DNA of 64,000 nucleotides from Ruditapes philippinarum (lineage: Eukaryota), in assembly GCF_026571515.1 (NCBI RefSeq), contig NW_026852469.1, positions 124,001 through 188,000 of the forward strand, given 5' to 3'. The translations under genes and the position numbers were made by a program. The notes under the pieces are model-generated. The model saw only the letters and a program-made list of their open reading frames with translations. It was not told the origin of the DNA and ran no database searches. Shown here in pieces: positions 1 through 64,000 of the stretch; position 1 is the stretch's first letter; the number at the start of each line of letters is the position of its first letter.

Positions 1-170
1 GTTCTACTTGGTCATGCTCTTTTCTATTTAATTCAATTCTGTTCTGTAAACAGTTAAGTCAATACAATTCACATACATCAAGTAAACGCACAAAGAAGAA
101 ATAAAATAAATAATAATTAAAGTATACATGCATTCTTATTTCTGAATTATTGTAAAATAAATTACCCTAC

Positions 171-427
171 CTCTTTCAGCAATAATACTCCGACTGCATG
201 CAACGTTCTTGATTCGATACAGAATTATTATAAAAGTCCTCTAAGACACGATAAAACGTTATTGGATTGTCTTGTAGCGTTCCAAGCTTTAAATACTGAG
301 ATACATTTTGTCGATATTTGCTTCTGCGCTGCGTGGAATAATCAATAATGTCCATAGACGCTGGCGTTGGCAGCAACAAGATTTTCTCATAATTCTTTGC
401 CGTCGTTGTAAAATTGCAAATGAGATA
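171..427 (-). other. Candidate exon of an unidentified gene or pseudogene
   Basis: Bounded by a cttctacag acceptor and an AG|gtaggg donor. One frame is open for ~80 codons (YLICNF...SEYYC*) but stops just before the donor. No recognisable domain. Confidence 0.25.
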
Positions 428-3400
428 CTGTAGAAGTGTGTTTACTGATTAAGAATTCGATGTCACATGTCAAAGATTAGGAGATATTTATCATACCATT
501 AGTGTATATTGATTTATCGATGAATATTGATTAAGTTTACATATAATGCAATTCAAACATTCCAATTTATTTACTTTAATGTAAGTCTCGATCAGTCAAC
601 AATACATGACCATATTTTGTTAATATCCTTTTTTGTTTAGCAATAACAGTTTGGGCTCAGTTGTATATTAAACATCAAACTAATATCAACCCATTCGTGC
701 GGAATTGTTTCTTAATACCTTATACGCCAATAATATTACATCAATTTTATAAGATGATGTAAAGTGAATGGATTAAAACAAACTGCTGTTAAACTTGCTT
801 TAATTAATATAATTATTTCCATATGGAACCACTTCTAATCTATAAGACTTTGAAATATTTTAGACATGTATCATAATTGATAAAAGCAATGTGATCAAGA
901 AAAGTTGTGAAACATAATTAATATTATGTCACTAATAAAAATTAGAAATTAAATGGAAAAATTAATACCCGGAAGAAAAAAAGTAAACTAATAAAAGGAA
1001 CGTTAAGGAATGCATTAAGGTTATTGGCAAACACGGGTCAGTAACATCAACAAATATATTATTTTACCAACGAATTGAATATTGGTTTTCAAGCAGACGA
1101 CGTTTCGATCGATGCGACAATGTTTTAATTAGGGCATCGTTGCCAAACTTCAATGGATAGAGTATCGATTTCGTGTTAAGATATACAAATAGATGTCAAA
1201 ATACAGGCACTGGCAAAGACAACAATTAATAAATGACCTTATATTTTGTTGGAAAGTATGTTTTATCAATCTACGGTTGGTTTTATCAATACCGGTTAGA
1301 AGCAACATGATAAAATAATAACATTGACTGTATAACTTAAATAATGGGACAATATATGTCATAAGGCGACTTTCTTGCTTTACTGGTAAAGTGATCCTCC
1401 GTACAAAAGGGAATCCAATTTCATTTTCTTGTGTGTATTTCTGTTTAAGTCCGCTGGTGGAATACTAACAATAAATTGGTCCATTAGTGAAGTACAAAGT
1501 ATGTAAGTTTACAATGTTTAAGTTAAACTTCAAAAAGTCGTAATTCCGTATATGAAAAGTGCTATCATTATAACCCGTCCTTACGTAAGTCATATAACAT
1601 TTTCAAGTCCCGTAAAGAACGAGAACGATTTTCAGGGTGTCAGTTTCAATGTTTTTTTCTCCGTATTTTCAAATTATAAATCATTGATATATATTGTTAA
1701 AAATAAAATCGAACGATCAAAATGTACGAGTATGTGTAGCACGATGTTGAAAAAAATACTAGTAATTCAATTTAAACATTTCAATGATGTTCTCCCACTA
1801 ACGTATACTTGAGAATATCTAAAACTGGCTGTAAGGAAAAGCCTGCTTCCTGATGACTAAAGAGTAGAATAACTGCTGAATTTAATATAACATGCCCCTT
1901 TCCATTAATTTTGTATTTGTCGTGTAACAGTAAATATGAAAGAGACAGCGGATTACCACGTTAACAATGTGCAGCTTACATACTTGACATATATAGCACA
2001 TTTTCATAAAAGACAATAATGTTCTAAAACAAATCTGTAAGCATAACTGCTTCATTTAAGCTTGGATAAAAGTCGAAAAAGAGAAAGGACATGAGTTAAT
2101 TTCATACGTTTCGTGGTGTTTTTTTTGTTTGTTTTTTTTTTGTTTTTTTTTTGTTGTTGTTGTTGTTGTTTTTTCCATTTTCTTTTTAATTTTTAATATT
2201 CTCAATAACGAAACTGGATCTTCTCTGGTATTGATATATGTATTGTAAAACAATGATCGAACCAACAACTGCTTGCACTCTGGGTAATCTGAAATTTTCA
2301 AGTGCGAATAAAACTATTATAATTAGTAAAATAACCAGTAAAATAGTTAAATGCATGGTTCTTTCCCTTTGATTTAGAATCGCCCATGAAACTTTTAAAA
2401 TGTCAACATCGGTGAGTTTTTCATGCTGCATATTGTTTCGCAAATTCATCTTTGTTCATTTCAGGAATAAATTTTTGAGCTGTTTCATCTCCCACCTCTA
2501 CCAAATGAGCGCCCAAGCTTTATAATTATGATACTCAATAAGATGAACTTTTATCCCTTCTGGGTACAAATAGATTTGGAGATAAAATACACGCTATAAT
2601 ATCCCATTTCAATTTGGTATAATTTTTACCTTTGCACTGAAAGAACTGGAAAACAGCAAATTTTAACAGTAAATCAAACACTACCAGCCAAGGTGTTCGA
2701 AACAGTGAAATGGAAAATTGCTTCGTTTTGAAATGTTTTCACGCTGTTCAAATGTCTTCACAGTGAGTCAGATTTGCTTGCTATAACCATTATTTAATAT
2801 ATATTTTTCATTAACACGTATGTCACTAATATTGTATTTCTTTCACGATGAACAGACTGAGATATTATGTTTATTTTGAATATCATCTGAATATTTACAC
2901 GCCTTTCATCTGCCTTTCCAAAGCGATAATTAGGATGGTTGAAAATATCATTAGAACAGAAGATAACAGTACATATATTTAACATATATACAAAGCACAC
3001 ACAAACACAGAAAATAGCAATTTAAATTAGATTGCCATGCCGATAATTGACAGGTATCACAATGTTAACTGATGTTGTGTATACATCGATAGGCTTGATC
3101 AGAGTTGTGGTGCATTTTTAAAGTAAAATAGTTGTGTTGTTATTTTATCAATTCAAGTTAAATCTATCGATGCCAAGTGTTCATGTCCCCTTTATAATGA
3201 CAGTGTAATAAAAGCAAACAGTGTTTTGTTACAGCATGCCATTGCGCACTACATTGTTAAAACATTAACTCTTTTGATAGAGTCGTTGGCGGACTCATCA
3301 ATACATTCCGTTCACATGTACAGTGTTAAGTAATATGTTTTCAAGAAAAGGAGACATTTATATAGATACCTGTGCTGCATTCTCATTATACATGTTTTTT

Positions 3401-4427
3401 AAAGCATCGGCATCAAATGTGCATGTAAATAAATGGCATCTGTATACAAGCTTACTTTACCAGGATATCTATACTACGTGACAGGTGATTGTTTATGAAC
3501 TACAACATAGATTTAGGACAACTGGTACGTGGCGATTAATAACGGCATGTTTTGTTAAAGAACCACATTTTGTTTGACAGCTGCAAAGTACTAATAATCA
3601 AGTTATTTCTATGTATTTCTGTCGAGACAATAGTGATGGTGATATATTTCCGCTGTGCCAGAAACGATTTCATGTTATTTGTGTACGTTCCACACCCACA
3701 TATTGCCGTTCACCTGCAAGATTTGACATTCAATTGTTCTATGAATTCACCTGGCCTCTATTCTGATGACTGATAATTATATAATTTATTGACTTATCCT
3801 GCACCTATTTCTGATAAAAAAGACAATGGCATACCTTGGAAATACATTTTGAAAGAATATCAAAACGTAAAACAAGTATTTTAACATCACTTGATCTTGT
3901 ATCAGTTTATGGGTATTACGTATCCATATTTATTTTCATATTTACTATGAAAAATGTGATACTTTCTGAAATTTCAAATCAAATTTCAGTAGAAGTTTCC
4001 TATGTCATTTCTGAGATTTTGCCAGAAAGTCAAAACAAAGTGTCTGCTTTAGAGGAATGAAAATGTTCGGTATAAACATTATCTATCATGTCATCTAAAA
4101 GACCGGTGCGTGTTACAAATAAACCGTAAGAATTAGTGATCATTTTTGATATTCTTAAGATGTTTTGAACATATTTTGTTAATTTCATTTAAATAGTTCA
4201 GATTCTTTATACAAAATAAGTATTTTCAAAAAGGAAATGAATAAATTTTGTCTAGCGTAATAACTCTTAATATTCATTTATTTACTTTTCACCAACTTTG
4301 TAATGGTCATATGACGACATTCCAGCTTTATAGGAAGAAAAGCTCAGGTGCTTCGCTGATAAATTAAGATAAGTATCCGCATTTCATATTGTTCATGACT
4401 TCGACATAAGGTATAAATAAGGCCTAA

Positions 4428-4434
4428 GTGTGTG

Positions 4435-4474
<40 letters not shown>

Positions 4475-4503
4475 CGTGCGTGCATGCAGGCGCTCGTGTG
4501 TGT
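4428..4503. repeat. (TG)n/(TGCG)n microsatellite
   Basis: Directly visible dinucleotide and tetranucleotide runs. Confidence 0.95.
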
Positions 4504-5497
4504 GGATCACTCTACATTTATTACGTTTAAATAGCGGAAACATTTATAAATTCATAAATAAAAACGTCAGTGACATTATTATCGCATAGTGACATACTTG
4601 ACAAGCTTATGAGAGTAGCGTGTATTTTAGAAACAGTACTTGAGAAATTATGAGTACAAGTACAGAATCTTTTCGCATTTATACTGATAACTGAGTGCAA
4701 CGTAACTAACGGTAATCAGAAAAACACAGTACTTGTACCTAGAGTACTTAATACACTTGTAACCCATTTCAAGTAAATACTATGGTATTTAATCAATTAA
4801 TATTTTGAAAACATCAACAAACTATATATGTGATTCAACCATATGAGTTTTCGTTATTTCCGTTTTCCGCCCCTCAAAAGAAAATTTCAGGTAGGACAAG
4901 TGTAGGTAAAAAAGGTGAAATTAAAATATGTGTTATGCATCATCATGATATCTATACATACTTCATTTCCCAAATGCATCAGAGCCTAACTACGCAAATA
5001 AGAAATGTTGAAAGGCAATTTCAATGTAAAGGCAATTCCGCTTGATATTGTGATACATGTAAACACGAAGTAAATAAACCAGGTTTGTCGATTACATTGA
5101 ACAAATAATTTGTGATAGCAATATCACAAATTATGGCAACCAGTTATGCCTTTTTATCAATAAAAACATTCTAATACACATATATTATATTCAAAGGAGA
5201 GATGAAGGAAATAGACTTTGACATTGTCTTTATAAAAGGTATTGCAGTGTCTTGTGAGCACCGGATTATTATTAAATGATCTTCTTGTAAAGCCACTGGT
5301 GGTCTAAATTGACATTTTTTAAATAAAATTCTAGTCAAAAACAATTCCAGCAAGAAGTAGGTTATGTCATATAAAGGTTTGATTTATGATTTTAGCACTT
5401 AAGGTTACGTGTCTCTTGTTAACAATTCTTCAAAGCAATATTTTGTCTTGCTGTTTTTTGTTTGTGTTTTTTTGTTGTTTTTTTTTTTGTTAATATT

Positions 5498-5904
5498 TTA
5501 GAATGAGAAATCCGTTGAACATATTCCAGTATCAGGGTCACTTTCCCAAAGAGCGCCCCCATTTGTTCTTGCAGCTTTAACTGAAACCTTATCCAATGCT
5601 TTCAGTAAGGTAGAAGTACTATATGAATGGCATGTTGACCATCTACTTGTATCATCGAGTCCTAGGCCTCTAAAAATTGCTTGGTCATTGGCAACGATCT
5701 CAAAATACAAATATTTGTCCGATGTGATGCAAAGTTGAAGATTAAACATGTAAAGTCCTCCAACAGGTGCCGTGAATATTCCAGTTGTTTTGTCATACGC
5801 TGATCCATTGTTTGACATAATTGATGAAAATACCAGTGTTTCTTTTATAGCAGGTGACTTATTCTTGATTCCTCTTGCACTAAAGTGAATTATTTCTGCT
5901 TTAT
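5498..5904 (-). CDS. C1q-domain gene copy 1, exon 2 (globular C1q domain; C-terminal 1-nt frameshift)
   Basis: Acceptor ttttcacag| at 5905-5906, phase 1 matching exon 1. Motifs IHFSAR, LVFSSIMSNNGSAYDKTTGIFTAPVGGLYMF, DKVSV. The last strand WNMFNGFLI is present only out of frame. Confidence 0.9.
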
Positions 5905-7937
5905 CTGTGAAAATACAAAAAATAACAGAAATTATAAAGATTAATATCAACCAAAGTGCAATAAAATGAAATGATAAGTTCCATACACACTACACCAATA
6001 ATGATAATAATAAAATCTTAAAGCGCTTTTAAAACACTCAAAACACTTTGGTTATTTGTGTTGAATGTTAGATATAAAGCACAATTAAATATCATTGTCA
6101 CATGATCTTTCTCTTTCATGTGCTGAAGCCGTCTAAGAAAATTCTTGTGCATGATTTTGAATTTGTTATAATCATTTAAATGGGCATAACTCTATCACAA
6201 ATGGATTGCAGGTAAACTCAATCTAAATCTATGTTTGTATAAAATTTAATGCCAAAACAATCACAATAATTACAACCCTTAAACCTGTAAAATATGTAAT
6301 TCATCAAAAGTTATTCTGCAGAAACCACTAATATTTTTTTGCTGAAAATATGCGTATAATGGACATAACTCTATCAATAACGAGTTGATTGAACGTAATC
6401 AAATACTTCAACAATTATAACAAATATTCTCACATGCACAGGAAGAAAACGGTGAAAACGATTTAAAACTTCCCAAAATAAAACATTTTTCACCTCTCCC
6501 TCCGACAAAGCCTTTTAAGACAAGGGCGTATATCGGCTTATTTTGAGTATACGCTTTGATCATCAAGCTTGGTTTATTTCATTTTAAAACATTTTCTTTT
6601 TTTTTTTTGTTAGTTTTCTTTTGTTTCATCATAACTTAACAAGAGATATAATCAAGGAAAATATTGCTTTAAATGATGATGGTCATATTTATTACATTCC
6701 TTATACGTTTTCAAAGATTTGTTTACATTTAAAACATCTAAAGCCACGTCGTAGAATTATTTTTTATTAGTATTAAGTCCGTGGTTATTATGAATAAATG
6801 CCGAGGACGTTATTTATGCGATATGGAGGCCGTATAAAGTCGCCCTTACTTATGATCAAAGATGTTATTTTTTCCATTTTTTAAGAAAGTTCAGCACAAC
6901 ATTACTGTATGTACATGTTACGTGTTTTTTTAGTTTCTTATATTGGACCATTTTCATCTTGGTTGGTTCCAGCATTCCTACTTTAATACTGTATAATCAC
7001 CCTTAGGAATGTTTTCTGCTTTATAAAATTGTCGTTTTACGTTTTGTCTGTGATATACAGGTTCCATCACCTCAAATCCCCACTCAAAATTCCATTTTAT
7101 TTAGTTCTGCCCATGGTTTTCTCGTTTAGGGCAAACGCATTCCTTGAATTGAGGACCACGGAATAGCAATAACATGTAACATTGAAGGTTCCATAATACT
7201 GGCCGTATGAACACATATGCAGATATTTCTTAATTCAAAATTTTACCATTTCAACTGAATATTGCTTAAGCCGGTGCTAGGGGTGTGGACATTAACTTGC
7301 ATTTTACAGTAACCATGAACAGGCTCAATTCAACCGAGCTTGCAACATTTTCAATTTGTCGTTTTTGGCGTTCTTTGGGGTTTCCATTTTATTCTATTTT
7401 AAGTTCGGATCATGTGATTTTTTATGAGAACTTAAACGTAATTTGAGCAAACACAGCTTAATTGACAATTCAAGGGAAAAATACATCAGTTTTATTGTGA
7501 GAAACTAGATTCTACCGTATTGAACTTTGTAAGTTTTAATATACATAAAGGAAGACACTCTGTAAGTTACTGTACTGTAGAGTACAGATACAGGAATTTC
7601 AATAGAGAAACATCAAGTAGATCTTATTAAAAATAGTGCTACTATCAAGTGTATTAAAGACATTTATACACGTGGAAAGTGATAATCTGGAATGAATAAT
7701 GCACTCGGACCGACTATCACCATCCGGTCCTACCTTTCCGTATATAAACCTCTTATTTAACACCGCTGTGACCAAAATTGATTCTTACACAATCGTACAA
7801 AATTATTGTGTGACGAAAAAGTAGTCTGATTAACTACTGTACTACCTGAACGATTACTATTAATATGAAAACTACTTGAACAGATATAAATCGTTTCCGT
7901 ATTCAAAAACACAAAAACAGTACATGTCAAACTTTAC

Positions 7938-8220
7938 CTTTCTCAGGTTTTAAGTCCTTCAAAATATTTTCAATATCCACGATCCTTGATGTTATTTGTT
8001 TAAGCATTTTGGTAGATTCAGTTCGTTCAGTTGTTATATAAGCCAATGTGTCGTGAAGGTTTCCTTTAGTTTCATCAACGTCCGCCTTAAGTTTGTCCAC
8101 TAAAATCTCCACCGTAATCATCTTTCTTAATGTTTGCTCCTCATAGTGAAATTTTGAACATGATTGTTCTGCTGATAACAAAGCCAAAGAGCAGAAAAAT
8201 ATTCCTAGGGATCGGAACAT
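7938..8220 (-). CDS. C1q-domain gene copy 1, exon 1 (signal peptide + coiled coil)
   Basis: ATG at 8220, hydrophobic leader MFRSLGIFFCSLALLSA, CSKFHYEEQTL motif, heptad-like helix, donor G|gtaaag. 283 nt (phase 1), same length as the paralogous exon at 24196-24478. Confidence 0.9.
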
Positions 8221-8292
8221 CGTCACTTACTGGGATGTTTATTATTATCTCCCTGTAAAGTTTATGAAAGATCTGTACTTTAGGTAGCGATG

Positions 8293-8298
8293 TTTATA
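8293..8298 (-). promoter_or_regulatory. Putative TATA box of C1q copy 1
   Basis: TATAAA ~73 nt upstream of the ATG, at a position conserved in copy 2 and in the duplicated promoter. Confidence 0.6.
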
Positions 8299-8964
8299 CA
8301 AACCATCATAAGGGCTGGTCATAATTTTCTGTTAACATTACTAACTGTTTGTGATTACTCTGACACGTGACAAAAATTTATTTAAGATGATACGGTGGAA
8401 AGTTTAAAGGAATAAAAAGAGTAATGCTTTTTCAAATTTATTCCTAAGAAATTTATAAAGTGACATATCAGACAAAATGTTTGTTTTTTTATCTCAATTT
8501 TTGCTTTATCATTCTAGATCAAATTATAAAAAATAAGTCTCTTATGGTGTATTGCACGTCGAACCAATTTGTTCGGCCACATTTTAGATACATAATTCTT
8601 CTACTTTTACACCTCTGACGTGTCTTGCTTTTGTATATTTGTATCTTACTTAGACACTGCATTAAATATTGCAGTGAACAATATCCGAATAGAGAGTTAG
8701 GTCAGATCGTAATGAAGTAATACCTGCTAGCAATGCGTAATTACAACCTTTATTTTAGTCAAATTGACACATTTGTTATTGCAAGCAAATATTGACAATC
8801 ACTATTTCTTCATCTGTTCTCGAAACGTCATGATTTTGTAATTCGGCATATCAATATATTTATTTGGATTTTTATGTTATATTAATTAAGATGATTGACA
8901 ATATATTGTATCAGCTTTACATAATTGAGTATCAACTAGGCTTGAACTTTGCGAACATCCCTTT

Positions 8965-10550
8965 ATGTAAAAACATACAGAAGTAATACATTGTGAGTTC
9001 CTTATGAAAGTCTTACATCTTAGAACAAGTACACCCCTGTATATGCTATATGCAGAATCTGGCAGATACCCAATTAATATTACAATTAAATGCAGGATGA
9101 TTGGTTTCTGGAACAGATTAATATTAGGAAACAGAAATAAAATTGCATACAAAATATATCAATATATGATTAATTGCCAAGATTTTGAATTTAAATGGCT
9201 CAGCTACATTAAAAGTATACTTTCAAATACTGGTAGGAATGACTTATGGCTAAATCAGACAAATATTCAGAGCAAAACGATCAAATGTGTTATTAAACAG
9301 GTACTTTTAGATCAGAATTATCAAATGTGGCATGAAACTCTACAAAATTCAAGCAAAGGGAGAAATTATTCTATATATAAAGAAAATATATGCCTTGAAA
9401 ATTATTTATTGACTCTTGATAAGGGAGATTTTATAAATATGATTAAATTTAGAACAGGAAACCATTTTTTCCCGATAGAAATCGGCAGATGGGAAGGTAC
9501 AGATTTTTCTGAGAGAAAATGTTCTCTTTGTAGTTTAAATGACATAGGAGATGAACTCCATTATCTGTTGAAATGCACCTTTTTTGATGACCACAGAAAA
9601 AAATATATTAACAGATATTATTATAGGAATCCAAACATTATAAAATTTAAAATGTTATTAACGAATTCAAGTCCTATGCAATTACAAAAACTTTGTAAAT
9701 TCATTAAATACTATTTGAAACAATATGGAGGTAATGTTTGTAACAAATCATGCAATATAATGTTTGTCAGGGAAAAAAATGCTTATTTATATTTTTCGAA
9801 ATTCTGTCAATTGCCATTATCTGTTCATATTAAGACTTCATGTTTGCTTCACGCTGACTATTGTTGTCATCTTTAATATGCTATATAGAATGTATATTAA
9901 TGCCATAACATGCAAACTGTATAATAACGCAATATATACTAGTAACCCGATTCTACATTGCAAATCAAATTAATGTTCCCAACCACTTCCCTACCTGTCT
10001 AAACATGGCATAAGTCTAAAAACGCAACACAAATTAATAAATTAATATCATAAGAAAAAAGGTTAAACAATTAGTTTTGCGCAAAATACCTTTTTTCTGT
10101 TGACAAGTACGCACATTAATCCGTGTTTGTTTTTTGTTTGTACTAGTAAATAAAGACATACTTTCTAGAAGCGCGACACACTTTAACTCTGTCACGATTC
10201 GCACGATCTAATTCAAGGTCAACAAATTTGAACCAATCAGATAAGACTGAAATAGACACGAATGCCAATACTCCTACAACTGTCTATAGTCTGTTTTAAG
10301 ATTCATACCATTTTCACACCTGTATAAATATACGACTTCACCGTTTGGAATAATTCTCGCATCGCCCCCCCCCCCACTCCCCTCATCAATGTACTTATTA
10401 TAATAAATGAATATTTAAATTTACTGAAAATATCGCTTTATAATACTGTTTGCATACACCACATGTCATGTGTTTTGAAATTTGCATTTACTCTGAAATC
10501 TCATATGTCTTTTGATTTGAGATAATAATGTATTGTTCTGTTCTGTTCTG
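8965..10550 (+). mobile_element. 5'-truncated non-LTR retrotransposon (RTE/RTEX-like 3' end)
   Basis: ORF 9004-9876 with STPLYMLYAESGRYP, FRTGNHFFPIEIGRW and a CxxC...H...C knuckle (CSLCSLNDIGDELHYLLKC); ends in a (GTTCT)3 tail. The flanks are nearly contiguous in the paralogous region at ~25655-25690 (empty site). Confidence 0.8.
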
Positions 10551-12438
10551 TAATTTGTAAACATATTTTTACAGATAATAAGATAACTTTCAACCCAGGG
10601 ATAAAAAACAAACGTTTTTGTTTTCGAGATACATTGAGATAAAATATATGTTCGCAATTTTCTTTTTTATATCAAATTACAATGTCCTGTAGCACACATC
10701 AATCCAAATATTTTCCTTCGATGCATGTTAAACATGATAATGGAAAATCAACACCTTGTTTTCGTCTTTACTCTAGTGATGTGTTATAAAAGATACTTAA
10801 GGGATTACTTTAGTGATACTTACCGATATTGGTCCGATATTAGTACTTAAGAACCCAAGCAAAGGTTCATATTAAAGAAAGTTTTCAAATGAAATTACAA
10901 ATGAAAATACAAAATAATTTCTACCAAACATTAATTTAGATTGATGAATAACATAATTGGTTCAATTCATCAAACAAATGTTAACCAAAGAAAATCAGTA
11001 AACTTTTTATAAGAAGTGTAATAGTTTAATGCCTGGTATATTATACATTTTCTACATAATTTTGTTTAGAACGGACACTTTTCTTTGCTATTCACTATTA
11101 TGAATAATAATTATCAATAAAAACAACATGAAATTAAAAGATGGAAAAGTCAATGTCTCTTTTGATATTGAAATACTCTGATTTTCGATTTCATTAATAG
11201 TATAATATTCTTAAAACAACGAACAATTCTATTCTCATAAACCACGTGTAACACAACGTACCCTATGTGTAATACGAGAAATGATAAAAAATGACCGGAG
11301 TCTATAGATGTTTCATAACCTGTTTATAAGCCCATTATGCCTTAGAAATGCTTTTTTTTCAAAAGCTTTTTAATTATTATATACTTTAATAGTATCCAAA
11401 CCGAAAGCATAGAATCTGTAAGATTCTATTATTTGAAAAAAATACTATTCATTTAATACAAAAATATTAAAGTTAACACATTTTATTTTAATTCAAGTTT
11501 ATAAAGAAATTCTTAACAAACGAGCAAAAACAAACATACAAGAAAGAATGTTTACTCTGGTGAGAATCCATAAGATTTTTATCTGTTTATATAAACAAGT
11601 ACTGTTAAATTATTTTTTGTTAAATATTCTAAAAGAAACACAACCAATCTTAATTCAAATTTAAAAAAAATTGTTATCAAACAAACAAACAAACACAAAC
11701 AATCAAGAGAGAATGTATACTCTGGTTCCAAAGAAAACTATATAACTTTGTATACAGATAGAAGCGTCACATACACCAATAACTGTCATATTTGCCAAAT
11801 GCGTACCAGTTTTGACGTGTACTTGACAACGATATCAAAAGCATTTAATCCCAAAGGGTAAATATTCACATCTGTTTGCTCACAGTCTGTATATGCATGT
11901 TATCTAAATAAACTTTTCATAAAATAATAAAATAGGCGACAGATATATGTCATACTTTGATCAGATAAACTTTACTAAATTTCTTAATCATAAGAGTGAG
12001 AAACACAGAATTTCACAAAACAAATTGTTTGTAATTAGTAGCGTTACGAAATCATGATGCTTAATTTCTAAGACCTGGATTTTATATTTGTCGGTAAAAA
12101 TTGTGTGATCTTACCAAAATGAAAATATGGAATGTGAAATATAAGAATGCAGGCTGAAACAACATATAAATAAATCTATAACAATCTTTAACACTTTAAC
12201 AACTGTTCAACTGACATAAAAGATAAGCTATTTAAGTTCGGTAGTATGAATTGATATCTCTTAGAATTTGTTCATCATTATACAAATTATTTCAAATAAC
12301 ATACTTGTCTAAAACAATTTCAGCAAGAAGTAGGTGAAGTCATAAAAAGATTTGTTTTTAGCAAATCAGCAGCATCCTAGTTTACTTGTCTCATTTTAAC
12401 AATTCTTCAAAGCTTTATTTTATTTATTTATTTATCTT

Positions 12439-12851
12439 CTATTTTAGAATGATAAATCCGTTAAACATATTCCAGGCGTCGGAGTCACTTTCCCAAAGAG
12501 CGTTCCCGTTTGTACTGGCAGCTTTAACTGAAACCTTATCCAATGCTTTAAGTATGGTAGAAGTACTATATGAATGGCATAATGACCATTTACTTGTATC
12601 ATCGAGTCCTAGGCCTTTGAAAATTGCTTGGTCATTGGCAACGATCTCAAAATACAAATATTTGTCCCGATTGATGCAAAGTTGAAGATTAAACATGTAA
12701 AGTCCACCAACAGGTGCCGTGAATATTCCGGTTGTTTTGTCATACGCCGATCCATGGTTTGACATAATTGATGAAAACACCAGTGTTTCTTTTGCGGCAG
12801 GTGACGCATTCTTGATTCCTCTCGCACTAAAGTGAATTATTTCCGCTGTTT
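12439..12851 (-). CDS. C1q-domain gene copy 2, exon 2 (intact globular C1q domain)
   Basis: Acceptor ttttaacag| at 12852-12853, phase 1. Reads ETAEIIHFSARG...GSAYDKTTGIFTAPVGGLYMF...WNMFNGFIILK*. Spliced protein is 231 aa. Confidence 0.92.
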
Positions 12852-13031
12852 CTGTTAAAATACAAAAAGACAGAAACTATGCAGATTAATATTGACCAGA
12901 TTGCAATTAAATAAAATGATAATTTCCATAATCAAAGCGCTGAAAGCACTGCTGGGGCGCATTATGTTGATTGTATAGTGGTCTATTGTTACAAGCAGAT
13001 GCCATTCCTACTTTCAAAGCAGAAAACAATA

Positions 13032-13431
13032 TTTTTTTACTCGATTATTCGATAAGAATAAGTAAATTATCCTAGTCATCTGAACGTCGGCGTCTATCAC
13101 CTCAATTTTTTTCCCGAAGTCCATTGACATATGGCATTAAAACTTTGCCACACTTGATCCCGATCAGGATCCATATGTTAAAGATTGCCTTTATGGTTTC
13201 AAGATATTTTCGTATTCCATAGACATCTGGCTTTGAAATAAATTGAAAATTTATACATTTCTTTGCAAGCATACTAGCTAGGACTCTCTCCCATGCTTAT
13301 ATCTGTAGAATGGTTTTTTAAAACAAATTTGGTCCTTTTGTGAACTTAAAATATTTTAAATAACCAAGGTTCTTCTATTGTCAAGCACTAAGCATAAAGT
13401 TGAGTGTACTGTCCTACCGACAGCTATTGTA
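13032..13431 (+). mobile_element. Degraded DINE-1/HINE-like non-autonomous Helentron
   Basis: Ends tttttactcgattattcg... and ...ctgtcctaccgacagctattgt; inverted relative of the 13631-14174 element. Confidence 0.5.
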
Positions 13432-13481
13432 TACCTTGTGAAATATAACTCCTTCAAACTTTTGTTGAGTTATTATTATAC

Positions 13482-13625
13482 TGTCATGGTTCAGAACTGT
13501 TCACTATTAAGGGGAGAAGATGTGTAAGCGGCCGGAAAGCTCAGTCGGTAGAGCCGCGGAACGGTATTCCGAGGGTCCCGGGTTCGAGTCCCTGTCAGAC
13601 TGCACATTTTTCTCACCCTGTGACA
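13482..13625 (+). mobile_element. 144-bp solo LTR containing a tRNA-like sequence (Helenus-type TRIM)
   Basis: TGTCA...TGACA termini, 4-bp TSD ATAC (13478-13481 / 13626-13629), A box AGCTCAGTCGG and B box GGTTCGAGTCC within 13528-13603. Confidence 0.75.
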
Positions 13626-13630
13626 ATACT

Positions 13631-14174
13631 TACGCAAGAACTGTCTGAGGACAGTAAGGCTCGACTATTCGAAAAAAGTTGTCAAAAGGGTGTTAATTGA
13701 GTATATGAACACATAAAACTGACGGAAAAGGTACAAAGGCTTGGATTAAGATGTTTTATCAAGTAAATCACTGCTTTATTATCATGAATGCATAAAATTC
13801 TCCCAAAAAAAGGCACAAACCCTTCAGTAGTTATGGAGATAACATGCTTACAAGCAAAACTTTACCATTAATCTCTTAGTTGAAAAGGGGAGAAAAATCA
13901 GCTTAAATGCTAGATAAAATTATGGATCTTGGTCAGTAACCTACATGTACAATTATGACCCTAAATGCATGTGAAGTTTTAATATTGTAGGCAGAGTTAT
14001 TCAACTTCTCAATCTGATTGTACATTGTTACTATAAATAACTATTGTAAGTTTCAATTGAATATCTCAAGCAATAATCGAGATATTTGACTTTAAAATTA
14101 ACTTTAACCAACGCAGACGCGGACGCTGGGTTACTACAATAGCTCTCATATTTTTCAAATAGTCGAGCCTAAAA
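13631..14174 (-). mobile_element. DINE-1/HINE-like non-autonomous Helentron
   Basis: Asymmetric IR GCTCGACTATT / AATAGTCGAGC, hairpin ctgtc-tgag-gacag, GACGC microrepeat near one end. Confidence 0.65.
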
Positions 14175-14345
14175 CCCACGAAGTCATGGTTGAGACCATA
14201 TAGTTATTCCATATAAAAATATACATGTATATATCATGGAAAACTTTTTAAGATAATACAATGGATTGTAGTGTATAACACGAAAATCAGTGTACTTTTA
14301 CTGTATTTATTCAAATAATCATACAAACATCTGTAAATAACTGGA

Positions 14346-15252
14346 ACAAAATATCAGTAATCACATGTATCGCCTCATGATGGCCAATTTCATGTTGGGT
14401 CAAATTTTGTGACAGACGGACAGTGCACAACTAGACTTGGTACTGATCATTCCTGTAAAGTTTGGATAAAATTGCACCAATAGTTAATGAGGAGTAGACC
14501 GGACAAGCTTTTGCGTATCTGGCAACACACAGGAAAAAACACCTTTTTATCAAGGGCCATTACTCGGCCAAAAATCATTCAACCAGAAAACCCGTGCAAT
14601 ATGCGCAAGGACTTGAGCTTTAGATTAATCCTGTAAAGTTTCATTGAAATTGCATTAGTCGTATAAGAGAAGTAGTCCAGACAAACTTTATAAATAAAAA
14701 TTATTAAAGGGCCATAACTCTGACAAAAATCATTGAACAGGAAGATGCTGACAATATGCACAACTAGACTTGGTACTGATCCATTTCTGTAAAGTTTGGA
14801 TGAAATTGCACCAGTAGTTTATGAGGAGTAGTCCAGACAAGCTTTTGTGTATCTGGCAACACACAGAAAAAAACACCTTTTTATCAAGGGCCATAACTCA
14901 GCCAAAAATCGTTTAACCCGAAAACCCTTGCAATATGAGCAAGGACTTGAGCTACAGAACAATCCTGTAAAGTTTCATTGAAATTACATTAGTAGTATAA
15001 GAGAAGTAGTCCGGACAAACTTTAAAATTAAAAATTATCAAAGGGCCATAACTCTGACAAAAATCATTGAACCAGAAAATGCTGACAATATGCACAACTA
15101 GACTTGGTACTGATCATTCCTGTAAAGTTTGGATGAAATTGCACCAGTAGTTTATGAGGAGTAGTCTGGACAAGTTTTGTGACGGACAAACGGACAGACG
15201 ACGGAGAAGTGATCCCTATCTATCGCCACTACTCCGTAGAGGCGACACAAAA
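14346..15252 (-). mobile_element. DINE-like element with an internal 179/155-bp dimeric tandem array
   Basis: GCACAACTAG recurs at 14425, 14758 and 15092 (period 333-334); GACG/GGAC microrepeat and terminal hairpin at ~15222-15250. Confidence 0.7.
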
Positions 15253-15508
15253 ACCATACAAAAAAAACAAAAACTGATGATGACAGAACGGGGTATCACT
15301 TTATGCCTTTATAATTTTTTTGCTCAAGTGATTTTTTTTCCGAAGAGCTACATGTGAAATTGCTGCCAAATATACATAGGTAAAAACTATTTCAAAGCTG
15401 CATGCATTCATATAAATATATTTAAAAAAATTCAAACTTGAGTGAATAGAAAAAAAACTCAAGGATAGCCCAAACTTGTTAATTATAAAAAATATATATA
15501 TACTGAAT

Positions 15509-15669
15509 ATTATGTTGTAGTAGCCCTCTGGGGCTTTGTATTTTGCTACAAGCAGCGGTGGGAAATTGATATCTTGCGAGACCAAAGGGCGAGCTAGATA
15601 TCAATTTTCCAACATTGCAAGTAGGCAAGTAGAAAAATGAATAGCCCCAGAAAGCTACTACAACATAAT
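15509..15669. mobile_element. Palindromic MITE-like element
   Basis: 16-bp perfect IR ATTATGTTGTAGTAGC / GCTACTACAACATAAT plus inner IRs. Confidence 0.6.
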
Positions 15670-16623
15670 TTTCCTTTTATAATATACCTTTTCGTTTGAA
15701 GTATAAATGATTTTCATTATACTACACTTATATAAGAAATTTCAAAAAAAGAAATGTAGCTGTCAAGAAATAAATTATGACTGACAGATGAATACCTAAT
15801 TTGTGCAAAACCAGCCACACCTTTTATTATCTTGGTTGCCGTTTCCATATACTACGTTATACACAGCTAAGATCAGAACCAACGTCAAAAATAGTCCAGT
15901 CCTTTCATATATGGTACTGTATTTGTCTCTAACATAATACAGAATTTTCTAACAGTTGAAGCCTATTTGCGCTTCAAGATTATCCTGTACTTTAGGAAGA
16001 AAATTCATAGGTATATAATAAATGCTGTCATTGACATTTTTTATGTTTATATTTTATTATATGTATTTCTTGCAATCCTATTTATAGCTACAAATTCTAT
16101 GAATTAAAATAGAAAATGAAGATAGCATGCAGACGGTGTTGATATTGTGTGTTAAAAATTTAAAGATCATTGGAAATCATCCGAGTAACCAAATATTCGA
16201 TCTGAAAAATGACCGAGTACTCGAGTATTGATTTAAGTATTTGTTGCCACCCCATAAAAAAATAAAGTACTTGACAAGATCAACTAACATCTAAATAAAA
16301 AACTTTGAAAACAGAATTAATTATTTTGAAGAATTCACTCTGAGCTGTATTATTCAAAATGGGTGTTCAAACACATTGAAAACATTGATAAGTCATCTCG
16401 ACTCATGTTCTTGGTGATGAAGTGGTGCCTCAATATAGTTATCACTGCAATCTATCTTCCCTCATAACTCCTACTATTACTGTAACTGTCAAACAAGCAT
16501 CTCTGTTTTCTGAAATAGAGTTTTGAAAAAGTTTATTGCTGACCGAGATATTCCATACTTGTATGTTAACTTTTTTCAGCATTTCTCTGTTAGAATTACT
16601 CTGATTTATAAAGGTATAAAACC

Positions 16624-17679
16624 AAACTAGAAATGTGTCATCATGCCACGGATGCCCCCACATGCAGCCAAAATTTCAGATGGTGCATTAATTATTTTTT
16701 TCATTTTAAGTTCAAAGCCCTTAAAACTTTTCGATGTTAACACAAACCATTTTCATACAATGTTCAAGGCACTGAAATGATTCAGTCTTAACCTTTTAAA
16801 AATAGCATATTGCATATTTGTAGCCAAAATAATGGCTAAAAGTATGAGTGCTGAAACTGAAAGTTCAAAATTTTTCCAACATTCAGGAAAGATAAGTTTG
16901 TCTAAAATCATTGAACCACGACCAAATTCAAACTAAAACTGCTTATTCCTAAGATGTATCTATATTATTTTCAAAGTGAAAGGGGCATTACTCTGCCAAA
17001 AAATCATCAAACCATGACCAAATTCCAACTTGACCTGCCCATTCCTTTGACATATCCATATGTTAAATTTAAGTTGAATATGTAAAACTGTTGGGTAGAT
17101 AATGAACAGAAACTGTAAATTTCATATCATTTTCAAAGTGAAAAGGGCATTACTCTGTCAAAATTCATTGAACCATGACAAATTCGAACTTTGCCTGGGC
17201 ATTCCAAAAACATATCCATATGTCAAATGTGAGTTGAATGTGTTGTACCATTGGGGAGATAATGAACAGAAACTGAAAATTTCATATTTTTTTCAAAGTA
17301 AAAGGGGCATAACTCTGCCAAAAATCATGAACCATGACCAAATTCGAACTTGACCTGTATTTTTTCATGACATATCCATATGTCAATTCTGAGTTGAATG
17401 TGTTGTACCGTTGGGGAGATAATGAACAGAAACTGAAATTTCATATTATTTTCAAAGTAAAAGGGGCATAACTCTGCCAAAAATCATTGAACCATGACCA
17501 AATTCGAATTTGACCTGTATTTTTTTCATGGCATATCCATATGTCAAATTTAAATTGAATGTGTGCAATCGTTCTTAAGATAATGAACGGAAACTGATGA
17601 TGACGGAATGACAGAAGGATGGAGGATGGAACAGGGTAACACTATATGCCCCGGCCATTACATGGCGGGGGCATAAAAA
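16624..17679 (-). mobile_element. DINE-like element with a ~160-bp internal tandem array
   Basis: Ends actagaaatgtgtc...atgccccc and atgccccggcc...ggcgggggcataaaaa; about 4 units starting near 16970, 17132, 17292 and 17451. Confidence 0.75.
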
Positions 17680-18384
17680 TGCGCGACCAATGCCAGTGCT
17701 CAAACCCTCTGTGCATTATTTCACAAACGAGCATCTGAGTAGAACCACTTCCTTTTTTTAAAGCTAGCTGGATTGCTTTCTCACATTAAAGAATCCATAT
17801 TAAATATAATAGAACATTGATAATTGCTACACAGTCTCTTTGTAAACATAAAATAAGCATGTTTTGTGTTTACATAAAGTAGCTATGTAATGTTAAAACA
17901 CCACATGCTAATGGTGGTCACAATATAAATATATAGTGTTGTTATGAAACTGACAGTTTTTTTTAAGAAAGGACCAAATTGTTTTTGTCTCGTAAGAAGG
18001 AACATGGCTTCCATTGCATAGTTAATTCATTATTTCATTCAAATTAGACATATTCAAAAAGAGTTTCATAGAATTCAATAAATTTTTATGATTAAAATAT
18101 TTTACTGATGAGCATAGTATATCTTTAAAGGTAAGTGGTTTAGGTACATTACTTTGACTATGGTCACCCCAATTAAATCTATTTATTTGCTTAGTAACAC
18201 AACTTTTCAAAGTCATATAAATTTGTAAATGTGAGTGATTCTGATAATCTATATACAGTTTGAGCTAAGTCAAGATGAGATGATTAGATTTTACTGACTG
18301 CTTACTACATGAAGTCACTATTTCAATGTCAAATGCCTTGAAAACTTGAATTTCAAAATACAATTTAAGTCAATTACATGTCAC

Positions 18385-18627
18385 AAATGAGCCGTGTCAT
18401 GATAAAACCAAAATAATGGGTTTGCGACCAGCATGGATCCAGACCAGCTTGCCCATCCACGCAGTCTAATCAGGATCCATGCTGTTCGCTTACAAACCCT
18501 ATTACAAGAAGAGAAACTGATAGCAAACAGTATGGATCCTGATCAGACTGCACGGATGCTCAGGCTAGTCTGGATCCATGCTGGTCGCAAACCCATTATG
18601 TTGGTTTTGTCATGACACGGCTAAAAT
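18385..18627. mobile_element. Palindromic MITE
   Basis: Long IR AGCCGTGTCATGA...GGGTTTGCGACCAGCATGGATCCAGAC and its reverse complement. Confidence 0.8.
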
Positions 18628-19479
18628 GTTTTTGCTATCGACTTTTGTTCCTAAATTAACAACAGATTGCATGATGAAATGATATTGAAATAATTAATAT
18701 ACATTTGGCTCTTAGTGCCAAGCTTACTGATTTTAAATAAGCCTTGAGTCCTGTGTTGGCCTTTAAACATGTCAAATATTTAGAAATTATTTATTAAGGG
18801 AAAGTGTATACAAATAATCATGTACCTCTTCATTATAGCCCATGACATTGAAAAAACATTGTGTCATCTGTTTACTTCAAGGTTAGTCACATTGACAGTA
18901 TTACATTTTAGACTATCTCTCTTGATGCATTCTCAAAATGGGTCCTCTTAATTTCACATTCATCAATCTGACAAAAACCTCCTGAAAAAGAAAAAGTTAG
19001 AAACATATGCCACTAATTATGTCAGTTTAAATGTCAAATAAATACTTTGAGAAACTATTTGGTCAAAGTTGTAAATGCACAAAGATTTTCAAACCATTAA
19101 CATTTCCTTTTTAACTTTCTAACATATATAATGTATGGTCTTACTTGAAGAAAATGCTTGCCCGGAACTGAACACTACCAACTTACCATCTTTTTGGTAC
19201 CACTGAAAATAGATAGTAAAGGCCTTAATCTTTTTATTCTAAAATAACAGTTAAATAACATCTTATGAAATTATGACTAATAAGCATGTTAAAAAATTGA
19301 GAAGAGGCAATTTTTTGAGTCATTCCACACAGAACTTATGTAGAAATGACTGACCAATACAGTTAATTCATTCTATTGAGCAAATGTTATTTACACAATT
19401 TATGGAAATTATAACTAATTATGAATTCAATATTCATCACTCCACTTATTGTGAAATCATTTATTCAAAAGACTTGCAT

Positions 19480-20022
19480 TCAAGTATGATATAAAATGTA
19501 TAAAGGTTTATGGTCAGAATAATAAGATTCTAGTGTACCAAATTTTTGCACTTTATTCAAAGGCAAGCCGCAATTAATATGATCAAGACAGCTGCCATAA
19601 TCAGTAGTTACTGAATCAATGAGTTGAACTGAACTGAGTACTTCCTGTATAATTTTAGCAACTGGTTTGTTCTCAGTATAATCATAATTGAAATCTCCCA
19701 TTAAAATAAGCTTTTTTAAAATTCCAGTCACTTTAAACTCTTTTGAAACAATTTCCAAAATATTGAATAGAAACCCTGAAAAATATGCAACAGTAGCACA
19801 CCTTGGAGGACAATAAACAAATCCAATAACTATGTCTTGTAAACACAGTAAAGCACATTCTATGTCAGAATGAGTAAAACAAGTAAAATGACAGACATTA
19901 ATATTTTCCTAGTAATAAATTGCTATCCCATGTGAGGCCTGACCCAAATTGGAAGACAATACACAAAAACCATCTATGCTGTACTGCTCAGATAAAGGAC
20001 CAGTTAATCTAGTTTCTACTTG
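19480..20022 (-). pseudogene. AP-endonuclease domain remnant of the Helentron
   Basis: One reading frame with VETRL, HGIAIY, VYCPP, GDFN, TTDYGSCLDH and ESYYSDHKP motifs, and a single in-frame TAG at 19909-19911. Confidence 0.8.
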
Positions 20023-20752
20023 CTGGCGTAGTGAGCGCCCTACACGGAAACCCTTAGTTGGTTGGTGTGTGTGGGATACTGGTGTATTATTATTCACGTT
20101 TTTTTTTTGTTAAATGAAGGTATTTTATAACACAAAAGTTCAGTGTTGATGTTATTTTATTTATTTTTTATAGTTAATTGTAAGTTTTTAAATACAAAAT
20201 AATTATATAGTTTACATATATATATTTTTACAGCTAGTACCTGAATTTTGCTTAAGTTAGTTTTACTTATTTATTTTTTAAGTTAAGACTTGATGTTATA
20301 CATTAACATTTTTAGATAAGACTTAAGATGATGTATGTTTCCAAATTAAAATAAGACTATTAGATGTTTTAAGTTTTGAAATTATTAATGTTTTTATAAT
20401 TAATTTTTTTAAAGCATTTTGATGAGGAAATGCTATGTTACACATGACACGTTTTTACCTTAATGGCCTGTATAATTATGTTTCACAGCTTCTCAGCAAA
20501 CAACCAACTGTGCCACAGTTGAAATCTAACAAACAAGCCTTTAATCACACACCTGAAATAAAAACTTTTCCTAATTAATACAATATTTCTTTTAATTTAT
20601 TACATTCTTCAATAAAACATTAAGAAATATTGATAAAGTTAAATGTTCATTTTCATTTCCTGTATTTTCAATGTAAATATTCATTTTTATTGCATATTTT
20701 CACAAGTGTCTCCTAAATTTAGCCTACACACAATAGACTGTAAAGAATAATA

Positions 20753-22586
20753 GGGCAATCCGGGTCAGCTCGGCCCTAGAACATACTCGGCCCCAAAGTC
20801 AGCTCGGCCCCTTTTCCAACTCGGCCCACTTTCTAAAATGGGTAAAAGACTCCTATTGTTACGGGCTATAATTATCAATCAATGTGTATGTTAAGGATAC
20901 CGATTAATAAGGTGATAATTATGATTGACTCATTCATTCAAATTTGATTAGTAACCACCTGCAATTAATTAGACGCTTATGATATTAAGTAAACACCTTT
21001 TTGTTTCATATTTTTTTGAAAATTACTTTACAAACAAAATAAATCTAAGGAAACACATTTTTATTATATGTATATTAATTTTATAGAATATGCAAGACAA
21101 ATAAATAACTTTTTTTCTAAATATATCGATATACTTTATTTCGGCAGAAGTACAATGTATAATTATATAATAATAAAAAGATATTTCTTATGCCAGGGCA
21201 TTTTTTCCTTCTATAACAGGGGCCGATAACAGGCCCCTTCACAATTCAAAATTGCACTTTTTTTCACAAAGCGGTGGGAAAAAATTCACAATTTCAAAAG
21301 AGATTTCATAAAATTTTTGGACTTTGTCTTCAAGTTTCATTGTTTACCTTCTGGTAAAACTTGATTTTTCCCTATTACAAACATGTAAATAGTTTTAATC
21401 AAGTTATATGGCATTTGTGCATGTTTACCAGATTAAAGTACAAGCTCAAAGCAGATTTTACAGAAATTGTTATCAAGTTTCATCATCTTCAGTTTTAAAA
21501 TTTCATTAAATGGCAAATTTTATAATGTCATTTTTCACAATTTTATGACATATCACACTTTTTTCACAAAATGAACAGGCCCAGGCCCCTTCACAATTTT
21601 GGCAAAAAATGCCCTGTATGCCGGCTTTACACAGGAGATGATCATTATACCAAGCCCTCTTACAATATAATTCCCTTTTATGCTCACTATGAGCAAGTTG
21701 TGCTCTGGTGAGCATAAACAGGAATTGGGATCACTATTTATCTGTTGTCCCTAATGTGTAATTTTGCTTCTCTTTAAATGATATATCTGAAATCAAAGCA
21801 CATAAACAACACTACAGGACTACTCTTTCATAGTTGTTTATATTGTTCTATACATATGTCAATGACACCTCTTATATAGAAGTACATACGCACACCTTCA
21901 TTACTTATTAATGCCTCAACCTTAAATATTTGGCATGTGGTATTGCCTTGTTTACCACTTTAAAATTTGATTATGTATCTACATCATATCGATTTGTTAT
22001 ACCAAGATGAAGTGGACATAATTTTTATTAAAATGCTTAGGGAAAATATGTGAAACTGTAAGTCTTATTGATATAAACTTCAATGCCTCCAGCTTTAATA
22101 TTGAGTATGTACCAATGCCTTGAGAACTTGTACAAATCTTTGTCTGTCACTCATTCCAATACTAAATAACATATTACAACTTAACTGCGTATAAGAGACT
22201 ACCTATCTAAAAATATTCTGGTCAATGTCAACAGGCCATATATTAAATGTCCATAGACAACGGGACTTCATTCTATCTGTTTCCATGCATCTTCATATAT
22301 ACTCATATTCCTCTTTGTTAAACTGAGATAACTGACTTCAATAACTTTATATGTCACTTTAAGATTATATCTTGATGTTCGCTGAAGTCTCTTCAGCTAC
22401 CAGAACTGTCATTTTTACATTTAAACACACCCCTGGAAAAAAATTACGAAGCGAGTCGCTACTAGCTTTTTTAAAAGCTAACCTTGTTATTCATTTACCT
22501 TAACAACATGCAAAGCAAAGTAAATACGTTATATATATTTTAGTAAAGTGGGCCAAGTTGGTATAGCGCCGAGCTGACTCTTTTCC
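20753..22586. mobile_element. TIR element with subterminal CTCGGCCC repeats
   Basis: GTCAGCTCGGCCC repeats on the left; inverted GGGCCAAGTTGG...GCCGAGCTGAC on the right. Confidence 0.55.
21194..21616. mobile_element. hAT-like MITE with a 5-bp TSD
   Basis: 13-bp perfect TIR CAGGGCATTTTTT; TATGC duplicated at 21189-21193 and 21617-21621. Confidence 0.7.
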
Positions 22587-22801
22587 AGACATTCAAGGGA
22601 AGGAACTGCTAAACTTAAAATTTGATAAGGTCAATTCAGTACAAAAAAAGCTTCACCCGAAAATGGCCGATTGTGAAGAAAATTTGTAAAAAATACAGCT
22701 TTAGATTGAAACTTAAATATCAACGTTATGAAATAAAAACATGAACATCAGTCATCTTGAATAACGTTGTATTTTTTGTAAGCAGCCAGAATGCGAATAT
22801 C

Positions 22802-23014
22802 GGTATGTCTTAATACCGAATATGACTTATATTTTACAAAGTAATAATTTCTTTATTATATTATAACGCTATTTTGCATGTAAATTCATTGTATGATTAT
22901 AAAACATCGTACCAAAAAAAAAGTCATAAAAAATTACTTTGTAAAATATAGGTCATATCCGGTATTTAAAATCATATCCGCGGATATATCTCATATCCTG
23001 TATTAAGTCATACC
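22802..23014. mobile_element. Palindromic MITE-like element
   Basis: IR GGTATG(T/A)CTTAATAC and inner IR ATATTTTACAAAGTAAT. Confidence 0.55.
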
Positions 23015-24084
23015 CTGTGAATGTTTCTGCAACGATTTGACGACGATTTTGCCACTGATAAATGCAAACCAAGCAAAGTTATTCAACAGTTAGGTAAAAG
23101 GGAGATAAGGTTTTTGTAATATAAAACTTACAACTCGTTTTTACACGTGGAACTTCTATATTATCAGCAAAACTTTTTCACGGATGAACTTGTAAACAAT
23201 GGCGATTGCGGGAAGCGAAAATAGTTCGTATTCATACGCATGCAATGTTTTTCTTAAATTTACACTTTTAAATGAAGCATTAGGCCCTATAAGCTTTAAA
23301 GTTAGCTGATCTGAAATCCGTATTCCATTACTTGCTAAATTTTTGATTTCTATGACACTGAATTAACTTGTGACTACATGTAATTTGTACTATATTTATG
23401 CAAGTACTTTGGCTATGATCGACCGCTGACGTAGTAATATTAAAATCGCGTAAAGCAAAAATATACATACAATTTTAAAAGACGATTGCAAAATTTAGTA
23501 CATAATTGGCCAGTCAATTTTAAAATAGATAGGGAACTATGATTTTGGGAGTTACTGCGAAGTTTTGGAACTATTTTGCTTAGCGTAGGTAGCTGACTAA
23601 TTGTGTTCAAACCATAGTAAATCTGAATTTGTCGTTATTCCTTTGGGGGCGCATTGCGCATGCGCCCCCAAAAACTACACACCATAAAAAAGAATAATCA
23701 AATCTTAAAGCACTAATCCAACACTCTAACACTATTGTTAGTTATTTGTTGAATCTAAGGGCATTTAAATATGATTATCACATGACGTTTCCCTTCATGT
23801 GCTTAAACCATCAACGAAAACAAATAGTGAATGTGTATTTGTTATAATGACGTTTGAAATATGGGAGTGTGGAAACGGTTTAACGTAAAATACCTCTTTT
23901 AGTACAATATACGTTTTGCTACTTTTATGACAAATTATTTCAAATTAAATGCGCTTTCATTACATAAAAATATACTTTTTATTTTCACAATTAAGTGATT
24001 TACACAATAATAATATATAGTGGATATTCAAGTGGTATTTAAATAAATATTTCATGAGTAGCGGTACCACGAATGGAATATGAT

Positions 24085-24116
24085 GAGTGATTGATTGATT
24101 TTCTTTAGACCGGGCG
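24085..24116 (-). mobile_element. 3' tip of the SINE family seen at 59378-59734
   Basis: (GATT)n followed by TTCTTTAGACCGGGCG, identical to the end of the 59.4-kb copy. Confidence 0.6.
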
Positions 24117-24195
24117 ATTTATCATAGTGATAATTTTCATATCACAAGATGAAAATAAATTTTTAATAATGAATAAAATACATGTCCGACATTAC

Positions 24196-24478
24196 CTTTT
24201 TCATCCTTTAAGTCCTTCAGAATATTTTCAATATCCACAATCCTTGAGGTAACTTGTCCAAGCTTTTCGGCAGATTCGGTGCATTCAGTTGTTATGTTAG
24301 CCAATGTGTCATGAACGTTTCCTTTTGTTTCTTCAATGTCCGCCTTCAGTTTGTCCACTAAAATCTCGACCATTATCATCTTTCTTAATGTTTGCTCTTC
24401 ATAATGAAATTTTGAACAAGATGGTTCTGCTGATAACAAAGCAGAAGAGCACAGAAATATTACTAGATATCGGAACAT
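24196..24478 (-). CDS. C1q-domain gene copy 2, exon 1 (signal peptide + coiled coil)
   Basis: ATG at 24478, MFRYLVIFLCSSALLSA-EPSCSKFHYEEQTL, donor G|gtaatg, 283 nt, phase 1. About 77/94 aa identical to copy 1. Confidence 0.9.
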
Positions 24479-24547
24479 CGTATCTTACAGGGCTTTGTTA
24501 TCCTTACTTTCTGTAAATATTACTAAAACATTTTGCGGAGGAAGAGA

Positions 24548-24553
24548 TTTATA
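24548..24553 (-). promoter_or_regulatory. Putative TATA box of C1q copy 2
   Basis: TATAAA 70 nt upstream of the ATG. Confidence 0.6.
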
Positions 24554-24680
24554 TGCTAAGTATAATAAGGGCCGGTCAAAATGTTCAGTAAATTTTTCAA
24601 TTTTTTCCATCGCTATAACATGTTCGAAAATTATTCAAAGTATATTTGTGCAGCCTATATCATACTACATTTGTATTATT

Positions 24681-24835
24681 AAATATTACTAGATATCGGA
24701 ACATAGTAGCTGGCTGGAATGTTTATTGTTGTCTCCTTGTAACGTTTACTCTAGGGAGCGATTTATATGCGAATCATCAAAAAGGCTGGTCATACTTATC
24801 TGTTAACATTGCATGTTTGTAATTGCTATGGCACG
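24681..24835 (-). promoter_or_regulatory. Duplicated C1q promoter + first 8 codons
   Basis: 24681-24704 is identical to 24455-24478; own TATAAA at 24762-24767; homologous to the copy 1 upstream region at ~8220-8350. Confidence 0.7.
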
Positions 24836-27293
24836 TTTTTGAAATAATAAGAATTATATACGTTTTTCTATTTCTCAGCATATATTTTTATATAATTATA
24901 TAATTAGTACATTTAGAGTGATTTGGTACTTTGTTTGGAAGTAAAAATACTTCTTTACTTTAGGTTTATATTTTGATATTTTGCTACTTTTATAACAAAT
25001 AATTTCACATTCATCACTACATTTTTCTGGTGACAAGCATCATAAATGCTATAAAATCAATATTAAACCCATGTTTGCCAAATATAGTCATTTCTGAGGT
25101 TCACTATGTATTTCAACGCTAGACAATATGGTTGTTTTATTTCAATACTTTTTATCGATTTGTTGGAATATCAAACTAAAGAAATTAATGTTTAAGTTGT
25201 ATATTGCATTAAATCATATCGAAAATGTTTGCTCAACAAAATTCTTTAATACATTTACCCTTACAATTGTGAATATGTTTAATGGACGTGTCCTGCTTTT
25301 AATTTTTTTATATTTAGGTAAAAAAGATTGATTTAATGCAGATTCAATGTAGTGAATAATGTACGAGAAAAGTAAGATTATACATAATTGAAGTTATAGA
25401 TGCTTGTTTTCAGAATTTAAACTGATTCGGAACTATAACCTTTATTTCCGTCAATCTGACTCTCTTTGTTATTGGAAACAGATACTGAGCATCATTTTTT
25501 GTCCTTTTTCTCTTAAATGTATTATTATCAATAAAGCAAAGATGTGTTTTTATTTGGCATTGTTTTTGTGATGCTTATTTAACTAAAGATAATTGACAGT
25601 ATATAATTTTTGGCTTAATATTTAGAATCAACCGGACTCGAACATTGCAAACAACCCTTTTAGCATTTGTTTTTTGTAAACATATTTTTTTCAGATTGTG
25701 TAAGTATAATCCATGGTTTTACCAATGAATTAGAAAGCAACATTTTAGTTTTCGGAATTAGCTTTGATAAATATTTATGTTACCAATTTTCTTCCGAATA
25801 TTAAGTTGTAAATATTTATGTATTAAGCATATTTACAGCAAAAGATTTTCTTTTGATGTATGTAAAACATGGAAATCGAAAATCAACAGTTTATTTTCTC
25901 CACAGCTCTAGCTAATGTTTTATCATAGATGATTAAGCAATTACTTTGGTGCAACATATCGGATGAGAAAACAATTATTGAAAAATATACTTTAACAAAA
26001 TACAATTACTAGTAGTGTCGAAATTCATAAACAAATACAATTACGTATATAGTTAAATGTGTAAATATGGAATAATCAGTCACGTGTATCTTTTTTCTAT
26101 TATTGTACTTGAATGAAGCGATTTCACTTTTACAGTACAAAGTCTGGCAAAGTATAGCTTAATTGCCCAAAACAATTAAACTGTGCAAATAATATACAAT
26201 AATATAAAACATTTCCTATGACAATATATTGATGATATAAAATCTAAAAGCGACATATGCATAACAAATCAAGATATTTGGAAAACAGAAAGCATTGTCT
26301 GATGACTTTCACATCTGCATAGATTTCAAATTGTCACTCTTCATATACACATAAAATGATCAAGTTATTTTAATGATAATAGTTTGGGTTTAATTTGAGT
26401 AAATTGCCGAACTTTCCAGGTTTTGGTTGGTGCCTTCTGGGTGCCCTACTTTGGTGTGTCGGGCGCTGCATCCTGTGAATGTTGCCTTTGTCTTGTTGAT
26501 CTTACTTATTGTCTTTTTTTTCTTTCCTGGCAAAAACATTAGATTATAGACTTAACATATCGAACTCATGCATATGAAAATTCCTTTTTCAGTTGCAAAG
26601 CTGCCATTGAACAAGACGCGTGATTTACTGTGGAATGACACAATTCAACGATCTGTCTCCAGTCTACCAACGATGTTAAAAGATCGTCCATTATAATAAC
26701 TTATTTCATATTTAAGGCAATGCTACTATGTCAAGTTATTGATCAAGCATCAATGAGAAAAAACGTGGATAAATTGTATCAATAAGTACGGTGGCATAGA
26801 GGGGACATCTATCACGTGCGCACGCGATGGGGGACATCAAAAATATTTTATCTATCAAGTGCGCACGCGATGGGGGACGTCGGAAATTTTTATCTATCAC
26901 GTGCGCACGCGATGGGGGACATCAGAGATATTTTATCTATCACGTGCGCACGCGATAGAGGACATCAGAAATATTTTATCTGTCACGTGCGCACGCGATG
27001 GGGAACATCGGAAAATATTAAAGTACCACGTGCGCACGCGATAGCTACCACATGCGCACGCTATGACTACTACGTGCGCACACGATAGCTACTATGTGCG
27101 CACGTACAATTTATAACGTGCGCACGCGAAAGCTTTTAATTTCAAACAATTAATGAATAAGCACTTCCCTGTCCATTTGAGAAATGGAAGGTATTACGTG
27201 CGCACGTAGTAGTTATCGCGTGCGCACGTAGTAGCTATCGCGTGCGCACGTAGTAGCTGTCGCGTGCGCACGTATTAGTAGTAGCGTACGCAC

Positions 27294-27500
27294 TGTCCGC
27301 AAGAAAACTACATATATTTACGCTATTATCTACGTTACGTCTTACCGCGCTATTTGACGTCAACGTCACTTCTGACGTATGTTGTTATTGTTTATATATT
27401 ACTGTTGAGATTTTGTACACATTGAATCGAGAGTCAATACAGATCGAACCTACACAACGCCTTTGTATTATTACTTCCAATATACGAAACCACTTCCACA
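27294..27500 (+). repeat. 5' LTR
   Basis: TGTCCG...TCCACA; 206/207 identical to the 3' LTR. Confidence 0.97.
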
Positions 27501-27531
27501 TTGGTGCCGTTTGTATAGCTATTGACTAATC

Positions 27532-30500
27532 ATGAATCTACAGAAGCTTATTTCAACAAGAGAAGGTCATCGCAGAATTGTTCAGAGAAAATTAGCAGCA
27601 ATTGATCAAAATGAGGAAATGTCATCTCTAGAAATTTCATCACTCATAGATTATCTGACAGAGAAAGCTACGATAATTAAAGGATTGAATGAAAAAATCA
27701 TGTGACGATATTGAAACAGAAATCGTGGAAAGTGAAGAATATTCATACGATTTGGATCTGAGGATTCAAAAATTAAGCGAGACTTACCGGAAGCATACTC
27801 AAGACTTAACAAACAATAGTTCCGTTGATCAAGAAAAAAACCCTAAGGAACCTAGACATACGAGTTCGAGTACATTTGCGCAACATAAACTCCCAAAACT
27901 TACCATACCTAATTTTGACGGAGATCTTACCAACTGGCAGACTTTCTGGGACTCTTATGAGTCATCTATTCATCTGAATTCTACGTTATCGGACGTTCAG
28001 AAGTTCAACTTCTTGCGATCTCTGGTTCAAGGTATAGCAGCACGGTGTATAGGCGGGTTTCCGTTGACGAATGCGAACTATTCAAAGGCAGTGAGTCTTC
28101 TAAGGGAGCGCTTCGGACAACCACAGACGATAATTTATAGATACATGCAGTCCTTGCTTGAACTTCCAAGACCTAGCAACAATGTAGTAAGTTTACAATG
28201 TTTTTATGATAAAATGGAAACTTTTATCAGAGGTTTAGAATCACTTGGGCAGTCACAGGAATCTTACGGTAGCTTATTAATACCAATAATTTTAGAGAAG
28301 TTACCAGGCATAATGAAGCAAAATATGGCACGTGAACATCGCAGTGTAAACTGGGAATTACAAGAGTAAAGGTCAGCTATCTGTAAAGAAATTTCTTTCA
28401 CGGAAGCACGTATTTCTACTAGTGATATTATCAACCGTGAACCTGATGTTCATATTCCCACAGCATCATTCTTTACTGGAACTAGACAAAGTACAAATGA
28501 ATGTAAAAATGAACGTAAGAAAGACGTCAATTTTCGGGAAACTTTCAAGAAAGTTTGTCCTTTTTGTAGTGATGAACATTCCCCAAACGAGTGCAGAAAG
28601 GTTACATCTTATGAATCGCGTATAGACATTGTAAAAAGAGAACATTTGTGTTTAACTGTTTACGGAAACATCAAGTATCGGCATGTCGTTCCACAAATAG
28701 ATGTCGTCACTGTCAGCGCAAACATCATTCAAGTATCTGTGACAAATCTGCTAAGCAATCAAACTCAAAGCTGAATCCCAATGCCGCAAGTTTCACCATA
28801 CCAGCTACTTCCGGTGTTTCAAATCAACCCGAGGCTGCAATTCTACACTCTACCACTGAGCTAAGACATGACGTTCTTCTGAAGACAGCCGTTGCACAGA
28901 TATGTTTTAACAGCGTTTCATTGGAAACAAATATTCTTTTTGATGAGGGAGCTCAGCGTTCTTTTATCACTGAAGAATTAGCGGAGAAACTACAAATTAA
29001 GCAGACCGGAAGTGAAGTCGTTCATTTAGCATCGTTTGGTGATACTAGCCAAAGAGTACGACACATGAGGTAATGTTGTATACAACTTATTACAGACGAC
29101 AATGAGAAAATATGCATTGATGTTTTGATTGTTCCAAAGATAGCCGTACCGCTGCGAAATATTAATCAGAATATATTAGCCCTCCCATACTTGCATGGTT
29201 TAAAGCTAGCTCATCCAGTTACAAATGACAGAGATTTTGAGATATCGTTACTGATTGGAGCAGATTCATATTGGAAAATTGTTCAAGATAAGGTTGTCCG
29301 AGGGAATGGTCCAACAGCGGTGCAGTCGAGACTTGGATATCTTTTATCCGGTCCACTTCCGGTTTCCAACTTTCCAGCGTCAATACAACACCAACTTCCG
29401 GTTTCTACACTTACAGCGTCCACATCCCAACAGCCTCCAGTTCCCGCACAAGAAACGTCCACCCATTTGTTGAACATTCTAACGTCCTCCCCAGATTCCT
29501 TTGATATTGAGAGATTTTGGAAGCTTGAGTCTCTTGGTATATCTCAAGAAGAAGAGAACCCTGAGGCTACATACCTAGAAAACTACCAGCGTGATTCAAT
29601 CACCTACAATAACGGACGTTACACAGCCAAACTGCCTTGGAAAGAAGATCACGCTATCTTACCAACGAATTATGATATCACCAAGAAACGCACTGAAAAC
29701 GTAATCAGACGTTTACGTCAAGATCCTAGTAGTCTACAAACGTATGGAGAAATAATCAATGATCAAGAAAAGAGAGGTTTTATTGAGAAGGTAGACGAAG
29801 GTATCACACCCCAACACAAGATACATTACATTCCCCACCACGGCGTCAAGAAAGACTCAGTCACAACACCGATACGCATCGTATATGATTGTAGTTGTCA
29901 TCAGTCACGTAACCAACCAAGCTTAAATGACTGTTTGAAGTCTACGCCACCAGAGCTAAACGATCTCACTCAAATTCTTATCCGTTTTCGGTTACACAGA
30001 TATGCTGTTACTACCGACATAGAGAAGGCTTTTCTACAAATACAGCTTGCAGAAGAAGACAGAGATGTTACAAGATTTCTTTGGTTAAGTGACTCCAAAA
30101 ATCCCGACAGTACTTTGATCACCTACAGGTTTAAAGCAGTTCTGTTTGGTGCAACATGTTCCCCGTTCATTCTTAATGCAACGATTTTAAAACATCTAGC
30201 AAGTAACAGTGATGTATGGGTCAGTAGTATTTTAAGAAGAGATTTGTACGTGGACAACGTTTTGTCAAGCTTTGAAGATGGAAACCAGGCACTTGCTTAC
30301 TTCCATGATTCACGAAAGCTTATGTCGTCTGCAAACTTTAACTTACGCTCTTGGAATTAAAATAGCCAGAAACTACGAAATTTAGCCTTAAACTACGACT
30401 TACAAGATAGAGATAAAATCACAAAGATACTTGGAATGCGATGGAATACAGAAACAGATATGTTGACTTTCCAACAAACCTATATACCAGTCACAGATAC

Positions 30501-32832
30501 TACAACGAAACGAGAAATCTTGCGACATACGTCAAAAATGTTCGATCCTCTTGGTCTACTTAGTCGGTTACGGTACGTGCTAAGATTATATTGCAACAAA
30601 TTTGGGAAGTTCGATTGGGATACTCCACTTCCAGCAAATATACAAAAGAGGTGGAAAAATCTTGCTACAGATTTGACTACACTATCCACCACTCAATACA
30701 GACGTTGCTATTTTCCCGGAGCAGACGAGAAAATTAGACAAGCAGACGACCATTCACATACTACCTTACACGTGTTTGTAGATGCTAGTCAGTCATCATA
30801 TGGAGCTGCAGCTTACCTTTCCAATGGTCAAAATACATCACTAATTATGGCAAAGAATCGTGTGGCACCTCTTAAAAAACTTACGTTACCCCGACTAGAA
30901 TTAATGGCAGCTGTAATAGGTGCTCGACTTTTAAGCCACATAAAGAAGACATTAAAACACACAAATTTCTATCTTTGGTCAGACAGTCAGATTGTTTTAC
31001 ATTGGTTAGAAACAGCTAAAACTTTACCCCGCTTCGTGAGGAACAGAGTCGAAGAAATACAAAAACTGACCGGGGACCGGAAATGGAAATACTGTCCAAC
31101 CAACTTTAACCCAGCAGATTTACTTACCCGTGGTATAACAGCGATCCAGTTAGTCAATAACAGCCTTTGGCAATATGGACCATCCTGGATCAACAATCAA
31201 TCAAAATGACCTACATGGAATCCAAAAGATGCAACAGTACTTACAGCTTCCTTATATGACACTTCCGGTCATGAAACCAACACTTCCAGTCCAGACCCTA
31301 GCACTATCAGTACTGTTACCACAACTAGCGAGCAAGGCATTCATAGAGTTATTGATATTGACAGATTCGGTTCATACCAGAAACTATTACGTGTTACTGC
31401 ATATGTGATGAGATTCATACAAAACAGCAAAAGTTCTAAAAAGAGACTCGAACCCCTGTCCCCCAATGAATTACTTCAAGCTGAGAAATTATGGCTAATA
31501 GACTGTCAGTCCAGTACTTATCCAGCAGAGATCAGCAACATGAGATCAAGTAAATCCCGCTCACAGCTTGTCAAACAACTTCGACTATTTTTAGATAACG
31601 ATGGCGGAATCCGTTGCGGAGGTCGAATTCACAATGCCCCATTGGTCGAGAGTTCGAAATTCCCTTACCTGTTACCATCAAAACATAAGTTGACCCGTTT
31701 GATTGTACTTCATTACCATCAAAAAATACTACATGCTGGAGTAAATTCTACAATTACTTATATACGACAGAAGTTTTGGATACCTGCTATTCGTCAATGT
31801 GTAAAGACAATTCTTCGAAAATGTGTCATTTGCCGGAAAGTCGTTGGCCAAGCATACTCACCCCCAGATCCTCCTCCGTTTCCCAGATATCGAGTACAAG
31901 ATACCGTTCCATTTACAGTGACAGGTGTAGACTTTACAGGCGCACTTTATGTCAGAACTAAAGACGGAATTGAAACAAAAGCATATATTTGTTTATTTAC
32001 GTGTGCCTCCACACGAGCGGTGCACTTAGAACTCGTGCCAGATTTGACAGAAGACTCCTTTCTACAAGCATTTAGAAGATTCAGCAGCCGAAAATCTTTA
32101 CCACATGTCATGATCTCTGATAATGCTTCAACATTTATGGCTGCATCCAACCATATAACACGTTTGTTCGAGTCCCGACATGTACATGACACACTTTCAA
32201 GTCATGGTACCACGTGGAAATTCATACCTAAGCGTGCACCTTGGTATGGAGGGTGGTGGGAAAGGTTAATTGGACTCACAAAGACAGCTCTCAAGAAAAC
32301 CCTAGGCCGTACCTACGTTACATACGACTCTTTGCAGACTGTCATAACCGAGATAGAAGCCGTTATGAATGACCGTCCGTTAACATATGTCTCGTCCGGC
32401 AATCGCCCAGAACCAGAACCATTAACACCAGCCCATCTTTTATATGGTAGACGCATTACCACATTACCGTATCATGACACTGTTGATGAAACGGACCTAA
32501 GTTTGAGCCTTGGGAAACAACAGAACATTACACAACGTGCCAGAGTTCAGATTAAAATCATAGAAGACTTCCGTAAGAGATGGAGACATGATTACCTAAC
32601 TGCTCTTCGTGAACAACATCGTACATCCGGAAAAAATAAACAATCCATATCAGTTGGTGACGTAGTACAAGTTCACGATGACATTCCACGTGCACAATGG
32701 AAATTGGCGGTCGTTGAACAACTCGTGCACGGGAGAGATGGACTCGTTCGGTCGGCGAAAATTAGAACAGACAGTGGTGTTACCAATAGACCGATAGTGA
32801 AACTTTTTCCTTTGGAAGTTACAGAACTTTAA
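27532..32832 (+). pseudogene. Disrupted BEL/Pao gag-pol polyprotein
   Basis: Gag (KLPKLTIPNFDGD), Cys/His knuckles, protease LFDEGAQRSF, RT DIEKAFLQ and YVDN, RNase H FVDAS, integrase HHCC plus VDFTG/SDNA/WERL. Stops at 28367, 29071, 30358 and 31207; frameshifts near 27703, 28652, 30564 and 30608. Confidence 0.93.
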
Positions 32833-33042
32833 CTATGAAATAATATTCATGCATAGTGACACTTCAAAAGACTGTATTAATAACGATAATAACCATAATA
32901 TTTTGACAAATGAATGCTTAGAGACGATACTTACTTATTTAAATTACTCTTTGATATTGCTGATAAGTTATTTCTGAACATACTGCTTAAATATTCTTAA
33001 ATCTTTGTGTAATAAGTGTTAAACATTTCGCGGCCCCCAGTA

Positions 33043-33249
33043 TGTCCGCAAGAAAACTACATATATTTACGCTATTATCTACGTTACGTCTTACCGCGCT
33101 ATTTGACGTCAACGTCACTTCTGACGTATGTTGTTATTGTTTATATATTACTGTTGAGATTTTGTACACATTGAATCGAGAGTCAATACAAATCGAACCT
33201 ACACAACGCCTTTGTATTATTACTTCCAATATACGAAACCACTTCCACA
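33043..33249 (+). repeat. 3' LTR
   Basis: Direct repeat of 27294-27500 with a single mismatch (27442 G vs 33191 A). Confidence 0.97.
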
Positions 33250-34975
33250 CGCACGTAGTAGCTATCGCGTGCGCACGTAGTAGTTTTCGCGTGCGAACGT
33301 GATAGAAATAATATGTCTGATGTCCACATCCCGTGAGCACGTGATAGATAAAATATTTCTGATGTCCCCCATCGCGTGCGCACTTGATAGATAAACTATT
33401 GTTGATGTCCCCTCTATGCCACCGTAAATAAGACAGTAAGTATGCATTTTCGTAAGTAATAGCATTTATGTCATTGTTGCCATTTTTATTTTTATAGAAA
33501 AGAAAAATCTAAAAAGAAAGACCGGATCAGCATCAATAAACTTAAACTTCCAAAATGTATAAATCTGTTTAAGACATAAATAAATGAAAGGAACATCTTA
33601 TTCTACAGTGTCTTTTCCATTTTCATTCAAATATCAAAAGTACTTCTTATTTATTGACTAAATGATGTATACTATGATTATAAAGAAGATACGACTGTGA
33701 ATGTTCTGTATGTCGAAATTCGGAAACTGTCGTTATGTGTTTCCATAAATCATTATTCAAAAATGCTGAAATTGTGGTAAAAAGGCACCTAAAATACATA
33801 ATAAACACAAATCCTTTAAAATAAAACTGAAAATTCCTGTCGGTGCTGCCTTTAATATTAGTTATTACCTTCCCAAATTGAACTAATTTCAAGGAGTAAA
33901 CAGTTTAAATCATTATTGTGCTTCCAGCTTGAATTATTCCATGTAATGATTTTAGATTTCATCATTCCATTCATTTTATTGTTTCATCATGTTATCTTGT
34001 TCATTAAAATAACTCGAAACCAATTTTAAAAAAAAACTTAGTTTCACTACACATTTTCTCCAACTATGACAAATATAAATATACTTAATGAAAACTAATG
34101 GACATTCAATAACAACTATGTCATACTTGTTTTAGAATATTTTTGGCTATAAATCTAACCAAAAATGAAATTCAATATGTTCGGCTCACTCCTGTTTATT
34201 GACCAATACAACGCAACCTGGTCTTCTAAAACACAAAACGTTGGATCTCACGTGAGTTGCTGTAAATTATCATATAACTTTAGACATGTTATAATGTCGA
34301 ATTATTGTTTTTCAGCTTGATAAAAGTTTATTTTCAAACAGCAAACAAAATATATGTATCATCTTACATTGTGCTAATTTATTTAATCTTTTTTAAATAA
34401 GATAAACACAATTATTCTAGAGATCTATATAATTATAGCTTTACAAAAAGTAACATTTCCTTGATAATGCACTTAGACATACGTCTCAAAACTTCGTGTG
34501 AAATTTTGAGGTTATTTATAAAAAAAATTTTTTACTTTATGTTTGCCACTGTATGTTTGCCACATCGTTTTCATTGGATAATGGTGACGTTTATATTTAC
34601 ATGTATACTATATACACGAATGCTTTAAGTTTAAAAGCAAATATCTTCTTCAATAATAGAAGAAGTTTTCTGCATAATAATTTCGTTATAAACATTACCG
34701 ACAGGTTCCATAACATTAATAAACGGTTGTTTGCTATTCCTAGCACAGATATCATTTAGGCAAACGTAGGTTTTAGAAGATTTTTCGATCTTCAACATAA
34801 TTCCATGCCAACAATAAATGAGATGTCTAGTATTTTTATGGACACTTTTGCTATTATTGATATTTACACAGTGCAACATAATAAAATCGTTTTATAAGAT
34901 ATAAACACCATAACTTGTGCTTGAAATATGAACATGCTGAAAACTACACTGACTAATGTACATCTAATCATTTTC

Positions 34976-35397
34976 CTAATTCTGTCGAACCAAAAATCCA
35001 TGAAACATATTCCAGTGGTCTGTATTGGTACAAATACATTTCTTAGATCCAGAATGATACTTCACCCAAACCTTTGCTCCGGCCTCCAAGATTGCGGCAG
35101 TAGAGAACGAATCTCCAGTGCTCCATTTATTATAATCATCAACACCCACACTCTTTAATATCGGCTCATCATCAACAACAATTTCAAAGTATATATATTG
35201 CTCATCTGCTATACAAAGTTGAAGAGTAAAAATATAAAGTCCTGCAACAGGTGCTGTGAACATTCCGGACTGGTGGTCATATGCAGATCCAATATTCGTC
35301 AACACCGTTTGAAATATGATCACCTCTCCTGACGACGGAGATGTGTTCTTTACGTTTCTAGCTCTAAACAACACTTCATTTGTTGTACCGTCAGAAT
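34976..35397 (-). CDS. C1q-domain gene copy 3, terminal C1q exon (5' exon not found)
   Basis: Acceptor ttcttgtag|, phase 1 as in copies 1 and 2. Reads VLFRAR...TNIGSAYDHQSGMFTAPVAGLYIF...WNMFHGFLVRQN*. Confidence 0.85.
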
Positions 35398-38300
35398 CTA
35401 CAAGAATATAGATAGAACAATAATTTACATCTTCCTTTAAAAAATATCTAAATGAAAAATAATGAATAAATGTATTTAAAATAAATATGTAATTTTATCA
35501 TTAAAATGACAATTTTCAATTCAACTGACTTTTGTTGTCTCTTTTCCCCTCAAGTAATTATAACCATCTGAGCTTACGGGGGTGGCATTTATTTGAAGAA
35601 TAAATAGCTTTATGAATCTTGCAGTCAGGCATCTCGGTAGGGATAATTTCCGTGTCTACATATTTAGCGTTGTCTGACCATAGTATAATTAGTGTTGTTT
35701 GACCATAGTGTAAAATTCACAATGTATATATATTACATTGCACTAATTTATGCAACAAAAACTAAAAGTAAAGAAGTTTTCCCACCCTCCTACCCAATTT
35801 TTAGTATAATTTTGCCTTTTACAATGTTACATTGTTATGCCAATCTGCAAGGTACATTCATTATTGGTGAATTTGTTTAGATTAGTTTTCATAAGTTTGT
35901 TTCATTGATACTATATATTTAACATGGCGGTTCTTTCCCCCAACTTTGTCTTTCAAGGAAAACATTTTACAGTTGAATTCTTTCTAGTCACATTATATAT
36001 GTTTTATGCAATATTATATTTTCACTTTACCCGTCATTTTATCATTAAAATGACACTTTTCAATTCAACTGACTTTTGTTGTTTCTTTTCCCCTGAAGTC
36101 AAATATAACCATCTGAGCTTACGGAGATGGATTCATAAATGTATTTAAAATAAATATGTATTATGTCCTTAAAGTTTGACGAAATAAATTTATTTTGAGC
36201 CTATGTTTCAATATTCATATGCTTATAAAAAAGAGCATTTTGTTTCTTGAGTAGGATTTCGTGTATATCAATTTTCTTTTGTAGATTATTGACTTTGCCA
36301 TTAATTCGATTCACGGGCCCTAGAGAAATGAAATAAATATTTAACAATTTTTGTTTTTCGTGTAAATTGTCTTCTTCGTTTAATTGTGTAACAAGTCTAT
36401 GCATTTTTATAATGATTAGAAAAACAAATATAATTAATTTGTGATTCCTTTTAATTTTGTATGTTGTATCAGTTGATACTTCTTTCGCGTATTTTATTCA
36501 TCAGGCGGGAAACTCCTCTGAGCAGTGTCTACGGTTTACAAGTTATAGACACTTTTCTAAACTAAAGCTTGGATATTTGAAAAGCTCTTTTTCAGAAATG
36601 AGGAAATTCTAAATGATCTTTAATATCATCATCTTTAAGAAAGAAGATATCATATGGAATATTGCTAAGAAACAAAGATCAGCATTCAGCTAACAAAACA
36701 CATAAGCAAAATGATCGTTTCTGTTCAAAATGTTTGAAATATGTATAGATAAAAATGTTACCCTTCGTATTTTTAAACACTTTTTTGACCATTTCCTACT
36801 TAAATATCATTTACGCTTAACAACAATGACAGGCTATTTTTAAAGTTTTTTTTCCAGAAGTATTTTGGTTGATCCTTTGGTGAAATATTAAACTCTACTA
36901 CAGTGTAGTTTTGACTTAGTTAGCCTTTCAAAATATCAGGTAGCATTTTTTGTTATAAAGTTCAGAATTATGTAGCCGATAAATACCTAAATTAGTTATA
37001 TTATTTAGATTAAAAAATTTTTAATCCGAAAGGGATCCGAAAAAGATAGATAATTATTGTTAGAAAAAAAGAAGAAAAAAGTTGACTCTTTGGGTTTTAA
37101 ATCTACGACCAACTGTTTCAACGCAGTTGTAGTATTTCTTGCCTTTTTCATATTATTCAAACATAAGGTAATGCATTTGAGTGTTATGCCTTAAAAACAG
37201 TGTGTTATGTGTAAGTAAAAAATAAATTAAAAGATAGCCAACCCTATATCTATATTTCTGAACTTTCCTGAATGCTTTGTTTTGTTCGAGTTCAATTGTT
37301 CTCTGTTTTTTTGATCAACAGAATCGCTCCGTCTGCCTTCTTCTATTTTGAGATATTAAGTTACTATATGCCAGTTGCAGATTGTCTTCGTTACTTTTCT
37401 AACATTCCTCTCTGAAAGGAACTTATTAAAAACGTCTAAGAAATTTTCTTTTATACGTTCGTGTTTATCGTAAAGTTTCGTTTAATTATAAACATTCATT
37501 TTAAAGTAAAGTAAGCTGATAAAAACTTTGTATACACACGTGCTTGCCGTTTTCGTTTTCCTTTGAAGTTTTAATTCTAAAATCTTAACCACATGTTCAA
37601 AGCAAACACCTGCTTTAGATCAAAGCAAACCAGTTTCACTCTAATCCGATATTCTATGGGGTTTGCTAGAAATACATCTTTTGTTGAGAAGAAGAACACA
37701 ATTAACACGTTCGTAATTTTATAAAGATATTTGATAATAAATTTTACAGTGGAGATATGGAAATGAAAATACACATCATCAAAACTTCATTTTGAAATAT
37801 ATTATAAATCATTATAACAATAATGACGTTTCTCATTGTTAGATATTTAATTGTATGTTATCAATGATTTTGATTTTGAATTCCAGTATATAAAAAAATG
37901 TACGAATAATTCCTGCTAAGTATATATAGATATTACAGCAGTTTATACTATGTAGGAAACATTTATACATTTAATTGTCCTTGTTTTGGTGTTATATTAA
38001 CCACTCCGTAGGCAATTTCATTCTGCAATCGTTATATCACGATCAACTAAAACCGTCTGTTTTCGGTTGGACTTCCTGTAAAATTTACAATGAAGAACTG
38101 AATATATGTTAACATTTCACTGGTCAAAATTTCAATCTGAAATCTCGGAATCTGATTGGCCATTGTAAAATTAGAAGAATAACATGAAGAATTAATTAAT
38201 ATTCTAAACTATAATTTGGCATAACCCTTAATTTTAAGAACCGAAATACTATAAACTTTGGAACAATCAATGATATGATTACGAGTCCTTCAAATAAAAC

Positions 38301-38494
38301 TGTAACCGTAACAGACTCTCATTAAATATGTAGAGACTGTATTCAAGCTTAACCAACAGTGACCCACACAAAAAAAAGGGATAGGGTTGAATTTGTTAAG
38401 AGAGTTAGTAAGTATGATAAAAATAACCTCTCCAGACAAACATATCCTCTTGAAAATTGACTGCTCCTCCACTACTATTTCAGTTTAAAGATAA

Positions 38495-39540
38495 TATTTT
38501 ATTGTATAAATGTACACACAGTATACAATTTCATAATTTTACAGAACATACAAAAGGGTTGGGCCAAAAGTTCTAATAACAGTATAGTAGGCCCTTCCCT
38601 GAGGTAAAGTAAATATAAATAAATCGAAATAGAAATTAGTTGAGAGAAAAAAAATATATAAAAAAAATAGAAATATAAATAAGCAATATAATAAAATTAT
38701 GATACTAAGAATGATTAAATTAAGTTATTTAAATATTTAAATGTATAGAGTTTAAGTTTCAAAAGTCAATAGTGTTCCATTTAAAGTTATTTTTGGCTTT
38801 TGAATTATGTGTTCTAAGTATCAAATTTTAAGAAAAAGGAATAAATGATAGAATGAAATAATCAAATTATTGTAATAATTACAGAAACTGCAAAAAAACC
38901 ACTATTTCAGTCAGTCTGATAAAACTAAAAGAGTGTCAAGGCAGTTTCCTTTGTATGGAAATAACAATCTCATTTGTTCTGCTTTACCTTTGTAAAATGA
39001 TAAATGATCTAATATAAACTGCCATATTTCTTAAAGATAAACTATGCTCAAATTTGATGGTTGAAAATATTAGTTTTATAACTACTACACAGCCTATTTG
39101 TAAATATAAAATAAACATGACTCAGATTCATTCAATGTAGATATGTTATGTTTTAAACTCTATACCATATAAGTGGTCGCAATATGAATATATAGTGTCA
39201 TTTAAAAACTGTTAGTTTTTTTTTTGGTCTTTTTTTAAGAAAAGACCAACTTCACTTGACCTTTAATAGGGAATTCAACTTTCAATACAAAATTTGAACA
39301 CTCTTTTACTCAAATTAAAAACAGTAAGGATCTCATGGATTGCAATAAATTTCTGTGATAAGAATATTTTACTCAAATATAAGCATAGTACGTATATCTT
39401 GAAGGGATTAAATATTATGTTTTCAATCAAGTAAAAAAATGATTGTATAATTCATAACAAATAAGTAAAAAATCAGCAGCAAAAAAAGCTTTTGTTTTGA
39501 TATGTCATAGTCTTATACTTGATAGAAATACATTAATATT
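38495..39540 (-). mobile_element. Highly degraded L1/Tx1-like LINE 3' remnant
   Basis: Broken KFLHRIIA-like motif near 39340-39370 (needs indels to read) and a caataaaaat tail near 38500. Confidence 0.35.
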
Positions 39541-39598
39541 TATGATAAACTTTCACACCAAATAATAAAAATACACGCACGCACGCAAAAAATAACAC

Positions 39599-39762
39599 NN
39601 NNNNNNNNNNNNNNNNNNNNNNNNNNNNNNNNNNNNNNNNNNNNNNNNNNNNNNNNNNNNNNNNNNNNNNNNNNNNNNNNNNNNNNNNNNNNNNNNNNNN
39701 NNNNNNNNNNNNNNNNNNNNNNNNNNNNNNNNNNNNNNNNNNNNNNNNNNNNNNNNNNNNNN
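39599..39762. other. Assembly gap
   Basis: Run of N. Confidence 1.
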
Positions 39763-40310
39763 AAAAATGACCGACCTGAGTTCACACGATGACTTGCAAG
39801 ATGCTTTTTCAGTCTAGGAAAGAGGAAAAAGTCACAGGGTGCCAAATCTGGAGAATATTGTAAAATGCAGCTACTGGTTTTTCTGCGGATTTAACCTGCT
39901 ACTTTTTCTGGTCGGATGTTACCAAATAGAGTATTCATATGACACTTATTCGCCAAAATTTCAAGTGATTATATAGAATCGTATGAGTCGACCTTTTGAT
40001 ATCCCTGTGATATGGGCTATCTGCGTAGTTGAAAATCCTTGTGAATTATAGACTTGAATTTATGAAAATTTTGTCAGTAACTATGAAGGGTCTTCTACAA
40101 GACTAACAAGCAACTTTAACTGACTAGTGTCCATTTTTTCATATATGCATCCAACCCGAAATAGTTCCATAAGATATCTCATTGCTGTCATTAACTACAA
40201 GCATCGTTATAAACATTTATAGCAGATTTTCCAACCTTTGCTCGAGCTTTAAAAAGTCCCTAATTTCATCTCCTTTATCTTGCCGTTTTACAGGCCATAT
40301 TTCACACTAA
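39763..40310 (-). pseudogene. Mariner transposase remnant
   Basis: YSPDLAPCDFFLFPRLKKHL motif (mariner third Asp region); degraded N-terminus near 40300. Confidence 0.75.
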
Positions 40311-40506
40311 ATTACTCGTGAAAGGTATTCTTAATGTAAATGAAATTCTTAATCGGTTGACTACACACGTGGTATTAATATCATTGAAAAACAGATAGTT
40401 TGAAGCATAACATAGTTTATACAAACATAAAAATAAAGAGTTAAATAAAAAATATATTGGCCTACCCTGGTACAGTTTTTTTTTTTTTTTTTTTTGAAAG
40501 TAAATG

Positions 40507-40764
40507 TCAAAGATGAGTGATAAACATATGTTTATCATCTTCAATTTCAAATGTAAATAAATTCTGTTGCCCTGGCTTATGTTCGACCTCATCTGGTTTA
40601 TCTGTGTGTTCTCTAGAAGATGATGTTGTTGTCATGAAATCTGCTTCAAATTCATTTTGGCAAACAGGGTTTGTGTATTCATGCAAGTCTTTGTCACCTT
40701 CGTACCTGCTGTCGGTTGTACCGACATTCTTACATCGTCGCTCCGGTTGATTTCTTGATATATT
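40507..40764 (-). CDS. Receptor-like gene: terminal (cytoplasmic) exon
   Basis: Acceptor aattag|, phase 0 continuing from the 31-nt exon; 85 open codons (NISRNQPERR...LHEYTNPV...FITHL*). Not in the ORF track. Confidence 0.5.
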   Translation of the reverse strand, partial: NISRNQPERRCKNVGTTDSRYEGDKDLHEYTNPVCQNEFEADFMTTTSSSREHTDKPDEVEHKPGQQNLFTFEIEDDKHMFITHL

Positions 40765-41029
40765 CTAATTTTAAAAAAAAATGTGACAGCTTTATACAAA
40801 TAGGCCAAGATGGCTTAAACTGATGATATAAGTTTATGTGTAAATATGAATCTCTTACAATTGTACGCTTAAATGGACAAAGGGCGGAATATTACGTATA
40901 TCTGCGTATCATTTTTAATTTATTGTTAAGCTGTTTTCCAATGAACGGTTTAAAGTAAAATAGAGGAATGTGTCTTTGAACGTATAGCTAATATCAAGAA
41001 ATAGGTGTGTTAATATCATATGGATTTTG

Positions 41030-41712
41030 TTTATGCCCCTAAAAGGATAAAGGGAATAGATAAACATAATGAGATGGGGTGCGTACGTCATATATTCCTT
41101 GTCCAACCAGTAACTAAAGAAGGCTTAGGCCTACAGTCCTAGGACTTGGTATGGCCATGACCTGTAGCTGACCCCTATTCATTTTATGGTTTGAAGGTCA
41201 CCATAGATATAATCGCTTGTCGTCAGTAACTATGAAACATTTTGCGTACAGTCCGAAGTTTAGTGTGGAGGTTGGTTATGACTGATAGATGACACATTGA
41301 TTTATAGATCATGAGGATAAAGGTCAAGGCCACTATGGAATTGACGTCTTAAAATATAACAACAGTAAAGTATAGTTATAACTTAAAAAAGCTTTGCCGA
41401 CAGTCATTAGATTTGATGTTGATGTTGGCCATTACTAGACCACTATTGATTTTGTGATTAAAACGTCAACTGTCAAAGTCACCATGGCTTGTGCCGCTCA
41501 AACCTTGTCCGGCCAAAATCTAGAGAGAGCTTTGGCCTAAAATCATTAGACTTGGTTTGGATGTTTGTATTGACTAGAAGAAAACCACTATAGATTTTAA
41601 GATCAGATATGAGGTCATTAGGTCAAGGTCGCAGTAAATTAAAAACTTGTCCAATCAAGAAGTCTGCACATATTCCGCTGGGGTGTGGGGCATAAGTATT
41701 CGCATTTCTAGT
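41030..41712 (+). mobile_element. Degraded DINE-like element with an internal tandem array
   Basis: TTATGCCCC / GGGGCATAA asymmetric IR, TTTCTAGT end, diverged repeats with aaggtca motifs. Confidence 0.55.
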
Positions 41713-41886
41713 AAAAATATAACTTTTAAAAAACATAACATGAGCTGTTAGTAAGACGGCGAGCTAGCCTAATCTCAGTGCTTGTTAGTAAAACAAGAGG
41801 AAGGATAATGAAGAATTTTTCTTAGTTCAAAAGGTGCCATTATTCAAAAGTTATAGAAGATACAAACTTGCACCAAAGTGTGACGA

Positions 41887-43831
41887 CGGTGTAACATTAA
41901 ATGTTGACCCTGTTGAAATGTGACCCCATGGGTCATTTTGAACGTTGAAAATTGACCATGCCAACATTTTGACATTAAAATATGATGAAAAAGTCATTAA
42001 AATCTTATCAGTTGTTGACTCGATAAAAACAGGTGCATTTTAATGGTTTGTGGAATTTTTCAAGTTAAACGTTCTGAATGATCTGTCTATAATAGAGAAA
42101 CACATAGAAAAAATCAGAATCTCCTACAGCACCGTGTATATCCAGTAACGCCGGATTGTGAACATAACGCACGATTCGTTAATTAAGTGACGCAGAATTT
42201 GTGAAAATTTCTTAGATATTTAATGTATCAAATCGCACTTTTCGCCGTTACAAGGAAACTTTATTCACGTACATCTGCGTTACCTCATAAAAACGGCTTG
42301 ATCACATTTTATCAGCTTATTTTAAATTTTCTATGTCACCAAAAGTTTAGTAAATGTAACTTGCTTACCGAAAATCGAAATTATACGATATCGTATGCAT
42401 TGTTGTACTAATTATAGTCGACAAAAAGCCCAAATCACACCCAAGACGGTCGTGAAGCCAACTTTTTTACTAATTATCTCAAAAACTAAGCAATTTCGTG
42501 GAAATAACAATAATGTCCTCGCGGCCTTATGTGGCTATTCCTTTTTCATTTTGGTTAAATAAAGAATATATTGTCCAGGTTATTTACCGCGTTGGAAATC
42601 CTGCCAGGTATCCTCCATTCATTGCACAAATTCTGTGTTACTTATTGCACGAATATTGCATTATTTTTACATTCCGGCGTTACTGGATATACACTATGTA
42701 CTGGCTTCATTAATACATTTCAAGAGGCCGAGCCGAACGGACAACTGCGCCGAGATAGGTTATAAGATAATCTATATGTTGGAAAGGGTACATTTAACGG
42801 AAGTTCAACACAATGATTTCTGACAAACGTGTTTGTACAAAATCACTTGGTGTCAGACGCTGACCTAACCTTCACCCGACCTTGTTAATTCCCTGTTACT
42901 TTAACACGAGCAAAACATCTGTCACGGTCATAAGTAATTTCCACATGAATTTTAAAAAAAAACACGTTAACCATCAAGTTCCAATGTAGTACTATAAGTA
43001 ACATAAGTTTCATGATTTTGACGGATTCGTGTTTTTAGCTGATGCAAGAATGATCAAAATATTTGTATTGAACAACGGGACAAGTATTGCTACTCTAATT
43101 CACAACCAAAATAGGGAATTTATTAATTATTAAACACATTGAAATGTTGGGCTAGACTGAAATGTATCCCTGCTGTAGTACGTCAGATTCGATTTTACAG
43201 ATCTTTTTTCTGACTTGTGTAATAAATTAAATTGATATATACATCATTTAATCATTCAGGGGTTGGTGCTAGAAAAAAGTCATAGATTTTAATAAGTGAT
43301 GTAGCTACGCCAAAATTGATAGAATGCACAATCACGCAGAGTGAGATTATAAAGATCGTGTCAGTGCCCCAAAGTTCAACGATTTCCATAATTCATAGAT
43401 ACTTGAAAATGTTGTTTTTTTCACGCCAGTTAATTAAAGGTCACAAAATAGGATTTAAATCAGAACGTTTTATACTTGTACGTTAAATTCGTGTAAATTG
43501 ATATGTATGGTCGTAGTCATTGAGGGGGCAGCACCCATGGTGCCCTGCCTCCTTCCTTGATTCCGCTCTAGTGATAACAGAAGAAGAAGATTAAATATTT
43601 TTACTTTTGCTCAAACGGACAGTATTTAAAAAGATTCAATGTAATATGAAACGTTATTTACGTAAACAGCATATAAGCGGTGTATACTGCATGGCACGTT
43701 ATAAGAAGTGTTATTAGAACGTGGTGCGCATGAAAACAACAAAACAAGTATATTTCATTTGTATGGCCATAGGCTTATTGCGCAAAATTACAAGGATCGA
43801 GTTCTAAGGGTCAAAATTTAATGTTACACTG
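41887..43831. mobile_element. Non-autonomous TIR DNA transposon
   Basis: ~24-bp TIR C(G/A)GTGTAACATTAAAT(G/T)TTGACCC. Confidence 0.7.
42130..42698. mobile_element. Nested MITE with long imperfect TIRs
   Basis: GTGTATATCCAGTAACGCCGGA and its reverse complement, extending ~75 bp. Confidence 0.7.
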
Positions 43832-43935
43832 GCGCAAGTGTGAGAACAATAGCTCTCCGAATTTTTCGAGTAGTCAAGCTAAAGTCTAGTACAGTGCCAA
43901 CATTCATATGATATTAATTATGACAATTTACTTAC

Positions 43936-43966
43936 CTCATTTCTACATTTTGTTCTCCTTAATATC
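43936..43966 (-). CDS. Receptor-like gene: 31-nt juxtamembrane exon
   Basis: tatag| ... |gtaag; phase 2 to phase 0; encodes (M)ILRRTKCRNE, basic stop-transfer residues. Confidence 0.55.
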
Positions 43967-44342
43967 CTATAATAGAAAATGTTGACATTGTATAATTTGA
44001 TGAAATCAGTACTTGTCAAATCATATTGCGATCAATCTACAAAACGTAAGATGTTTCCCATGCAAAAATGTACTTCTAAATTCATTTATGTATTGAATAT
44101 TTTCAAAATTTGTGGGTTTTTTTCCTACCTAACCTATGTCTTTACATTTCTGATTAAGGTGTTATTGAGAAGTTCTTTTACGAGGGCTTTCTAAATTCAC
44201 ACTTTTTAATGCAGGCTTGAACATGGTCATGTAAACGTTTTTTTTCTTTAACGAACCATTAAGAATGTTTGATAACTTTTATTTACTACAGTTGGAAAAT
44301 ATATCACGCTGTATAGGCACTTCTCTATATTATGTTACTTAC

Positions 44343-44722
44343 ATTATAATCCGTATTATAATGGGAACGAACACAAGTATCAAAATTATTATCAAACACA
44401 CGACATTGCATTCATTTGTTGTCCCTGTTGTTGTTGTGATACATTTTTGGTCGACAAGAGTTTCATTCAAACGGCACCGTCTGGATATGTCACAAACTTC
44501 CACGTGACTCAGATTTCTTTTCAATGCATGTTCGTAAAAGTTAATATACTCCATCATTGGGGGTGGGCAAGGTGCATAATTAAGCATGTCATGTTTTAAT
44601 CCACAAAATAACGTTCCGCATGTCTTATAGAAACCCATTATTTAATCACATATATATTATTCAGGCATTGTTTAAACACTTTAACTATTCGCATGTTATA
44701 TCTCATTAACATAGTCCAGATA
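44343..44722 (-). CDS. Receptor-like gene: Cys-rich + transmembrane exon (5' part disrupted, possible pseudogene)
   Basis: ORF from 44638 with Cys-rich segment, Thr stalk and TM VVCLIIILILVFVPIII; donor AT|gtaagt. Stops lie between the upstream acceptor (44723-44724) and 44638. Confidence 0.5.
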
Positions 44723-46941
44723 CTGAACAATAAAATAGAAAAATACACAGATAAAATAAACAAATGATATAACCGTTAGATATACAAAAACAGTGCAGGT
44801 ATATCTTATGTGTAGTACACCCAATAGATCAAGTTACGGTAATTTAGTGATATCTGTTACAAGTATAACAAAGCATATGATTTATTTAAAAGTGAAGTCC
44901 CGACATAAAATCTTTAAGTTTAGAAATTATAAAGCAATAGGAAACTTACAGGCAGTACATTTGTCTTATTGACCGAGGCAAGACAAGACTAGAAATTGAC
45001 TATTCACAAGCTAACAGGCTATGAATGGTTTTACTTTTATTAATAAATCATGCAATATGAATAGGTATGCATAATCCGCACTCTTAACAGAACAATTGAA
45101 ATATGAAACCAAAACGAAGTGTAGTTTGCTGCGGTTTACGGTTTATTCGACATAAAAAAAATGATTAACCAAGAAAGGGAGAAGAAAAGAAAGCAAGTCT
45201 CTCCTGTGTCTGACAAAGGGAAAATTGGTACCAATGGTTACATCTCAAGCTTGATGAAGCTAGAAATTAACCAAACCCATCCCAATAAATAAATCAGTCC
45301 CCAGTCTTTCATAGTAGTGTTTTATTTTATTTAATTTTTCGTAGACTTTATAGCGTGATAATTTCCTAATTGTGTAAGATCAGAAAAGTCGTTTTAAAAT
45401 TATAATCTTAGAAATGCTAGATTATCAATATCATTAAAAAGTGTATTGTGGACAGAAATTTACAATTTCAAGTTAATAATGTAAATGAAAGGTTAATTAA
45501 AACTTAAATAAAAGTACTTTAGAATCAGTATCAGATTATCAGTAAATTCAATCACGTGGTATTAACCAATGGTACCTTAATTCATAGACAGAATATTCGT
45601 ATTTAATCATAACAGTTATTTAAAGCCATCAAGTAATTGCTGATTTAATTTATCAGTATATTAAAAAATCTATTTCTGTGAATTTCTAAAAGTATATATT
45701 GTGTTATGATAAGCACCATAAAGACATTGATCTCAAATGCCAGAACGTGCAAATTTAAATCAGTTTAGAATCAAGAGTTTTGTAAAGCCAATGACTTTAT
45801 ATCGTTAACTTAAACACATTTCAGGACAATTTTGCACTTATCATACAAAGGTTTCCTTAGTTATATTGTTACTCGTGTCTTACAATTCGACCATTTGATA
45901 TTAATGCTAAATGTATTTTTAAGGCCATAAATTAAGTAAATGTACTTGTGACGTATAAATATTTTCTGTATATTGGCGATTGTATGGAATTGCCATATAT
46001 CGTCATTCTAAATGGACTGCATGTGTTGTGCCCTTTCTATACAAAAAATGACATCTCCCCGTGGGTTCAAGCAGTGTTCAATTTACAAAAACATATTCAT
46101 GTGACTTATTAGATTATTTTCGATATCATAATGTTTCTTATGTTATGTGCATAACAGCAAGTGTTATTATGATTACAGTACGAGTACAACATGCGGCTGA
46201 TAGCGTGACAAAATTGTTTATACGATTTTAAATCGTTAAACTAAGTGTTTTTCAAGAGATTCCATTTGTAATAAACAATAAAGAACAGCATGCTATCAAA
46301 GATGCCTTCGAAAACAAAACAGTTGAGTCTAAAAAGTCATTGTTGTGTTTTATTGTTTTAACCCTTATACATTATTTTTCTATTTATTATATACTTATAA
46401 GTTATTTTATTATTAAATGTTCCCTTTTCATAAATGTCCTGACATAAGACTCTGATATCTTAAAAGATAAAATATACAAAATTTCCTGTGAATTTGAAGA
46501 TTGGAGACTGTGATGAGTTTAGTCACGTTATGTAATCACATTTACTTGACTTGAGTTCATTATACAAAATTTACATGTGATTCTTATTTAAAAAGGTCGT
46601 GTTAGAATCACGGTTTTTAAAGTGTGTTTAGTACATTATCTTTTTAATTCCACTCTCTTTCTCTCTGCAGGCTTTCTTGAATGGAATTTTCTTGCATATC
46701 AGACTGGCGTTTCCGTGAGTTTTACCCATGCCGGAAATTTCATCTGGCATGGGGGGTTCCAGATGAGTCGCGTGCTGTACAATGGTACGGTTAGGATGAC
46801 GTCATTTTACCGTTATGAATGAAGTTGTAATTCATACGCTGTTGTAAGAAAGTAGTTACGGTTGTTATGATATAAATTTTCATTGAAAATAAAGATAAAG
46901 AATTTAAAATATAATGGAATATGGTAGAATATGCAAGAAAA

Positions 46942-47093
46942 AACATCTGACATATGTTTGCGGTTCGAATCGGAATATTCGTCCCTCGGTCACCCGCCAA
47001 TGGGCGGTCACTCGGCAAGCCTCGTTACCACCCAATGGGCGGGCCACCTCGGAACGGCTATTCCGATCCGAACCGCAAAATATGACAGATATT
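46942..47093. mobile_element. GC-rich palindromic MITE
   Basis: IR TTTGCGGTTCG(A/G)ATCGGAATA and its reverse complement. Confidence 0.7.
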
Positions 47094-48162
47094 ATTAGTC
47101 CAGCTTCCATTTTTGGAACCGTCCTTTATCAATTTAAGGGATATCAAGATGAAAAATGTTAGTTAGCCGACAGTATAAAGCATGTTCACACGACACGAAT
47201 GTGAAGGCTGACCTGGCTCTATACTGAAATTTGTAAAGGCTAATCACTTCAGGTCCCATCAGGTGAGTGGTTAATTATTGTAGAACATTTGAACTATTTT
47301 ATGTCATTCACTGATAGCTATAATCTGAAAACGTTGGATATTTATTTATTCTTGTTTAACATATCTATGAATGACAGTTTTGACATATATATTCACATTC
47401 TGAAATTGAATTGCTTAGAATATAAAACCGAAAGTCGCGACAGTAGTTATCGCAAAGACTTACTTAATGGATGTTCAAATATTTGAGCATAAATAGCACT
47501 TTCAGCACGATTAAAACATTTTTTATTTAGAAACCTTTATCATTACCAGGTAAAAAATAAATATGATTGTTTGACATTAAATAGACCTTTAACTATTGTC
47601 CTGTAATATATTTTGAAGAACAAATAGTAATCTGACATTTATTGGAAATAAGTCAACATAGACAAATGTCAATGTCGAGAAAGTGGTGTTAATGGACATT
47701 TCCAACTAATGATCACTTTGCGCAGCTTTTCAATTGTTTCTGTTGCATTCTTTCTACTCTGAATGTTTCTCCTATTAAACTGTGAAAACATCTGACATAT
47801 TTTGCAATATTTTGGCTTATATCTGTAAAAGTAAGATCACCTGTAAAAGTAAGATCACCATATTATCTATAAAAAATATCCTTTAGCGCGTAGATTCTTA
47901 TCATAAATATTGAAAGCGATTTTTATTGTTTCTTCCAGCGTTCCACAGAAACAAAACGTTCATATTCAAGAACATTATAAAAATACGTGATTAAATATAA
48001 TGTACTGCCAATGTAAATTTAACTGAAATCTGAATGTAGCTGACCGATCAAAAATACAAACAGAAATGAACAGTGAACAACTAATCATTTTAAATGTGAA
48101 GCTTTGCTCATATGAATCAAACAGACCACTTTTTATTTTCAGACTTGCAAATACATGTACAA

Positions 48163-49464
48163 ATGCTTAATCAAACTATACCTGAAGTAAAAGATCATAA
48201 ACACTTAGGATTATTTTTGTCTCACAATTGCCTGTGGCATTCACATATAGAATATATTAATGAAAAAGCATGGAAACGGGTGAACATAATGAGAAAACTG
48301 AAATTCATGTTTGACCGTAAATCTCTTGAAATTATTTATATATCGTTTATCCGACCAATCCTTAATATGCGGATGTGGTATGGGGAAGCGCATTTCAGTA
48401 TGAACTTGACCTCTTAGATAATATACAAAATGAATGTGCTAGAATAGTGTCTGGTGCAACAAGACTAGTTTCAATTGAAAACTTAAATAATAAAGTAAAT
48501 TGGGAAACATTAAAACAAAGACGTTATAAACATAGATTAACATTATTCTATAAAATCAAACATGGCATTGCACCAGAATACTTGTCAGAACCAATACCGT
48601 ATCAAACAAACACTCGTTATAACCTTAGAAATTCAAACGACACTATTGGTATTTCAGCAAGGACATCTTTATACTTTAATTCTTTTTTCCCATCTTCAAT
48701 TCGTGAATGGAACAACTTGCCCCTTAACATAAGGAATTTACCAACCCTTTCAATGTTTAAAAATTATCTATCACGTGATAAGAAAACTACACCAAAATAT
48801 TTTTATTTTGGTGATAGAAAACTTCAAATTATTCACACCAGGTTACGCACAAAATGTAGCTCCCTAAATTATCATTTATATCACCATCGCCATTATGTGA
48901 GTGTGGTCAAATGGAAACTAACTTTCATTACTTCTTTGAATGCAATCGCTTTCGTACATGTAGAGAAAAATTATTGGGAATTCTAAATAATTTCGATATT
49001 ACCCTCAACACCCTACTTTTTGGCAACCCGGACATCTCAGATACTGATAATGCCAATATCTTTAAACATGTTCATACTTTTATCTCAGAGTCAAAGCGAT
49101 TTCTCTGAACTTAAAGTGAAACAGTGAAGCAATCTTTCTTTTCTCTTTCTTTCTTTTTTCCTAACATTGTATTATTTGTTTTCCTTTTTTCTTTTTCGTT
49201 ATTATAATTTCTAATTCTTATCCCGATGATTACTTATAAATATAACGTTTACTTGGTCACAAATATTTACATTCCACTTTTTTGATAATTGTACAAAATA
49301 TTATAAAATCGACTCATTATAAAGTTACACTAAAAGGAGAAGAATTTTATAAGACTTAGTCTTTCGTTCTCATCCTTTTCTTTGAATATATTATATACTT
49401 GTATTCTGATTGTATTGTATTATGTATATCATGTAAATATTCGGGAAATAAATATGTTTAAACT
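48163..49464 (+). mobile_element. 5'-truncated CR1/L2-group LINE with a 13-bp TSD
   Basis: RT C-terminus (HKHLG, YISFIRPI, IQNECARIVSG, SFFPSSIREWN) with frameshifts; AATAAATATGTTTAAACT end; TSD AATACATGTACAA at 48150-48162 and 49465-49477. Confidence 0.88.
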
Positions 49465-51094
49465 AATACATGTACAACGATTTTGTTCATTAAGGTGGAT
49501 AAAACTGGCTTATGAGATATCCCGCCCTGCCCCCCCCTCTCCCCCTCTAGATCAACGAAAATAAGATGGATATCTTAAAATTGAATGCTCGGTTCCAATG
49601 AATCTGTTCAAGAGAAAAAGCAAGGTAAAAGTGCAACAAAAAATTATTCAGCAAATCACATACGAGCAAAATTCTTTCAAAGTATGTCGTATTTGCTCTA
49701 ACTGTTCGGTCACTAATCTAATAAACACAAAACAGTTAAAATGATAAGTTTCAAGTATAGACGCCTAGAATCCGCTTCAATACCTGTAACCACATAACTT
49801 CTGTCAACTTGCTGAGCTTTAATTTTGTTGGCATCATAACAAGTCTCAAAGAACGTTATATACGTAATTGTTACGTGTTTCACATGAACTATGTCATTGC
49901 GTTTAGATATGTCTGTAATTACAAATCTAATAGTATGCTTTTTCATGAGGCTGATCGCGTGATATCTTAATTCATCCAGTTAATTGAACGCTATTAAGAT
50001 CTAAATAAACTGCATTACAGGTAATTTGTTGCAGAACAAAGAGCAACATGTGGTATTTCATATCCATCAATTAATCAATTAATACAGATTTACTCAAAAG
50101 CCTTGTTTCATATTTCTGGAATAAAAACATATAGATAAATGCAAAAATGGATGAATTTTTATTTTTGAATTTATATAATTACGACACCTGGTAAGATAAT
50201 AAAAATATAGCTATGGGAAAATCAATAAGGGATCGGAGGAGAAACTGTTCGTTTCGGTTTATCAATAGTACTTTAAGGTATTCCAGTAATACACATTTCA
50301 TGCTCGTGCTGAATAACCTGGCTTTCTAAAGATCAAATGCTCATTGCAAGATAAAAACGCGGCAAATCAACTTTGCAGATACATTATGTATATATCATAA
50401 TACGGCACAGCAATACTCCATCAAAAGCTCTTAAAAAAACCTACCCACGTGACTGCATTATTATGCTGTGCAATAAAATATTAATCACGCTCTTTAAAGT
50501 GTGTTTCGAAAATTGTCATTTTCTTCTATTTGTCCATCACATGCTGTATTGACATATTTACATATCAACAGTATATTTATATATTTTCAAATTTATATGT
50601 TCATAGTAATGATAAGTTTTATCTGATTAACGTTCTATTGCCTGTAATTTAGCAACTTTCAAATACATATAGATATACTTATTCTGAAACTCAATTCATA
50701 GAAAACATATTTTGCGCGACAAAGTATTTTACAAGAACGACGTTTACTCTGGTAACAAATTCCCTAGGCATGTCATCGCAGGACCTGATTTCAAAGTTTG
50801 CAACTTCTAAGCATAAAAAATAACATTTAAACTGATTACTACTACATGTATACAAATATTTGTTTTCAAAACAAAAAGCAAAAAAAAAACGGCATACTTG
50901 TAGTTACCGATACTATAAAAGGTTCAATCAATGCAAAGCGAGCATGCAACATTTTCAATTGTTTGCCATTTTGAGCGTTCTTTTAGGACTCAGTCATTTT
51001 CTTTTACATTGTGAGTGGTGCAAATTAATATGACCAAAAGTGCTGGAAGCTTTGCGAGTTGCAATATTGAACAATGTCATTGTCATTCTGATAT

Positions 51095-51320
51095 TTGTTT
51101 TGGTTGGGTTTTACATAGAACCAAAACAGTATATATCATAAGGCGACTTTTCAGCTAAACTAATGAAGGAAAACCTCAGTTTCCCCTCTGTGTATTATTC
51201 CAGGCACGAATGGGCACCTGAAAAGAACCACTAACATTCCGTAAGCTAGCTGGATTGCTTCCTCACACGAAAAAAATCAAAAGTCCAAAGATTCGAACCC
51301 ACACATGAGGAGGACGACCT
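51095..51320 (-). mobile_element. Degraded tRNA-derived SINE (fragments also near 1360, 4310 and 17700)
   Basis: B-box GGGTTCGAATC on the minus strand at ~51290-51300; shared ggcgactt...agct and agctagctggattgctt segments. Confidence 0.55.
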
Positions 51321-54300
51321 TCATTATGAGTTCAATGTTCACTATTGTGATATGTATCAAAAGTAAACTGATGACATATCATTACTGACACTGACTGAAT
51401 AGTCACTGAATTCTAAAAATGTCGCAATGATTATTTACAGTTAATTTCTATATAAGTAACTTTATTCATTACTCAAAACATTGCTAATAACTATTCACAA
51501 TGTCTCATGTATAGTTTTATGCGTTCGTGAGCACAAATTTCTCAATCAATGAACAATAATAGTAGCCTAAACATCCTGTTTTAAAAGTAACCTGTCATTG
51601 ATACATTGATCTGCGAACATCTTGTGAGTCTAAGAATATAAACTAAGAATTAAATTTATTTCACATGAATTAAACCCTCATTTTGAAAGTAAAAATAGGA
51701 GTTACAATGTATGTGTTGATTCACATTTCATCTTGAAACGAAACTTAAAGCATCAATGATTTAAAAAAAATTATTTTAAAAGTAATTTATTTATAATTGT
51801 TCTCATTAAGTGTTCATCAAAGGTTTGTACATAACAATCTAGCTCCTAGTCATAATCTAAGGCAAAAGCATCTGAACATGAAAATCAACAAAATGGATGG
51901 TAGTTCATAAGTAATGATTAATGGATAGTGGCAAGACCTCACATTGTGTCAGCAGGCAGTTGCTTATCTCATTCACTTAAAATAGCTTTTACTGAAAACA
52001 AGTAATAATCTGTTTACATGGAAGGCAAGGGTCTATTTTCTTGAGAAATTACGTCTATCAAAACCATACAAGCTAAATCATTGAACTCATTTTTGTGCGC
52101 TATAAGAATTTAGCTGATATGTTGTCCGTCATCTCCTAAACTTTGAAATTTCCTGTGTGATTTCCTCGCATCCTCGAAGCTAAACATCAGTTAGACTGTG
52201 TGTAGTAGCTGCACAATATTATACGTAGTGTGTTATTGATACCGTTTTGTAGATTCATCTTACACTAAGAGACCTTTAGATCTTTGTTACAAAGTTAAAA
52301 GGGTTTGTTAAAGTTTACATTTTTGTCGGATAAAGAATAACGAACAAGACAGGTACACATGTTTGAGCAGCTGATGAAGAGTGCTGACAATGTGCAATGA
52401 AAGTGAAGAAGATAAAGTGTAAGCCAACATTGTAAATAGAGCTGTAAGTTCAAAAATGTTATACGCATGTTGATTTAATTCTAGTGAATATGTTTTTTCC
52501 AATGCCGCTGTTCATGTGGTCATACAGAAACACGGATGTTCTGCAAGAACAGTGTAATGGAGAAATGAAGGATTTCCAGAAATCCAAAAGTCCAATCTTA
52601 GGATGACAAATGGTCCATCACATACATGACACTGCATTATCTCACCATTTTAACGGGGTTAAGTCATTACTAATTTTGATAAGATGTGGTAGTTATAAAA
52701 CCATCAAACTTTTTCACCCGACCTGTATCCAGTGACATTTTTTCTATAACTTGCGTTCACAGGAACTCAACTAAGGTTGCAAAAGCCTAAAACATTTCAT
52801 TTGAATTTCATACATAGAACAAATTGGGCACTTTATAAAGGGAGAAATGTGAATAATAATAAAAAGTTATGCTGAGAAATATATCAAGAATCGGAAGTTT
52901 GTGCATTTCTTAACCCAATTTTTAAAAAAAGCGTTTAAATGCTTTTGTCTTTTAGGTCACCTTTCACACTTCAGATACAAGTAGAACACTTTCCACTTCT
53001 TAGACTAGGTAATACATTTTAAAATTGTGATTCGATAAAATGCAAATACTATAAAAAAACGTATTGTTGAAAAAGTACTCTTCTTATGACAAAAACATCC
53101 ATAAGTATTGTTTTATTTTTTAATCCCGTTCCATTTTTATTTTACATGTAAATTCATTCATTTTTGCTGTGAGAGAAAAGAACCTTTCAACAGACATTTA
53201 CACTGTTTATGTCGAGTTTTCTTTAAATGGACAAAACTGTCATTTTTTACAAGTTTCCTTTGTTTGGTTTATACAGAATTTATTTTAGTTCGATTGTGTA
53301 GGAAGCTATAAGCTTATAGAAAAACTTTCGAATCCTTTGTTTGAAACCCAAGCTTGCTATGTTGATCGCGAAATCCTCATTTGCTGAAGTATTTTGCTGC
53401 AAATTGCAATGCCTAGACATGATTACCTAGAAACAGGGCAAGAAATGTGACTCATGAGTTGATTCACCACCTTGAAAATGAATCATTAGATATGATCAAC
53501 ATTATACTATTGATGTTCATAAGATATAGATAGCTAGAGACGTTAATATCTTTTGATCTGTTTTGTAATTGCGATACAGATGTATCGTAGTCCTTTGAAA
53601 TTATTCTTCTTTTATTTCTCTGTAAGATACACATATCTTTTCATATAAGTCACGATGTTGACATTTTCAAGAATAAAAAGGCAATTTGGATTTCTTAAGA
53701 CTCTGATTGTCTGGTTTATTTATTTATTCTCATTATGTATCTTTTAATCTGAATAAAACATTCACCTTTATATGCGCTTACTGTAAAAATTATTACTAAC
53801 AGAGAATTTGTTGTAGGTCATTTGGCATTAAGCCGTCGCAATCGTTATCTGCGAATGTAATGATGCTTTGTGTATAGGTATAATTGTTTTCAGACCATAT
53901 TGTTCAAAAGTTCAATAATTCCCATTTTCAGAACTTTTGCACTCACAACAGCAAATATCAATTGTACGGCAACCCATACTCGTCTCAGTATTTTTTTAAT
54001 TTTCGTGGCCTGTTAGATTTTACATTTTCTGTGGTCCATCTAGGTAATAGTAATTTCATTTTTTTAAGTGTTGAAGGTTGAGTATTGCTGAAGCATGTAG
54101 TAGAGGGCGTGACGAATGTTGCTCGATTTACTGTCTCCAAAATAGACTTGTTAACATCGAAACAGCTTTTCCCGGTAATGAAAATATTTTATCCATATAT
54201 CAGTATGAAAGCAATTACTCGACTGGGCATATCTATTAATTAATGTTTTGTTTTGCAGATTTTAGATTTAATAACAACTTTATATGTAATAAGAACGTTT

Positions 54301-56429
54301 TCTTTCCTGCTATGGTGTGTTAATAAAAGCAGTATAAACAATGTAGAAAATAAGAGATAAATCTTTACCAGTTCTGAAAACAATGTTTTAACATAGAGCA
54401 GATTCAGACGAAATATGAATACATGTACTTATGCTATAGTATGTTGTCAAGTAATTTGTTGACCATAGGGACGAAACTTCATTGTTTGAACATGCAGTGA
54501 GATACAGTTAATGTTACACGCTAATAGTGTTAGGATCCCGTGTAAATGTATACCGATGTCTTCAAAAAAAAAATTTTTCTAAAAATAATTTATTAGCTAG
54601 GTATATAATTAAAGCACTTGATTTACGTAACTAGTACTTGCGGGTTGACATTTTATTTAGAGTTTGTATTGTATTGCTTTAAATATAATTTGGTTTAATC
54701 TGGTCTAAGATATTTGATTCTTTGTGATATAATGTTTTGTAAATATGAGATGTTTACATTGTATATAAGTTGAGGCATCGCCAATAAACTGAACTGAACT
54801 TCAAGTAGAAAACAAGTATGTTGATAAAACAAAAACGTTTGGAGTACTTTATAAAAATAGAATTGTTATAATCATTCTTTCGCAAAAAGTGATGTAATGT
54901 TTTGTTAATTTGTTTTTTATTCACCTAGGATTATATGATGAACACATCTGCGGATGTTTCTAAATTAGAAAAAAATACCATATCATGTAAAATAATGAAT
55001 TCTGCTTAATCTGATGCTAGTGGGCGTGGAAGGCAGCTAGCATTTTCCAAAACCGTGCATGAACGGACTCAATCAAATAACGCTTGCAACATTTTCAATT
55101 TTCCCATTTTGGATGTTCTTTAAGAATTTCGTTTTCTCTATTCTTTCACCATTCTAAATGATATTTACTTGTGAATAAGATTAAAGTAAAGTAAGTACAA
55201 CATGAATACAAAAACCCAGTCAGCGGGTTCAACATATACATGCATATCAATTTTTTATCTGAATAAAACAAGACTATTAGACTATAAAGATTTTTTAAAA
55301 AAAGAATAAGTAAATTTGCGTTGGTCAAACATAAAAACATTTTTTATTGAAACGTGTATATGTATTGTCGACGTAGTTTTATGAAATCTATTTTCCAATA
55401 ATAATCTCTAAACAATGTTCCAGACGGATATATTGTTGTTTCTGTGGTAATACAAGCGGCAGTCTCCAGACACTTACGACATTTATGATTGTATGTCCAT
55501 TTCTATCGTAAATGTGATGTCAGACTTAGATATTATTAACTTTTTTTCTCAGTGGCATTTCTATAAATATTATACAATGAATAGCTAAATTGATCATGAC
55601 CTTAAATAAATATGTAAAAACAGATTTTTAATGATAACAAAATGATGACATCATTTGATGTCTTGCCGGAAATAAAATTAAATGGTCTTACTTTTCTAAA
55701 TTAAGAGTAAAATTATATTTGCATTATCGTTGTTGGAATGTTAATGCATATTTGTTTGAATCGGATTACAAATGCTAGGCCTAGTTTACATGTCACAAGC
55801 CAATCAGTCGCACTGCTGTTCTTATTATTTCGCGACATGTGCGACACCGCAATAGATTTTTTTTCTTTTATTCTGCGTATGGTATTAAAATTCTAACACA
55901 ACATTTCAAATTTGCTCCAGCCCGTGCCTCGGGGCGTATACAAAAGCATGTTTTACAGCTGCCGTCAATGTGCAGGTGACTCAGTCTAAATGAGAATTGA
56001 AAACATTTTCGATTTGCCCCCTTCAGGGTTACCTCTTTTGGCTTTCTTTAAATAGTGCATGTGCATGGTACTGCATTGTGCGCAGTTAATTCATATTGAG
56101 ACATTTCACTTTCGCTCAATTAACAGTTTGTTATATTTGATTGCACATATTTCAGACTTATTAAACAGATCTTCTGCTGAATTTGCAAAATACTATCAAA
56201 TTGTCTTTGCAATACCTTGATTTCTTGTCATTAAATGTTAAGCAACTCTAGAAAAAAGGGTGATTCTTCACGAGCAGTGGAAGGTGAAAATCATAGATTC
56301 ATAGTTCATATGGTCATGAGGTAAAAACCACACGCCCGATAGCGCTTGTGTAATTTTTACCAAATAGATAAATACAGAATCCCTAAAGAAAGCCCAACAC
56401 AGCAAAATTGAAAATGTTGCAGGCTCGGT

Positions 56430-57413
56430 TTAATTGAGCCTGTTCATGGACAGTACTGGAAAGTGCAAGCTACCGTCCACGCCCCCTAGCAATGACTTCA
56501 GAATAATTAGGAGAGTGGTTTGCAACTTTTCAAATGCCAAGAATGACTTTACAATCTCGCTTTTGTGAAAGTAGACGTTGTCACGTAAAAGATGGACTAG
56601 TCTCCATCCTTTGCTTGGACGATTCTTAATGTTAAAAGATTTCTTGTAAAACTGGCTAGTGACTGTGTGACCAGATGGATAAGGCACTTGAACGACTGGT
56701 GCACTAGAATTAAAGAAAATTGCATGCAACATTTCCAATGAACGTTCGATTGTTTTGATGTTGCTTCTTTTAGCAACAACTGTTTGTTATCGACCCTTCT
56801 TTAAGGTTCAAATTTAATCACCTGGCAGTGAGAAATATCCAGACTGTCACAGTCATTGTATGTGTTCATAAGTTCTAGGGTGCACTTAAAGCTCTCTTTA
56901 TTAGCGACTCGATGAGCAAAACTAATGCAAACATTTCTAAGACCGCTTGGTCAGAGTTAGATGAATACTGCCTTCTGATATGCCAGTACAACTAACTAAT
57001 CTCCTTAACTGACAATCTTGCATCCTGCATCCGCAGCAATGTTAGCCTTGGTTATAGGCCTACCTGAACGGAAGATATCTTTCACAATTGCCCATCTTAA
57101 AAGCTTTGACCCACTAAAAGATCGTGCGCTTTGAAATGTCCTGAGATCCATATATTCCACACCATTCATTATGTATCTGCATTGCAGCTGTATTAAGCCT
57201 TTTGTGACATTTAATGGAACTTCGAATTTAAGTTTTGTTGTCCATTGTACATATGTCAGTGTTTATGACTGCATATATTCCGAATTGAAATATCTCGCTC
57301 ATTTCAAACGCAAACGGCATGAAAGAAACGTTATATTTAAGTGCAATGAAGCTTTTAAAACATAATGACAATAAAACTACGAAAACTTATTGTAACTTAT
57401 TGAATGGTCCTTG
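56430..57413 (-). mobile_element. Degraded mariner element
   Basis: Transposase-like AIFFNSS...GHTVTSQFYK...VHLLRDN...HKS; TIR-like CAAGGACCATTCAATAAGT next to TA at 57414-57415. Confidence 0.65.
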
Positions 57414-57868
57414 TAATCATGGGGACATTTCTAAATATTTACAGACTGAAAAGCGAGCAGTGCAAGCCATGATCAGACGACACTGGTCGCATGAGTAGAA
57501 TCTGTTGCTGCCAACAGGCTAATGGGTAAAGATCTTCTACAGTCGGGTAATAGTTCAATCAATGAGTTTGTGTAGCGGTACTGAACCGGTTGTTGTACAT
57601 ACCACTTAATTTCATCGCTGTGTATCAGCAAACTGCTCTCAGCGGTTATTTCCCCTGGTCAGTTCAAGCAAAAAAAAGGCGTGAGGGATGCAACAGGTTC
57701 GAGGAGACATAAAAGTGTTTTCATACATAATAAAAGAAATTTCCAAAAGAAAATTGCGCATGCTTAAGTAGACTGTGTTTACATTTAAATGTAAAATGGT
57801 CTAAATTAATACGATGTTAACCCTGAAACCCCTGAAAAAAATCTCTTTTTTTGTTCAAAAATACAATA

Positions 57869-59088
57869 CAGTCGGCATCGTACTTGCGTCCATCTTTATT
57901 AAGCGACTTTTTTATTAAGCGGCCGCATAAAATCCCTCCCGGTGATTTTTACTATTTAATTTAATTCCATTAAACGACTATTTTTATATCGCGGCCAGCG
58001 GCCACTGAATGTCGGCCCAAATGTACAAAATTAAGTGTTAAAGTATCTATTAAACGGCCGTGACAAACAATCGTCCCTGCGGGAATTCTCACCTGTGTAA
58101 TTAGCGAGTAGGTAAGATGTGTACAAGCAAACAAACAAATATTTTTCATGGTCAACGGTCACAAATAATTGTCGTTTTAAAACGAAATAAATAACAATTG
58201 CAATCGTTACAAAATCGGATTTTCCGATCGTAATATTTATTGTGACATATTTTGTCAGAGCAATAACGTATCACAACACCGCATTTGCATAGTTTTGTCA
58301 TGTGCTCAGAGTGACCTCCCTTATCGAAAATCACGTCGGATCGATCGAAAAAAAGACAGACAACTAATAAGACCGGATAAATTGTATGAGGAAATCGTGC
58401 ATGGAATTGAGTGTGAGTAAATAGCAAATGTCATCGATTGTAGTCGAAATAAAATCGTGAAACGTAGTGGACTAAACATTACAGAACCGAGCCATTCATT
58501 GCTGACGGTGTAGGTGCTCATCTGATGCTTTATAAAATACATGTAGTAGATCCATTAAATATGACCCTTCGACAAAAAAAGACAAAAAAATCCTAGATCT
58601 TTAAAAATCTTATTGAATTTGAAATCGGGGTAGTGTGGAAACTAATTGTTGAAAAAATTAAGAAGTTTAAAACTCATTGCATAAAAAAATATCTGGAGCT
58701 CTGGCTGATGATTCTAAAGTATGTTCAGCAGGAGATGTGTATGAACATATTAAAAATATAAGACAATATGCTTTGTTTCATGGTCAAAATGACCTGTTGA
58801 CAGTATTATGAGCGTAGATCACATTTGAACACAAATTTCTACTAAAAAACAAAAACAAACAATATTGATGATTATTTTTTTTTAAAAGGCATAAATATAT
58901 ATGTAATTATAAAACTGTAAAACATACATCATATTGTATAGTTTTTGTTTTTAATAAAAAAGATGTTATTATATCTATGACTTGTAATAAAAAGTCTCGA
59001 ATTTTCCAGAATTCTATTGAGAGACCACTTTATTAAGAGACCACTTTTTGGCAGTCCCTTGAGTGGTCTCTTAATACAATGTCGACTG
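57869..59088. mobile_element. Tc1/pogo-type non-autonomous element
   Basis: TA|CAGTCG(G/A)CAT TIRs with TA on both sides; subterminal AGAGACCAC repeats. Confidence 0.65.
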
Positions 59089-59377
59089 TATTATAATATT
59101 GTGATGACATTTAAATGTTGCCTACGAGAGTTTTCATTTCTTCCAAATGCCTATACTACAATGTACAAATAGACCTCCAAGATGGATCTGTAAAAGTAAA
59201 ACTAACAATGAAAAACACGACACTAATGTGATTAAAATCTAACGACTCATAAGTTCTACACGACCTAAAATTTAATGTTGAAAGGTTTGCATGCTCAATT
59301 CTCATCGTTGAGAAATTACCATTGTTCAGTTCTTAAAGTTAAAGAAATGAATCTTATGTCATTTGATCAGTTTCACT

Positions 59378-59734
59378 GATTGATTGATTGATTGATTGAT
59401 TTTCTTTAGACCGGGCGGTCAATGATAACCTACGAAAGTGCAAGCACTTATTTCCAGTAGGATCCTTACCTCAGCAGACTCCAGAGACAGCTATGGGATA
59501 CAAGGGAGTCCGGGAACCAGTCCCTAGCTCTTATTGAATAGATCCCTTGGTTCTTTACATGTCCAGTGTATAGCACTGATACATGCGAGGATTACCTGGG
59601 TTTCGTAACAGTAAGCCTCTAGGTAGGTGGGAAACACTGAATGTGTTTCTGAAAAATCCCAACGGTTTACCCAGGATCGAATCCGGAACCTCAGGAGTGA
59701 CAGTCAGTGGTCTAACCTACTGAGCCATCGTGTC
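59378..59734 (-). mobile_element. tRNA-derived SINE with an (AATC)n tail
   Basis: A box TGGCTCAGTAGG, B-like GATTCGATCC, (GATT)6 tail on the plus strand, flanking TCACTGA repeat. Confidence 0.75.
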
Positions 59735-60638
59735 ACTGACTTGTTGTGTCGTACAAAGTGACAGTATAAAAACAAATATCAAATAAAAAGTGATCCATCG
59801 GAAGCATTTAAAACAGCAAAATTACATGAAAATTGCAAACTCGATTCGATTGAGTCTGTACATGACGGGTAATGAAAAAGTGCAACATCCCTCAAGCCCC
59901 CTATCACCGGCTAGAACGGTACTCAATTATCTACACTTAAAAGTGGTAGACTCAATTATTCCGAAGGACCAGAGAAATATAACAACACTGAAGTGAAGTA
60001 ATGGGTAACTTTTCACGGCTGCTACACAACACTTATGTGACGCACAAATATCTGGGGGAAAAGGTGATCCACAAGGAGTGTTCGGATGATTGGACAGTTG
60101 AATATGACTTGGACAGTATAAAAAGACGTTCCGTCCCAATCGTTCTATAAATATAAGATGTTCAAGTAACCTGAATAATTTAATGTCGAGGACAAGTGTA
60201 TAATACTGCAAGAGAAAAAATATTTAACACTTTTGAAATAAAAAAGTATATTTCTATTTGTGGTGAAATAAAAGGTGAATGGTATGTGCAAATATTATTG
60301 TCTATTTTATACAAATGTAAAACAATTCGTATACATGCTATAAAGTATAGGCTAAATGAATGTTTTGTAGAACATTTCTATTTTTCATATATGTGGCCTT
60401 GTCTAAATAATATAAAGATATTGATGTTCTATATACATTGTATACATCGAGGTTTCTATGTATCATACATCCATTGGTTCTATATGTTCTATATATAGAA
60501 GTTTCGTTTCTCACTCTTTAATTCTCACACTGAAAGTCAGCATGACAAAATACGCAGGTTACAACGGTACAGATATCTTCATACAAGCTGATCACTGTTA
60601 GAACTGCTCCGATCCCTTTATAATTTATTTTTCTATCT

Positions 60639-60905
60639 TTAAGATGCATCATCAACACATAAATTAACTTCAACCTCGGTATCGGCAACAATTTTAGTAT
60701 TATCCACAACTTCCTCAGTTGGTTCTTCAACAATGTCGGCTTTGGATACTTCTATAACAGTTGGTTCGTCCTCCTCTTCAAGGTGTTTACATAGTTCCAC
60801 TTGAATGAACCCGTATAGAAGTTTGTAATTGTTTTCAGTTGTTTCCGTAAACCTGTCTGATCCGAGAACAAGTCGGATATTTTCTATAAACGGATCATGA
60901 TAGTC
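60639..60905 (-). CDS. Globin-like gene, last exon (G-H helices + acidic tail)
   Basis: Acceptor ttttcag|, phase 0; reads DYHDPFIENIRLVLGSDRFTETTENNYKLLYGFIQVELCKHL then an E/D/V-rich tail to TAA (88 aa). Not in the ORF track. Confidence 0.75.
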   Translation of the reverse strand, partial: DYHDPFIENIRLVLGSDRFTETTENNYKLLYGFIQVELCKHLEEEDEPTVIEVSKADIVEEPTEEVVDNTKIVADTEVEVNLCVDDAS

Positions 60906-62749
60906 CTGAAAATGATAAGATAAAGACTGGTCTATATTCTAGACAGGACAGTATGCAGTGATTAAAAAAACTTATTGTTTGCAAAAAAAATTATCAAGAA
61001 CAGTTAAACTTCTAAATGGCGGTAGTCTTAAGCACCAATTAGAAATTGGATTGCTTTTACAAACTGAAAATAATTTGGGTTTTCTACATGTATAAGATAC
61101 TGGTTAACCATACACCATCAATAATATACACTAAATACGAGATATCGTAGATATCTTAAATACGCATAGTCTTTGATACTGCAAAATTCTCTATGATTTT
61201 CTTCCGCAAATTTAAAATTTGTTCCCAACATTTTCATGACAAATAAGTAAATTCTGTAATTTGGCTTAAATGTCACGAATTTATTTAACCTTTGTAAATA
61301 GCATCAAATAGCAAATGCTTTTTCCTCACAGCAGTAAAAAAGAACAGAAAGATAAGTAGTTTTAAATGGAAACATTGAAAATTATATTGTTGACATGCAA
61401 AGGTAAGTGCTTTTTTTCTGGTGATTTCCATCACATGTCAATGTCACGGTCAATGTCATTAGGTCGTCTGCAGAGAGTTTTATCGTTTGTTTTGTAAGAG
61501 AAATATGAAACTTTTACCATTACAATCAGTCTATATGTGAAAATCATATAAAGTAGAAAGACGAAACGGAATTGGATAATTCCCTGGTGTGTTATAACTT
61601 TCTGAAATGGCAAATGAATGTACTGTATGGTATGAAACTAATAGAATGTTAAGTGACTGTCTGCGTGTCAAGATTGTTTTCATGACAGAGGTAACTAATT
61701 TTGTTTTCTTCAAAGATTTCATCAGACAAAATATGTCCAAAAACTATTATAAACTGCGCAAAATTGAATTACGGGATAAAACTGACATTTGACAGAGGTC
61801 TATCACAAAATGAATAAATAACATCAATTGAATAAATAGTTTGTTAAAACGTAGATCTAGCATGAATGCCAATACAATTCGTTTCAATGAAGTGGAACAA
61901 TGTGCTGTATTTAAAGAGTATAGTAATCAAATAAAAAATGGTTTTGATTTTTACATTAAATGCGCGTTATCAAAAAATGAAATACTGCTTGCCAAGTCAA
62001 ACACGTAATCAAAAGCATTGAATACACGTTTTATAAATGGTTTTTTAACAAGTTTAAGCTAACTTGACCTGTATAAAGATGTACAAATATTTAAATTTAT
62101 CTGAAGCGTAAGGTTCGGCACCATTCAATTATATATGCATATAAACATTTATGTTATTTAAATACAAATTATCTCAGTTTTAGGGAAAGGTACACATGTC
62201 GTCCGAGTTAAACTTAAGTGCGCTGACAAGAATTAAGGAAACATTCTAAAGTGTAATTACATTGTTATAATAACTGAGATCAATCTACAAACGTGTAACG
62301 TCTTTTTTTAAGGAAATCGCTGACATCAGAATATGTTTTAAGTTAACATCACTAATGACGTACTCCTGTGTTTACAAACATTTTGTATTAAAACAAACAG
62401 TCTTGTCATCTATTGGATCTTGCCTGCCTATTACATTTCTTTAAAACAATATACTTAAGACAATTAATACTACATATTTATTTTTTTGTATAGACTATTT
62501 CTTTTAAAAATGGTTTAATATTGTTTATTATTCCTTTTTAATACGTTTCAAATACAATGTATCTCCATCATTTTTCAATAACTTACATGCCAAGTTACAA
62601 ATCTTTCATAGAGACGCAACATAAGTATCTTAAAGTAAGGAAGTTTTTCATAATCACAAAGAAGCAGAACATTTGAGAAATAGGCTTATGAATGCAAGGC
62701 ATTATTAGATATAAAGGTCAAAGTTAAGTGCCACCATAGAAACAATTAC

Positions 62750-62975
62750 CTTGACCATTTTATGTGAAAATTGTGTGGCGGCAGCACCGTATTGTATCTC
62801 TTGTATAGCTTTGTCGACGTTTTCTAGATTAGCGATGACCCCGTCAAATATACAATATATATCCATTGACTTGTCTTCAAAATCTTGATTCTTCCTCAAT
62901 TCTTCGAGCTCTCCATCTTGTATTCCACTAATACTCGAGTACTTTGCTTTGTAATGAGGATGGCTGTTTAAAAAT
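62750..62975 (-). CDS. Globin-like gene, central exon (B12-G6)
   Basis: ttttttccag| ... |gtaatt; 226 nt, phase 2 to phase 0 (B12.2/G7.0 pattern); FLNSHPHYKAKY...LRKNQDFEDKSMDIYCIFDGVIANLENVD. Confidence 0.75.
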
Positions 62976-63227
62976 CTGGAAAAAACATATTTGTTCACTT
63001 ATAAATTTCTACATTTCGAAAATTTTGACAGCGATAAAAGATGAACTAAGTGTTGACTTTACGCAAATAAAAGCAGTGCAACAGTAACTTTCAAGTGTTT
63101 TTAATTTTGTAGAGTACAAAGGATTAAATGAATTTGGCCATATTTCGTTATACAATAAAGATAAGTTAATTGTTATTCAAAATAATTTACGTTTATAATG
63201 ACCGAACAGAAAATATATCACAGTTAC

Positions 63228-63404
63228 NNNNNNNNNNNNNNNNNNNNNNNNNNNNNNNNNNNNNNNNNNNNNNNNNNNNNNNNNNNNNNNNNNNNNNNNN
63301 NNNNNNNNNNNNNNNNNNNNNNNNNNNNNNNNNNNNNNNNNNNNNNNNNNNNNNNNNNNNNNNNNNNNNNNNNNNNNNNNNNNNNNNNNNNNNNNNNNNN
63401 NNNN
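63228..63404. other. Assembly gap
   Basis: Run of N. Confidence 1.
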
Positions 63405-64000
63405 TTTCATTTACGTATAAAATCTATATATCATTATTAGTTATATACATGCATATATTATGATAGCAAATTTATAATGAAACACAATTAATACAAAATA
63501 AACATAATAATATATATGTAGTTATATTATTTGCAGCTTTGAATATGGAACAGTTCATTCATAATTTGAGGGATCTGAAGATACAATGGTTAATCAACAG
63601 GTTATGGGTTAACATAGATTGTTTTGTTTAGTAAAACATTAATAATTCAATTTTAACTTTTTATGTAGTGTTTAGATATTCATTAAGATCGTTTTTTGCA
63701 AATATACCAATCATTATGATATTCGTCAATTTGAGGTAGTTTTCATTTAGAAAATTTTATAAATTACACAAATCTCTCCTAAATGTATCTCAAAGAATTG
63801 AATTAAATTATTCATTGATTACAATAGATCATATCTTAATTTTCTCCATTAGAGGAACACATTCAATACAATACAATACAATACCATAATAATCTAAACA
63901 ATCTCTTAACATATACCATGATGCATGTACATTTATATACAAGACTTAATTTCTAAGGCAATAGTTTGCAAAAATAGATCATACCAAACAAATACTTATA

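Follow-up and report, generated by a model that had tools for sequence, protein, structure and literature searches.

The proximal histidine at position F8 is described as a hallmark of globin conservation (PMC7475203), and a globin gene without it raises the question of what its product can still do. Such a gene lies toward the end of a 64,000-nt stretch of the Ruditapes philippinarum contig NW_026852469.1, which we call the window. The first-pass annotation had read two exons as an intact globin-fold gene lacking His F8, with a heme-free or differently ligated product. Here, we ask whether this gene is intact and a globin, whether the loss is shared among bivalves, and which role would fit it.

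The features of the gene are collected in Table 1; the helix position names follow the myoglobin convention and are applied by alignment. Joined, exons 2 and 3 give 163 codons plus a stop, with no internal stops, and exon 2 is bounded by a polypyrimidine-AG acceptor in phase 2 and a GTAATT donor in phase 0. In two public runs, X1 (depth 90.7) and X4 (17.2), the Logan contigs lack the 1844-nt intron, with an exact GT..AG joint. Because of this intron-less joint we call the gene spliced, none of the runs listed as containing the gene being recorded as RNA and X1 and X4 themselves being only guessed to be so; the two open, cleanly spliced exons of the annotation are thereby confirmed, junction included. 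No splice joint was seen in the 4-6% sampled from each of the raw-read runs X21 and X23; in these samples, X21 reached a depth of about 1-4 over exon 3 and zero over the core of exon 2, and X23 had zero depth over exon 3. In alignment register, the exon edges fall at B12.2 and G7.0, as in animal globin genes and as first proposed. Exon 1, which has 81 codons in the Mercenaria orthologue, was not found among the called bases of the window by tblastn with that orthologue, in agreement with its earlier placement in the gap or beyond the window. Contig 14 of X4 carries about 506 extra upstream bases, which were placed nowhere on 59800-64000.

Table 1. Features of the globin gene, with positions counted from the first base of the window.
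Feature	Position	Strand	Basis
Coding exon 2: 226 nt, phase 2/0, helices B12 to G6	62750..62975	-	Covered by contigs X4:14 and X1:7
Coding exon 3: G7 to H, acidic tail, stop (TAA), AG acceptor	60639..60905	-	
Intron 2: 1844 nt, GT..AG, globin position G7.0	60906..62749	-	Joint in X1/X4 contigs and splice sites
Probable 3' UTR of uncertain extent (its ends are not visible from contigs)	60185..60638	-	Contig cover in X1 and X4
Intron 1 (B12.2), into N gap 63228-63404 or past window end	62976..64000	-	
Acidic C-terminal tail	60642..60779	-	Low pLDDT in Mercenaria orthologue model
CD1 codon: Tyr	62939..62941	-	
E7 codon: Lys	62870..62872	-	
F/FG deletion site (4 residues): in-register F8 codon Thr (62774-62776), then Gln, FG5 Phe	62768..62776	-	
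His of SHK motif: position G2, in 5/21 bivalve rows	62762..62764	-	

The acidic tail occurs in venerid/myid-type members and is missing from oysters, scallops, mussels and unionids. Its end (60642-60690, minus strand) holds a short conserved motif with a Cys, seen only in the venerid/myid-type members (P0003-P0008, P0011, P0173). Just downstream of the gene, a dispersed repeat at 59800-60040 is covered to very high depth, with many loose ends, in each of the four runs.

Neither exon by itself matches Pfam Globin, so we base the assignment as a globin on orthologues and structure. Over exon 2, identity to Mercenaria mercenaria LOC128547740 is 85%, and the AlphaFold model of this orthologue (core pLDDT about 90-97) predicts a 3-over-3 helical globin fold for the product. 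The closest structure is the tardigrade hexacoordinate globin Kumaglobin (5ZIQ; VIA Z 20.1, rmsd 1.9, 151 aligned), and the model scores Z 16-17 against myoglobin, neuroglobin and cytoglobin. Kumaglobin is also the best Foldseek match (5ZM9, E 8e-6) and the best sequence match in the profile search (E 2e-17), and the ESM Atlas returned generic globin clusters at 0.90-0.92. The annotated globin fold is thus upheld by way of the orthologue and its Foldseek match, and not by Pfam on single exons. Kumaglobin itself differs from the bivalve gene in being a heme protein of solved structure that has both His F8 and a full FG loop; in our trees it falls outside the subfamily. Against PF00042, the Mercenaria orthologue (14.2 bits) and a second member, P0004 (18.9), both score below the curated cut-off of 22; at E<=0.01, 36 of the 43 subfamily members match Pfam Globin. 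Weak Pfam matches to IFN-gamma, Rsa3 and Sds3 were under the cut-off and were taken as chance.

Three protein searches, one profile search and cluster look-ups yielded 20 full-length close relatives, a set in which word seeding may favour members that share the N-terminal block; together with the window gene they make up the 21 bivalve rows used below. Eleven of the relatives come from ten species (Mercenaria, Mya, Dreissena, Potamilus, Sinanodonta, Pinctada, Mizuhopecten with two copies, Saccostrea, Ostrea and Mytilus), and the other nine are classed as bivalve from tree position alone. In a tree with the F/FG trait columns removed, the bivalve rows and the window gene form one clade (support 100/99) that follows bivalve phylogeny and takes in venerids, myids, unionids, mussels, oysters and scallops. 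The bivalve split that this clade spans is roughly 450-500 million years old. The enclosing subfamily is supported at 99/92 in a first tree, which carries a warning of few columns, and at 100/96 in a second. It adds Lingula, Owenia, Lineus, Dimorphilus, the chiton Liolophura, Capitella and nematode globins that we label glb-25-type after one Pristionchus record; all of these have a pre-A/A signature in common with the bivalve genes.

The Lingula member (P0019) is assigned to clade 'two', the globin-X-like clade, in the supplement of Song et al. (PMC7771090). Judged by its sequence grouping with this protein, the window gene is a member of a subfamily of acylated globin-X-like (GbXL, clade II) globins (Song et al. 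2020, PMC7771090; Prothmann et al. 2020, PMC7457136). The bivalve genes resemble clade II in their DPR-type pre-A motif, N-terminal acylation signal, single globin domain and B12.2/G7.0 introns. Unlike clade II, they are without His F8 and without a conserved His E7, have an F/FG deletion and carry a basic cluster in place of Cys3. The gene is therefore descended from GbXL, yet it is not a canonical heme-ligating member. Placing the bivalve clade in one group with the canonical His/His scallop GbXL was rejected (p-AU 0.00015), and the latter is a separate paralogue. A clade of bivalves plus chiton did not appear in the tree, and the topology test did not reject it either (p-AU 0.46). Among the relatives from the protein and profile searches, none of the named subfamily members is a gastropod, cephalopod or protobranch, and no match was made between the three scallop GbX accessions of Bao et al. 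and the His-less scallop genes. The two His-less Mizuhopecten copies (P0176 and P0182; LOC110461478 and LOC110461474) are probably neighbours. A metagenome scan for orthologous DNA brought up a single locus; it lies in a bacterial gene, NusB-like by eye, and the match is due to chance.

The register alignment places His F8 in none of the 21 bivalve rows, so that the absence noted for this one gene extends to its orthologues. The 67 comparison rows were hand-picked for full domain cover (20 of roughly 60 nematode matches, and 40 other GbXL from a search with 150 matches), and the spiralian counts omit the long-branched P0067, which was placed among other GbXL. Of these rows, 20/20 nematodes, 5/7 other spiralians (the other two have Tyr) and 38/40 other GbXL carry His F8. 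Within the subfamily, the chiton, brachiopod, annelid, nemertean and nematode members that retain His F8 differ from the bivalve genes also in their full FG segment. Indeed, all bivalve rows have an F/FG deletion, usually of four residues: the distance from F-start to FG5 is 17 residues in 17 rows, 15 in three oysters and 18 in one, versus 20-24 in all 67 comparison rows. The Thr assigned earlier to F8 stands in register, and the accompanying deletion is four residues long where about three had been proposed. Seven different residues occupy the F8 register across the 21 rows (T8 L4 S2 A2 G2 N2 F1).

Alternative alignments lead to the same result. When the 21 bivalve rows are aligned to an HMM built only from non-bivalve rows, the F8 column is a gap in 13 of them and a residue other than His in the other 8, and profile-profile comparison sets the F8 His opposite a gap. 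In a comparison of two structure models, Thr148 is predicted to lie in register with Lingula His123, with an FG link of 3 residues versus 7 in Lingula. Gap placement is ambiguous (Thr in register in the models, a gap in the profile alignments), and there is no His either way. Among 30 fragments, the 22 of bivalve type, several of them near-copies of full rows, have no His in the F8 register and two have Tyr; the other eight have five His, two Tyr and one Lys. Two neighbouring residues had been named as possible axial ligands in this gene. The His of SHK lies at G2. We rejected a phmmer alignment that sets it on the Kumaglobin F8 His, since that alignment takes two gaps that offset each other, disrupts the G7.0 register and concerns a residue with the limited distribution given in Table 1. 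The Tyr of QYG was likewise rejected as a replacement ligand, as it is not conserved among the bivalve rows.

Losses of F8 confined to individual animal globins have been published before and are not new. Examples are Daphnia HbL (Tyr/Val at F8), ostracod Puriana HbL2 and hexapod androglobin, for which an alternative function has been suggested; in the same source, the GbXL sites are conserved (PMC7457136). The Daphnia and ostracod cases are point substitutions in fast-evolving lineage duplicates, whereas the bivalve case is a deletion. Hexapod androglobin is a degenerate domain of a multidomain protein, whereas the bivalve gene is stand-alone, slow, predicted to be membrane-bound and class-wide. 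Globin folds without heme also serve in signalling or ligand sensing in bacterial non-heme globins and their like (RsbR N-domain, Bacillus sporulation sensors, phycocyanin, photoglobin), and the non-heme families named in these sources are bacterial or algal (PMC8717448, PMC7475203, PMC2867796). The same sources report six C. elegans globins that took up no heme in vitro. Against RsbR and phycocyanin, the Mercenaria model scores only Z 8-10 (RsbR about 10), far below the 20.1 for the heme globin. These families are an unrelated lineage with independent loss, and the bivalve gene, nested inside animal GbXL, at most works like RsbR-type globins.

While the proximal site has changed, conservation is concentrated elsewhere in the protein. 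The 20 full-length rows have 38 near-invariant positions; 21 of the 35 positions in residues 35-69 (pre-A/helix A) are the same in at least 19/20 rows, versus 17/127 beyond (Fisher p 9e-8), a contrast that may be inflated by search bias toward that block. The relative rate of the pre-A/A segment (residues 46-69) is 0.37 in bivalves versus 0.65-0.85 in other groups (nematode 0.85, other GbXL 0.72). The reverse holds at F8 (bivalve 1.35 vs nematode 0.16 and other GbXL 0.22), CD1 (1.00 vs 0.20 and 0.22) and G5 (1.44 vs 0.19 and 0.27). By helical angle, Y54, R55, F58, R61, N62, K65 and R69 share one helical face, opposite W64/I60/I67. F58, K65 and R69 are also conserved in ordinary GbXL, and this part of the stripe may only pack the pre-A loop.

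The N-terminus carries a second conserved feature. A MGxxx[S/T] myristoylation motif is matched in 19/20 orthologues (a motif match only; exon 1 of the window gene lies outside the window), the Cys3 palmitoylation site in 0/20, with a basic cluster in its place, and the first 30 residues have a median net charge of +9 (range +6 to +11). The basic cluster also replaces Cys3 in the His-bearing chiton member, and one of the two Mizuhopecten copies has lost it. A myristoyl group plus a basic motif is a likely anchoring mode (Song et al., PMC7771090 section 6), and GLB-26 is a membrane-bound globin predicted to be myristoylated (PMC3520999). Judged from its orthologues, the product is predicted to be myristoylated and located at a membrane.

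Altogether, it is somewhat probable that the product is a heme-free, membrane-anchored adaptor acting through the conserved pre-A/helix-A surface. We infer that heme was lost in the bivalve clade, and the conserved face of helix A suggests a partner-binding role. The ancestral subfamily member would have had both a heme site and a docking face, and its distal His would have been labile already before the bivalve loss. In the bivalve ancestor, the proximal site would then have been deleted and the docking role alone kept, with a separate His/His GbXL paralogue persisting alongside. A myristoylated glycine and the basic cluster would hold the protein to the inner face of the membrane, with a partner docked on the pre-A/helix-A face. 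The deletion is class-wide and ancient in bivalves, and the gene is from a membrane-targeted globin-X-like lineage. A broader proposal, to which we give an even chance, is that a bivalve membrane-bound globin-X-like protein became a heme-free adaptor or lipid sensor, and that the docking surface has been subfamily-wide, nematode glb-25 included, since the protostome ancestor.

It is less likely that the protein is a sensor at the membrane, its emptied pocket taking up a lipid, a fatty acid or a linear tetrapyrrole while the helix-A face relays the signal, as has been proposed for bacterial non-heme globins. The predicted membrane anchor would suit such a sensor, and fatty-acid- and bilin-binding globin folds offer precedent (PMC8717448, PMC7457136). 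Six hydrophobic pocket-lining sites evolve slowly (B10 0.45, B13 0.47, E11 0.56, E15 0.48, G4 0.41, G8 0.32), and pocket-wide relaxation is weak (p 0.044 vs other GbXL, 0.097 vs nematodes, 0.11 vs the rest of the domain); it is these two results that keep ligand sensing alive beside the adaptor. The same hydrophobic residues also build the fold, however, and the polar sites that would give specificity vary freely, namely E7 and the F8 register. In the ligand-binding families that offer the precedent, a conserved polar residue serves at the corresponding site (PMC8717448), and none is seen here.

It is improbable that the protein still holds heme through an unusual axial ligand, be it Tyr, a His on the distal side, water or an exogenous molecule, and works as an enzyme of redox or NO chemistry in the manner of other membrane globins. 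Across the 21 bivalve rows, neither the F helix nor the FG link has a conserved Tyr, His, Cys or Met, and on the distal side E11 is mostly Ile (I15/M3/L2/T1) and E10 mostly acidic or amide (D11 N3 Q3 E2). K/R within F4-FG5 occurs in 6/21 bivalve rows versus 65/67 of the others, so the basic FG residues are lost along with the shortening of the FG link. The annotated Tyr at CD1 and Lys at E7 are both in register. In the bivalve clade CD1 is Phe12/Tyr7/Leu2, versus Phe in 37/40 other GbXL, and Tyr at CD1 also occurs in 20/20 His-bearing nematodes. E7 is His in only 2/21 bivalve rows (the five commonest residues being K6/D3/Y3/R2/H2), versus 32/40 other GbXL. Those two rows would speak for an atypical heme site, as would the Tyr at F8 in two bivalve-type fragments and in four members not of bivalve type, and so would the distal His that the alignment puts at E11 in Kumaglobin, which indicates that ligand positions can shift in the clade. 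The PDB also holds entries for myoglobin H93G variants, which retain heme via an exogenous ligand.

Several heme-site variants stand outside the bivalve clade. In the chiton member, Phe occupies CD1, Gln E7 and His F8. The four members with Tyr for His F8 (P0016, P0018, P0141 and P0154) have a full-length FG loop and are probably separate losses of the proximal His within the same subfamily. The nematode glb-25-type rows (e.g., P0252, P0195, P0032) combine Tyr at E11 and CD1 in 20/20 with His F8 and a hydrophobic E7, making a His/Tyr-ligated heme possible in these globins.

That the gene is a globin in decay or a vestige, preserved by chance or under weak constraint, is very improbable and largely refuted: the sub-threshold Pfam score of the Mercenaria orthologue and the sparse or zero coverage in two raw-read runs are outweighed by full open frames in 20/20 full-length members from the major bivalve lineages, the near-invariant positions, spliced RNA, and the coding differences, where six of the nine listed from the runs are synonymous and two of the remaining three fall in the tail.

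What membrane-bound globin X and X-like proteins do is treated as an open question in the literature (PMC7771090, PMC7457136), and their slow evolution has led to the suspicion of protein-protein interaction (PMC7457136). A class-fixed deletion in a stand-alone, predicted membrane-bound globin appears undescribed: no description of a His-less bivalve globin family was found in the full-text literature, whose coverage leaves out most subscription journals, nor in the available portions of PMC12403961 and PMC8483323. Blood clams have five globin types, and the word histidine is absent from the main text of that report as available (PMC8136487). In the available supplements of PMC7771090, two Capitella entries are the only ones with RLPF, and YRQ is found in Capitella, in Lingula and in a further entry that is unrelated; because the motifs are confined to these entries, that set appears to hold no bivalve member with the N-terminal block (for Pinctada, among the 7 of 14 matches listed). 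A published mollusc survey sought globins with PF00042 at E 1e-5, and the venerid protein, being under the Pfam Globin cut-off, could be missed by a survey of this kind, a likely blind spot. That the heme ligand is deleted, yet the gene, the fold and a near-invariant surface are kept, suggests a heme-independent role and points to the residues that carry it. If true, chiton and Lingula (heme-plus) and bivalves (heme-minus) would make a natural pair for acylated globin function at membranes.

The remainder of the window, which is AT-rich, contains other genes and mobile elements. Frames resembling LINE fragments by eye lie at 8971-9873 (+), 48100-48983 (+) and 19483-19908 (-), and Pfam gave no match on three scanned LINE-like pieces. 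At least three C1q-domain genes are present (5501-5989, 12442-12876 and 34979-35494, minus strand; Pfam C1q, E 1e-12 to 4e-20), with leader-like exons at 7930-8226 and 24140-24484 (-); C1q gene clusters are a typical bivalve expansion. A Bel/Pao-type LTR retrotransposon spans about 27294-33249 (+), with DUF1759, RVT_1, Peptidase_A17 and integrase domains in frames broken by stops and with 22- and 43-nt tandem units at its flanks. Its 207-nt direct repeats are 100% identical, which suggests a recent insertion.
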